This document shows positions 1 to 64,000 of a DNA stretch of 64,000 nt, piece after piece (position 1 is the stretch's first letter; every line of letters begins with the position of its first letter). A program made the position numbers and the translations under genes. The notes under the pieces were generated by a model that worked only from the letters and a program-made list of their open reading frames with translations, searched no databases and was not told the DNA's origin. The DNA comes from Oopsacas minuta. Lineage: Eukaryota > Animalia > Porifera. Location: NCBI GenBank assembly GCA_024704765.1, contig JAKMXF010000099.1:420946-484945 (forward strand). Reading direction: 5' to 3'.

Positions 1-336
1 CCATCTCTGCTTACTACTGTCATGTAAATCGAATCTTGAAAGAACTGCATAATACGCATCTAGCCTTTAACAGTTTTTCGATTGACGCGCATTGTGTATC
101 TATGATTATGTTGTATTTTGTTTTTACAAAGTAATGTTTTCTTGTTTTATATTCAGGCAAACTTAAGCAATGATGTGCATTATATCACACATAACACTTA
201 TACTTGTATACAGTTTTAGCTACAGCACATTCCGTTCATTGACCAATCCAAGCAATATTTTCTAGCGTTTACCTTATTTAACATGAAATTGATGTTAATG
301 TATTAAAATATGCTAAAGAGTTCTATAATTTAATAG

Positions 337-501
337 GTAAAGATTTCAGAATTAATGGTTGCTACAGCTGGAAATTTGTTGGGCTATCACCTCACCCTTC
401 ATATTGAGAATGATCGTAAGATTGATGCAGGTACTCTAAATTTGATATTTTCTTTTTCGGATCTATCTGGAACTCCTGATCAAGAATCTACAGGCACAAC
501 G
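337..501 (+). CDS. WWP1/ITCH-like: Exon: C-terminal part of the C2 domain of a WWP/ITCH-type NEDD4-family E3 ligase
   Basis: Acceptor ...tttaatag (335-336), donor gtatgt (502). Reads VKISELMVATAGNLLGYHLTLHIENDRKIDAGTLNLIFSFSDLSGTPDQESTGTT, resembling the last strands of the WWP1/ITCH C2 domain. Phase 0 at both ends, compatible with the exon at 31900. Confidence 0.6.
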
Positions 502-1009
502 GTATGTAATTGCTCTTTGATAGCTCTCTTTTTGCTTTCAAGCAGAAACTTTGGGTGGGGGCATTGGGCTATCACGAATATTTTGGTTCCTGTGAATAAT
601 TGGTCCCACTTTAAAATTTTGGTCCCACCAGTTTTACGTTTATCTAATTAGGAAATAAATAAATTGTTAATTAATAATAGCTATATCATCAAATTTTGTC
701 AGGCCCAAGTGACGTCATCTGATTTCCAAATAGGGGAATATGTTGTCAAACAATTGCCATTTTTAAGCCGTGTAAATCAAACACTAGTGCGACTTCGACC
801 AACGACTAATTTATATATATTTCCATACAAAGTATAAAATTTGTAAAGATAAAGTTGTGATGTTACTGAAATATATAAGAACCATTTGATGGCACATATT
901 TGGTCAAATCCCCTTATAACTCAATAGTCGCTGACTTTGCATCGTGATATACGATTTTGATCTGACGCAATTTGCCCCTTTGTGTCACTTTTAATATTTA
1001 TGTTGCACA

Positions 1010-1734
1010 CACTGAATTTATCTCGTGCGTACGCGTATCGACAGACTTTTTCGGGGGTACAGGTACGTACGATACAATTTCAGTGTATTTGAACACACAA
1101 ATGCATGTGGGTCATTAAAATGTGTTTGATCCACAGCCATAGTATTGGAACTCTTTAATTTTCCTTGGCGAGGCAGTAATATTCAATTCTACCTGGTCCT
1201 AGTGCTGCATACATCTTGGTCGTTGGTTTGTGTATCGGAGGAGCTATTAGCTACTATATATATATACTTATTCATTGGTTATATGCATTTGGCTCACAGA
1301 TTGAACGGTAGTGATTGAATTTACATTATAATTGTGCTATGATTGCCCCTGGATGTTGTAATGATGTCTCACTACCTCTATCTCTTGGTAGTTGGTTTGG
1401 GTCGGGTTTGGAATAGATATATACCTGCTGCATGGAATTCTGATCGAACACATTCAGAATATTGCTTATTATTGATGTCGGCCATATTAGCACACTCTCA
1501 TATCATTCATAGACATCCAGGATCAATTGAGGTTTGCTGTAGTAGGTTAACTACCACTTACAGAGTTATAGTAACATACCTGTGAGTTAAACACATTTTT
1601 TAATGGCCCACATGCATATTTGTTTTAATACACTGAAATTGTATCGTATATACGTGTATACACGATTTTATAATTTGGTGTACGCGAATATACTAAATAT
1701 TTCGGTGTACGGTACACCCGAATAAAATCCAGTG
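1010..1734. mobile_element. Non-autonomous TIR element (MITE) with ~120-bp imperfect inverted arms
   Basis: acgatacaatttcagtgtatt...atgcatgtgggtcattaaaatgtgttt (~1070-1127) is the reverse complement of aaacacatttt...cccacatgcat...aatacactgaaattgtatcgt (~1591-1648). Termini cactg.../...cagtg. Confidence 0.65.
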
Positions 1735-1749
1735 TATCAGAGTTTAATG

Positions 1750-2260
1750 CCTACTGCGGTAGAACAGATGGTTAAGCAGCATATGTATCACCTGTTTGGT
1801 TCAGCAAGTTCGATATCGCAAATGAAACCAGGCGAACAGATAAGTATATATCCGGTATCAAAGTGTGTCAAGATAAGTCGCATGACCGTATGCTTGTTTC
1901 TGCAGTAAAAAGTCGTGTCCAGCAATTATAGATAGGTGACGATGTAGTTATTCCTATAGAAAGGCCAGGCAAATAACTTCACTTGGGCCACGTAATATGT
2001 TGGGAGTTGTCACTGATGTATTTGACGGTTCGTATGCGATTGGGGCAGGGGATGGTATGTACAGTACGAACTAGCATCGGAATCAAAACGATATCTACTC
2101 TTAATATATATTTCTCCAACCATCTTCTGTTCCACCTGTCATATTTCTCAGACTTCTGCACTAAGGCCAAATGAGTCTGTGTTACAGTGCACATTTAATG
2201 CATATGGTGCAAACTTCTCTAGGCGTGCTTGGACTCACTGTTTCAGCATCGAATGTCTTG
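1750..2260 (+). pseudogene. Degenerate C-terminal fragment of a KRBA2/SCAND3-like (Ginger2-type) integrase/transposase
   Basis: Frameshifted translation ...IGDDVVIPIERPG...GPRNMLGVVTDVFDGSYAIG... resembles the GDxVxVPxPxxDR...RNxLxVV...YxxG tail of these proteins; contains stops and frameshifts. Confidence 0.4.
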
Positions 2261-3973
2261 CGGACTAGGAAAAATATCTTTACTTAGTCATCAAGTTAAT
2301 ACGGTTGTAGATTGGAAACAAAGTACTTAATAAGATTATGTTTAGGAGGTGAATTTGATGCTTCAAATACGTGTTTCAAGTAGGCTTTAATAGAGATTTC
2401 TTTTTCCAAGTTACGAAACCCAAAAATCCAACAAATTATACTCCGATCATAATTACATAGCATTCGAATCCCACGAAGAGAGCAAGAGATTTTTTTAGAG
2501 GATACTCAATTGCATTTGTCAATAGAGATATAATTCAAATCAGGATAAGAGAATATCATAATCACAAGGTAGATCTAACCCATTATTGCGTAAAGTTTTG
2601 AGAAGTTTAACAAAATCAAATTTGGGAAATAGACCTGTTTTGTAGAATGTGTCCAAGTATATATATATTTATTTACCCATACATTCCTTTACAAAATCAT
2701 GTATATTTCTGTGACACATATCCTGCTGTAAATTTATTTCCAGTTTGAATTATCCTCCCTCCATGCAAGTAATTTTCGACTAACATTTACTTCAACTTTT
2801 ATTGTAGTATTTCCCAAGTAAGATGCAAGTTGAATTGTACAATGAACTACTACAATATATATGTTCAAACTCTAATTTAGATTCAATGACCTATGCATTG
2901 AAGAATATAACAAGTAGAAATTGTTTTGAGTTGTGCAATAAACATTTAAAATAATAGTAGAAAAACTGAGCCTTAAGCAGGAAAGCCCTCCCCTTTGTCT
3001 ACGACCTTGCCTATTGAATTTGGAAACTGAGTATTCACAATCCGTCCATAGGCATCGTAAATTGTATTCTTACCATTAGGGCCGTCAGGAGATCTTCAAG
3101 GCCGTGAACCTGGCGATTTTCAGACACCCAAAACTTTTAGAGAATAGAGAGCTCAATATCGAGACTTTTGATCACATTTTTTATTGTGTATGATCAAAAA
3201 TATATATATTATTAAATGAACATGTGTTGAATGAATCATATGATAAGTCTGGGTAACACCTGGAGTTTCCAGTTATCCTCCTGGCATGCCTTGGGCCCCA
3301 TAGCACAGTATATCATAAGTTCAAGATCAACTATATTCATTTTGGTTTACTAATCTGTTTGTTATTTCTCCTTATTATATTCATTATACGTATATCTTGT
3401 TATATTGATCGGTTCATACATAATACAAACTTCTAGAATAAATCATGACTGCACCTCTAACTGTTTCCGTTCCACCTTTTTGAGGGACAGACGATCTCTT
3501 CGCTGCAGCCATAGACTACCTTAATAAAGGATTGTGGGTTACCAGCTCGGATCTTGGAACTTGGGTCCATTGTGTATTTATCGAGATCTCGTAAACCGCT
3601 GTAGTTAGATACCCCAAATGTGTTATTATTGAATAGGAGTTATACTTTTAGAGCCCATTGGTCATGTTACCTTACCTGAAAGATTTGTGGAATATGAGAT
3701 ATGCGGTTTTCACACCTTTCTACATTATGTTAATAATGTCAAAATATCGCTTCCAGTTAGAGTTAGACATGATAAATGTGTTATTATACAATGGGAATTC
3801 ATGAGTAAGGAGTCATTTAGTCACATTTCCTTACCTCAAATATTTGTGGAATGTGAGTTATGCAGTTTCACACCTCCATATAAGGTAAATCGTGAATATT
3901 TCGTAATTGGTACGAGTTAGGTATGACAAATGTATAATTATCTTGTAGGCTCTTAGTTTAGCAGAAAATTAGC

Positions 3974-6900
3974 ATGCCAAAGCGTTGTAGAGCTTACAAT
4001 CGTCAGGGTAAAGACATAGGTGAACCTTATACTCCACTTGTAAGTTTTCCTACCGATGATGATGAACGAAACAGATGGATTGAGGCAATGCCAAATGATC
4101 CCGGTAGTCTCACTAATCGAAAAGAAATCTTTGTATGCACATCACATTTTGAATGCAAATGGGTCACTGTTAGAGGTGGAAGCGGCCGATTGGACCTCCT
4201 ACCTATTTTAAGGGAGTAGCAAAATCCTGCCTGAAGCAAACTTTGACACATCCCAGGCCAACAAAGAAGGCTTCCTCCAAGTACGTGAAAATTGCAAAAG
4301 GAATATCTAGACAAATTAGATAGGATTGAAAACTTTTCATATTTTGCAAACAAGGCAGCAGCACGTTATACCTTGTTTCGTGTCAGAAGCAAATGCAGGG
4401 AATTGATAATGTTTAAGTTGGATGAGCTCGGAAGAAAGTTGTTCAATTTATCTATTTCAAGGAAATTGAATCACTTTTGGTTTCTTGCACTTGGTGGAGG
4501 CAGAGAAAGATGGCTACGCGATCCCCAAACGTTATTTCAGTCTACAGAAGAATAATCTTCTTCATTGATGGTCTCAAGTTGATGAAAACTTTCTACTGTG
4601 GTGAATTATCAAGCATCTAATTCTGATCATTTGGCGAAAGTCATGTACAAGTTAAAACAAATGACATCAGAAGTGCAAGAATGTCCACAATTTCAGTTCC
4701 TAGGGGTGCAACTCGACAAACTCTTGACACCCTACAATAAAATCCGCCACACAAAGCATCTGCTTATTTTCGCTGGAGAACTTCTATGTATCTCTCCAGC
4801 AGCATACAGGATGTTAAGAAATTCAAGAACTATTATCCTTCCTTGGGAGAGATTACTTCGAGATTTGATGACACGCAGCTTTCAGAACAACGAATTGCCT
4901 CGCATATTTGAAGTTCTCAAACCAGAGCAATGTTTTGTCAACATATTGTTCGATGAAGTAAAGCTAATTTATACAAGTGGCTTCAGTGCGGTCACATAAT
5001 TGGCCTGCCAATAATGCACCCAGTGAGCAAGCCACCTCAGCCCTTTGTACCGAAGTAGTTTGTCATCAAGGAGGGCCACGTTTGTGTTTGGTATCCATCC
5101 AGTGAAGAACATAAATTCAGCGGATCTCCAAATAATTTTGTTGGAAATTATGGAAGTCAAGAAAAAGAGTGGTGTGAGACCAATATCCTTTATCTGTGAT
5201 AGCTGCCCGCTAAATCAAGGAGTATAATATTACTTGGTGGTTTAGGGAGAGTGGTGTTGGATGGAATCAAAGTATTTCTCCCTATGATTTCGTACACATC
5301 ATGAAGAATTTGCGAAACAATTGGATAACAGATAAACTTCAAGAGTTATCATTCGTGGAGGACGGTATAGAATACCTCGCATGTTGGAAAGCTATTCAAG
5401 CACTTTATGAAGAGGAGAAAATAAATCCCACTACGACTCACAAAGCTTACACCTACATCAGTATTTCCTAAACCTCTCCAACGACAGAGCGTACCATTCG
5501 TCTGTCAAGTTTTTCACGAGAAGACTGTTGCAGCATTAAAAGCTTTGAAAATAAGGTAAATCCCCAGGAAGGGACTATTAGGTTCATCACAATGGTCACA
5601 AATTGGTTTAAAATGATGAATGTGATGGATAAGTTTGGGCAATCAATCTACGGGATCCATTTAGAGCTCCATGGACACTCAACTACGAAAACTTCGACAT
5701 GCTGTTAGCATGTGCGATGTGATAGGTTCCTGTCGCTGGGAAGGTGGCAAATATAGGCAGAGAAAGTTAACACAATTCCCTGCTGATGTTTTCATAGTAA
5801 CGACAAAGTTCAGCGTTGCAGCCACCGCGTATCTGTTAACTCATCACCAATTCGAATTGGTCCTTCCTGCTGTTTTTTCTCAAGATCCTCTGGAAAAGTT
5901 TTCGGCAAAGCCAGGCAACGCACGGTGGTAACTTCTACATTGATTTAGGAGATGTTATCTCTGCATGCAAGGCACAGCGATTGCATCAGATGCTGAAATT
6001 TAATATCATTCCACAAGGTTGTCTGGAGTGGAAATGCTCATATTGTACAGCACCTATCGTATTAGAAGATATAGATGTTATGCTGGAGACAAGTACAGAA
6101 GACACGCAAACATTCCTTGATTCCACTGACACTCTTAAACATAAAGTAGTCTTCATTGCAGGATTCTTAACATATAAACACCTAGGGCCGGGAGAGGGAG
6201 ATGGAGGTATCAAGTGAATTCTTGCAAGAGCTTGACAGAGGAGGGTTGAGCGTGCCTACATTAGACACCACATGTTTTGTATACATAGCCATTAATCTCC
6301 TCGGAAAAACTTCCTGAATCAAAAACAGATGTCGAGTGTACAGTATGTTCCGAAAGTCTTTTCCTATCAGAAAATTATTCATAGCAGCCATACGAATGGA
6401 ATATAGGTTTCATTATTTTCCAATATTACCGCCATTCAAATCTACGCACTTTCTCATCCTAGCTGGCATTCCATCCATCAACCTCTTGAGTAGGTCAGGG
6501 CTGATGTCAGCCCACACATTTTTGAGTTGATTTTCAGCAGGCCTAAATTTGAAGCAGCTGGTAGCTCAGAGAGTTCATTTTTCACATACGTCCACAAGTT
6601 CTCAATTGGAGATAAATCAGGAGAGTTGCCTGGCCACACTTCTTTCGCCCAGTAGTTTGGAAGATTCAGTGGGCACCACTGCTGACTTAATTTTGAAGTA
6701 TGAGCGGGAGCTCCATCCTGCTGGAAAACAGAATTGGACATGTTTTGGCAAAGTCTTCGCTGTAGAATTGTACCAGTAATCTTTTGCGAGCAAACGAATC
6801 TTGACAAGGTCCAGCTAGTATCTCATCAACATAGTACTTGGCATTTACAGTGCATTTGGGTGGCAGAATGTGTAATTCTGATACAGCACGAGCCGACATA

Positions 6901-7850
6901 GCCCCCCAAACCATAAGATGAGAAGGAAACTTAATAGTGAGGACCGGCGGGACATTTTTGGCATCAGAACTCCAGACGCGATCGGTTTGTGGGTTGGAAG
7001 GCTGAAATAGATGAAACGGAGCTTCATCGGAGAAAATAACATTGCTCCATTGTTCAGCCGACCAAAATAGCCTTTGTTTACAGAAATTTAGGCGATGATC
7101 TTTCTGTTTTCGGTCAATTTTGGCTGATGTGGCCGTTTGTAGCTCTTAAGACCAAGATTTTCTCTCAAATAGCGATGCACCGCTGATTTGGAAGTCGGGT
7201 GTCCACGAACGGTTAGTCTCTTTGCCAATTTTCGCGTAGATTGGTGCCTCTTACCAACAGATTTGGAAATAACTATTTTCGCTGTCCTTGTGAGCGATAA
7301 AGGCCTTCCTGACCTCGGTTTATCGCTGAGACTCTGGTCCAATTTATTTCGTTTCCACCAATTGCTGATGGTCCGTGTGGTCTTTCCAAGGGCTTGGGAC
7401 ACCTGTTTCTGCGTAACTCCGGCCTCTAACATTCCAATAGCCTTTGTACGAAATAAATTCTGAGAGGAATGTAACGATTCGGACATTATTTTGAGAAGGA
7501 ATATTCGAGATCAAATAAATGCTGCTAAAGAAGTCTCTGAAGTTGATAAGCCTATATCACTTGATCTAATGTGTTCACAATTGTTTGAATATTCAATAAA
7601 TTGAGTTCAGAATATTCGAATTCAATTAGTCAAGTTTTGGTAGTCTATTATATCTAAAATTACTATAGGAAAAGACTTTCGGGACATACTGTACATAATG
7701 AAAATTCTTTCATATGTGGATAGTCCTCTTGCAGAAAACTGGGAGCTGAGTTGTACTCTCGTTAATACCCTACTAAAAGCTCAAGTCAATCACACAAGTG
7801 ATCGGGAGCAACAGTATGGCTGTCTTCTACGGAAGGAGAAACTTCAATAG
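3974..7850 (+). pseudogene. Frameshifted THAP + P-element transposase, split by a Tc1 insertion
   Basis: THAP motifs MPKRC...FPTDDDERNRW...VCTSHF; ISPAAYRMLR; LFDEVK; DFVHIMKNLRNNW; SQDPLEKF; VVFIAGFL. The C-terminus resumes after the Tc1 as YVDSPLAENWELSCTLVNTLLKAQV...KEKLQ*. Confidence 0.85.
6341..7691 (-). mobile_element. Tc1-like (DD37E) element, full length, transposase frameshifted (about 6413-7486)
   Basis: 27-bp TIR cagtatgt(t/c)ccgaaagtcttttcctat, TA TSD on both sides. HTH N-terminus, MVWG, FQQDGAP...NSPDLSPIENLW. Confidence 0.93.
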
Positions 7851-8574
7851 CTTATTTACAAATTTGTCTTTATCATCCTTATATTTGAATTCCTATTCGA
7901 AGTTCATACCTATTCTATGTTTAACTCTACTAATAAAAGTAGAGATTAAGATATTACTATATATGGAAAAAGTTTGAAAACCGCAAAACTAAAACCATGA
8001 GTATATTTTAGAGGTTGACTAACTCAATTGACTACTCATATGAGACTTACCATTCGATAATTATACATTTGTCTTACCTAACTCGTACCAATTACGAAAT
8101 ATTCACGATTTACCTTATATGGAGGTGTGAAACTGCATAACTCACATTCCACAAATATTTGAGGTAAGGAAATGTGACTAAATGACTCCTTACTCATGAT
8201 TTCCCATTGTATAATAACACATTTATCATGTCTAACTCTAACTGGAAGCGATATTTTGACATTATTAACATAATGTAGAAAGGTGTGAAAACCGCATATC
8301 TCATATTCCACAAATCTTTCAGGTAAGGTAACATGACCAATGGGCTCTAAAAGTATAACTCCTATTCAATAATAACACATTTGGGGTATCTAACTATAGC
8401 GGTTTACGAGATCTCGATAAATACACAATGGACCCAAGTTCCAAGACCCGAGCTGCAGCCCACAATCCTTTATTAAGGTAGTCTATCGCTGCAACACTTA
8501 TTTATGCAGCGGTAGTTTCGTTGGACGGAAGAGCGACGAAGAAACTATTACCAGTATATCTCATCCTAGGTATG

Positions 8575-8634
8575 CTGGAGCGCATTAAGAACTACTTCTC
8601 CTACAGTTATAAAGTAGTTCTTAATGCGCTCCAG
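8575..8634. repeat. Perfect 23-bp inverted repeat with a 14-nt loop
   Basis: ctggagcgcattaagaactactt (8575-8597) and aagtagttcttaatgcgctccag (8612-8634). Confidence 0.95.
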
Positions 8635-8962
8635 AAAGATCTCCTGTAAGAGATTTTCACGTACCTCAAAAAGCGTCTGAACAAGACCTGGGGTCAATAC
8701 TCTTATATATTTCAATTACAATTATTGTATTTTACTCCGTTTCACTTACTATTTCAGTACATAATGGATATAGTGATATATTGGATATATTGATATTTTT
8801 GTACGTTGATTTTTATCCCGGTTTACATTACCCAGGGTGCTAACCAGGCTTATGCTTCGCGCTACAGCGGCATGAATTTTGGCAAGAATATTTCTAGGAT
8901 TATGAAAACTCTCTCTAGGGACAGAAACTCCTATATCATGATGCAAAATTTATAGCGTAGGC

Positions 8963-10024
8963 CATGCCTACTAAACATAAGGCCTAACAGTAACTCGAAT
9001 TTTTGGCACCAGGGATGCAGTATTAGCTGAAAGCAATTATAGACATAGATTCTTTATTACAGAAAAATGCATTTTTGGATGAATAAATGTGTTACATTTT
9101 TGTAGAACAGCAATTTTATGCAAATAAATGGTAAAAACTTTTAGGAATGTGTAAAAATATGTGGCTAGTAAGCATTTATTTAGCAAAATATGTCATTCTT
9201 TGATGTCTTGTAGAACGTTAAATATTGCATTTATCAACTCAAAGTGAATAAATGAAATGATCTATGGATCCTTTATACAAAATGTCAAAAGTTTGTCATT
9301 CAATAGTTGGCTCGTTGAGTTAAGGTAGAGTCCATGGATGACAAGTTTTTGTGAATATTCAATTATAACTCGAGAATCATTTAAATTATCATAAAATCAG
9401 GATAGGCAATTTATACTATTTACCCAACTTCCCATACCCTTGCAATACATTTTGATACGATATCTCTCACCAATGTGACGATGCCCATGTATGGTCATTT
9501 TCAATATTCTGCAATACCCTTCAATTATTTCCTATCAAAATGTATTACAAGGGTATGAGAAATTGGGTAAATAGTATAAATTGCCTATCTTGATTTTATG
9601 ATAATTTAAATGATTCTCGAGTCATAATTGAATATTCATAAAAACTTGTCATCCATGGTCTCTACCTTAACTCAACAACGAGCCAACTTTTGAATGATAA
9701 ATTTTTGACATTTTATATAAAAGGATCTATAGATCATTTCATTTATTCATTTTGAGTTGATCAATGCAATATTTAACGTTCTACAAGGCATCAAAGAATG
9801 ACATATTTTGCTAAATAAATGCTTACTAGCCACATATCTTTACACATTCCTAAAAGTTTTTACCATTTATTTGTATAAAATTTGCTGTCCTACAAATCTG
9901 CAAAACATTTATTCAGGCAAAAATGTACCTTTTCTACAATAAAGAAACCATGTATATAAATGCTTTCAGCTAATACTTCATCCCTGGTACTTTTACTGTT
10001 AGGCCTTATATTTAGTAGGCTATG
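8963..10024. mobile_element. Foldback (near-fully palindromic) MITE, CATAGCCTAC family, 7-bp TSD
   Basis: Arms of about 490 bp are inverted around a short spacer near 9455-9535. Ends catgcctactaaacataaggcc / ggccttatatttagtaggctatg. TSD cgtaggc at 8956-8962 and 10025-10031. Confidence 0.88.
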
Positions 10025-10129
10025 CGTAGGCGTATGAAATGAATTAGAGTCCATTTCTAGGCGTATGGCCCCTGAGATCCTGACAGTACCCATACAAAAT
10101 TTATTGGAATTGAATTCCAATCTTGTCAC

Positions 10130-12083
10130 GTAGTACATTTACAATTACAATTACTTTTCAATTTATTATGATAGTTATATAATACAAAATAGTTGAATAG
10201 AATAATTTTTTCTATAAACGCCCATATGAATTGTCAGTGATGAGTTCCTGGGATACTTCATTACTTAGGTAACACCTATCAGGTCGAAACAATTTCTCAG
10301 CTCTACTCAAATGTCTCTCCACTGGAGTTTAAGAAGCTGGAAGAGATTAATATCGCTGTGCTATCTTGGGTAAAGTTTGTATGTATTCACATCCTTTTGG
10401 TTTCCAAAATACCGGGCATCAGCTTCTTCTTGTAAACGAATCTCTGGTATGTACAAGTTTATTCTGCTCCTAAGCTTTCATGAGTGATTGAGAAGGAAAA
10501 CTGGTCATAAAACTCAGTAACTCCACTTCTTTGATCGCGTTTTTAGGAGGAGAGCTTTCAATTGGCGACTATAAATTACTGATATCTTCTGTTTTATGTC
10601 ATGTCGGATGCATACTTCTTAAATCTGGATTCAATTCTATCTGACTCACTTTCAGTACTCAATCTGTTTGAATCTTAGATCAAGAATTGCTGCAAAAATA
10701 CTGCTCACGTGCTCGTAGATTCCCATTCTTTCATCAAGGGATTTTCCAGTGATTCAACATGTTAGACTTATTAAGGCTCTCAATGTTTCTAGAAATCTCG
10801 AATTCCCCGAATGCATGGATTGAATTCTGTCGTTGTGTGAATTCTATACCTTCTTCAAATGGTGTTAGTAATTCTACCAGATCTGAGAGTAGGCAACGCT
10901 CATAGACGCTTAGATTTGATAAACCAACATTTCTAGTTTTGCTTCTACAATATTTAATGAGGGTCACTGTTCCACCCGTCACAACGTTCGCTTCTTGCTT
11001 TCTTCTAAGATATTTTTGGCCTGTATTGACTTATAAACATAAGATATAATATTCGTTGCCTTTCTAATTATTTTCTTCGCTGTCCCTGCTTCTTTAAACC
11101 ATATTTTGCTACCAGTTGAAGTGTGTGGATAAAACAGGGTTCGTGCTCTGAGATGTAGGTTATACAATTATTTAGACCGATTGGGTGAATGCTATTATTA
11201 TCATTACCCTCCTCACAAGAAACTGAGCTCGAATCATCTCTCGCTATTGAATCAGAGCCAGGTATAATGAATGCCTTGACCATGTTGGAAGCGTTATTAA
11301 TGATTATGTTTGTTATTTTACCCTGAATTTTATATACTAAAATTATCTCTTCACATAGTTCGGTAATATTTTCTGCATTTTGTTGCCCTCGAAATCGTTT
11401 ACTTCCCAAAGTCACCTAACGCAAAGACCAGTCTAATATAAAATGGCAGGTTATTCCGACGAACCTCCGCATTTGTTGACTGAACCATCTATCAATTGGT
11501 ATGGAAACAGTATCATCCGCATCTATCAGATCCTTTATCTTATTTCAATGATTTGAACTTTCTCTGTTGGTATTTCATTAGAGGGACGTTTCGTAATGGA
11601 ATAATATATCGTTTATCAAGTAGGTTTGCTAACATTTAAATGAATGACTCTCAACAAGTGATATCAGTAGCATCTAACGGGAGTGGGTCAAGTTGACTAT
11701 ACTTCTTTACCTCAAAGTTATTAGTATTTTGTTCAGTGGATCGTCCTAATAATGTAGAAGCAATATTTGTTTGTATCTCAAGAAACTGTCCTTTGTGTTA
11801 TCTCTATATACAATGAGTAAATTATACTTACTGGAGTATGTTATCCTTGTAGGAAGTTTTGAAGTTGTGAATACTATTCAACGTTCAATTTATTTTTCTT
11901 AGCTTTCTAATCTTTCTAATTCTTCTCTATATCATCTAGGCAGTCAGGATTTGAAGTAATAGTAAAGTAATATAAATTACCTATGTTACTATAACATCAA
12001 TTTTATGTCCTAATACTATTACTTTTCAAATTGTAATCATACTATTACAATTACAATTGGACATTACTATTACTCCAGGCCTG
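10130..12083 (-). mobile_element. Degenerate hAT (Ac/zf-BED-like) element
   Basis: Fragments NNASNMVKAF, EPCFIHTLQL, LVELLTPFEE and a C-terminal FWK... dimerisation-like region. Subterminal (ttacaa)n repeats; terminus ...tactccaggcctg at 12083. Left boundary approximate. Confidence 0.75.
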
Positions 12084-12739
12084 ATCTGGACCCAAAATAA
12101 GATATCTTTGGCTCGCACCTCATTTTAGGTTTATGACCTGGATTCCTGGAGAAATGTCCAAGGTCTCTTCCAAAGATACCTTGAAGAAGCGATGAAAGTG
12201 GGAATGACAGCTAAAGTCGTTTGTACATTTATGGTATCCTAAGTACCCGGTGATGGACAAACCGAACACAACGAATGGGTCAAGCTTAAGGGCGAAGATC
12301 TGACTGCAGAAGGTGCCCTTCAATTCAGCGCTTTTGCTCAGAAAGACTTTAGTTGGTAAGGGCATATCTATCGATCGGGGATGTCGCAAATAGATTGTTG
12401 GCCAATAGGACAATGGCTCAAAGGATGAAACCGTCAATTGTGAAGACGTAGGCTCTTGATATTGAAATATTATCTACTACATAGAAGAAATCCAAATTGT
12501 AGAATTATTTGGTCCCATATTACTCATAATCCCAATTTATTGATTAAAGTTTCAGTAGTTTAACACTCTATTTAAGCTATATCCATAATATACTTTTGGA
12601 AAATATGGGAAAAACAAGAATTTTTTGCATAATTTATCTCAGATATCAAGAAGTATGAATTATTCCAATTATTTGAATAGTATAATTCATTAATTCATTA
12701 ATTATTCAACTTAGCAATCACTTAACCATATTGTACCCC

Positions 12740-13990
12740 AACCTATATTCCTCAACCTGTGGCCATTGGGATCATACGCTTTTCTCTGCCTCGTAAATCT
12801 CGTTCCATGGACTGGGATAGGAAACCCAAGGACAGTCAAAAACAGAGGGTATTGCAACTGTCGCCCGACAAAAAAGCAGTGACAGTACTGGTTTAAAATT
12901 GGTCCCACAATATAGCTGCAATATTGGACACTGGTACGAAGCCTAGCCTAGTTGACTACGAAACAGCATACTGTTAGACCTCGCTGACCGAATGGTATCC
13001 ATCTCGAGTAGGGTATCTGTCCTTTGCCAACAAACATTAAAGTTCCTGGTAGATGTCGATATTTCCATTCATATTGCTGGTTTCAACTCCATGACAGAAA
13101 GCCTGCGAATTCTATGTAAGTCCCGTGGTCCTTGGATGTAGTTCTAGTTATAAAAGGAGATGCGACCCTTTGCTTTGCGTTGAACTATAGGCAGTTCAAC
13201 GCCGTCACCAAGGGAGACAATTATAGCCTCCCAGATCCACGGTGCGTATTTGGCATGTTAGCAGGGAACAATTAATTCTTCAAACTAGATATTGCATCAG
13301 CTTACTGGACTATTCCGATCAGCCCCGAGGACGTTAATAAGACTACCTTTCACCCCAAAGGGCATGTATGAAATATTTGCTGTGCCCTTTGGGCTGTGTA
13401 ATACTCTGACTACTTTCCACAGGGTTATTGAGTGTATGCTGAAAGAGGGCCCCAAAGCCGACGATATTCTAATCTTTTCAGATACATTTGAGGATCATCG
13501 AAAGTACCTATTGGTAGTTTCAGATTGTCTAAACGCGGAAGTCCTTGAATTTCTAACGGAAAGGTTCTTGTTCGGGTTTCAGTCCGTCGAGTTCTTGAGT
13601 CACCTTGTATCCAGCTCAGGTAGGGCTCCAGTCTGATGTTATGTATGCAAGTTGCAGACTTGGAGGCCTTTCCTCAACCTGGAACGGTCACAGAATTACA
13701 TTGTTTCTTGGGTCTCATAATTATTTCGATGTTGCATTTTGGACATGTCTAATCGTACAGAACCATTTTACAACTTTTCCCGAAGGCGAAATCTTGGTAC
13801 TGGGATGGACAATGTCACAATACATCCACACATCTACGGGTCATAGCTAGTACAAAGTACCCTGGCACATACGGAACGGGAAGCTGAACTCTACCTCTGG
13901 GCGGTTCCTAGTTTGAAGCGATTCGCGGCAGTGTTGTCACAGTTAGATTTAAGAACTCGAAAGTTGCGACCAATTCATGGGCGTAGCTAG
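12740..13990 (+). pseudogene. Ty3/gypsy gag-knuckle/protease/RT/RNaseH relic
   Basis: Degenerate CCHC (TCGHWDH); ILDTG protease motif (~12925); RT motifs LNYRQFNAVT, KLDIASAYW, PFGLCN, ADDILIFS; FPQPGTVTELHCFLGL; RNaseH AAVLSQ...RPI. Confidence 0.85.
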
Positions 13991-14118
13991 GATTGAGGCA
14001 CAGGAGACAATGACCTCCTCTCTATTCGTAGCCTCCCATTTCTATTGTAATCCCCACTTAATTGAGACAAGTATTAATCCTTGCCTCCTCTCTCTAGGAT
14101 TACGTACTAGTTACGCCT
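13978..14118. mobile_element. Short GC-ended MITE (gggcgtagctag...ctagttacgcct)
   Basis: Inverted termini; a related copy lies at 22304-22444. Confidence 0.5.
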
Positions 14119-14329
14119 CAGCAATTCAATTCTTCTCCTCATCCTGAGCCCAACTCATAAGATTTACCCCTCTGGTCATTTGGATGCTTGGGCACTCATC
14201 GCAGCGACGAAAATATGGATAGTGTATCTGAAAGGAGCGTCAAGCATTGTCCTAATGACTGATTATTGCCCTCTTAAATAGTACACTAATCACGCTTTCA
14301 CACGTTGGATAATGGAGCAGTAGGAACTG

Positions 14330-14520
14330 CCGTTTAGGATTGTCTACAAATCAGGGAAGAGAACTAGGTCGGCGATTGTCTGAATACCCCTTGCTTTGGC
14401 CCAGTGAGATCTTTTTTCTCGCTCATTGCAAGACACGCTCTCACAACTTGACCATAAGCAGCGAGAAATTTACCAACACAATCTGCCCTCGTCGTCTAAC
14501 GAGTAGCTGAAAGTGTGCCC
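14330..14520 (+). pseudogene. Possible Penelope-like GIY-YIG endonuclease remnant
   Basis: QGRELGRRLSEY...SLIARHALTT*H resembles the GxTxRxLxxRLxEH...SxIAxH pattern; short and degenerate. Confidence 0.3.
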
Positions 14521-14938
14521 AATAAGAACATATCCTTAGTAAAAAAGATTTCTGCTTCATCAAAAATATGCCTCAATTCCTCTTCTAATGGATCCCAAAC
14601 ACAACCCAATATAACCATCTTTCGTGATGCAGAGCCTATAGATACTATAGCAACTCAGTTTGGATATCTATTTATGGAATACCCGATTTAAAAACGTCCT
14701 TCACTAAAATAGTCTCGTTATTCGCTCGCTATCTTAAGGACAAGATATTATCACCACATTCATTCCTATCCGAGCAGCAATACCAGTATGCTAACCTGCC
14801 ATTGTGTTGCTACAATCACACCCTTGTGTCCTTGTATTATCTTTATGCAATCCTACTCGATTTAGTAATACGGCCATGCATGAAACAAATCTTGCTGCCG
14901 CAGACAGTTAAACATTGTTATTTATGTCAGCAGTCTTA

Positions 14939-16271
14939 CAGGTGTTTCACAATTGATATCGTGTTATACAATATTACATAACTGATAGAATACTAGATAT
15001 ATTACTACAATTATTTGCCAATATATCCACCACTAAGTTCAATGCACTTATGGATTCGTTTTGGCATTCCATCCATCAATTTGTCCAAAACCTCTGGTGA
15101 AATATTGGACCATGCTGTTTTCAGTCGATTTTCCAACATTTTTATGTCTTTTATCTCACCTATTGAATCTAGATCATCTTTCAAAATCGACCATATGTTC
15201 TCAATGGGACTCAAGTCTGGAGAGTTGGCTGGCCAGGTACCTTTCGCCCAAAAACTCTTTAGGTTACTTCTCAACCAATTTTGTGTCATGTTTGCCGTGT
15301 GAGCTGGAGCGCCATCTTGTTGAAATATCGCACGGGACATATTTTTAACATTTTCCTCTCAACAACTGTGCCTCTTTCTCGCTTTCTGTTCATTGTAGAC
15401 ATTAAAGTTTTACCCAGTATCTCACTAACATAGTACTCTGCAGATACAGTTTGTCCAACGGGAATGAAATGTAACTCCGACAGTGCACGATGTGACATCA
15501 TACCCCATACTTGAATTTTCTTTGGAAATTTCACCATCTGAACGGGCTCGACATCCAATGCGTTTCTCGCCCAAACACAATCATTTTTCCTGTTTGGGGG
15601 ATGATTTAACTCAAACGGTGATTCATCTGTAAATAATATGTTTTTCCAATCATTTGCTGTCCAATTGACACGTTCTTTACAAAATTTTAACCTAGCAGCC
15701 ATGTTTTTCTCTGTTATTACCGGCTGTCGCTGGCGTTTGTAAGATTTTACACCCTTTTCTTTTGTCAAATAACGGTACACTGTACTCTGAGATACGGAAT
15801 GACCTTTCAACTTTAATTTCTTGGATAGACCACGTACAGACTGTCGTTTTTGCCAATTGATTTAGTAATTACAATCTTGGCAACTTTCGATATGGACGAT
15901 TTACGGCCACGTCCCCCTTTGTTTTCTAATGTCAAATCATTCTTGAAAAGTCGCCACCAACGCTGAACTGTACGGATATTAACTCCAAGTTTAAGAGACA
16001 CAAACTTCTGAGAAGAGCCAGCTTGTAGCATGCCAACAGCCTGTGAGCGAATCATGATACTGTATTCTTTCACCATTATATTATGCAAATAATTAGCCCA
16101 ATTTGGATATGGAAATAGGAGCTATAAAATGTTTCGATTGATGAATGAAATAATTACTCAATAGAACCCTGTAAGATTAATTATGATTGCAAGTTTAAAT
16201 ACACAGATATTATTGCATGGGTGCATAATAAACAAATTTAGAAAATACGACATCAATTGTGAAACACCCTG
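14939..16271 (-). mobile_element. Tc1-like (DD37E) element, full length, two frameshifts
   Basis: TIR cag(g)gtgtttcacaattgat, TA TSDs. ORFs 15813..16088, 15286..15810 and 15011..15340 give HTH, LFTDES, VWGMMS, FQQDGAP...NSPDLSPIENIW. Confidence 0.93.
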
Positions 16272-16429
16272 TATTTAGTAAGAAGGCATATAATTTATTC
16301 TTGTAACTTCCGAATATTCCAAAGGAGAGTTCCTGGCTAAACAGATAGATTATCCCATTTTGGACTTTTGGAGACGATTAATGCTCACGAACCAGTAGCC
16401 CACGTAGGTTTGATTGATGTTTTCCAGTA

Positions 16430-16760
16430 TGTTGAGCAAGGCCCCAAAGTTTCCACGAAGTTTTGTGTCAAATGATATTTCATCTTTTTACAAACGTGCC
16501 ATTGTATGCGATACCTGGATTAGGAAAGTATTTACCACATCGAACAACCTCCACAAATCATCAAACTTTAGTTCCTTAGTCGTCGAGTTATTTGGATTGA
16601 GTAGTTCCATCACGTTATGTACACATCTTTGCCAACCAACTGATCCAAGAAGAAATAGCTTTTTTCATCATTCCACTATTGAATCCCTAATTCGTTCCAG
16701 TTGAATGTTTCCTAATCCAAGGCATATTTATGGATGATTTGTAATGCATGCACTTTGCAA
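16430..16760 (-). pseudogene. Possible gypsy gag N-terminal remnant (opposite orientation)
   Basis: LFLLGSVG...MELLNP...KFDDL resembles the FLxxVG...LxxP...KxxxEL pattern of gag. Confidence 0.35.
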
Positions 16761-17379
16761 CAGCTTTGATACAGGGTGTGCAGTGACGATAATCTTCCTC
16801 ATTATCATATTCAACCCACCCAAAGTTATTCTATGATTCTTTGAAGCTACATTTATGCATTCTCATTTGTTTATTGGAACCATCAAGTTTGGTTCCTTTC
16901 ACTTCAGCGGCGTACTTTGCGAAGATATGCTAAATCAAATCAAAGTATATTATTTTTATTATTCAATATATATATTCATATCAGGGTTTCATACAGGATT
17001 CTTTGCTGGGGCGGAAACGATTGATCACACCCTATAAATAACACATTCCCATGTAAATTAGGTTTGATCTGGTCACCTAATCTTGGTCAAAACTCCTCAG
17101 TATGGTAACCTTTCCATCAACGAGATGGTGAATGCGACTAGCCGTGTTTACCCACACTTGCTAACATTCCGACGCGAGCCTCCCTATCCCATCGATCCAG
17201 GGTATTAATATCTTGGGGAATGCCAGAAAAAGTTACATGTGGAATATGTGGAGGCCCTGAAGAGGACACAGGTGGAGATAAACTAGATAGCAAATCTAAT
17301 ATAGGAATGAATCTCTCGAGAACTCGATTCAAGGCCAATCAGGGAAAAATGAAGCTGAAATTGACTATGGAGATAAAGC

Positions 17380-17961
17380 AATGCTAAAATGGAACGGAAG
17401 TGGTGATTCATTGACAGAGACGTTTCTTAGGCCAGTTGAGGTATTAGAAAAAGAAGGGCCCAATGTTAAATTACTCTTATTTCGTGAAACACATGGTACA
17501 TCTAGACAACGTTAAGAAGTATTTGTATAGCTAACCATCCTTAGTAGAGGCAAAGGAACCTACAGGATGGCTCAGATGGAAACGAGGACTTCGTTACACC
17601 AGCTGTCTCAAAAGAATGGTATCTATTAATAGAAGAACTTGGGAGCCGAATACTCTACGAGGATATAGAGAGGATATAAACTGTCTCTCCTCGTTACCAA
17701 CAGAGTAACCTGAAGCAGCCTAAATACCTCCAGGAATACTTCACACGCATATAGTTGGAGAAAAACGAAAGAAGGAGCTCTCCCTGAGCTTGATCTCAAA
17801 CGGGAGGTGTTATGAACCTGTTAATTATATTAAGCCCTGTATTAGCACAGTCTTCATTAGTCCTATCATTAACTATAGTCATTTAGGTTTACTAAGCTGT
17901 TTGTTATTTCTTAGATTAATTCTATCTATAACTATTAAACCGCAATTTATCTATGTAAACA
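17380..17961 (+). mobile_element. Gypsy integrase C-terminal tail, polypurine tract and 3' LTR start
   Basis: FLRPVEVLEKEGPNVKL...VHLDNVKK, then QPKYLQEY. Purine-rich aaacgggagg (17798-17807) is followed immediately by TGTTATG (17808). No matching 5' LTR seen. Confidence 0.55.
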
Positions 17962-18126
17962 CAGTACAACCTCGTTAATACGTACACCAAGTGACCATCG
18001 AGATTTGTAATCCTTATCCGGAGTACTTGTTAACTGGAGTAAAATAATTGAATACCCACTGTACGAACTAAATTGTGTAAAATTCTGTTCGTCTTGACCG
18101 AAAATTCGTATTAACGAGTTTCACTG
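17962..18126. mobile_element. pogo/Tigger-like MITE
   Basis: cagtacaacctcgttaatacg ... cgtattaacgagtttcactg followed by TA. Confidence 0.7.
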
Positions 18127-18132
18127 TATGTG

Positions 18133-18760
18133 CAGTGGAGTATCCAGGATTATGGTGAGGGGGTATTCTGGAGCGAGCCATGCGAGCGACGCTCGTGGGG
18201 GTATGGGGAAAACCCCCGAAAATTTTTTGAATCTTAGATGCTCAAACATCGATGTACAGCTATTCTTGTCACATAGTAGGAGGAGAGTATTATTGTGCAG
18301 TTGTACCAAAGTTTTTAGATGTTTATGTTTAGATTTTGTTAAGTTATTTTATTAATACAATTTAGTGAACTTATAATTAGTCTCCTTATATATTAGTCAT
18401 CAGGAGTTTTCTGGGATATCGTCCGGAAAACTCGTCAATAACTTCAGAAATATCGACAGGAATGTCATAGTGTATGAGCATGAGAGCTAATCCAGTGAGG
18501 CGATTCGTCCCCATCGATGATCGTAAGAAAGTTATATTTATTTCAAAGAACTAAAAGATCTCTCTCCCGTACAGCTGGTAACGGGCAATGTGCAAATAAT
18601 ACAGAATAACGTTCGAATGTTGGGAAACATAGTGCTAGCATGTCGAAGGGCATGACTTAAAGTTCTTGGTAGATAAGCTTCATAGACAACATATCTCTTT
18701 AGGAAACCAGGTATGAGGGGGGAATCTGAACACCCAAATCCCCCCCTGGGTACACCACTG
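18133..18760. mobile_element. hAT-like MITE (CAGTGG ends) with unrelated internal sequence
   Basis: Ends cagtggagtatcc / gggtacaccactg; G-rich subterminal tracts; atgtg on both flanks. Confidence 0.5.
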
Positions 18761-19899
18761 ATGTGTTATGTATTTCTTTGTTTGCATGCCCAGAATTGAT
18801 TGAAGAAACTGGAAGCCCCCATGGATGATTTTAGCATGGAGGGGAATTTTGGGCCTGGCGCGGCCAATTTCGCGTCTTGATGAAATTATGACGTCATTTT
18901 ACCTTTTGTGTATTTCCAAAAATCACATTTGCTACTGCTCGGCCAATATACTTGATAGAAGTTTAAAATTGAACCACAGATACCCCTCAATGTGACAAAT
19001 GTCCTGGTATCATGTTTTTCGTTAATTGCTATCTTATAATTGGATTATAACGTCATCATGACTGCACAAAATCAAAATTTTACACATTTCGATATTTTTG
19101 AGAAATTCATGATACTCGAGGCACGAAATGCCTGGGTTACTAACCCAAACTGACAGCATCTCCAGAGTCACCTCAGAAGGCCATTCAATTTCATTTGGAT
19201 AGACCATGGATCATAAAATCTCAACAATTAACTATTATGTGATTTCGAGGCAAGTAGTGCTGAGTATATTCCGTCACGTAGAGCGACCAATGACACTATA
19301 AATTTAGCTGGTTGATACTTAAGCTAACCTGGAACACTAAACTGTAGCAAAGAGACCTAGCAATCAAATGGCGCTAGTATCTTGTTAAATTGATTGGATC
19401 CTAGCAGTTAGAACGTACATCCTTGACATATTTTACAATTCGACATATTTTACAATTCGACTTATTTTACGAACAGACCTCTTGACAACACAAGATTCGG
19501 AACTCGAGCTTCTCGTTTCATAATACGATAAATGCATTTGTAAAGTTTCATTCAGAGGATTGTTGGGTAAAGAGCCAAGAAATTGAGGAATAAGTAGCCA
19601 ACATTTGGTATTTTATTGAGGATTATGTGTATATACATACTTTTATGTACCATGTCATTAAATTACACTAGCTAGGCCACTGAATGTTAGAAACACAGAG
19701 TGCATATGCAAATAGTGCAATGTAGATGATCTTTGCTTAGTCTAGCATAAATATTTTATTATCAAATTTTATTTTCATATTTTTCATAAATGAACCAATT
19801 CACCCACTGATAGGTCACAAAATAATCAAATAATGATAGTGAGCCGGCCGCTCGCAATGGATGCTCAGGAGGATCTCATGTGTAGCTTAAACAAGTTTC

Positions 19900-22800
19900 T
19901 CATTATCACTGGCCTTATATTCATAATTTTCTTTCAATTTCCATAAATTTCTCAATTTATTCAATGTCTAATTCTCACAGTTAACCCTCTTCCATATTTA
20001 TGCGAAACGGCCGTATCTAAAACACTTTCTGCTAGTTCGCAGGAAACAAGGTGAAACTTAATAGATAAATGGACTCTTTAAGAACACGCACATGACCTTA
20101 CAGCTCTACAATCGATTTTCCATCTCACAGGTGACGTTTTCATTGGATGGAAAATATATATGCTCCCATAGCCATCTACGATAAGGCTGATTTTATTCTT
20201 ACTTGGACTTGTATTTCTATAATACCTGATAAAAAACTTAGGCAGACAGAAAGATACAATACTGCTTCCACTTCTACTAATGGAGAAATGTAATTCATTC
20301 CTGACTGGTTCCAAATTTATGGATAGCTTAGTAGTCTATTACGAAAGAGGCAGAATAACGTTTGCATGCTCCCATTTTCTTCAACAATGAGTAGAACCAA
20401 TTCTAAAGATTCCTCTACGAAACATGTTTACAAGATTGGAAACTTGCATTAGGAGAGGATAGAATTATCACTTGTCATGCTGCTACTAAATCCCAATTCG
20501 AAGCTATGCCATGCTGGGCCGATCGACAAAAATATTGAACAGTCGGGTAACTCAACTGAATCCTCTTGAATCCACAAGAATCAAAAGAATTAACATTGAT
20601 AATGATTTCCTGAAATGTTTGCTGAAGTTCTCTTGTAATTTAATTGAATGGACATTTATCCTCGAGATCATGATGAATCAAATATTTGACTTTTAATGTA
20701 CAGAATGAAATATGAATACTATAGGGAATCTGGCTTGACATGTTATTTGTTCTGAAATCCGTAAATCACTGAGTCCGTTACTGATATATATTGTTTCTCA
20801 AGCATACCAAGGTGCTTCTGCATGATATGAACTCTTAGTGGTTTTAAAATGTAGATTTGATAATATATTCAAAATATAAATAGACTAGACTCACCAAGTG
20901 TTTCCTAGGTGTTTTCATTACATTTATATGCCTGTGACTCCTAAAATAGCCTAATTAATATATTTCATTTGCTTGTATTGAAGGGGGTGCTGCATTGGTC
21001 AGAATTTGTTATAATTTGGAATTTTGAAACTGGCATTAGTCAGAATGTGTTTGTATCGATTTTTTGGATAATTAGTTTATTTAACCTGTTAATTTCAGGA
21101 TTTCCATGGTTGATCATTTTATTGAGATGGCGTTTTGCAAATATAAACGAAAATGCCATTAAGAAGCTGTCATATAAGATACACCCTGGATCCATATTTG
21201 GAAATATTACAATGATATAATAGATGATGTAGCATACTGAAGAATGAGTTGCTCTATCTTTCATTGTAAGCCATTCTCTGAGACTTGCGATTCCCTTGAC
21301 TATTCGCGTATTCTGTTAAGCATTGATACAAAACTATAATTCTTGACCATGCAATCTACATATTACCCATCGTGTGATTACTTGAGATTGTAGTCTTTTC
21401 TGCTCCTGTACTCAGTTAGAATCCTGTATAGAGAGGAACCTATTCGTTGCTTTGGGAGAGTGCTTTTAATGAGTTATCACCTTCCTAACCAACTTAGAAA
21501 AATATTTCATAAATGAATTCTGAGTTTGACTCTTTTTTGTGACGACTGCAATGAAATTAACCCGACGCAGTCTTAACACACAATGAAAATGTATGAGCGA
21601 CACATTTATTAACTGTGAGGTTACCAAAGTGAAATGCTTTTTTAATATTAATGGCTCTATCTGCAACTGCACTAACAATTACCAATCCATGCCCTAAATT
21701 ATGAGATCCATGAATGGCATTTACACTAAGCACAAAGGATCAAAGTTACCCCTGCTCCATAAAATGAACGTGAATAATTCCAAATGGTTCGTTGGTAATC
21801 TCACAAGTCCACAAATCTTCTGAAACATGCAAAAAATGATGGTGGTGATATAAATCTGATGCTAAAGCATCAGATTTTATTACCATCATCATTTTTTTGT
21901 GTAATGAAATTTGTTGTACTAATACTATCATAGCATATGTCAAGTAACTTGCTCGATAGATCATGGGAGGGTGGCGCGTGTGCGCCACGTGTTAGTATAT
22001 GGAGAAGTGAATTGAATCCAATTGGTCCATTTATTTTAGTTTGATTAAATGGATTATTACTAGTGCGATAGTTGTAAGTCATAGGCAAAGGTCGTCCATA
22101 ATTCGCCAGATAGAGAAAGAGGGTCACATGAGCAATGGAGTATTTTTCACATTTCCAAGGTGGCGACAGGTTGTCAGTAATGAGAGGTTTTTGAAGAATC
22201 TTCTTCAGTAATATTAATTTTTGCCCTTTAACCTTTAGGTCTTTTTTTAAACCTATGAATAAATGCTGATATATCATTTGCACAGTTTCATTTTGCATTA
22301 ATCCAGGGCGGAACTAGCATTGAGGCATAGGAGGCAGTTGCCTCCTAGCTTTTCGGGCGTTTCCTCATCTACCTATTGTAATCGCCATTATTTAGGCAAA
22401 TATCCATCCTTCCCTCCTCACTCTGGGATATCTAGTTACGCCCCAGTAATTTGTAAGATTATTTTGATAAAGAATAATTACTTAATTATCAAAATTGATG
22501 AGCCATTTCTCAGGTCATCAAAAAATCTTATTCCTTATTTTGGATGACATCGGATCTAACCTCAATCTATGCTTTTGAGGATAAATAAGTATCTTAAAAG
22601 TGTCTATTATGTTCTTTATTCCAAACTTTATGAAATATTTCACTGTCTAATTATCTTGCTGCAATATTATGGTTGCCTTTCTACCTGGAAACGAGAAATT
22701 TTCCAAAATTTCCTCTAGATTAATACTACTTTTGACTCTGATCGGTTCTAAATTTACTAAAGTTTATATCCATAAATATCATTTTCGAAAAGTTATCTCA

Positions 22801-25000
22801 AATCAGGCAAAATTTTAGAAATTCTACTCTTACAAAAATCTTTACTTTTCTTATTATTCCTTTACCATCGATTTACTATAAATTTCGCAAATGTAGCTAA
22901 TGTGTACATGCCTATTTCCACTTAACTGTTCATTTTTCACTCTATGCAAACATTTACGAGCTTAAGCATGCCTGTCTTGTATAAAGTTAAGTAACTAATT
23001 TTCCAACAGAAAATTGTGGTCACTCTTATATTTGACATAATTCTTATAGATAGATCCATTGGAACATCATTTTGCTTATGTCGTATGATGCCAGTTGCCC
23101 ACTATCACATTTCTTGCCTTCAGATCTTATTGTCAGATCTTAGGCTTAAGTCCAACATTATTCTCTCGCCAGGCTGTATTAAGTCTTCATTACAAGAGTT
23201 CATCAATCTTTTTCCACTTCTGAAAGTACAGAATCTAACAATTAGATTGATTTAGGCGTTTTTTACTACAATATCAGACCTCTCTGCAATTGAGTGTAAT
23301 ATTCATATTCTCCAGTAATTAACATCCATTTCTAACTAGTCACTACAACTGTATTTGAAGAAATATGGTCGTCCTTATCGTATGTGTCATGATGCCTTAC
23401 TGTTTATATATCGCTGGATTCAGATGATATACCTTTATCTCAGTTCAGATTACTAGAGCTTTCTGATTGCAATTCTTTGGTATATTCATCCGAGATTGTG
23501 CTAGAAAGCATTGTTGATGTTTGGAATATAATTATTTTAATTGAGAGTTTCAAGGATTTGATGGCGATGTTAGTAGAAGGACCATAAAGGAAATTTCTGG
23601 AGTAAAGTCTGTTCTTCTTGTGGTTGTTAGTGGTCGTTATAATCTGCGTATTTTAGCTGTTACAGAAGCACACAGAAGTATGCAGGACGATACAGAACCA
23701 TTTCGTATATCCACTGGATACCAAAAGACACTTTTGGTGGGATCAACAACATCAATACTGGAACCAAATATTCTACCTCATTTGTAAGAAATGTCACTTT
23801 TTACATGTATTTCATCTTTGTGGATAATTCATAGGAAACAATAGTTAGAGGCTATGAGTATTACAAATTTATTATTGAGTCCCAATAACTGACTCAACAA
23901 TGAATTTACAATTTCTCTTACGTATAGAATGTGGAAGAGACAGACAAACATGCCCTGAAGATATTTATAACGTTTCAGCGAAATTTGATATTTCTTAACT
24001 GACAAATTTTGTTTAGTATATTATGCTCCCGTGGTGTTTTCGGAACCAAACTATTTGAGCTGACAACTAATAAATTGTAGTCTAAGCACTTCTGGACGAT
24101 CATACAGTTCCTTATCTGAATCTGACTTTTTAAGGATATCATCTATATAACTTATTGAATGTGATCTTGTGCAGACGCTATACAAAAGTCATTTGTTCGT
24201 TCTTGGTTTCTGCAGCTGATTCCGGCGTTGGAACATTACTTTCATCTTCCTCATTGCTATTTTCTTCCAGGTCACTATCGTCTCTCAATTATTCTCCCAT
24301 AATATCTCTAACAATTGATTCTTTGGTTATGCTATCAACATTTCTTATCAGCATCTAGGTAATCCTCCAATTTTAGTTCTGGGTAATGTTCTGGTATCTG
24401 TATTTCCGTAGCCCCATGAATGCTATTTATCGTGTCGTCAGTTTATAAGAACTTTGTCAATTCAACATATCCAAAACTGTTCTCTATACTATGTTGGGGT
24501 AACTTTTTCATAAGATTTTTAAAAAAACTATAAATATTGCCTGTAACAAATCGAGGCTGAAACTTCAATTTCTATAGCAACAATTTTGCTTCGTAAAATT
24601 TCTAACTTATAAAGTACTATAGTCTCGAATTCCAATCCCAGGATCCTGAATCTGAATGACAATCATTATCTAAGATCTATGTAAGTATTATATGACTGAA
24701 TCTAGCCAAATTATGTAATGTTCTCCTACAATCGAATTTCAGTACAAATCCAAGATACAGTCAATCCGCTTAATCTGGATACATCGGTTCTAGCTTTTTT
24801 GTCCCTATTAAGCGAAGTTCCCATTTAACTGGAGAACTGTTAATTATAGTTTATAGCAGTATTTCTCTGGTGTTTCAGTCTCAGACCCCCTAATCAAGTT
24901 AAGTACTCTATGTTGCAGCCGTGCCCATCCATAGTGAGAAATTTACCAATCATTTAGTGCCTTCCGAGAACCAATGTTGATAACTATCACTAAAATGGAA
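19900..25000 (-). pseudogene. Highly decayed NOF/Mutator-like transposase relic
   Basis: Scattered minus-strand fragments appear colinear with the 52427-58214 element: NCCYRN (Cys pair), VT..YAMI (cf. DFSWALI) and CKCH (cf. CSAH). Heavily interrupted; boundaries approximate. Confidence 0.4.
22304..22444. mobile_element. Short GC-ended MITE
   Basis: cagggcggaactag ... ctagttacgcccc; same layout as 13978-14118. Confidence 0.5.
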
Positions 25001-25506
25001 TTTGATTTGTAAGCACTTAGTCCAAATTTTGTCACCATTTATCGAAATATTGTATATATACCTAGTTTATTTGAATTTCTAAAATCAAGATAACTTTCTT
25101 CCTGATTGAGTTACATATTTTCACTTCCTTACCAAACTTTGTCCCAATTCAGCGGAATGCGTCCCGATTAACCGGAAATTTAGTATTCACATTAATGGAT
25201 TCGATTCCATCCCTACAAAGCTATCCCAAATTAAGCACTCTTATCTATTAACCGGTTTCCCGAATAGATTTGGAGTAAAGTAAGCTGCGGATTGTCTTTA
25301 TGTGAAAATCTCAGGACATCCCTCATGTGTTTTATGACTTATGACGTCACAAATTTCTTTTTGCATTTTGACCAAGGATTTCAAAATGTGGAGATGACTA
25401 CTTCACATTGAACTCATAACTCGAAAAAGAATTTGTAAACGTTGGGCTTATGATTAACATAAAGAGAATTCAAAGAAACACGAGTATTGAACTTCAAGTT
25501 TAACCT

Positions 25507-28124
25507 TTAGCAAAAATTGGAATTGAAATCAACTCTAAGAGTAAACCGGAACAATGACCCAAATTCTATATTCTTGAAACTTTCATTTTTTGATAAATGA
25601 CTGTTCTAGTCATAATTCATTGCATAGAAAATTTCATATTGTTTCCATATGTTTCCTTTGAGCAGAACCTACTAAAGATTAGGCCTGATCACTGAGTCAT
25701 TTTCATTTGACTAGGGATTAAAGAAAGTGGATATATTTTAATGGGAAATTCTCTAATCGTCGACAAATTTGAAACTGGTACATTTTCACCAGAATACATG
25801 TATTATTGATACGCAAGAATTTACAAAAGCCACCTTATTGAAGATTTCCAGATCGATGTGACGTCGTCTACTAGCGTAATTGGAAAATATGTTGTAAAAA
25901 TGTTCCATCTTTGAAATCATGTAAAACGTTAATTATTACTCTACGTTCAATATGTTGAAATTCCAAATCATCTAAAACCGTTTCTACACAAATATATGAT
26001 ATTTGTCATAATACACCCTTTTCAGAGTTATCGCACAAACGATGGATGTCAAATGTTTTTCCAATATCCACTTATATCTCGATAATCGTGGAAATTATGC
26101 TCAAATCAGCATAGCCATTTATAGGATACGCCCAACTTCCCATATCTTGTGATATATTTTGAGATTGTGCGATAAATTTTAGCGATATCATATCAAAATA
26201 TATTACAAGAGTTTGGGAATTTGGGTATATTCTATACAATGGCTATCTTGATTTGAGCATAATGTCTGTGATTATCGAGTTATGTGAGGATATTAATATA
26301 ATAAAAGCCATCCACGGTCTGTATGTTAACCCGGAACAGTGAGACTCTACTTTGACATTTTTTATATTTGTATAGGAGACGGTTTTAGATTATTTGCTAT
26401 TTCAACATTTTGAACATTACTGACGTTCTACTTGATTTCAAAGATTAAGCATTTTTTCATACATACTTGCCAATTATGCTAACAAATGACGTCATTTCGC
26501 TTTGAAATTTTCAAATGTAGCTTTGTGAATTCTTACATATATATAATACATATTTTCGGGTGAAAATATGCCATTCTCATATTATTGGCGATAAACGAAT
26601 TTCACATTATATATGTCCACTTACTTTTATCCCTGGTTCATACTAGTAATCAGGCCTTATCCTTGGTAGGCTATGCTTTGAGTTATTTAAATTTTCGTGT
26701 GGGTGAGGACTTTGTTGAATTAAAAAGTTTATTTCTAATCAGATGGCTTGAGCTAAGAATTTTTAATAATAGGATAAAAAGAGCATGAAAATTTGTACAC
26801 TTGTCTTTTGAGGCTCCTGAACAATTTAGGATGGGAACCACTTTCAACGGATACAATTTCGATCCCATCTTGAATTTTTCAATAGCGGCTACCTGCTAAT
26901 TCGCCGATACATCCCCCAGGGGCTAATCTTTTCGAATCGCATCGAATCTTATTCAGTGTGAATTTAAGCATTTTGATAGGTCAATTGACCATAAATTTGG
27001 CAGTATTTTTCTATAGCAACGCAGGAATGTAACAACTTTCCCTTTTTATTTTTTATCCAAACCCAATCAAATGACCCCTCGTTCGACGCCACTAGGCGAG
27101 CTGACTCTAACTATATTCATATCCACCCTCTAAATTCGCGACTTTGAATGATAATGAATTTTCATTTATAGACATATGTTCACCCTCTATTAATAGATTC
27201 TTTATCGTATGTAATAGTTATTGTTAACTGAAATTTGAGACAATCAACCGACTTCCCAATGTATTGAATATCGTATATCCCCATGCAGATGAGCCTTTCA
27301 GGAATAAACCATAGATTTATGGCACCAATAAGACACATGCAAGAATTTAAATACACTATTTTTAGAATTTTGCCATAAATTTTTGTGCCAGTTACCGAGA
27401 TCTACATGATACGAAATGAATCAATTTTTAGCCATGTATTATTATCAAAATAGAAGACATAGTGCATTCATGATAAATATGTCGGAAACATTAAGAAAAT
27501 TGAGGGACAGGTGAGGTGGATATGTCTATAGCTAGACTTAGTTCGCCTAGCAGCGTCGAATGAGGAGTCACTCGATGGGGTTGAGACAAAATTTATGAAT
27601 GGAATGTTGTTACATTCCTGAGTCACATTCCTGATTTGCTTTGGAAAATACCGCCAAAAATATGGTCATTGACCTATCAAAATGCTTGAAATTGACACTA
27701 AATATGATTCGATGAGATTCAAAAAGATCAGCCCATGGGGGATGTATCGACGAATTAGCAGGCAGCCGCTAATGAAAAATTCAAGATAGGATCAAAATTG
27801 TATCCGTTGAAAGTGGTTCCTATCCTAAAATTGTTTAGGAGACTCGAAAGTATAAATGTGCCAATTTTCAAGCTTTATATCCAATTGTTAACACTTTTTG
27901 CTCCAGCCACCCTGACTCGAAAGAAATTTTGAATTTCAACAAAGCCCTCACCTTCACGAAATTTCATAACTCGAAGGGAACAAATGGAAACCACATGAAA
28001 TTTATATACAATGAATTATGACTATAAACAGTCATTTGCCAAAAAATGAAAGTTTAAGAGTATATATTTTTGCGCCATTGTTCCGGTTTACCCTCAAGTT
28101 GATTTCAGTTCCAATTTTGGCTAA
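25507..28124. mobile_element. Foldback-type non-autonomous element with ~520-bp inverted arms, interrupted by a nested MITE
   Basis: The left arm (25507-25662 plus 26676-~27030) is the diverged reverse complement of ~27600-28124 (ttagcaaaaattggaattgaaatcaac / gttgatttcagttccaattttggctaa). Confidence 0.75.
25663..26675. mobile_element. Foldback MITE, CATAGCCTAC family, 7-bp TSD
   Basis: Ends cagaacctactaaagattaggcc / ggccttatccttggtaggctatg. TSD ctttgag at 25656-25662 and 26676-26682. Diverged palindrome centred near 26175. Confidence 0.85.
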
Positions 28125-28523
28125 CAGTGACTGAGTATTGTATCTGCAGAAATAGATGTGTATAGGTGGAAATATATGCGGAGGATTTTAATTTCATGTG
28201 AATTTCATTACCCCGATTTACAGGGAAATCTATGAACTCGAATATATACAAAGTGTGCGTACACCCAAGAAATTCCATTGTAATATTATTATAATTGACT
28301 ACTATTTATCACGAATGTATTCACATTGCATTGCATGAGATGTGGCACATAGACTCATCAGAATTTACCATTGAAAATCTTGCACTCATTTAGATATTGA
28401 TAGTTTTACAATTTCTTATCAATGTGTGCCACTATGTTCAACTTTCCCATTGCCTCCATTGTGTGCTATATGGGATTAAGTGGTATATGGTGGCAATGAT
28501 TGTTAGTTTCCACGTAATCTGTT

Positions 28524-29102
28524 CAGGGTGTAACATAATTGATAACTTATAAAAATATATGCAGCAATTAAGGTTCGATAAATTTAGTGTCTAGACTATT
28601 TTCTTATACTTGTATATCCGCCTTTAAGTTTGAGACATTTTTGGTCCTTTCGGGCATACTACTCACCAGATTTGCGAGAATCTCGGGGGAAGTCTGAGAC
28701 CTTGCCATTTTCAACTGTTTTTCAAGCATATTTAAACTGGTTGCTCTTGCCATTTCATTATCCTTGCTTTGGACGATGATCCATGAATTCTGTATTGGCC
28801 TAATACCTTTCTCCCAAAATGAATTTAGATTGTCTTTACATCATTCTTGTGACTTTATGGCATTGTCAGCTGGTGCTCCATCCTGCTGAAAGATGTAACA
28901 GATTTGTTTGGGAGTAATCTTGACAAGAGCAGATCCAGTTTCCCTTTCCTCATTAACGCGATCTTCAGAGGATTCTTCAGTATATCTTCTAGAAAATATT
29001 TGCTTTTACTGTACATTACTTAGGCATAATAATGATAATAATAATAATAATAATAATAATCATCATCATCATCATCATAATGATAATAATAATAATAATA
29101 AT

Positions 29103-29180
<78 letters not shown>

Positions 29181-29365
29181 AATAAAGTGTTTACTAAAAA
29201 TGTATCTTAGAAGAAATTTAATTTTCTCATGAGGGGGCCGCTGAACGTTTTCCCTTGCCAATACACGAACATTTTATCTATTTGGTGTGTCGGATATAAT
29301 ATATTTGAGCGTGGTTGTATAGAAACTAGATATAGTTAGGCAGCCATCAATTATGTTACACCCTG
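28524..29365 (-). mobile_element. Internally deleted Tc1-like element containing a microsatellite
   Basis: TIR cagggtgtaacataattgat / atcaattatgttacaccctg+TA. Relic PNR.NVRVLARE..KIKF [repeat] MPK*CTVKA.YFLEDIL...YIFQQDGAP...KCLKLKGGY. Confidence 0.8.
29026..29184. repeat. Compound trinucleotide microsatellite (AAT)n/(CAT)n
   Basis: In the + frame: H-NN-D-N8-H6-N-D-N7-H25, i.e. two copies of a gat-(aat)n-(cat)n unit. Confidence 0.98.
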
Positions 29366-30559
29366 TAGATATTTGAGTTGAAAGGTGTGCAATGGTCATT
29401 TCTAGTGTGTAGAATAGGAGTTTTTGATCAAAATTGAAGTATCTCATATAAATTGAACTCATTAGTGTTAAATATTCGAGTTTGCTTACTACTTTTTCAT
29501 TGGAATTTTGGGTATTCGAATACTTTTGTAAGGGAATGTTCCTTAAATTCATCTTGATACCTACCTTCCTAGATACTATTTTCTGATATGGCTGGGATCT
29601 TTCCATATCCATTTGATTAGTAATGAAGCATGCTTCAAAACTCCATCTAATAATGGAAGAATCATTCTTTTATAATTTATTTAAATGCTGGCTGTATAAA
29701 TTCGTTCTAAAAATACTTGTTACGAATTCAAAAGTTAAATTTCATAATATTGAAAAGTAATGCGTACTTTTACATAGTTTCCAAGTCTCATCATTTCTAC
29801 CCAGTTCACTTTCACTATTGCGTTCTTACTTTAAATTTTAATGCTACATTATAATCATGGAGTTAACCATGAAAAGAACAGTGTTAAGTCATTATAGTAG
29901 CTAAAATCGTGTTAGAAATCTAGATATCGATATTTGACGGTCCCACGGATAGAAATTTGGAAACAACCAAATTTTCCTTGAAATTGTATGAATTTGTCAT
30001 GAGATGTCAATATAAAGAGTGATTTGTATCCATCTATTATGCATAGCCTAAACAGCTACTGTGCTGGACCCCTCAATCCGTATCCTATTTCATGTTCTCT
30101 GGCCTCATTGAAAGTGATTAAGGTCAATTGGATGCAATATTATTTAAATATATCATAATAGGGAATCAAGATAAGGCGAAAATGTGCCCTGTACTGTTTT
30201 GAGGGTCATTCTTATAGATTTCAAATTAGTGGCCTCAAATACAGAATACGATGGCGGTATCGCACCCAAGACAGTGATGGGTGTATCTATAGCATAAACT
30301 ATTTGGAGGAAAGCGATTAGGTATTACAATCCGGGATTCCGATATTAATGGCAATTTAAACAACTGCAGTAAATTGATTGAACCTTCAACTTTTAGCATG
30401 GGTGCCTTTGAAGGTGACAAACTAATTCCGCTCATACTATACTGCTACTCTCTGCAAAACCTTGTCGTATATTCTGAGGTATATTGATCTCTGAAAGAAA
30501 ATTAAAGTGATCTATATGTAGTTTATCACCAACCACTTGTAATTTTGAGGGTGGGCTGA

Positions 30560-31140
30560 TAGCTAGTATTTAACTAGAATTTCCTACTGCTTCTATCCGT
30601 GGCTGCTTCTTCCATTTTTGTCAAGCAGTTTATCGAAAATTACAAGATTTAGGTTTTTCTCAATTTATATTCTTGAAGAAAATCATCAAATATATATACG
30701 AAAGCTTCTTGCCCTGGCCTTCATCTCCATCGAAATCATCCCTGAAACATTCCAAGACAAGGGCTAAGGTATGTGTGCCCGGTTGAGTTACATGCAGTTT
30801 TAATTATTTTGAAAATTATTGGAAATAATTTGGGGCCATAAGCTCTTGAATATGTATGGGGTACAGAGAAGAACCAATAATGATCTTAAGGTATAATTCA
30901 GGCGATAGGGAAAATACATACGAATATTTATGAATTTATATCAAAGTTAGTCAAAGAGCATGGAAGTACAGAAACTGTACTAGCTCAAATTGCCACAGGG
31001 AATGTCAGGACTCATAGTAAATTATAAAGTATAAATAAATTCCTGAAAATCAAATACCTTACACAAGATTTCAAGTCAGGACAAAGGATTTAGACAAATA
31101 TTTGACCGGAATAGCTCACAATTTTTCACAGCTTACCAGT
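30560..31140 (+). pseudogene. MuDR/MULE transposase C-terminal fragment
   Basis: IRGCFFHFCQAVYRKLQDLG (CxxH motif), RKLLALAF, RRTNNDL, HTNIYEFI. Followed by short aataagttcgctca tandem repeats at ~31320-31380. Confidence 0.85.
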
Positions 31141-31899
31141 AATTCCCTATTAGGCACATATTCCTCTTCATTATTTCATTAGTTTTTAAATATTTAGTGT
31201 ACTTCCTACGTATTATACTCAATATTATCTGTTCGACTCTTTATGTACTTCATTATCTGTATTCGAATCTTAAATTCTCCAAATATATACAATTCTACTT
31301 TCCTTAATAAGTTTCACTCAAACGGGTTCCCTCAAGTGGGTTCGCTCAAATAAGTTCGCTCAAATAAGTTCGCTCAATTGGGGACAAATCAATAACATCC
31401 TACAGCCATAGTAGCGAGATCTAGGTCATCCGTGGTTATTTGAGAAATTGACCTACCTGTGAGTTTTTATGGTAGAATCCCTGTATATATACATTTTTTT
31501 CAATGTATTCCATAAATTTGCCACTAATTTATATCAAAATTTTATCTTATCACAAAATTTCTTATTTTTGAAATTATTCCCTATTAATCTTGCCCGTAAT
31601 CGAAAGTTTCCTGTTCGTGTATTTAGCTATTTGTGACCTTGCGCATACTAACAATACATAGCGATTTAAAATCAGACGGTAGTGTGATATCCACGATGTT
31701 ATTGTACTTGCTTGTTAAAATCAGACACAATATGGTTCATCATTTTCTGGGATTGGTTGACAATTGTGTTGTATTGTGGTTAGTACTAGAGAATTCGAAT
31801 TAAGGGCCAAATTGGTAGGGTTAGGTTCCAACAATCATATCATTGCGTAAGCCTCTTTCTTGATTTATTATAATTTTAATTAGTGTATCTATTTTCTAG

Positions 31900-32089
31900 T
31901 TAGATCAATCTCAATTTTTGAGAAATCAATCATTTAACAGAGTAGATGTGAATGAACCTATTATTCCTTCACTCGACACATCTCCTTCTCCAGCCTCATC
32001 ATTTTCGGCCAATACTCAGTCTATTACAACTTCAGGAAATGATGAGAATACAATGGTGCCAGCACCAGCTGCAGAAATTCACACAACTG
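31900..32089 (+). CDS. WWP1/ITCH-like: Exon: S/T/P-rich linker between C2 and WW1 of the WWP/ITCH-like gene
   Basis: Acceptor ttttctag (31898-31899), donor gtaatt (32090). Open frame LDQSQFLRNQSFNRVDVNEPIIPSLDTSPSPASSFS...EIHTT; begins phase 0 (matches the 501 donor) and ends phase 1 (matches 37502). No sequence similarity evidence. Confidence 0.6.
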
Positions 32090-33354
32090 GTAATTTACAA
32101 AGATTTGTATGGGAGAATAACATGTTTCCCTAATCTATGTGAAAGATAGGGCAATTCATTTACATCACGGCCATGGTTATGGCATTTGTATATTTCGATT
32201 AGGGAATGTACAATCCGCATCGAGATCCTTTTTTTCAGCATCGGAAGGGATCACCTGTATAATTTTATAGTTCTAGCGCACTTCGCTTGGGTAGTCCCTG
32301 TCCGAGAGCTTAGTGCCTCAGGTTAGCTTCAGTATTAAACAGTTAAATTTCTTGATGCTTTTGGTTGCCACGCGACTGGATATACCACTACGTGCCTTGA
32401 GATTAACTGCGAAAATTTAATTTTTTATTATCCATGGTCGATCCAAATTCCTTGAATTGCCTTCTGTGTTAATACTAGAGTTTCTGTGTCTTTTGGTTAG
32501 GAATCTTGGCATTTAGTGCCTCGTGTATTAAGAAATTCTATCTAACATTTGGAAAAATACTCCAAATGTTCGAAATTCTAAAAGTATTTGGAAAAATACT
32601 TTTGTATATTCATGGTGACGTGACCATTCCATAATGAGTTTGCATTTGGTCAAAATCATGATGTCAGGACATTTGCCCCAATAAGAAGTACCTCAAATTT
32701 CAATCTTCGGTCATTTTTATTGGCAGAGCAGCGGCAAATATGTGATTTTAACATCAAAAGGTGACAATAACGTCATAATTTCACCATAGGTGTGAATTTT
32801 CGTCCAAAACTCTAAATTTCCAAGCCAGACCCAATATAACCCTGGCACTTCCAGTTTCTTCAATTAATTCTGGACATGCAAGCATGCAAACATATATAGA
32901 TAGATATATACTGATTAATAGTATTTTTGTGTAACAAGGCCGTAGCCACTGGTCAGGTTGGTTAGGTTTCAACCAGGCCACTTTTGGCGACTAAATTTCC
33001 CCATATGGCACCAAACGGTCAGATTTGTTGGCTTAGCATGACCACTCAGTCAAGTTGGTCAGGTTATGGTCGGGTTTCTTCCAATTGTTAATTAACAGGT
33101 ATTTAACCATTCCCAAGCATAGGAATGTTGTAAGATCTTAGTTATCAAGCTTTTTCTAATATTTCTTTGCCACATACGTATGGTTATGTTCGAACTACTA
33201 TTGCCCTGATTTCAACACGTAACTACTATCTGAGATCGATTTAGATCCTTCTGGCGTTCTTGGTATACTTATAACCCACTCTTGAAGAATATTTATAAAT
33301 ATCATTGACTTAGAATTATGGCCCTGGCTAGAGTCACACTTTTATATAATTTAT

Positions 33355-33530
33355 CAGGGCCGTAGCCATCGGTCCGGTTAGTCGTTGGTCAGGTTTCAAC
33401 CTGACCGATTTTGTTACAATATTTTTCAATAATTCACCAACTGGTCCAGTTGTACAAGTTAACCTGACTAATTTGTCTTGTTTGTGCTGTATTCAACCGA
33501 ACCACTTGTATTTTCATGGCTACGGCCCTG
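33355..33530. mobile_element. hAT-like MITE
   Basis: 15-bp TIR cagggccgtagccat / atggctacggccctg with internal aacc-type repeats; related fragment at ~32936-33070. Confidence 0.7.
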
Positions 33531-34158
33531 GTGTATGATCGTCTTTGTGAACGGATCATTAATTTTTAAAAAAGCATCCTAACCTTATAACTCGGTAATT
33601 GACGTGCACTCGGATAGTACGTACTAATTTTTGTATCCCAAATGGGTTTTATCTGAGTTACATAGTATATTGTTAAGATTGAATATCGTGCACAGAGTAG
33701 AACTAACTCGAAACTCTCAGTTAACTGAATACGGCCAGGAAATGTCTCATTTTATGACGCCAAAAGGGTGCTGATATCTTGATTTGTGTATGGAAATCGG
33801 TTAAAACGAAGTGTTGAAATTATTGGATCCTTTCGTTACGAACGTAACACTTCGACCTTGAGCAGTTAAATAACTCAAATCCATTCTTATGTTAAATTCG
33901 CTCCTATTTGTCTAAGATGGATAAGAATAGTTCTGTTGACTAGATTCCAAATGGTCTTGATTTTTAAATAGTCAATTAAATGACAGGTGCGGCACCAGCA
34001 GTTACCGCGAGCTTCGTATCTCTTGTTGAAACAATCGGCTGATTTGCTAGGCTTGCATTACATTCATGTTGGAATTAATTCAGGTATGATTGTAAATCGA
34101 GTTGTTGGTTTTTACAAGTATTTTCGAATGGAATTTGCCGTCTGCTTTATCCCTAGGG

Positions 34159-35310
34159 CAGGGGACGGCAGATAGTTTTCGAATGGTATGCTGACCCAAT
34201 TTTCAATTTCTAGAAGTACTTAGTAATTCTGTTTGGTTTTAATTATGATTCGAGACCTATCAAAGTAAACCGTACTTATGACAGTATGTAATAGTTGGTA
34301 AATTATGTAAGATGTATAATTACCTGTATACATTTTGTAGCGAATTTTGAATGGACAAATTATAGCTGCGCTTTTAGGATTTCAATTTCTACATAATTTC
34401 ACATCTATTGATTCTTTAACTGGTACTCAAATGACAAATTCTTCACTTATGGACACAGATAAAAAACGAAAATATAGTGATAATTATAACCAACACGGTT
34501 TCACACTGATCCTGAAAATTGGACGTGAACTACCACGTGTGTAGTGTGCTATAAAGTACTTTCTGACCATTTTATCTTACTCAAGGTGCATCTCAACGGA
34601 TGTCATCCAGAACTAGCGGATAAAGAAGTTGGATACTTCAAACGAATGTAAGGAGTGAAGAAAGTTCGTTTTGGTAGGAGTGGTCAGGTACATCAAAAAT
34701 AATCAAGTAAGCTTTCATGCGTCACACATGGTTGCTCTGAGAATCGCTCAAGAGAAAGCGCCACATACAATCGCTGAGAATGTTATACTACCATGTTGTA
34801 AGGGTATCGTTCGCTGAGTAATTGGGGATTATGGAGAAAACAAGATCGCCTGTGTGCCTCTCTCCAATGACACAGTTTAGCGACGAATATGTGATATTGC
34901 AGAAGATATTGAGAGACAGGTAGAACTAAAAATATTTAAACAAATTTGCAAATCAGCAAGACGAGTCGACCGATGTATCAAATTCCGCTCAGCTCCTTGT
35001 TTCTGTACGGTACATTAGAAATGGAGACTTCAAGAAATTCCTGTTTTGTCATTGTCTGGAATCCATAACAAGATTATTTGCACAGGAGTTTCTGAATATT
35101 TGAGAGAAGAGGATTTTCAGGGAGCAATCTGAGTGTGTGTACCACTGATGGTGCTCCTGCCATGCTTGGAATTCGCGCCGGATTCCGAGCACGAGTGAAA
35201 GCAGTCAATCCTGATACTAAGCTTATCCACTCTATGATTCACAGAAATGCTCTGACATCTAAAACACTACCTCCAGAGCTAAAAGCAACCCTTGACTATG
35301 TAATCAATAC
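34159..35310 (+). mobile_element. Buster/Charlie (ZBED5/8-like) hAT, 5' part, degenerate
   Basis: Starts CAGGGG. KKRKYSDNY...GFT; KAPHTIAENVILP; PLSNDTV; DESTDV; TDGAPAMLG; IHSMIHRNAL. Confidence 0.88.
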
Positions 35311-35593
35311 TTGTTATGGTGAAAAACAGAAAGAATCAGTTAAGACTACCTAGAAACTTCAGACGCCCATCCTTCATCCTTGTCTAAGGCGCATTAAAAT
35401 CATGACATCAAAATTCATATAAATGCTCATCGAAAATTGAATTTTTTGAATATTTGAAATTCTTGTATTTCGATGAATTAATGTCACTTATTCATTCATA
35501 TGCATTGAGTTATACAGGTTATCCGGAGTACGCTCCTAGCTGTCCTCCTCTCAAATTTAGATACGCCTAAATCAGAAAATTAGTGTTACAGTA

Positions 35594-36902
35594 CGAGGGT
35601 CAGTCCAAAGGTTTTGTCGTGCACAAGAAATATGATAACAAATTTAATCTAACTTCCACAGTTTCTCAGAATAACGACCACAACAATCTATGCAAAGTTG
35701 CATACGATGAAACCAACTGTCGAAACAATTATGCCATTTTTTCCTCTGACAGGCTCCAAAGGGCCTCTTCAAATGCCAGACGAGCCTCTTCATGACTCTA
35801 AAACCTTATTCCACGGATCTTTTCCTTGATTGTTGGGAACAAGAAAAAGTCGCATGGAGCAAAGTCTGGACTGTAAGGTGGATGCAATACCAACTGGACC
35901 GAATTTTCGGCCAGGAAGTCCAATGTTTGGCTGTTGTGTGTGCAGATGCATTATCGTGGTGAAGGAGAAGTCCTCTGATACCGGTCTTAGGGCGACGAGA
36001 ACTCCAGCTTCGAAAGCCTTGGGTATGCAATTGTTAATGTACCAATCAGCATTGACGGTACGACGATCCTTGAGAGGAATTATTGCTACTGGGCCAGTCT
36101 TATAGAAAAAGTAGCCACCCTCTTCTTCCCAACGCTGCGAGCCCGGCGAACTTTAACAGGGGGATCTAGCCAAGAAACGCCTAGATTGAAGATTGTCGCT
36201 TTGTTTCCGGATCGTACTGATATATCCATCTCTCATCACATCTTAGTATGTCGTAAACTAGTTTAGACTCTCCTCCTTTAAATTTCTTGAGCATGAACTT
36301 GCACCATTCTACACTTGTCTCTAATTGCATTTCAGAGGATTATGAGGAATCCATCGGACCGCAAGCCTTCTGACACCAAGATAATCATGTAGAATAGTAT
36401 TGATGGCGGATTTCCCGATCTTTAGGGTCTCAACAAACTGCTCATAGCTGATGCGGCTATCCTCTCTGATTAATATCTCGGCAGCAGTAATAGTCTCTGG
36501 AGTGACAGCGGTTGTAGGTCGCCCAGACCTAGCTTCATCTTGTAGTGACGTTCTCTCCCACCTGAAATATAGATACCAACGCTCCACTGTACGCTTAGAT
36601 GGAACTTGATCTTGGAAAACTTCCACCAAGTTTTCATGATTCTACTCCACTGATATCTTACGCATAAACTCATAAAACATCATGGCTCTAAAATCCCTTC
36701 TTTCCAGTTCCATTCAGAAATAATAACATCTGTATATAGGTTTATGGATAAAATACCGCTACTTAGAGAATGAATGTTGAATATAGCTCAAATTATTAGT
36801 AGAGTCATTATATACGTATATATCTAAGTATATAGTGTTGTATTTATTTGATTGAAGAAAAAATAGAACCTTTGCACGACAAAACTTTTGGACTGACCCT
36901 CG
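35594..36902 (-). mobile_element. mariner (DD34D-type) element, full length, transposase disrupted (about 35644-36713)
   Basis: ~30-bp TIR (TA)cgagggtcagtccaaa.gttttgtcgtgca, TA flanks. RSGRP, RWIPH, LLHHDNASAH, and a HPPYSPDLAPCDFF-like motif across frameshifts. Confidence 0.93.
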
Positions 36903-37501
36903 TATAGGAGAGATCCTCAATTTTATGCTCCAAACATGAAATCGTAAAAATCATATGCCTAGAGTAGCGTCTAGCGCACCTAGCTAATTTCTTGTTCATA
37001 CGGTATTAATATTCAGCACGTTTTCTTTAGAATAGATTTCTTAACATATCTTTTATCATTTCGTCAAAATTCATGAATCTACTTTTGATAAATTTTATTA
37101 TTTTCATGTCCATTGAATAAATTTTAAAATTTTTCTTCCAACAAGCTATCGTTCAACATGAATCATAGCCTACTTTACATAAGGCCTGATAGTAAAGTCG
37201 AAATTTCGCACCAGGGATGAAGCATAAGGGCAAATTTTAAGCACCCTCATGCTAAATTCGTTTTATTGCAAAATTTATTACTTTCTTTACTTCTAGTTAT
37301 ACTTATTTCAAGTCACTTATTTGCCTTTAGTTGGTCTTTTCTCGCTTATTCAGGGTAATACAATTTACTCATCTTTAGCAGGCCAGTGAAGTCATTTATA
37401 CGATTATTGAATCAGTGACGCCTTTCACTGAATATTTCCTTGTCTAATTTTAACTTTCCACTTTTCTTTCCTATTTATTGTTTTATGTGCAATGCTTGTA
37501 G

Positions 37502-37882
37502 GTCCTACAAGTTATGAACTTCCGGATGGTTGGGAGATGAGATATGATAAACATGGTAGAGCTTATTTTGTTAATCATAATTCACGGAAAACTCAATGGG
37601 ACCCACCACTTCCTAAAGGTTGGGAAGAGAGAAGAGATCCCCATGGTCGTGTGTATTATGTTGATCATAACTCTAGATCAACTACTTGGCAAAGGCCAAC
37701 CCGAGATTATATTCGACGTTTACAGAATTACAAATCTCAAATGGCTCAACAACAGGACCCAAATTCGCAACGTATCTTTATGTCAAGGAAACTTCCCGGA
37801 ATTGACATTTCTCCTGGATCTTCAGACCCTGATGGTTTAGGGTCACTTCCCGATTCCTGGGAGATGAGGCAAACTCCCCAAG
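37502..37882 (+). CDS. WWP1/ITCH-like: Exon: WW1, WW2 and the first half of WW3 of a WWP/ITCH-like E3 ligase
   Basis: Polypyrimidine tract plus tgtag acceptor (37500-37501), donor gtaagg (37883). [30 protein letters not shown] directly joined to [30 protein letters not shown], then [13 protein letters not shown]. Tandem WW1-WW2 arrangement typical of WWP/ITCH/Su(dx). Confidence 0.92.
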
Positions 37883-38949
37883 GTAAGGATACCTATTTTA
37901 TTTATAGCAAAACCTTTACGAGTGAGTGGTAAAGTAGGACCTGATATTTTTGCAATAATGGATTTATTTAACAAAATTTTCTTTCAAAGAATGCGTATAA
38001 TATGTGGTTTCTGCTGTAGTACTGGAATATTCTGATGTTCCTTTCCAGTTTGATTTCTTATTGTAACCTTCACTATTAGTAGCAATAGTTAACTAGTGAA
38101 CAAACGTGGACACAGTTAACCAAACACAACCTTGTTAATCGTTAATCCGTTAACCTAAAGGTTACTTCGTCAACACCAGGGGCGTCGCCACGGGGGCAGC
38201 ATTGAGGGCAATGCTCCCCTGGCAAAATCTCGTGCCCCGATGCATGCCCGTTGGCTCAATTGTAAGTTGAACAATTTCTGCGCGCTTCGCTCGCATCGTA
38301 CCCTCATTATTTTATAACGCAACCCAAAAATCAGAAATTATCTTGTAATAATCTGCTGACCTAAGTATTAATTATTCTTTCAGTATTACCTTGAGCAAAT
38401 GTTTATTCTTATTCATGTACGTAAAGTACAAGTCAAACTGAAAAAAATCATCCAATCCAAGTGTTTATTACGCAGTTATGAGAAATGTTTCAAGACCCAA
38501 AGCAACTTGACAGTAGAAAGGTAATTAATGTTGTAACAATTATAGCTTGTTGTTCAGAGGCTACGTCTCGACTCCACTGGAAGACTTCAGCTCCCCATTT
38601 TCCTGTAGAATTTCTCCTAAAAATGGGTCAACCTCGGAAAATTGTCTACAAAATTTTTTACATATAGTTGGCAGGGGATTTTTCTGAGCTTTTCAATGAT
38701 TTTGTCATGTTATTTTTCCGAACGCTAACACAAAAACGACAAAGCCACCGTTTAAAAGTTTGCACGTGTGATAGTAGTGACCATCCATATTCACTACTAT
38801 CACTCAAGAACGTGCGAACTTTATTATGACAAATTTTTATACGTTTTCTATACAGCTTTAGATTTTGTTTCATTTTTTATACATTGACTTTGAATTCAAA
38901 GATGCGATATTTAAAAGTTCTAAGCGTCATCAATTATTGAGCAATTTTT

Positions 38950-41900
38950 CTTCAAATACTACTCACTAATCAACGAAATTGGTATATTTGCTTTTATGGT
39001 TTAGAGATGATATTCTACATGCAGTAGAACTCGCTTCCTATGTACTCCCACATAAGCCGTACTGTCTCAATTAACTGAAATTTCTCCTTTCTATTCGATT
39101 ATAAATGATTCGGTTAATACGTACTCGGATAAGACGAAAATTATTCTTCCCAAAAGAACAAAATTGATTGAATCATACTGACGTAAGACGTACTCAATGA
39201 TAAATGCAGTAAATATCCTCTACATAATCAAATCTAATTCAAATCCCAATATACTTTTTATCTTATCCATAGACTACTATATCAACAGATGGGAAGTAGC
39301 CAAGCAATGAACATAAACTATCTAGCCGACAGATGTATTGTTCTCCCAATATTTCAGGATATTCAATACTTTTCATCTCCTACTGAACTTCATCTTTTAT
39401 TCTCTACTCCTATGAATAAAATTCTAAATAATTATCCTGCAATTTCACCCTGTCTAACTTTTGAAACGAAATCTCTAGCATCTATTTGAAGTATGTACCA
39501 AACCGTGTTTAAATATGATAAATCATCTAGATATAGATTTGAAAAGGTCAAAATTGAAACCTACATGCTCTATTACCCTGAATAGCAGTTAAAATCTCTA
39601 GTATAGTTTCAATAATCACCAATATGGTGTAAAATATTCACTTGAGAAAAAATTATAATCAATAATAACCAAATTAACATCTGCTGGATAGTTGCCAAAT
39701 GCACTATTGATCAATATACTACAATTCCACAAGTTTCCCCGGTGCTAAAGATTTTCTATTTTTATTCTTTTTATTTTCCAGAGGGAATTTTTCTAAACTG
39801 TATAACTCTCTCAAATGATGTCCAACCAGTTTTTTATTGTGATATTCTTAATAAGTCTCAAATTCCCCATCGTCTTTTAAGTATTTTGGGGAGATTTTTC
39901 CCTAGCAACGCAAGAATGCCTCAGTAATATGACAACATTTCAATCTCAATTGTGTCCTAACCCCGTCGGGTGAACTAATGCATGTGATTGTTTGAGGCAA
40001 TCAATCGACTTCCCACTATATACAATATCGTTTACCACCATGTTAACGAGTCAGCTTTTAGGATAATCATGAGATGGAAGTAATATAGGCAATTAAAATT
40101 CACAATGTTTCTCGAATTTGTAGCATAAATAGTTTTCCCAGTTACCGAGATTTCAACCTTACGAAAATGGATCAATTTCTCTCTACGAATTATTTACAAA
40201 ACAAACGATAACATGCACAACCTACGTAACTAAAGCCTATTCACGATATTTAACTATGGATTACTCCAAGTCTATTCAATTTGACTTACAATTATATTTT
40301 TATCGATAAAACAAAATCGGTGCATTTTGGCTCGAATAAATGTACAATTGATAGTTAATAATTTACGAATGCCATATTATCCAACTGTTACCAGTTTGAA
40401 ATAACGTCATCTGTTTGATCAGAAGTGCAATGTGTTGTTAAAAATGCACCATTTTTAAGGCTCTGATAACGATCACTACGTCTTCGATTCCAGAAATAAT
40501 ATCAAGTGATCGAAGGATGTTTATACATAAAATATAAAATTTTTATAATTTTATATTTTACGTAACTGTGTTATATTAAATACCATGGATAGCACTTATT
40601 TGATAAAACTTTGGTAACTCGGTAGTCACTAGAGTTATTATCAAATAAGTCCAGCTAATATTTACTAGATATCAAACTTCCCATACCCTTGTAATTCATT
40701 TTAATACGGTATCTTGAAGAACTATTGTGTAATCTTAATAATGACCAAATATGGGCAAAATCACGATTGCGTCACATCGGTTTGAGATAAAATTAAACAA
40801 ATTCTTTAAATTACGCTTTTTAATTGCTTTTGAACTTACTAAAGGGTTATACCGGATTGTAATTCTGTTTTTCTTCCAATAATACAATTCGCCGCAGTAA
40901 AACACAAGATTCTGCAAGTTCCCCAACCTACTAGTATTGCAATTAACACAGATAGATCTCCAAACATAGATATCACCAATTTCAGCCATAAAGACTCCGT
41001 GAGTTCACAAATATATTTCGAGATGAACCAATTGGCAGATGATAAGTTTTCTAAGTCAGAAGAATCTAATCCTTCATTTTGAGAGAATTCAGAAACGGCA
41101 TCTTTAATATGTTCATTGGCGGGACTAATGTGATGTTAGAAGTAGAATTAGATATTTCGTATAAAATTGATTCAATTTGTAGAATACCAGTAATTGAATT
41201 GGCAGAATATTTTCCTCCATTGTACAAAGCTATGGCAGATATAAACAGATAATTTCAAGATACAAGTCTACTGAAATATTTCGCTCCATCATATTAAGGT
41301 GAACAAATGTTGTACAAAGGTTATCACAATGCCCACGGGTCTCTCAGAAAATCATATTGATCGAAAAAACGAGGTCCTTGAGATTTTTCATGATTCTTGT
41401 GTAGAATTTTGCATAGAATCCGATTCTGTTGCCAAAAAAATATTTCTCACACAAATTTTTGAGTTATTTTATATTTTTTTGTAAAAAAAAAATTTTTTTA
41501 GTTCCCATTTTTATATGTTGTCGGGTTGCTAATTTATCATATTAGAATCATCGTTATCACTCATACATTGAATATAATACATCCATCAGTCACATATAGA
41601 ATAAATTAAGTACTTATAGAATTAACGAAATTAATTTCCTTGACAGCATTTAGTAGGTTTTCGCCGTAATTTTCTAGAGACTCGCTACATTGATAATTTC
41701 TCCAAACTTTGATGAATCGAGAATGAGCTGATTCAGCTGCCTGCTCTGAAACGGCGCCCAATCCCATACCAACTGGAAGGAATTTGGTGATAAATGGGAT
41801 AACATGTCTGCACACTATATGGACTTTTGTTGAACAATTCAGCCCAGTTAATTTGAATGCTTCTTCAAATTGAAATATCGCCAGTTTGTAATCACCTTGT

Positions 41901-43505
41901 ATCTTTTGCCCAAAACATGTCCTCACTACCTCTGAAAATCGCTTTAAAGCAATGCTGGATGAGTTGCTAATTGGAAAACCAATCTGCTCAACCATCAATG
42001 TAATTTTCCGCATTGCATTACCTTCAAATGCGCCTCCATGGTAAGAACTTCGAGATATGTTATTGTGCTTCAGTAATAATTCATGTGTAACTAACTCTTC
42101 TTCAGACATTGTAGCCACGATCGCATTGTACAACTTCTGACCAACCCCTAACAAAAGATGTAACTCGGGAATATTGAACATCTGCATGTAGTCAACCATC
42201 CATACACCAAGAGCCTCCATATCTTATACACCATCACAGTCAATCGCATGATTCTTTGAGTCGGAGTTATATTCTTCACACAATTTTTGGTACATCTCTG
42301 CATGATGTGCTGATGATCTTGATTTGAATTCGACATGATCCAATCCACTTTTAGCATCCCATACACACCAAATGCATGGGTAACGTCCAAGCATAATACC
42401 CAGACAGAGAGCAGCGGCTTTGAGATCAAAGGTAAAAGATACAAGGTGATTACAAACTGGCGATATTTCAATTTGAAGAAGCATTCAAATTAACTGGGCT
42501 GAATTGTTCAACAAAAGTCCATATAGTGTGCAGACATGTTATCCCATTTATCACCAAATTCCTTCCAGTTGGTATGGGATTGGGCGCCGTTTCAGAGCAG
42601 GCAGCTGAATCAGCTCATTCTCGATTCATCAAAGTTTGGAGAAATTATCAATGTAGCGAGTCTCTAGAAAATTACGGCGAAAACCTACTAAATGCTGTCA
42701 AGGAAATTAATTTCGTTAATTCTATAAGTACTTAATTTATTCTATATGTGACTGATGGATGTATTATATTCAATGTATGAGTGATAACGATGATTCTAAT
42801 ATGATAAATTAGCAACCCGACAACATATAAAAATGGGAACTAAAAAAATTTTTTTTTTACAAAAAAATATAAAATAACTCAAAAATTTGTGTGAGAAATA
42901 TTTTTTTGGCAACAGAATCGGATTCTACGCAAAATTCTACACAAGAATCATGAAAAATCTCAAGGACCTCGTTTTTTCGATCAATATGATTTTCTGAGAG
43001 ACCCGTGTGCCATACTATCAAATTCTTGGTTAATGAAATTAGAATCGACTTATTTGGAAAATCCTGGAGAGTCTTGATTTTGTACTTTTGTGTTCCTATC
43101 TCTCAGATATCAGGCTCACTGTATAGTTTAATTCATTAATTCTTCATCCTTTGAGTCAAAAGATAAGTGGCTTGCTTGTTGTTGTAGATGACTAATAGGC
43201 TGGACTTCCAGGAAGCAACCATGGAACAGCACCCTATTTCAGCTTAGGCCTAGCACGCTGTACTTCAGTGAATGTTCCGTTTCAGTTGGGTACTTGATGA
43301 GTAGCTTCTTATAACTTCATTCCGGAAATGTTTTATGCATACTCCAACAACTTTTATTTTCTCAATGCTATCATGGCGTAGAGCCAGTATCCATGCTTGT
43401 TTAGTTCAGGTGGATTAGTTGGCAATTTAATAAGGGAACTCTGTCTTCTTTCTCATGGACATTATTCTTACATACTGGAGCTGAAGAAGTGTTTGGCATC
43501 GTTTA
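38950..43505 (-). pseudogene. Old THAP/P-element transposase relic, interrupted by the Chapaev element
   Basis: THAP at ~43180-43505 (MPN...PVCK...LPTNPPE...AWI...VCIKHF...GAVPWLLPG). Downstream: HLRELYSLEK...APGKL (~39730-39830) and IERRNFS*LRQ (~39060-39100). Boundaries approximate. Confidence 0.55.
41334..43007 (-). mobile_element. Chapaev-type transposon derivative with 574-bp inverted arms, both derived from the 3' end
   Basis: CACGG...CCGTG termini; 4-bp TSD tgcc (41330-41333, 43008-43011). Transposase C-terminal half: DLK, PCIWC, PELHLLLGVG, YHGGAFEGN, TKVHIV..HV, SEQAAESAH. Arms 41334-41907 and 42434-43007 are nearly identical. Confidence 0.85.
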
Positions 43506-46500
43506 AACTGAATGAATATGTTGCTAATAATTCGAAGCCTAAATGGTATAGAGAGTTCAATTCACAAACTTTGGTGGGTTAATTTCACTTTTGTGAGATT
43601 CTTTTTTATTCGTTGCTCGGCTACTTTCCTATCTGTGTTATATAGTAGTATATGTCTTATCGTTTGCAATCTGGATAATACCAAACCTCTATTGATTATC
43701 TCTGGGTAATTTTAGTGTACTATGTACGTAGAATCATACTGATACTCACAACCTCGGTTATTTTTTATTGTTTCCAAAGTGAGAAGTCTTAACGGTGTTC
43801 TAGAGTATCTAATACAAACGTATCTGAGCTAAATATCTATTTGTGAGATTTGAAACCATTCCTTATACTAATAAAATATTTATTACTATATCTCAATCCA
43901 AAATTCTAGATTGATCCTATGCCTCATAAGCGCCGAAAGGGGGCGTCAGGGAGGTTTGACGCCCCTGACTGAGGAAACAATCAGGGAGTGTATACCCCTT
44001 GTGGCCAGTAAAGTAAGGAGCATTGTTGCTTTGATAGATATAGAATACACAACTAGTAGTGATTATGTAGTATTTTTCGTACCTAAACTATTCGGGTCCT
44101 ATGTTTTATTCTATATGTGCTATATATATTTCCTTATTCCAGGACTCTGATTTGTAAGAATAAGATAATATTACCAGGATATACGCCGAAAGTTGGAGGG
44201 TGAGGGACTCCTGGAGATCTTGCCCATACTAGTCAATTAGCTATATCCCCTGACCTTAGAAACTTTCGGCGCCCATGGTAGGCCTTATATAGAGAAGGCT
44301 ATAGAGCAGTATTAAGGGGTTATGGAAGATTTTTCTATGACCAGAAGAATATCACAGGTAAATTGAATTTAATTTCTCTAAATCTACCACTAAAGCTGTC
44401 TCTATTTAACGAATTTAGTCCACCTAACTAGATTATTCGAATTTCCTAAAATCTAGAGAAATTTAGTCTTGATTGAGTCTGATACCCCTATAACTCCCTC
44501 TCACGATCAACCGAAATTTTTTGTATGAATTGAGATAAATCCGTTCTTGTAGATTTGTCCCAATTCATTAAGCGGTTTTCCTGATTAGCCCGTGTCCTAA
44601 TTGGGCGAGTTTACTTTATATATATAACTTACAATAAAAATCGATCTCTCTCCTAGTCCCAGATTAATCTATGCTTTGGTTAAATTATGGTATTCAGAAA
44701 TGTATTGGACAAATAATAGCCTACTCTTTAAAGATAAATGCTGTTCACTGAATCAACTTTCACTGTACCAGGGATAAAAGGAAGTGGATATATTTTCATA
44801 GACAATTCTATAATCGCCGATATAAGAAACTGGCATATTTACAACGAAAAAGGTATTAATGATACATAGTTATACAGTAGAACTCGGAAAAGACGCATCC
44901 CTCGGGGAAAGAAATTTGTACTCCTTAACCGAATTTTCTTCCTATACAATCTGTACAATATAAATTATCTTTTTTTGGGAAAGCTACGCTTAGTGCTGAG
45001 AAGCGAGTTAAAATTTGTAGATATATTGTGATAGTTGGTCAAGTTTGATGATCTAAGTATAGCTGAAATCTTAAATTTCTGGTATACTGAGTCAAGCCTA
45101 CTATACACAAGGCCTCACAAGAGATAATGGATTTTGGATCATGGATGCTGAAATCGACGTAACTTAAATTTTAATTAACGTAGTATGAAGTAATATTTAT
45201 TTTCTTAACGATGTTTACGAATGCATTGGCTTGTTTTTAACTTTTGAACTTACATTGTTATTAACCCATAATTACTAATTTTTTTCCATATATATTGGTA
45301 TTAAAAATTTTGTGAGCGTGAGATTTTATACCTATGTTTCCCAGCTATATGCAATTACTTCTGCTCATCCATTGACTCGTCGCTGTTCTTCCCCCGCTTG
45401 TAAAGGTCACTATGAAATGAGCAACAATTTCCGGTATTTTAGATGCCACACAATCTAGATGCACTCAACTACTCTTTGGTTTGGTCCCTCCAGAAAGATG
45501 CTGTTGTTCTCAAGACTGTTTACGTGTGTTCCAACTTCCAAGCATTTCAGGTTGGGAGAATTTGAGTATAAGCACACACGCATAGAGTACCCACGGAGAA
45601 GATACTTGTTGAGAAGCCCCTCACAAGTATTGAAAGCTGAAGAAGGTGCGGTACCGTTTATTTTACCTGGGCCATGTTTACTATTCCACACAGTCTTCAC
45701 GAATCGGCGTGGTGTCTCCTCTCAAAATGAATGATCAACCTCCCTCCCAAACTATGAATCTCATTCTGATATCAAATATTGAAGATAATACGAAGTTTCT
45801 TATTACCAGATTCCAAGTTTGCAGTTAAGTTATTATTTGTTTGTGCGTATTTAAAACACGTTCAATTTGATATCATAATCTCCATGCTCTGATAATTATG
45901 CGCAATAGCAGAGATTTATCTACGAATTTCTGTTTTAGCACTTTTTCTTGCAAGGACTCTGCTGGGCAGGCTATGATTGCGCTAAAGATTTCCTTATAAA
46001 GTGAATTAGTGTACGATAAATGCATGAAAGTTGGTGAAATTTTGTTTAGAGTTGGTCTAATATGGGAAAACTGGAACTGAAATTGATATCACAAGTGAAA
46101 TCAAAACCATAACGTAGCACTCGGGGATATTTTAGCGGCTTAATTTTTGTTGTTTACCTTTTCCTTGTAAGCAGTTCTTATTATAGGAAAATCCCCAATA
46201 CTTCCCTGTGAGTTATGCACGTGACTTATATCATTCATATTGCTTCATGTTTTATCACTGTGACGTCATCGCCATTGATCCGAATTGCAACCTGGGATTG
46301 TAGTGTAGCAGCGTCATGAGTAACATAAAGTGAAAGTTTTTTAGTTAACTTTTTTGTAACTAAATACAACACTTATCCAGCATTCTCAGAGTATTAAAAC
46401 AATAGAAGAGTATATCTCGAATCTAATTGAACTAGATAAGTGCGATTTCAGGCGATGATGTCATAATGACAAATGTGAAGCAATAAGAATGATATAAGTT

Positions 46501-46811
46501 TAAATTAGGTTTCTTAAGGTCGGTTTACTATACAGTAAAACCTCCATTAGACCATACCTCCCTATAGTGAACGGGGAACTCTCATTTATCTCCAAATATT
46601 ACTTATCCATTCATATGGGCCTCCCATTAAAGAACTTAAGTGTTTATCATAATTCTTGAGGATCAATATGACAGTCAATGGGCTGTATTTTGTTCACAGT
46701 TTATGAGGATCACTATGATCGATGCAATGTTTTTGTTCTTTATACGACTTATTATTGAAATGATAATTGTTTTTCTGAAAAGGAACCCATTCCCCATATT
46801 TGTTAAGAGCC

Positions 46812-47310
46812 CAGGGTGCTAAATTCGATCTTCTTCTTAGACTCAGGTTTAAGAGAACTTACCTATTTACACCTTGTACCAAAATTTCAAAGCAATCGAA
46901 TAAGATTTGAGTGAGCCACGTGAGTTTGCATTTTCGTCTGTCCATGGTCTACGCCGTCGCCCAAAATTATCAAAATGGCACATTGTCGGTCGAATTCTGG
47001 GCCAGCAGGTGCGAAATCGAAAATTGAGCTCTAGCACAACTTGTAAACATATCTTAGCTACATATAATCGTTTAGAACACGTTGATATCTCTACAAATGG
47101 TGATGCCACAGTGCAGGACCTTGGGACCATTTTGAAAATTTGAGCGTTTTTGTGCTTGTAGACCATGGATAGGCGAATATGTAAACTTACTTGGCTCGTT
47201 CATATCTTATCCAATAGCTTTGAAATTTTCACTAAACGTATAGATATGTAAGATCTCTCAAAATCCGAGTCAAATTCGAGGATCTAGAATCCCGCTTGTC
47301 TAGCACCCTG
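46812..47310. mobile_element. MITE with CAGGGTGCTA termini
   Basis: cagggtgcta ... tagcaccctg; no clear TSD. Confidence 0.5.
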
Positions 47311-47685
47311 GATCTGTAAGCATATATACCACTGTCTATATTAAGATGACATTTGTTCAAATCTTTGGTCTTTCTATCTCAAAACAAATCCTCACAATTC
47401 AGTTCCTTCTAACAAGGATGTTAACAGTGCTATAAAGGTGGTCACGGTATATGCGATTCACAATCCTAGTGGTCCTAGGGTCGATCATCAGTACCGAGAG
47501 TCTTGTTTATGGACATATGATAGAAAAGAGTTGCCACATGCCTCAGAAATGTCTCAGAGGCTTTTCAAAGTTTAATCAATTGGACTACTTATTACATTTA
47601 ATAATACAGATTAGTTAAACGTATACCTACATACGTACTACTCAATGACGTGTGTTATACTGAAAATGGTTAATAAAATACATTA

Positions 47686-48722
47686 CTGGGTGTCTCAAAA
47701 GTTATTTCCTCCTCAGTACTTCAATAGAAGTCGATATAAATCGAACAGTATTGTTTACTAACCGACAATTCAGATTATTATTATTCTATAATAGTCCAAT
47801 ACTAAATATATACATCATTTACTTAATCGATGATTTGTTCATATATTCGTAATTTTTTCTCAACCCTCACTAAATTTATAACAATTCAACGTCATTTACG
47901 CGACACAATCAGAGCGAGAGCCTATAAAAGACCCTCATACCCGAAATTGACCGAAAAACAGAAGCTAAAAAGGCTAGAATTCTGTCAAAAACGGAAAACA
48001 TGGAATGGTCGTGATTGGGAAAGAGTTCTTTTTAGTGATGAAAGCCCTTTTGAGCTTTCCATCCGACTAATAGGCAGAATGATCGTGTTTGGGACGTTAA
48101 TCCGCACAGCATTACCCCGGTTAAATCAGTAAAAAACCCCCCGAAAATGATGGTCTGGGGAATGATGAGTCGGTCAGGGCTATCAGAACTACACTTCATC
48201 CCCCCAAACTCTCAGTGAATACTGAATACTATATTAGTAAAATCCTGGAGCAGTGATGTCTCACAATCTTTAAGCGCAGAAAGACTAGAGCTGCACTTAG
48301 CCAAAGGAAATGTGTCGAAAGATGTCGGAGACAATTTTCATGCAGGATGGCGCCCCTGCCCATACAGCCATAAGGACTCAGAAATGGCTTTCAGAGCATC
48401 TACCTGGCTTTTGGAAGAAAGGTGTTTGGCCCAGTAACTCCCCAGATTTAAATCCCATCGAAAATCTTTGGTCTATTATGCAAGCAGAGCTTGACAAGAG
48501 AAAGCCCGCTACAAATTTAACACAGCTCGGAAAATATTTAGAAAACAGATGGAATGGGATTAACCCCTCGATACTTGAGAATTTGATTGATTGAATGCCA
48601 GGTCGAATTAATTCATGTATAAAACTTAATGGTGAATATAGGTAAATAATTAGATGAATCTATCTAAGAAATTCTTAATTATTGTGGGATTCAGAAGACG
48701 AAAATACTTTTGAGACACTCTG
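47686..48722 (+). mobile_element. Tc1-like (DD37E) element with an N-terminal deletion
   Basis: TIR c(t/a)g(g/a)gtgtctcaaaagt, TA TSDs. LFSDES, MVWGMMS, FMQDGAP...NSPDLNPIENLW. Confidence 0.9.
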
Positions 48723-49717
48723 TACATTAGATTATTTGGTCAACGTTGATTACTTACAGTAGCACATCTTGCACATGTTTACAAACAATCATTCATACAC
48801 CTCATAAAGTTTATGATATGCCCTAAAAGGCAAACATCTTATCAAGGAACACCTCATATTAGGAACACTTTTCAGCAGTCCCAAAAGTGTTCCCTAATTG
48901 GAGCTTTTACTCTACACTGAAGCTTTTAATATGTATATTTGGATTGTAAGTTACTGAGTTTCTCGATTTTCAATTTGAGCCATTATAGGGTCACTTACGG
49001 ATTTATGCATAACTCACAGAAAATAATTGGGGTCCTTAAAATTATTTCTATAATAATAGCCGCTTACAAAGAAAGGTATAACGACAAAAAATTATGACCC
49101 GATTTGACTTGTGGTATCAGTTTCTGTTCAGTTTTCGCATATTAGATCAACTCTAAAAAACATTTCACAAACTTTTATCAATTCTCGTACACTGATTCAC
49201 ATGATTGGCAATTTTTGCTTAATCATGCCACACTCTGCATTTTATAGGCATTTAAAGTTAGATGGCGACTTTTCGATTTTGGGAAATTCCATCTCGGAGT
49301 GCAAAAATCAAATAATTGCTACGTCATAACTCGAAAGATATTTCATCGATTCATATGAAACTTTTACAGATGTTTTACTAGTTGTTATCTTGTCACATAC
49401 CTACTCATAGCCAAATCGGTTGCCATTGGTGAAATGACTGGATGAATTCACAATGGAATTCTCTATACCATAGTCGTGAAAATTTACTCAAAGTTCCCTA
49501 GGAAACTCGGCAAATGTTGCTAGATAAGATAAGTTAAATAATTATGGTATTGTGGTATTGCGTCAGCAGGCGGCCACATCCAACACGTTCTAGATAATAG
49601 CCATGATAACTCAGAAAACTAATTGCACGAATATCCAGAAGATCTTAGACTACAATGTATTAGTTGTCAGCTTCAAAATAGCCTGGTTCCGCCAGCCGGT
49701 TGCGTATAATCCTGACC

Positions 49718-50372
49718 CATAGCCTACTAAAGATAAGGCCTGATCACTACTATTGGCCAGAACTAAAAGGAAGTGGATATATTTTTGAGGTGAACTTCTT
49801 TAATCGCAATAATATGAAATTACTCATATATGGGCATTTTTGACATTACGCAATAATCTTGAGAGATATCATATCAAAATATATCACAAAGGTATGGGAA
49901 GTTGAATTTATACCATAAATAGCCATCCTGATTTGACCATAATTTCCACGAATATCGACTTATAAGTGGATATTAGCAATACATGTGGCATCCATGGTCT
50001 GTGCGATAACTCAGAAACTTGCGAACTTTACCATGAAATAATTCTTACATTTTGTACAGAGACTGTTTTAGTTAATTATGTATTTCAACATCCTGAACAT
50101 AGATTAATAATTCGCGTTACACATGATTTCAAAGATGGAGCAGTTTTTCATATATATTTGCCAATTACGCTAACAAATGACGTTACTTCGAATTGAAAAC
50201 ATTTCTCAAATGTGGTCTTTGTGAATTCTTACATATCAATAACACATTTATTCGGGTGAAAATGTACCAGTTTCTTATTATTGGCGATTACAGAATTTCC
50301 AATCAAAATATATCCACTTCCTCTTATTCCTGGTCCAAGGTAGTGATCAGGCCTTATCTTTTGTACGCTATG
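49718..50372. mobile_element. CATAGCCTAC-family foldback MITE with a shortened left arm
   Basis: Ends catagcctactaaagataaggcctgatcact / agtgatcaggccttatcttttgtacgctatg. Body similar to 25663-26675. No TSD match. Confidence 0.7.
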
Positions 50373-52426
50373 ATTCTTCCAATTTTTCAGTTAACTCGTT
50401 AATACGAACACCAACACGATAAAAATGTTCGCTTTATCAGGAGTTCATATTAACTGGAGTAATACCAATTGGATACCCATTGTGTACCTGAATTTGCTTA
50501 AATATATGTTTGTCTTATATGGAAATTCGTACTAACTGTGTTTATAAACCAGGTTCCACTACACTTATACTTAGAATAATAGGTATAGACTGTTTACTAT
50601 TTCTCTCGTTTTTTTTCATTTAGTTGAGAAGTAGAATGGAAAATCCGTCAGCTGGAGGAACGTGATGTGAATTTTTTCCCAACATCGGTACTTTCATGAG
50701 CAGGGATTCCTCTGAGTCAGCCTTTTTCTGAAAGAAAATACATATTAAATAATTAAATATCAGGTTGAACATCAAAGTTGGCACTTTGGTTACTCGATCA
50801 CTGCTAGATTGTACTTAAAGTCCTCTCCGGCATCTAGGTAAACAGTTGCTTCTTCCTCCTGTGGATTGATTTATGTATTTCTGTTAATGTCAATTTTTGT
50901 AGCATTTGTTGATCATAATGTGAATTAAGATCTATATTACTTCTATTATAACGTATTTCAATGGTGATAATGTATGAATAAGACAAATGCTTGGTGGAGT
51001 AGGATATATACCCTAGAATAAGAAATTATACCCAGTAGTGAAGATTTTAACAGACAGGCGGTCATATTCGTTGAATTTCAGTTCTGTCGGCACGTGCATC
51101 TCTGATCCAAAATCCATAAGCAGCTGTGAGACCTGATGTATAGTAGGCTATGATTGAGGCAATGGCGGCACGAGTGCCGCAGATGCGACAAGCGCCGTTA
51201 ACAATTTGGGGTCAGATCAATCGGGTCAATCGATAATCCTGAATATATAGTTTAAATTGATAGGTATTTGAAAAGTAATTTGGATATACGAGTGGCAGAA
51301 CAATTAGAAAGCGATAGTTAATATATACATGCATAACATTCAGCTTCACTAAGGGAATGGCACTGGACCATTTTCAGGAACAAGTATTGGTTAAACAAGT
51401 ACTGCATGATTATACTTACTATATATATTTCTTATAAAGTGTACTTCTGGCCGAATTAATATAGTACATAATTGTGAGAATAAATGTCATCAGTCTATTC
51501 AACTAATGAAGCAATAATTTTGCTGAATTGCTCAAAATGGCCCATCTTTGAAACAATGTAAAACGTGAAATATAGATATTTAATGAAAGGTTCAAGCAGT
51601 TATTTTGACCATTGTGGGAGGGGGGCGATTCAAGGAAATGCTGTAGAAATTGGTCAAGCCATAACATGCTATGCGTAAGTCAATGGCGCCCGATACTGAC
51701 CTTTCGTGACAAATAGTAAATTGTGCATTCGGCACATTCACTTTGCCTATTGACTTCTTTTTTCACTTTGTTATAACTGACTTGGTATTGCCACTGACTG
51801 GTGAAGTCAGTAATACCTGGTGGGTGATCTTTATAAGCATTATTATACAGTTTAACGGAGCTAGACACCCCTGCTTGTTGCATGGCGTATTTTGAAGCGA
51901 TTTTGGGAGAGGCGGAAGGATTATTATCGAATTAGTTATCACATGCGTTAATTGTTGTATTTATGCATTTCAATTCACTATTACAATGAAGTTAGGAAAT
52001 TTCCCTTGGATTTGTGTCTATGTTAGTCGGGCCTGTTGTGCGGGATCAAGACACCCATTGTTGATTATTTTGGTCACACCTTATGAGACAGACCAAAATC
52101 CCTTGAGTATTGGTCCTAACACCTATGATCGACTTAATTTAGAAAAGTGCATGTACACTACAGTTATTCTTAATAATCAAATAATCTATGAGTTTCAAAA
52201 GATGATGGACTCGATAGGTGAATTTGTCGAATGCGCAATTTGCTATATATCACGAAATGTCCTGTCATTGAAAGTCCAATTCAAGAAAAGTCTGTATCCC
52301 TCTTTGGGTAAACTTGTAAGTTCGAAATTGCACCTCCTGCTAAATTCGTCCCCCGTGGCAGTGTGTAGTATGCTATAAACTCTGCAATTCCGTCGACTCA
52401 CTAAAAGCAAAATCTCATTAGTTATT

Positions 52427-55400
52427 ACGAGTGTTATCTTAGCAACCGATTCAGCAGCCGATTCAAATCCCCACTAAACACCTTTTTCTCAAAAAGTATG
52501 GGTTCTATTTTGAAAAGGACCATACCAGTGCCAAGAGGAAAGTTGGTACATTTCATATCATCACTCATAATCGCCAAATTTTACATGATGAGTAAGCAAT
52601 TTTGCATTACATTTTGGTCGAGGTTTTTTATTAATATCTCCTGAAATAATTATGATAGCAACTTATCATTTTAATCATATTTACATCTTACTTGGTATAT
52701 TGTGCATATCCAATTTGAAATTAAAATTATTATTTTTTGAAAAAGTTATGAACGCCCGAACTTTAAGTAGGAATTTACATAGACGACCAGTTTTTGCTTG
52801 ATGATTTGTATGCTTTGTAGCTATGTATTGATTACTTGAATATTCTTAGTGTAAATTTACTTATGATGACTAAATTCTTGTAGTCAAATGTATTCCTTCT
52901 CAATTATTAGGACCAGTTATGTCTGTTTAGATTTTTGAACTTAGTAGTAACTTAAGAATTTAATATCAATCAACAAACATTTGTAACACTGTAATTGATT
53001 TATTTCGTTTCTCACAACCTTAATACTTTTGATATTCTTCAACTTCATTTTATTTCAACTTCATTTCTTCCACAAATTTTCTTCATACAACAGTCCTACT
53101 AAATTTCATTTCAATTCAATCATGTGAGTATCTTTCTTAATTAATTTTGTAATGTTACACATAGTCAACTCCCGTTATATCAAACATGGATAATTAGAAA
53201 TCCTCGCTATATCGAAGTCTGAGATTATACAAATATAGTCACAAATCGTTAAAGAAACATAAATGTCATCGGTTATATCGAAATCCACGTATATAGAAGT
53301 AATTATTGCGGTTCCTTGCTTCCGATATAAGGGGAGTTGACTGTAGTTATATGCAAATGTGTCATAAAATTAGTCGTTCTTTTTGGCATAGATTGTGTTC
53401 TTACTTCCAACCAAGACATCTCTGGAACAATTTGTAACTGCAATTACCCAACTGGGCTACAATGATTTTGATAAACTTAAGGTAGCCTTGGATAACGGAG
53501 ACAGGCGAAGGGCGAAGTCAGTATGGGAAAGTTATCCATTCTCATATTCAATAAGAATAAGCCAAACACTCGTGCTCCTCTCTACTTAAAATGGAAACTA
53601 AATCGCAATCATTTTCAGGATTATATAAAACAAAGTATGGAAGGCAACAGCCGTAAGTTGAATAGCGATTCCGGTACTGATATATTCCAGTTGGCTGTAC
53701 ACATTAGCACCGGGTTAGATTCAGATAGTATTTATGTTAATAGTTTAGATCCTAGTAATATTAGTAGTAGTCAATTAGACACAGACTTTAGTGTAGATAA
53801 CTTGGAGCGGAAGTGTCAAATAGCAAATTCTTAGGCTTATTTGCATCTGGTTGCGAACAACCTGAACTATATAGTTTGAAGAGTACCCTGTCTTCTTCTC
53901 CTCCTCAGACTGAGGTCACCGATACCCTCTTTTGGACGTAAATTGATTGTGATAATCTTCTATGGTTAGACGCACTGAAATTTTTAGGGTCAGAATGTCC
54001 TCGTTTAGTGGCGAATTCATGCTCATTAATGGGATAATCTATGAGGAGTGCAAAAAATTTAATGAGTTTCTATATGAGCACCTAAGAAACTTCAGGCTTG
54101 TTAAGAGAGATAGTTGCTTATTAGAAGCATGGATATTTGTTGGCAACATCAACTGTCGAATTTTGGATTTGTTTGGAAGTGCTTATCTCATTATCACAGT
54201 TGCACAACTCGAGGAATTTCTTAACTTTGCTTTATCCATTCGAGAAAATATGGATCTAATATTTTCATTTCATTCAACTCTATCAGAAAAACTAGGCACG
54301 GTTAACTCTTCAAAAATTTCGTTGTTAGTTGATTCATATCCAAATATGTTATCTGAACTTGCACTTGATATTGGTCACTCAGAAACTAGTGTTATCAGCG
54401 ATAAATATAACGTTAATTATGTGTCACTTGTCCCAACCCTAGATCATGGTGATATTCTGGAAGAGGTAATCATTGACGAGTCCAGCACTATGGAACAAAG
54501 TACGGGTAGCTTTTTACTTAACCTTATAGAATGGGAATATATTACGAGAATCGTGGGTGATCGTGTTATACTTTCAAAAGATTGGACTAACTTATTTAAT
54601 TCCAAATAGGAAGGAATATTTCATTGTGTACTTTGTTTTAAATACCACAAAATAAAGTAATCTAAAAGTAGAAAACTGAATAGTTGTTCTTTTAGAGCAA
54701 ATGCAGAGTGTAAATTTCGCAATCGTGTTTTAATTTTACATTCATTATTAACAAGAATCCTCTTGAAAGTCACACCAATGATTGTATTATCGTGAATTAC
54801 ATAATTTCTGGTATTTTATCTGATGAGCATTTAAATAATAATATTGTTTACGCAAGAAATTTGTGTAATTCTATTAGGTTAAAAGTAGCAACACAAATAG
54901 CAAACACATCTGTAAGTAAATATTTCTATAACCAATTCGAGTCTACAGAAATAGAAATTTAGCGCTTAATTTCGGCAATCTAAACAAAATTAAAAGCGCT
55001 GCTGTATTAAGGAAGGAAAAATTTGATTTGCCAAGTTTACAGAGGTTCTCTAATGATAATTGGAGTGAATTGATTAGTTCACAACAGTATTATCAGAATT
55101 CTATAGTGGGTAGTAATGTTAGAGGGTACATTCAGTCATTAGGACATAACCCCTTTATTATTCATTTATATACTGAAGACCAAATTAAAATATTAAAGTG
55201 TTTTAAAGATTAAAGCATAATTCTTCACCTATATGCTACTGACTCAATCATTCGAAAGATTGAACCTTCCCAGCACAAAGTATTTTTTTATGCTCTCACA
55301 GTACAACATCCAACTTGTTCTACCAGTCCCGTACCTCTGGCAGAGATGATCAGTTCTGGTCATACTAGCGCTGAGATTAGTTATTTTCTACACAAATGGT

Positions 55401-58214
55401 ATCTTGATGCAAAGAAAAATTATGTTATAATATTGACATAGGAAAAATTGAGATAGATTTCAGCTGGGCGTTAATTCATAGTGTGTGTAATGCTTTTCTT
55501 AAATGTGACATCGATACATATCTTGATAAATGTTGGAATAGAGTGGATACAAATTCTGTCAATCAGGAACTAGAATTAAAATTGATTCTCCATTTATGTT
55601 CTGCCCATATAAGGCATGGTATTGGCTTTCACATTAATAGGAAATTTATGTTAAATAAAGAAGTGAGAAAGTTGTTTTTGTATTCCTTTGGATATCTGGT
55701 GCGTTGTACTAATATTACTCAAATAAGTTCTGTGTTTACTTCCTTGTGTTATGTGTTTAAGAGTAAATATATGAATGAACATGTATTAACCAAAATTAAA
55801 ACAGTAGAGTATTATATTAGTGACAGTCATTCTGATTTAGATGATACAAATGAAAGTTTATACGATGAGGATAGTGATAGTGATCCCATCGATATTAAGG
55901 ATGGTAAGACCCTAAGAGACAGATCTCCCTTTGGCAAACATTTTGCATGTATAAGTAAACAATGTGAAAATGCTATCAACAAATAATCACACCAAAGCAT
56001 TTGATTCGAATCCTTGCTATTATCCTAGCCTTATAGAATATATTTTAAATTACTACTTACCTATTCTGCCACTATAGAGTGGTATTATATTAGGTCCCCA
56101 CAGTGTTTCAGTTGGAAATAATTATTCGTATTATAGTAACGCCATTGTAGAGAACTGGATGCGTATAGTTAAATTAGATATTTTGAATTCGAAATTAAAT
56201 TTGAGGCCTGGAGATTTCATTAGAGTATGATATCCCGATATAACTAGTAGAATTTCCGCTTTCAATTTTGCTTTTCATCCCAGGGCTGATAAAATCTTTA
56301 AGGTCGTAAGGGAATAAGAGATATTTCAGAGGAAAATGTAGTGAAGAATGGCCCAGGAAAAAGAAACAGCATTGTGGCTATTTGAAGTCGAAAACACATG
56401 AATTTCCTCAATTTAATAGAGATAACACTGTCGTAAAAGATAAATTAATCCCTATTATGCGTCAGAAGTTGTCTACGTTACGTAAGATTTGCAAATCACC
56501 AGAAATTAAGACTGCGTCAATTATTACTGATGAAGAATTGGTAGAGTCAAGTATAATACGATATATTATACCAAGCTTTCGTCCACCACACATTGAATGG
56601 CAAATTTCTACCTGTAAGAAATGGAAACTACATTATGGTAATCAGATTGTCTATTCTTTAGATAATTTAATTGATAATGGTGAAGGATTATATGTATATA
56701 ATCCCAGAACAACAGGAACAATATCAAGTGATAGAAACTGTTATTTTTCTACAATCTCTTATTTGATAACAGGTAGTAAAACCTATCATAAAGAATTACG
56801 GGCAATTATCGTTGAAAGCATGCTTGGTAAATTAAGTGCGAGTTGTAATGCGTTTTGCGTACTAAGTATGTTTATACTCAAGGTAATTTAGGAATATTCA
56901 GGATTGGGTAAATAAAATGGGGATGAATAAGGTTAGGAAATGGGCTACTGACTTAGAGGTATTTGCAACTTCGTTGTTATTTAATATAGATATTTGGGTG
57001 TTTTGGGCCCTACTGGAACTCATTGGGCTAGGTTTTCAGGTAATGGATCAAGTTTTGATCAATTATTAAAGGAGCCAACTTCAAATGGTTATATATTCAG
57101 AATTTAGGTAATCATTACCAGCCCGTACTATCTCTAATTTATTATTAAAAGAAACCTAATCATTGGTTTCAATTTATGGCAGCGAAAATTATATATTTAC
57201 CAATAAGATTATTAGTGAAACAATAAATATTTTGTATAAATGAATCTTGAATATTTTGTGAGAGCTCATCTAAATATGTAAATTGATTGCGACAAAAATC
57301 ACAAATGTAAGTATATACGTATATGTATCGACAGTTGGATTATATGGAACAATTCTATGACCTTTTCTCTAACCAAGATACGTTTAAAAGCTGGATTATA
57401 TTGCGCAGGATTTGGAAACTAACACAACGCCAATATGCAAAGTTCTGGAAGATATTTTAATATTTAAGTAAATAATGAACATGAAATCTATATTCTTATC
57501 CTTACCATTATCTTAATCAATCTTGGAATTATATCTACAAATCTCTCTTACAAACATTTATTTTACAATTTGTACAAATTTGAATCAGAAAGAAGTTACT
57601 ATCTATTTTTTGGAGCATTCAATTAGTATCTTGTAATATTTTTCGATTTGTTTACCCTTTTCTATTCAAAAAGTAATGTTTTGTATAATGTATGATAACT
57701 GTCATTACAATGGTGTTGTGTTATTTATTATATTTCAAATATCTTCTGATTATTATCTAGAAACCACAATAGAATTGGAACTATAGAATTGAAAATGATA
57801 CTAAATCCTTATCAAAATTTACGTACACTAATCTCATACATACTTCATTATTGATAGTACAAACTGGTCGTCTATGTAAATTCCTATGTAAAGTTCGGGC
57901 GTTCATAACTTTTTCAAAAATAATAATTTTAATTTCAAATTGGATATGCACAATGTACCAAGTAAGATGTAAATATGATTAAAATGATAAGTTGCTATCT
58001 TAATTATTTCAGGAGATATTAATAAAAAACCTCGACCAAAATGTAATGCAAAATTGCTTACTCATCATGTGAATTTGGCGATTATGAGTGCTGATATGAA
58101 ATGTACCGACTTTCTTCTTGGCACTGGCATGGTCCTTTTCAAAATAGAACCCATACTTTTTGAGAAAAAGGTGTTTTAGTGGGGATCTGAATCAGCTGCT
58201 AAGATAACACTCGT
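52427..58214 (+). mobile_element. Mutator-superfamily NOF/Phantom-like transposon with ~370-bp TIRs and an OTU-like domain
   Basis: TIRs ~52427-52795 and ~57861-58214; TSD ttagttatt/ctagttatt. Degenerate ORF ~53400-57130 with LHL(Y)AT, EIDFSWALI, LHLCSAH (CxxH), NAIVENW, then SDRNCYF...WATDLEV...GNHY. Confidence 0.8.
53162..53343. mobile_element. pogo/Tigger-like MITE nested in the NOF-like element
   Basis: tagtcaactcccgttatatc ... gatataaggggagttgactg followed by TA. Confidence 0.75.
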
Positions 58215-58294
58215 CTAGTTATTTTACTGGTTTTGTTTCCGAGTGGTTAATTAATTATGAATTATTCAGCGTTTATTTGAAACTTGCTCATTAG

Positions 58295-58503
58295 GAAAAA
58301 TATATTTTGTCAATCATCAAAGCAGAACTACTCAATGGGAAGATCCAAGGATATCAATTGTACAACAAGTAGGGCTCCCTCCTGGCTGGGAGGAGAAATT
58401 TACTGAAACAGGCATCCGTTATTTTGTCAATCACATCTCTAGAACTACAACGCTTGATGATCCTCGCGAGACTTCTTCCGTGCACCACTCATCATCTGGC
58501 CAG
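58295..58503 (+). CDS. WWP1/ITCH-like: Exon: second half of WW3 and WW4 of the WWP/ITCH-like ligase
   Basis: Acceptor cattag (58293-58294); phase 1 completes Gly from 37882. [18 protein letters not shown]...[31 protein letters not shown]. Donor gtagct at 58504 is less certain. Not in the supplied ORF track (no upstream start codon). Confidence 0.92.
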
Positions 58504-60422
58504 GTAGCTAACTACTTTGATTATATTTCAATGTCGTTTGAAAATCGTGAATTTTCCAATATATTTTTGAATACTTAAATTTTTTTGTCAAATTTTTTGA
58601 AAATCCTGAATTTGGCTCCAAAAATATTCCCTTCCTCTGTATATTAAATTTATGTACTATACTTGGAATTATGAATTTATACAATATACTAGCGCTTAAT
58701 ATTTCACTTTTCTAATGGCTCATGGAATTTCCCGTACCATAGACGTTATACAAATATTGTTAGAATAGGATATGGACTCTTGAGTTGAATTCTACCGCTA
58801 GTTTTTGAAATGAAATGGATTGCTATTAGAATACATACTCACTATAATGGCGCAACAGTGTTCATAATGTTATACACTGCAGTAACTTTAATTTCTCCAG
58901 ATAAATTTGAAACGAGAAGGTAATAATGAAAATGAAATTAAAATTTTGTAAAATACGTGAGTTCATGACCAGATTAACCTATCACTAATTGTATGGTTCG
59001 GTTTGTGGCCAAGTGACCCGATTAACCAGGTTGACCCAATTAATGTTGGCTCTATTTAACGGAGACTACTGTATCATATATGTAAATATTTTTGTTAAGG
59101 AGTAGCTCTTCTTGGCTTTTAGAACTTGCATATTTTTAGAGGGCCATATAACTAAGCCCATGAGAGCATTTATACAATATGTTTTATGACAGTAACAATT
59201 TGGCTGCACACTTAACAACGTTCTGATACACGCCAGCTCAGAACCACTGGTCTTGTGAAATTCCACAGTAATACAATAATTATGTTTAAGAAATATAGTT
59301 TGACAAAGGGAATATTTTATGAGGTGGTAGAGTCAGAAATTGTGGAGAGGCGCCCCCTACTTTGAACTACTGGGTGCCGGGAACCCCAATTTGGCTATGT
59401 TTATGCAAATGGATCGTAACCAATTATGCGAATTTATCTAAATCAGTGGTCCATTAAAACTATCAAAATTTATGTAAGAATAGTACAGTCAACGTCCGTT
59501 AACTCATGGAAAGCCAAAATCCGTTCGGCATAGCGAATGTTAGATATAACGGATGGGGTCCATCTAAGGATCCAAATTCCCCTGTGACGCTTTTAAAATG
59601 ATTAAGAGCTGAAATTTGTACAGATTATTCAGTTTTTTGTGATCTTATCAAAAAAACAATAATAAACATAAGTTGAAAATTCCATCGTAAATAGCTTGCA
59701 GAAGTCAAATCAAGTTTGAAACAGTTAATTATTTACCAGGTACCAATTTTAATAGAATCTTAAATGGAAAATATTCATGTAGATTTGAATTGTGGGGAAT
59801 TTTTCCTGATCAATCTATAGAATTAAATAATGTTAAACTTATTCTTACACATATTTCTCCTTGTCCTTTATAAATTAACATAACAAATCTGCTAGTTCTA
59901 TTAGGTTCATTGAATCGTTTGTTATTGTATTTACTGAATTATTAACTAATAATTCTCCCATATTTTTGCGTACACTAGAAGATAAACGTAGACTGTCATC
60001 TGCTTGCTCTAGGGAAGAAATCGAGTAACGCTTAACAACTACGCAAGTGTTTGACATGCTTCTTTCAGCATCTATAAAGATTATATAATATCTAAACCCT
60101 ACAATTATGGAATTTACATTCAGCTCTAGCTGTGAAGAAAGAAACGTAATTTACTTTACGACTGTCAGTCTTTTTCAACCAATAATTCATAAGTTCGAAA
60201 CACATATTATATTTAGGTCATGAAGTTTCTCATAAAAGATATTGGTCCAATTCCTGGATAATGACAATCAATTTTAATTGGTAATAAATATGCCATCCCA
60301 TTCAGTCTTTTCGAGTTAAAACTCTCCAGATTCACAACTTCTGGGGATTGACTGAATGGTTGAATCTGGTTGAATTGTGCTATTACAAGGCTGCAACCGA
60401 AAGATTCAATATTCGATTCAAC

Positions 60423-62359
60423 CAGAGGCGTAGCTTGGGTGCGGCACATGCGCAGGGGCTGTCCCAGGATTTTGCATACCCAGGGAAGGCCTGGGCGAAG
60501 ATTCAATCCTGGGAAAATCCTGTGATTGTGCCACATGTTCCCCTAGGCATTAGGGTAACATGTCCTTTGGGTGAGTGTTTCCCTGGACCTCTGACCCTGT
60601 GAGGAGTCCCCTAGACATCTAGCCCTAGGGTGAGGAGTCCTCCAGACATCTAGCCCTAGTACGAGATGTCCCTCTTTGGGAACTCTTTCTATTAATACAA
60701 TAGACACCGTTTAATAAGGTTATATCGGAACAGTGTGTATTTGGATGCGGGCGGGCAAAGTATAGTACAATTTCAGCAGCCATTAAGGGTTTAAAGTGCC
60801 GATCCTTAGACTCAAATAGTACTGGATCAGTATATTCCCGTCCAAGTGCAACCAAGCATACCCGGATTCTTAAAGAGACACTGGTAGGTGAAGAAGTGAT
60901 TCTCAACCGACTTTCGAGCTTAATTCGCCTTGAGGCAAATCTGTAATACTTGGAGTATCAGAATACAATATATTTCGGGATTAAAGGCTCGCGACGCACA
61001 CTTAAACTAAATCGGGAGAATATCTACGAAATCAAAGGGTTGAAGAGTATTAAATATAGAGAAATATTATTTAACTATGGAATATTGGGTTCAATAGGGA
61101 TGTATAGATAAAATCGGGATAACATAGCTCCCAATGGTACGTGCCGTGGGAATTGGGATGCTTGAAACGATTTCGCGAGGATTGGACAGCATGTATACAT
61201 TATGCCACTCTATTGACGACAATGTTTCCACCACAAGTACAAGTAGTATTAGACTATTAGTATCATACATAGGCGAAGAATTTGGGGGCTTTAGACCTCC
61301 TACTGGATTCGTTCCATCCCCGTAGGCTAATATAAAGTATATGTGTGACCCCTCCCTAGAACGTTCGAGTTATGGGAAAGTTTGCCACACCTGATATCAT
61401 AAATCAGAGGTCCCCAACCTACGGCCGGCGTTCCCAAAAGTTCTGGCCCGTCAAACCCTAGCTCAAATTTGCCTACTCTTATGTATTCGCTTACTACTAA
61501 CAAATTAGTGCCACTTTGCCAACTCAATGAAGCGTATTAATTAACACATTTTTCTGATTACTGCAACAGTGAATATACAATTTTGGCTCGCCTATATGTA
61601 TTCTTTAATACTATTCATATATTGTGTAATCTCTTGTTTACTGTCTAGTTTGTTTAACGAATGCCTACATATATACGTAGTTTCTCATTAACATGTTGGT
61701 AAAGTGTAGTATTAGTTCAATGTTAGTTACTAAGAAATGTGTGAAGTAGTCCTAATTGCTTACTCTTAGGACATAGGACATAGGGTATAGAAGAGAAGTA
61801 TGGCCCGCCTGACTCACATATTACTAGGAACTGGCATTTGGTTCTAAAAGGTTGGGGGACCGCTGTCATAAATGAACTAGAAATACGTAGTCTAAAGCTG
61901 ATATTCGATGTTTAGGGTATAGCATTGAAAATCGGGGGAGGAACGCGAACATATCCCAAGGAAGATTTCTCATCCTAGCGTCACAAATCCGGGGACATTT
62001 CGCCCTAGAGTCACAGATCCGGGGGGACATTTGACCCTAAGGTGAATTGTCCGGGGGGCATTTCAATCTAGTGCCAAGAGTCCGGGAGACACATGGCACT
62101 ATGACACAGGGCACAATCTTAGGTGGGGGATATGCCGCGTGTGCATTGGCGGTCCCAGGGTGGGAAATACGGGCATTAGCCCAATATTTGAAATCTTGGC
62201 CCCTACCCGGACCCGGTTCTACCAGATCCTCAGAACACCACTGCTAAGTATATAATAAGTTTTTGCACTGTATTTGAAATATTGGCCGGGCCTTGGGTAT
62301 GCAAAATCTTGGGACCCGTGCGCTTGTGCCGCACGGCCCACATCCGAGCTACGTTTCTG
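60423..62359. mobile_element. Non-autonomous TIR element with ~70-bp GC-rich inverted ends and ~31-bp subterminal tandem repeats
   Basis: cagaggcgtagc...caggattttgcatacccag mirrored by ...gggtatgcaaaatcttggg...gagctacgtttctg. Tandem units at ~60600-60660 and ~61975-62070. Confidence 0.7.
61405..61865. mobile_element. Charlie/Buster-type hAT MITE
   Basis: cagaggtccccaacct ... aggttgggggaccgctg with a perfect 8-bp TSD tcataaat (61397-61404, 61866-61873). Confidence 0.9.
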
Positions 62360-63088
62360 ATTGATCAAATATTGAATCATTTGGTTGTACCCTTGTAATA
62401 ACACAAGTTGAATTTGGCTTGAAAGGCAGAACATGGTAGAATATGACTGTATTTCCACTAGATTCTGCCTTTTAGTCAAATTCCAACAAATTCCACCATT
62501 CAGTTAATCCTCAACTTTTTTTGGTTTCAATTTGAACTTCAGATTAACCTCTAACTAATTTGGACACTTTTAAATTCCAGTACACATTTGGATGCCAGCA
62601 TGAGGAAGTGGAAGAGGTTCAAATAAGCTTTCAACTTTAACAGGATGCTCAATTTTCCAACTTTCTTTTTTCACTGGTGATATTTTGAATGATTTCACTA
62701 ATTCAAGTACCCAACTAATGAAGTCATTCAAATATCACTAGTTAAAACAAATATTTTTACAAAACCTTAGTATAGATACTATGTCCTGGTTGTGTCACGA
62801 CTAACCACAAAACTGATAGTGGACTACACTCATCAATAATCCAATCTTAATGAATTGCAGAATTCAATCAACATTTTGTGAATTGGATAATCCATCGCAC
62901 CACCATAACCTACAACTAACTTCAGAGGTTTTAAAGAAATGATAATAAGAATGTTCTTCTCAATTCACTAAAAGCACTATTAGGATCGTCTCGTAAATTT
63001 AATACAAGTGCCAGTAAATCTAGGGTACCAAAGGAGGAAACTGAAGTTGAACAGAAATCTACACTCATACTTATATATTTAATAATAA

Positions 63089-64000
63089 CACTGCCCTGCG
63101 TCAAATTTGCTGATTATTATCCATGGGTTGTTTTTAGTTAACTTGAGTGCTGATTCTCAATCTGTCATCAGAATTCCCCTATCACGTCTCGTTTTTACTC
63201 AAATGTCATTTTAATGTAAGTCGATTTTTTTAAGTACACTTCCCTAGAATAAATGATTATATTTGATACATGTGTGAATTTTTGTCTTTTGAAATAAACA
63301 GATGCGTGCTTTATTGCATTTTCTAATTAGTCCCTTTTACTCCATTCTTTTCTACATAATTTGTTTTATTTTTATTTTTGTTATATACAGCTTTATTGTA
63401 CTATAGTCTACTATTTTGATATTTTATTATCATATGGCTTATCGGAGAAGGTGCAGTAATGATCCAGATGTCTTTTGTTACATTTGTGGGAGTTTTATGA
63501 CTTCTAAACAAACTACGGCAATAACAGGATTTGTTAAAAAAGCATATTTAGAATATTTTGGAATGAGATTAGGTGATCAAGACAAAACATGGGCTCCACA
63601 TACAGTGTGCCGATCTTGTGTAGAAAATTTGAGACAATGGACAAAAGGAATCAGAAAGAGTTTAAGTTTTGGAATTCCAATGATATGGAGAGAGCCCCAA
63701 AATCACATTAGCGATTGTTACATTTGTATGGCGAATATTTCCGGATTCAATGCTAAAACCAAGTCATTGATCAAGTATCCAAATTTACATTCAGCAATAT
63801 GACCCGTTCCCCATTCTATTGATGTACCTGTTCCAAAATTTACTAATTTGGATGTTATCTCGGAAATTGATGATTGTGAAACTAGAGATTCATTAATTAG
63901 AGAAGATGAGGATTTTATTCCGTGTGTATTATCTCGTTCTAATTCTCCACAGTTATTTAATCAGTCTGAATTAAATGATTTGGTACGTGATTTAGATTTA
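63089..64000 (+). mobile_element. Chapaev3-type transposon, 5' end (runs off the window); ORF from ~63435
   Basis: TAA followed by CACTG terminus. CSNDPDVFCYICG, GDQDKTWAPHTVC..C, PMIWREPQNH.SDCYIC, YPNLHSAI*PVPH: the characteristic Chapaev3 N-terminal Zn-finger region, with a stop at 63800-63802. Confidence 0.88.

Follow-up and report, generated by a model that had tools for sequence, protein, structure and literature searches.

Chapaev transposons (Kapitonov and Jurka 2007, summarised in PMC4079192 and PMC4411706) are characterised by 5'-CAC...GTG-3' termini, TSDs of 3-4 bp (PMC4079192), a DDE core related to those of Transib and RAG1 and a Cys-rich N-terminal region, for which a complex zinc finger named 'Chapa' has been described (PMC4411706). 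The process by which a fold-back derivative may be born from a DNA transposon has published precedents in mosquito and flies. The origin of the Goblin MITE of Aedes aegypti from the Tc1/mariner element Ozma has been explained by a template switch from TIR to TIR during gap repair after excision (PMC3814204), and in Galileo, a member of the P superfamily in Drosophila, TIRs have grown so that the last 69 bp of the ORF joined the TIR in D. willistoni (PMC4168063).

The window analysed here, a stretch of 64,000 nucleotides from contig C99 of the hexactinellid sponge Oopsacas minuta, contains a fold-back element of 1674 bp at positions 41334-43007. A repeat search detected a single inverted repeat (arms 41331-41910 and 42431-43010, 580 nt, 99% complementary, separated by 520 nt), which after trimming to the element limits corresponds to 577-bp arms at 41334-41910 and 42431-43007 around a 520-bp loop. 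A repeat of this length at 99% identity far exceeds chance, and it confirms, at 577 rather than 574 bp, the inverted near-identical copy of the element's own 3' end reported in a preliminary description of the locus. The element ends are CACGGG.../...CCCGTG and, by direct reading, the same 4-mer tgcc noted previously lies on either side (41330-41333 and 43008-43011). By itself such a 4-bp match has a chance of 1/256, but it is strengthened by a second copy of the element and by the TSDs of the family, described below.

The full-length parent, for which the preliminary description had proposed a search, was found and is 2834 bp long with TIRs of 163 and 165 bp that are 94% identical; the outermost 98 bp match perfectly between the two ends. 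With P denoting positions in this parent, the element consists of an inverted P2258-2834 joined to P1726-2834. The latter segment (1109 bp, minus strand, 41334-42442) was aligned by blastn to parent copy L034 with 99.3% identity over its whole length, and 18 genomic copies align to positions 1-1109 of the C99 element. The left arm (41334-41910, minus strand) is thus the native 3' end of the parent and includes its 165-bp 3' TIR (41334-41498), the 3' UTR and about 100 codons (41609-41910), the number estimated earlier. The right arm (42431-43007, plus strand) is the same P2258-2834 in inverted orientation and takes the place of 1725 bp at the 5' side of the parent. Either arm shares 99.3% identity with the parental 3' end but 94% with the 5' TIR, the latter over the terminal 165 bp only, and both ends are therefore of the 3' type, as had been suggested. 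Long TIRs native to the parent would have contradicted this reading, but the parental TIRs measure about 165 bp and not 577.

About 20 copies of the parent family were identified, with 97-100% identity, and a 661-aa ORF is intact in at least six of the parent copies, those on contigs C41 and C77 being examples. The fold-back and each of 13 full-length copies examined have the termini CACGGGTCTC...GAGACCCGTG, with CACTGG in one copy. Nine of these 13 parents are flanked by 4-bp TSDs and one by a 5-bp TSD, and perfect 4-bp TSDs flank all rearranged derivatives (both copies of the fold-back, a different fold-back on contig C122 and a derivative on C155). Structure prediction of the 661-aa protein with AlphaFold gave a model of mean pLDDT 55, with the core mostly at 65-93, that a Foldseek search assigned to a RAG1/Transib-like fold (E 4.5e-9). 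Residues 221-661 of the model scored highest with HzTransib (Z 22.3) and the RAG1 core (Z about 20), with the P element (13) and Hermes (about 10) well below. D330, D389, C406-x2-C409, H591-x4-H596 and E616 are spaced in a RAG1-like manner. Residues 12-154, modelled at pLDDT <50, include several CxxC pairs and histidines kept in relatives. Homology searches recovered unnamed proteins of sponge and cnidarian type. Pfam scans of both ORF pieces, of the complete parental protein and of nine homologues returned no useful match, and sequence and profile searches of the PDB returned only noise. One distant homologue touched DUF1280 in Pfam at 4e-5.

The model identifies the parental protein as a predicted DDE transposase of the RAG1/Transib fold. 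Together with the CAC...GTG ends and 4-bp TSDs, both published Chapaev hallmarks, this marks the parent as a young Chapaev-type DNA transposon, in agreement with the RAG1-related, Chapaev-type transposase recognised in the preliminary description. Compared with the Chapaev transposons of Kapitonov and Jurka (2007), the family differs in its hexactinellid host, the lack of a Pfam match and one copy with a 5-bp TSD; its placement is based on the termini, the TSDs and the transposase fold.

The truncated transposase frame of the fold-back, delimited from the ORF list and the parent translation (41606-42433, minus strand), starts at V384, five codons ahead of the FDLK motif that contains D389, and ends with the stop at 41606-41608. 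The 277 transposase codons retained include D389, C406/C409, H591/H596 and E616, without D330 and the putative N-terminal zinc-finger region. The frame is broken once, at 42224-42226, where a C>A change that neither the parents nor the copy on contig C326 share has created a stop. A chimeric ORF with its ATG within the inverted arm reads through the junction into the transposase frame. It encodes 86 aa in the C99 copy (42227-42484, minus strand) and is open for 292 aa in the C326 copy (NCBI annotation LOD99_7158). An exact-sequence look-up of the chimeric ORF matched only the same NCBI assembly.

When the junction was aligned with the two parental templates, the three sequences revealed a 9-bp exact inverted microhomology, GTATCTTTT on the gene strand, at 42434-42442 (12 bp with one mismatch, 42431-42442), of which the junction placed previously at 42433/42434 is one edge. 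The parent has this motif at P1726-1734 and again, in the opposite orientation, at P2261-2269. This is the microhomology that a template switch predicts, and it supports the template-switch or fold-back origin proposed earlier. The junction joins two internal sequences at a microhomology and does not lie at a terminus, which rules out transposase hairpin opening as the source of the arms. The parent contains 122 exact inverted matches of at least 8 bp, some unused ones being 10-11 bp long, so the same junction is unlikely to have arisen twice independently.

An 81-bp junction probe matched only two loci of the 61-Mb assembly, the C99 element (contig positions 462279-463952) and the copy on C326 (244692-246364). 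The two are 99.7% identical, with flanks that are unrelated and a similarity that ends exactly at the termini, which ruled out a segmental duplication or a haplotig as the source of the C326 copy. Their TSDs differ (TGCC at C99, CCGT at C326). The C326 copy sits inside an older repeat, four paralogues of which are contiguous across the insertion site with a single 4-mer; these paralogous empty sites confirm the 4-bp TSD of this insertion. An empty C99 site with a single tgcc, envisaged in the preliminary description, was sought in the assembly, where the C99 flanks are unique, and none was found. The anticipated further copy, with the same junction, other flanks, a different 4-bp TSD and paralogous empty sites, bears out the earlier suggestion that the element was mobilised as a unit, and the comparison of the two loci indicates that the fold-back very probably transposed at least once after its formation. 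Insertion of the C99 copy in a HECT ligase intron downstream of a WW-domain ORF was considered and rejected, with no HECT match detected on the contig.

In our view the element is highly likely to represent a non-autonomous fold-back that was derived from the young Chapaev-type transposon by a template switch and subsequently mobilised. In the pathway suggested by the junction, a full-length copy would have been excised and the gap repaired by synthesis-dependent strand annealing, with a sister or another copy as template. The growing strand, having copied only terminal TIR sequence, 98 bp of which do not differ between the ends, may have paired anew with the TIR of the other (3') end and extended inwards through the 3' region for 577 nt, before joining parent position 1726 at the 9-bp inverted microhomology. 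Such a product has two 3'-derived ends and a 520-bp loop between 577-bp inverted arms, which include about 100 codons. The fold-back retains the terminal sequences needed for recognition by the transposase and could for this reason have been mobilised in trans by the many intact family members. Cleavage at CACGGG/CCCGTG and at least one insertion, with duplication of 4 bp, would have given the C99 and C326 copies. As in Goblin, both subterminal regions derive from one parental end, the breakpoints are inverted microhomologies and the parent is still in the genome (PMC3814204). Goblin is however a miniature, multi-copy MITE of the Tc1/mariner type, whereas the sponge element is Chapaev/Transib-like, measures 1.7 kb, retains 277 transposase codons and is present in two copies only. 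The recruitment of internal sequence also recalls the TIR growth of Galileo and other fold-back-like, long-TIR Drosophila elements (PMC4168063), with the difference that long TIRs are a family-wide feature of Galileo, autonomous copies included, while in the sponge family the parental TIRs are about 165 bp and the 577-bp arms occur only in the derivative.

The C99 and C326 copies have no derived substitution in common except the junction itself, so that it is the junction by itself that argues for their common descent. This is compatible with a history in which the fold-back never transposed and parents inserted at C99 and C326, leaving the TSDs, were each converted in situ by the same microhomology-directed repair error. 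A mechanism for in situ conversion that leaves the ends clean and the TSDs in place is available, given that the first 98 bp are identical in both TIRs, and the family forms fold-backs repeatedly, as seen in the C122 element. Position 41619 and its mirror 42722 are G:C in both arms of the C99 copy and A in both arms of the C326 copy and in every parent, a mirrored state that would follow directly if the two copies had different parents; under a single origin, a mutation followed by arm-to-arm conversion is needed. The G allele is nevertheless present in no assembly copy outside the C99 element, and use of the identical breakpoint twice is improbable with 122 inverted matches of at least 8 bp available, longer ones among them, and with a different junction used at C122. 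We therefore regard conversion in situ as quite unlikely.

The junction microhomology would suit end-joining as well as template switching, and mobilisation of composites from their outer ends is known for other DNA transposons. Two parents might thus have inserted next to each other head-to-head, lost both 5' parts by a microhomology-mediated deletion and moved as a composite via the outer 3' ends. Such a history adds an unobserved step, the tandem inverted pair, no full-length example of which was found among about 20 loci, and neither C99 nor C326 can be its birth site, where the outer TSDs would mismatch; we consider it very unlikely. An artefact of assembly or of a fold-back read is extremely improbable, even if family copies break the assembly elsewhere at single-N gaps and contig ends, since the same junction occurs at two unrelated loci free of any N, each with exact element termini and its own 4-bp TSD and one with paralogous empty sites, and since a chimeric read would have inverted the flank too and would not end at CCCGTG.

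A single origin by template switch, followed by transposition, fits within a family in which fold-back derivatives arise repeatedly. Contig C122 carries a second, independent one, composed of an inverted P2004-2834 and P1305-2834, with a different junction at a 6-bp microhomology and a CTTT TSD. Fold-backs of the 5'/5' type were not detected among the 15 loci containing the parental 5' half. Terminal fragments on C302, C41, C165, C64, C52, C194, C127, C87 and C129 were evaluated as MITEs and rejected. Most of them either touch or closely approach a single-N gap, to a distance of a few bases, or stop at a contig end, and they were read as assembly truncations. Seven partial ends of the family lie beside a single-N gap (two reach the gap directly) and three others stop at a contig end.

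It is conceivable, although we deem it unlikely, that the fold-back regulates the active RAG1-like family and is not merely a passenger. Mu killer of maize is an inverted partial duplication of MuDR at a fixed locus, with a demonstrated silencing effect. The sponge element is likewise an inverted duplication of part of the transcribed region of an autonomous element and read-through transcription, should it occur, would turn its 577-bp arms into a long hairpin RNA directed against the 3' end of the transposase mRNA, as in Mu killer; unlike Mu killer it is itself mobile. If it were a regulator, the product of the 292-aa chimeric ORF of the C326 copy, in which the N-terminal region is missing along with the first catalytic Asp, might poison transposase complexes as a defective subunit in the manner of the KP repressor, and the mirrored G:C change that only the C99 copy carries would reflect active arm-to-arm homogenisation.

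The preliminary description had also suggested that the transposase needs no asymmetric ends, which our results do not support. In the parent itself the first 98 bp do not differ between the two ends, and identity is still 94% over about 165 bp, so that an element with two 3' ends is hardly informative about end asymmetry. Symmetric TIRs were, moreover, already known in Transib and RAGL elements (PMC8355894). Knowledge of end asymmetry and of RAG evolution is unchanged by this finding. The family nonetheless provides natural substrates for tests of end requirements, with 5'/3' ends, 3'/3' ends with 577-bp arms and 3'/3' ends with 812-bp arms. With an active parent, an exact junction, a second independent fold-back and movement, all at about 99% identity, it offers an unusually complete snapshot of the birth of a long-TIR, fold-back non-autonomous element. 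The template-switch model, so far published for elements of the Tc1/mariner type and the P superfamily, would thereby be extended to a transposase of the RAG1/Transib fold in an early-branching animal.

A repeat search of the window returned one long inverted repeat with 99% complementary arms (41331-41910 and 42431-43010) separated by 520 nt, each arm measuring 577 bp after trimming to the element (41334-41910 and 42431-43007). Its termini, CACGGG.../...CCCGTG, lie between two copies of the 4-mer tgcc (41330-41333 and 43008-43011), read from the sequence as the target-site duplication (TSD), and a single minus-strand reading frame continues from just past the junction until the stop codon at 41606-41608, broken once by an in-frame stop at 42224-42226. 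The inverted repeat, ends, flanks and frame were thus as given in the preliminary description, which had taken the element for a Chapaev derivative made of two 3' ends; the fold-back is real and that reading is essentially right, with a mechanism that is already known. At window 37492-37932 on the plus strand, 3.4 kb upstream of the element, is an ORF that encodes tandem WW domains with NEDD4-like motifs; no HECT domain was found on contig C99.

The window is part of C99 in a 61-Mb assembly of 365 contigs. Searching this assembly with the element identified about 18 copies matching element positions 1-1109 at 97-100%, each with an additional terminal match about 2.8 kb away; family copy counts are lower bounds, because this young repeat breaks the assembly. 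Extracted full-length parent copies measured 2786-2836 bp, and the 2834-bp reference parent (P, the reverse complement of extracted sequence L034:501-3334) has terminal inverted repeats (TIRs) of 163/165 bp with 94% identity, ends identical over the first 98 bp and a single-exon ORF of 661 aa, which at least six copies carry intact. Perfect 4-bp TSDs were found at 9 of 13 parents and a 5-bp one at another, with atagg rather than a 4-mer flanking full-length L036 (G000:C332:875610-878441). No matching TSD was present at three 99%-identical copies and one mismatch was seen at two (the copies concerned include L031, L033 and L049), a loss exceeding the point-mutation expectation at this age that may reflect flank exchange by recombination between copies. 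Several copies of the family are cut off where the assembly breaks, L066-L072 (C302, C41, C165, C64, C52, C194) beside or close to single-N scaffold gaps and others at the ends of contigs C129, C127 and C87. A second, related transposon family, whose nucleotide sequence is about 69% identical to the transposase region, was detected at G000:C56:15945-16645, C11:302624-303324, C277, C317, C364, C326:163682-164369 and C99:266598-267298, and has a protein relative, LOD99_9244, with 55% identity.

Sequence searches of Pfam and PDB with the transposase returned nothing. Modelled by AlphaFold from nine homologues, the protein had a mean pLDDT of 55, with the catalytic core mostly at 65-93, and all 49 Foldseek matches at E ≤0.001 were RAG1, amphioxus RAGL or HzTransib (best E 4.5e-9). 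In VIA-align, residues 221-661 aligned with HzTransib at Z 22.3 (350 residues, rmsd 4.0 Å) and with the RAG1 core at Z of about 20, clearly above the scores of 13 for the P element and about 10 for Hermes. RAG1 families also appeared among protein-language-model search results, at lead level only. The conserved residues are D330, D389, C406-x2-C409, H591-x4-H596 and E616, whose spacing resembles that of RAG1 D600/D708/E962 and the ZnC2/ZnH2 ligands. CAC...GTG ends and 4-bp TSDs are hallmarks of Chapaev (PMC4079192), and the Cys-rich N-terminus of the parent transposase is a putative 'Chapa' domain (PMC4411706). Together, fold matches, residue spacing, ends and TSDs justify the label 'Chapaev-type, RAG1-related'.

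Compared with the parent and read in gene orientation, the fold-back consists of inverted P2258-2834 followed by P1726-2834. Each arm is 99.3% identical to the parental 3' end versus 94% to the 5' TIR, which makes both ends of 3' origin. The junction contains GTATCTTTT (window 42434-42442), which occurs in both parental templates as an exact match of 9 bp or one of 12 bp with one mismatch. The transposase is retained from V384 on, and the fold-back cannot be autonomous because the N-terminal region and first catalytic Asp are missing.

The junction search of the assembly suggested in the preliminary description did find a second copy with the same junction and a different TSD. An 81-bp junction-spanning probe matched at full length only at C99 and at C326:245753-245833, where a 1673-bp copy (L002:1501-3173) is 99.7% identical to that of the window; similarity ends exactly at the termini, the TSD is CCGT versus TGCC, and both loci are N-free. 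The C326 flanks are part of an older dispersed repeat and are contiguous, with the 4-mer position single, in four paralogues (C295, C359, C199 and C166), a classical paralogous empty site. No empty site for the window copy was found in the assembly, where its unique flanks leave none to be found. The fold-back has thus very probably transposed as a unit. The older repeat hosting the C326 insertion (L002:1101-1500 and 3174-3573) has at least 15 copies of 69-84% identity. The C326 copy carries a chimeric ORF of 292 aa (L002:1776-2651), with an ATG in the inverted arm followed by 277 transposase codons, annotated by NCBI as hypothetical protein LOD99_7158 (KAI6648771.1) and on record only from the same assembly; the annotated gene is the product of a transposon rearrangement.

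Another fold-back with two 3' ends (C122:609583-611892, L040:1001-3310; 2310 bp, 812-bp arms, TSD CTTT) is composed of inverted P2004-2834 and P1305-2834, joined at TGTAAC (a TGAAC-type site; 6 bp, extending to 12 bp if one mismatch is allowed). This fold-back derives from the other subfamily, is independent of that in the window, and has lost the first ~243 codons but none of the three catalytic residues. A further derivative (C155:569955-571774, L045:1001-2820; 1820 bp, TSD TAAG) comprises terminal bases 1-35, an inverted terminal 56 bp (6-bp overlap, forming an 85-bp palindrome) and P1098-2834; its transposon end directly abuts an internal site, and auto-integration or the end-joining of an excised end might explain this.

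The C326 copy differs from the parental majority solely by a 1-bp deletion in the poly-A run of one arm, and three changes are private to the C99 copy, one of them creating the in-frame stop. The two therefore share no derived substitution except the junction, as would be expected had the same fold-back formed recurrently in situ at both sites; however, 122 exact inverted matches of at least 8 bp exist within the parent, including unused ones of 10-11 bp, and the C122 fold-back was joined elsewhere, which makes independent use of one breakpoint improbable and recurrence a very unlikely account. Oddly, both arms of the C99 copy carry G:C at mirrored positions (41619 and 42722), a state unique to this copy across the assembly; if the fold-backs have a single origin, it must have arisen by mutation and subsequent arm-to-arm gene conversion, a process well known for long inverted repeats. 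The mirrored substitution suggests such conversion between the C99 arms.

This arrangement fits the published account of how the Goblin MITE of Aedes aegypti arose, in which a post-excision repair strand, having copied one TIR, re-invades the other and copies its subterminal region, with joining at microhomologies inverted on the parent (PMC3814204). Here, a repair strand carrying one copied parental TIR would have re-invaded the opposite TIR after excision, copied the 3' subterminal region and been joined at a microhomology inverted on the parent, steps that we infer from the junction only. The perfect identity of the parental ends over 98 bp would make template switching easy and explain the exact left boundary and the kept TSD. 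Recruitment of ORF sequence into TIRs, as in the fold-back arms, is likewise documented for Galileo (PMC4168063). The earlier corollary that the transposase does not need asymmetric ends is not supported, the parental ends being already symmetric across the stretch most likely bound by transposase; many Transib and RAGL elements are already known to have symmetric TIRs (PMC8355894), and the fold-back shows only that 5'-specific sequence beyond ~98-165 bp is dispensable in cis. The mechanism is not new; the fold-back is a well-documented birth of such a derivative, here within a sponge family of RAG1-like transposons.
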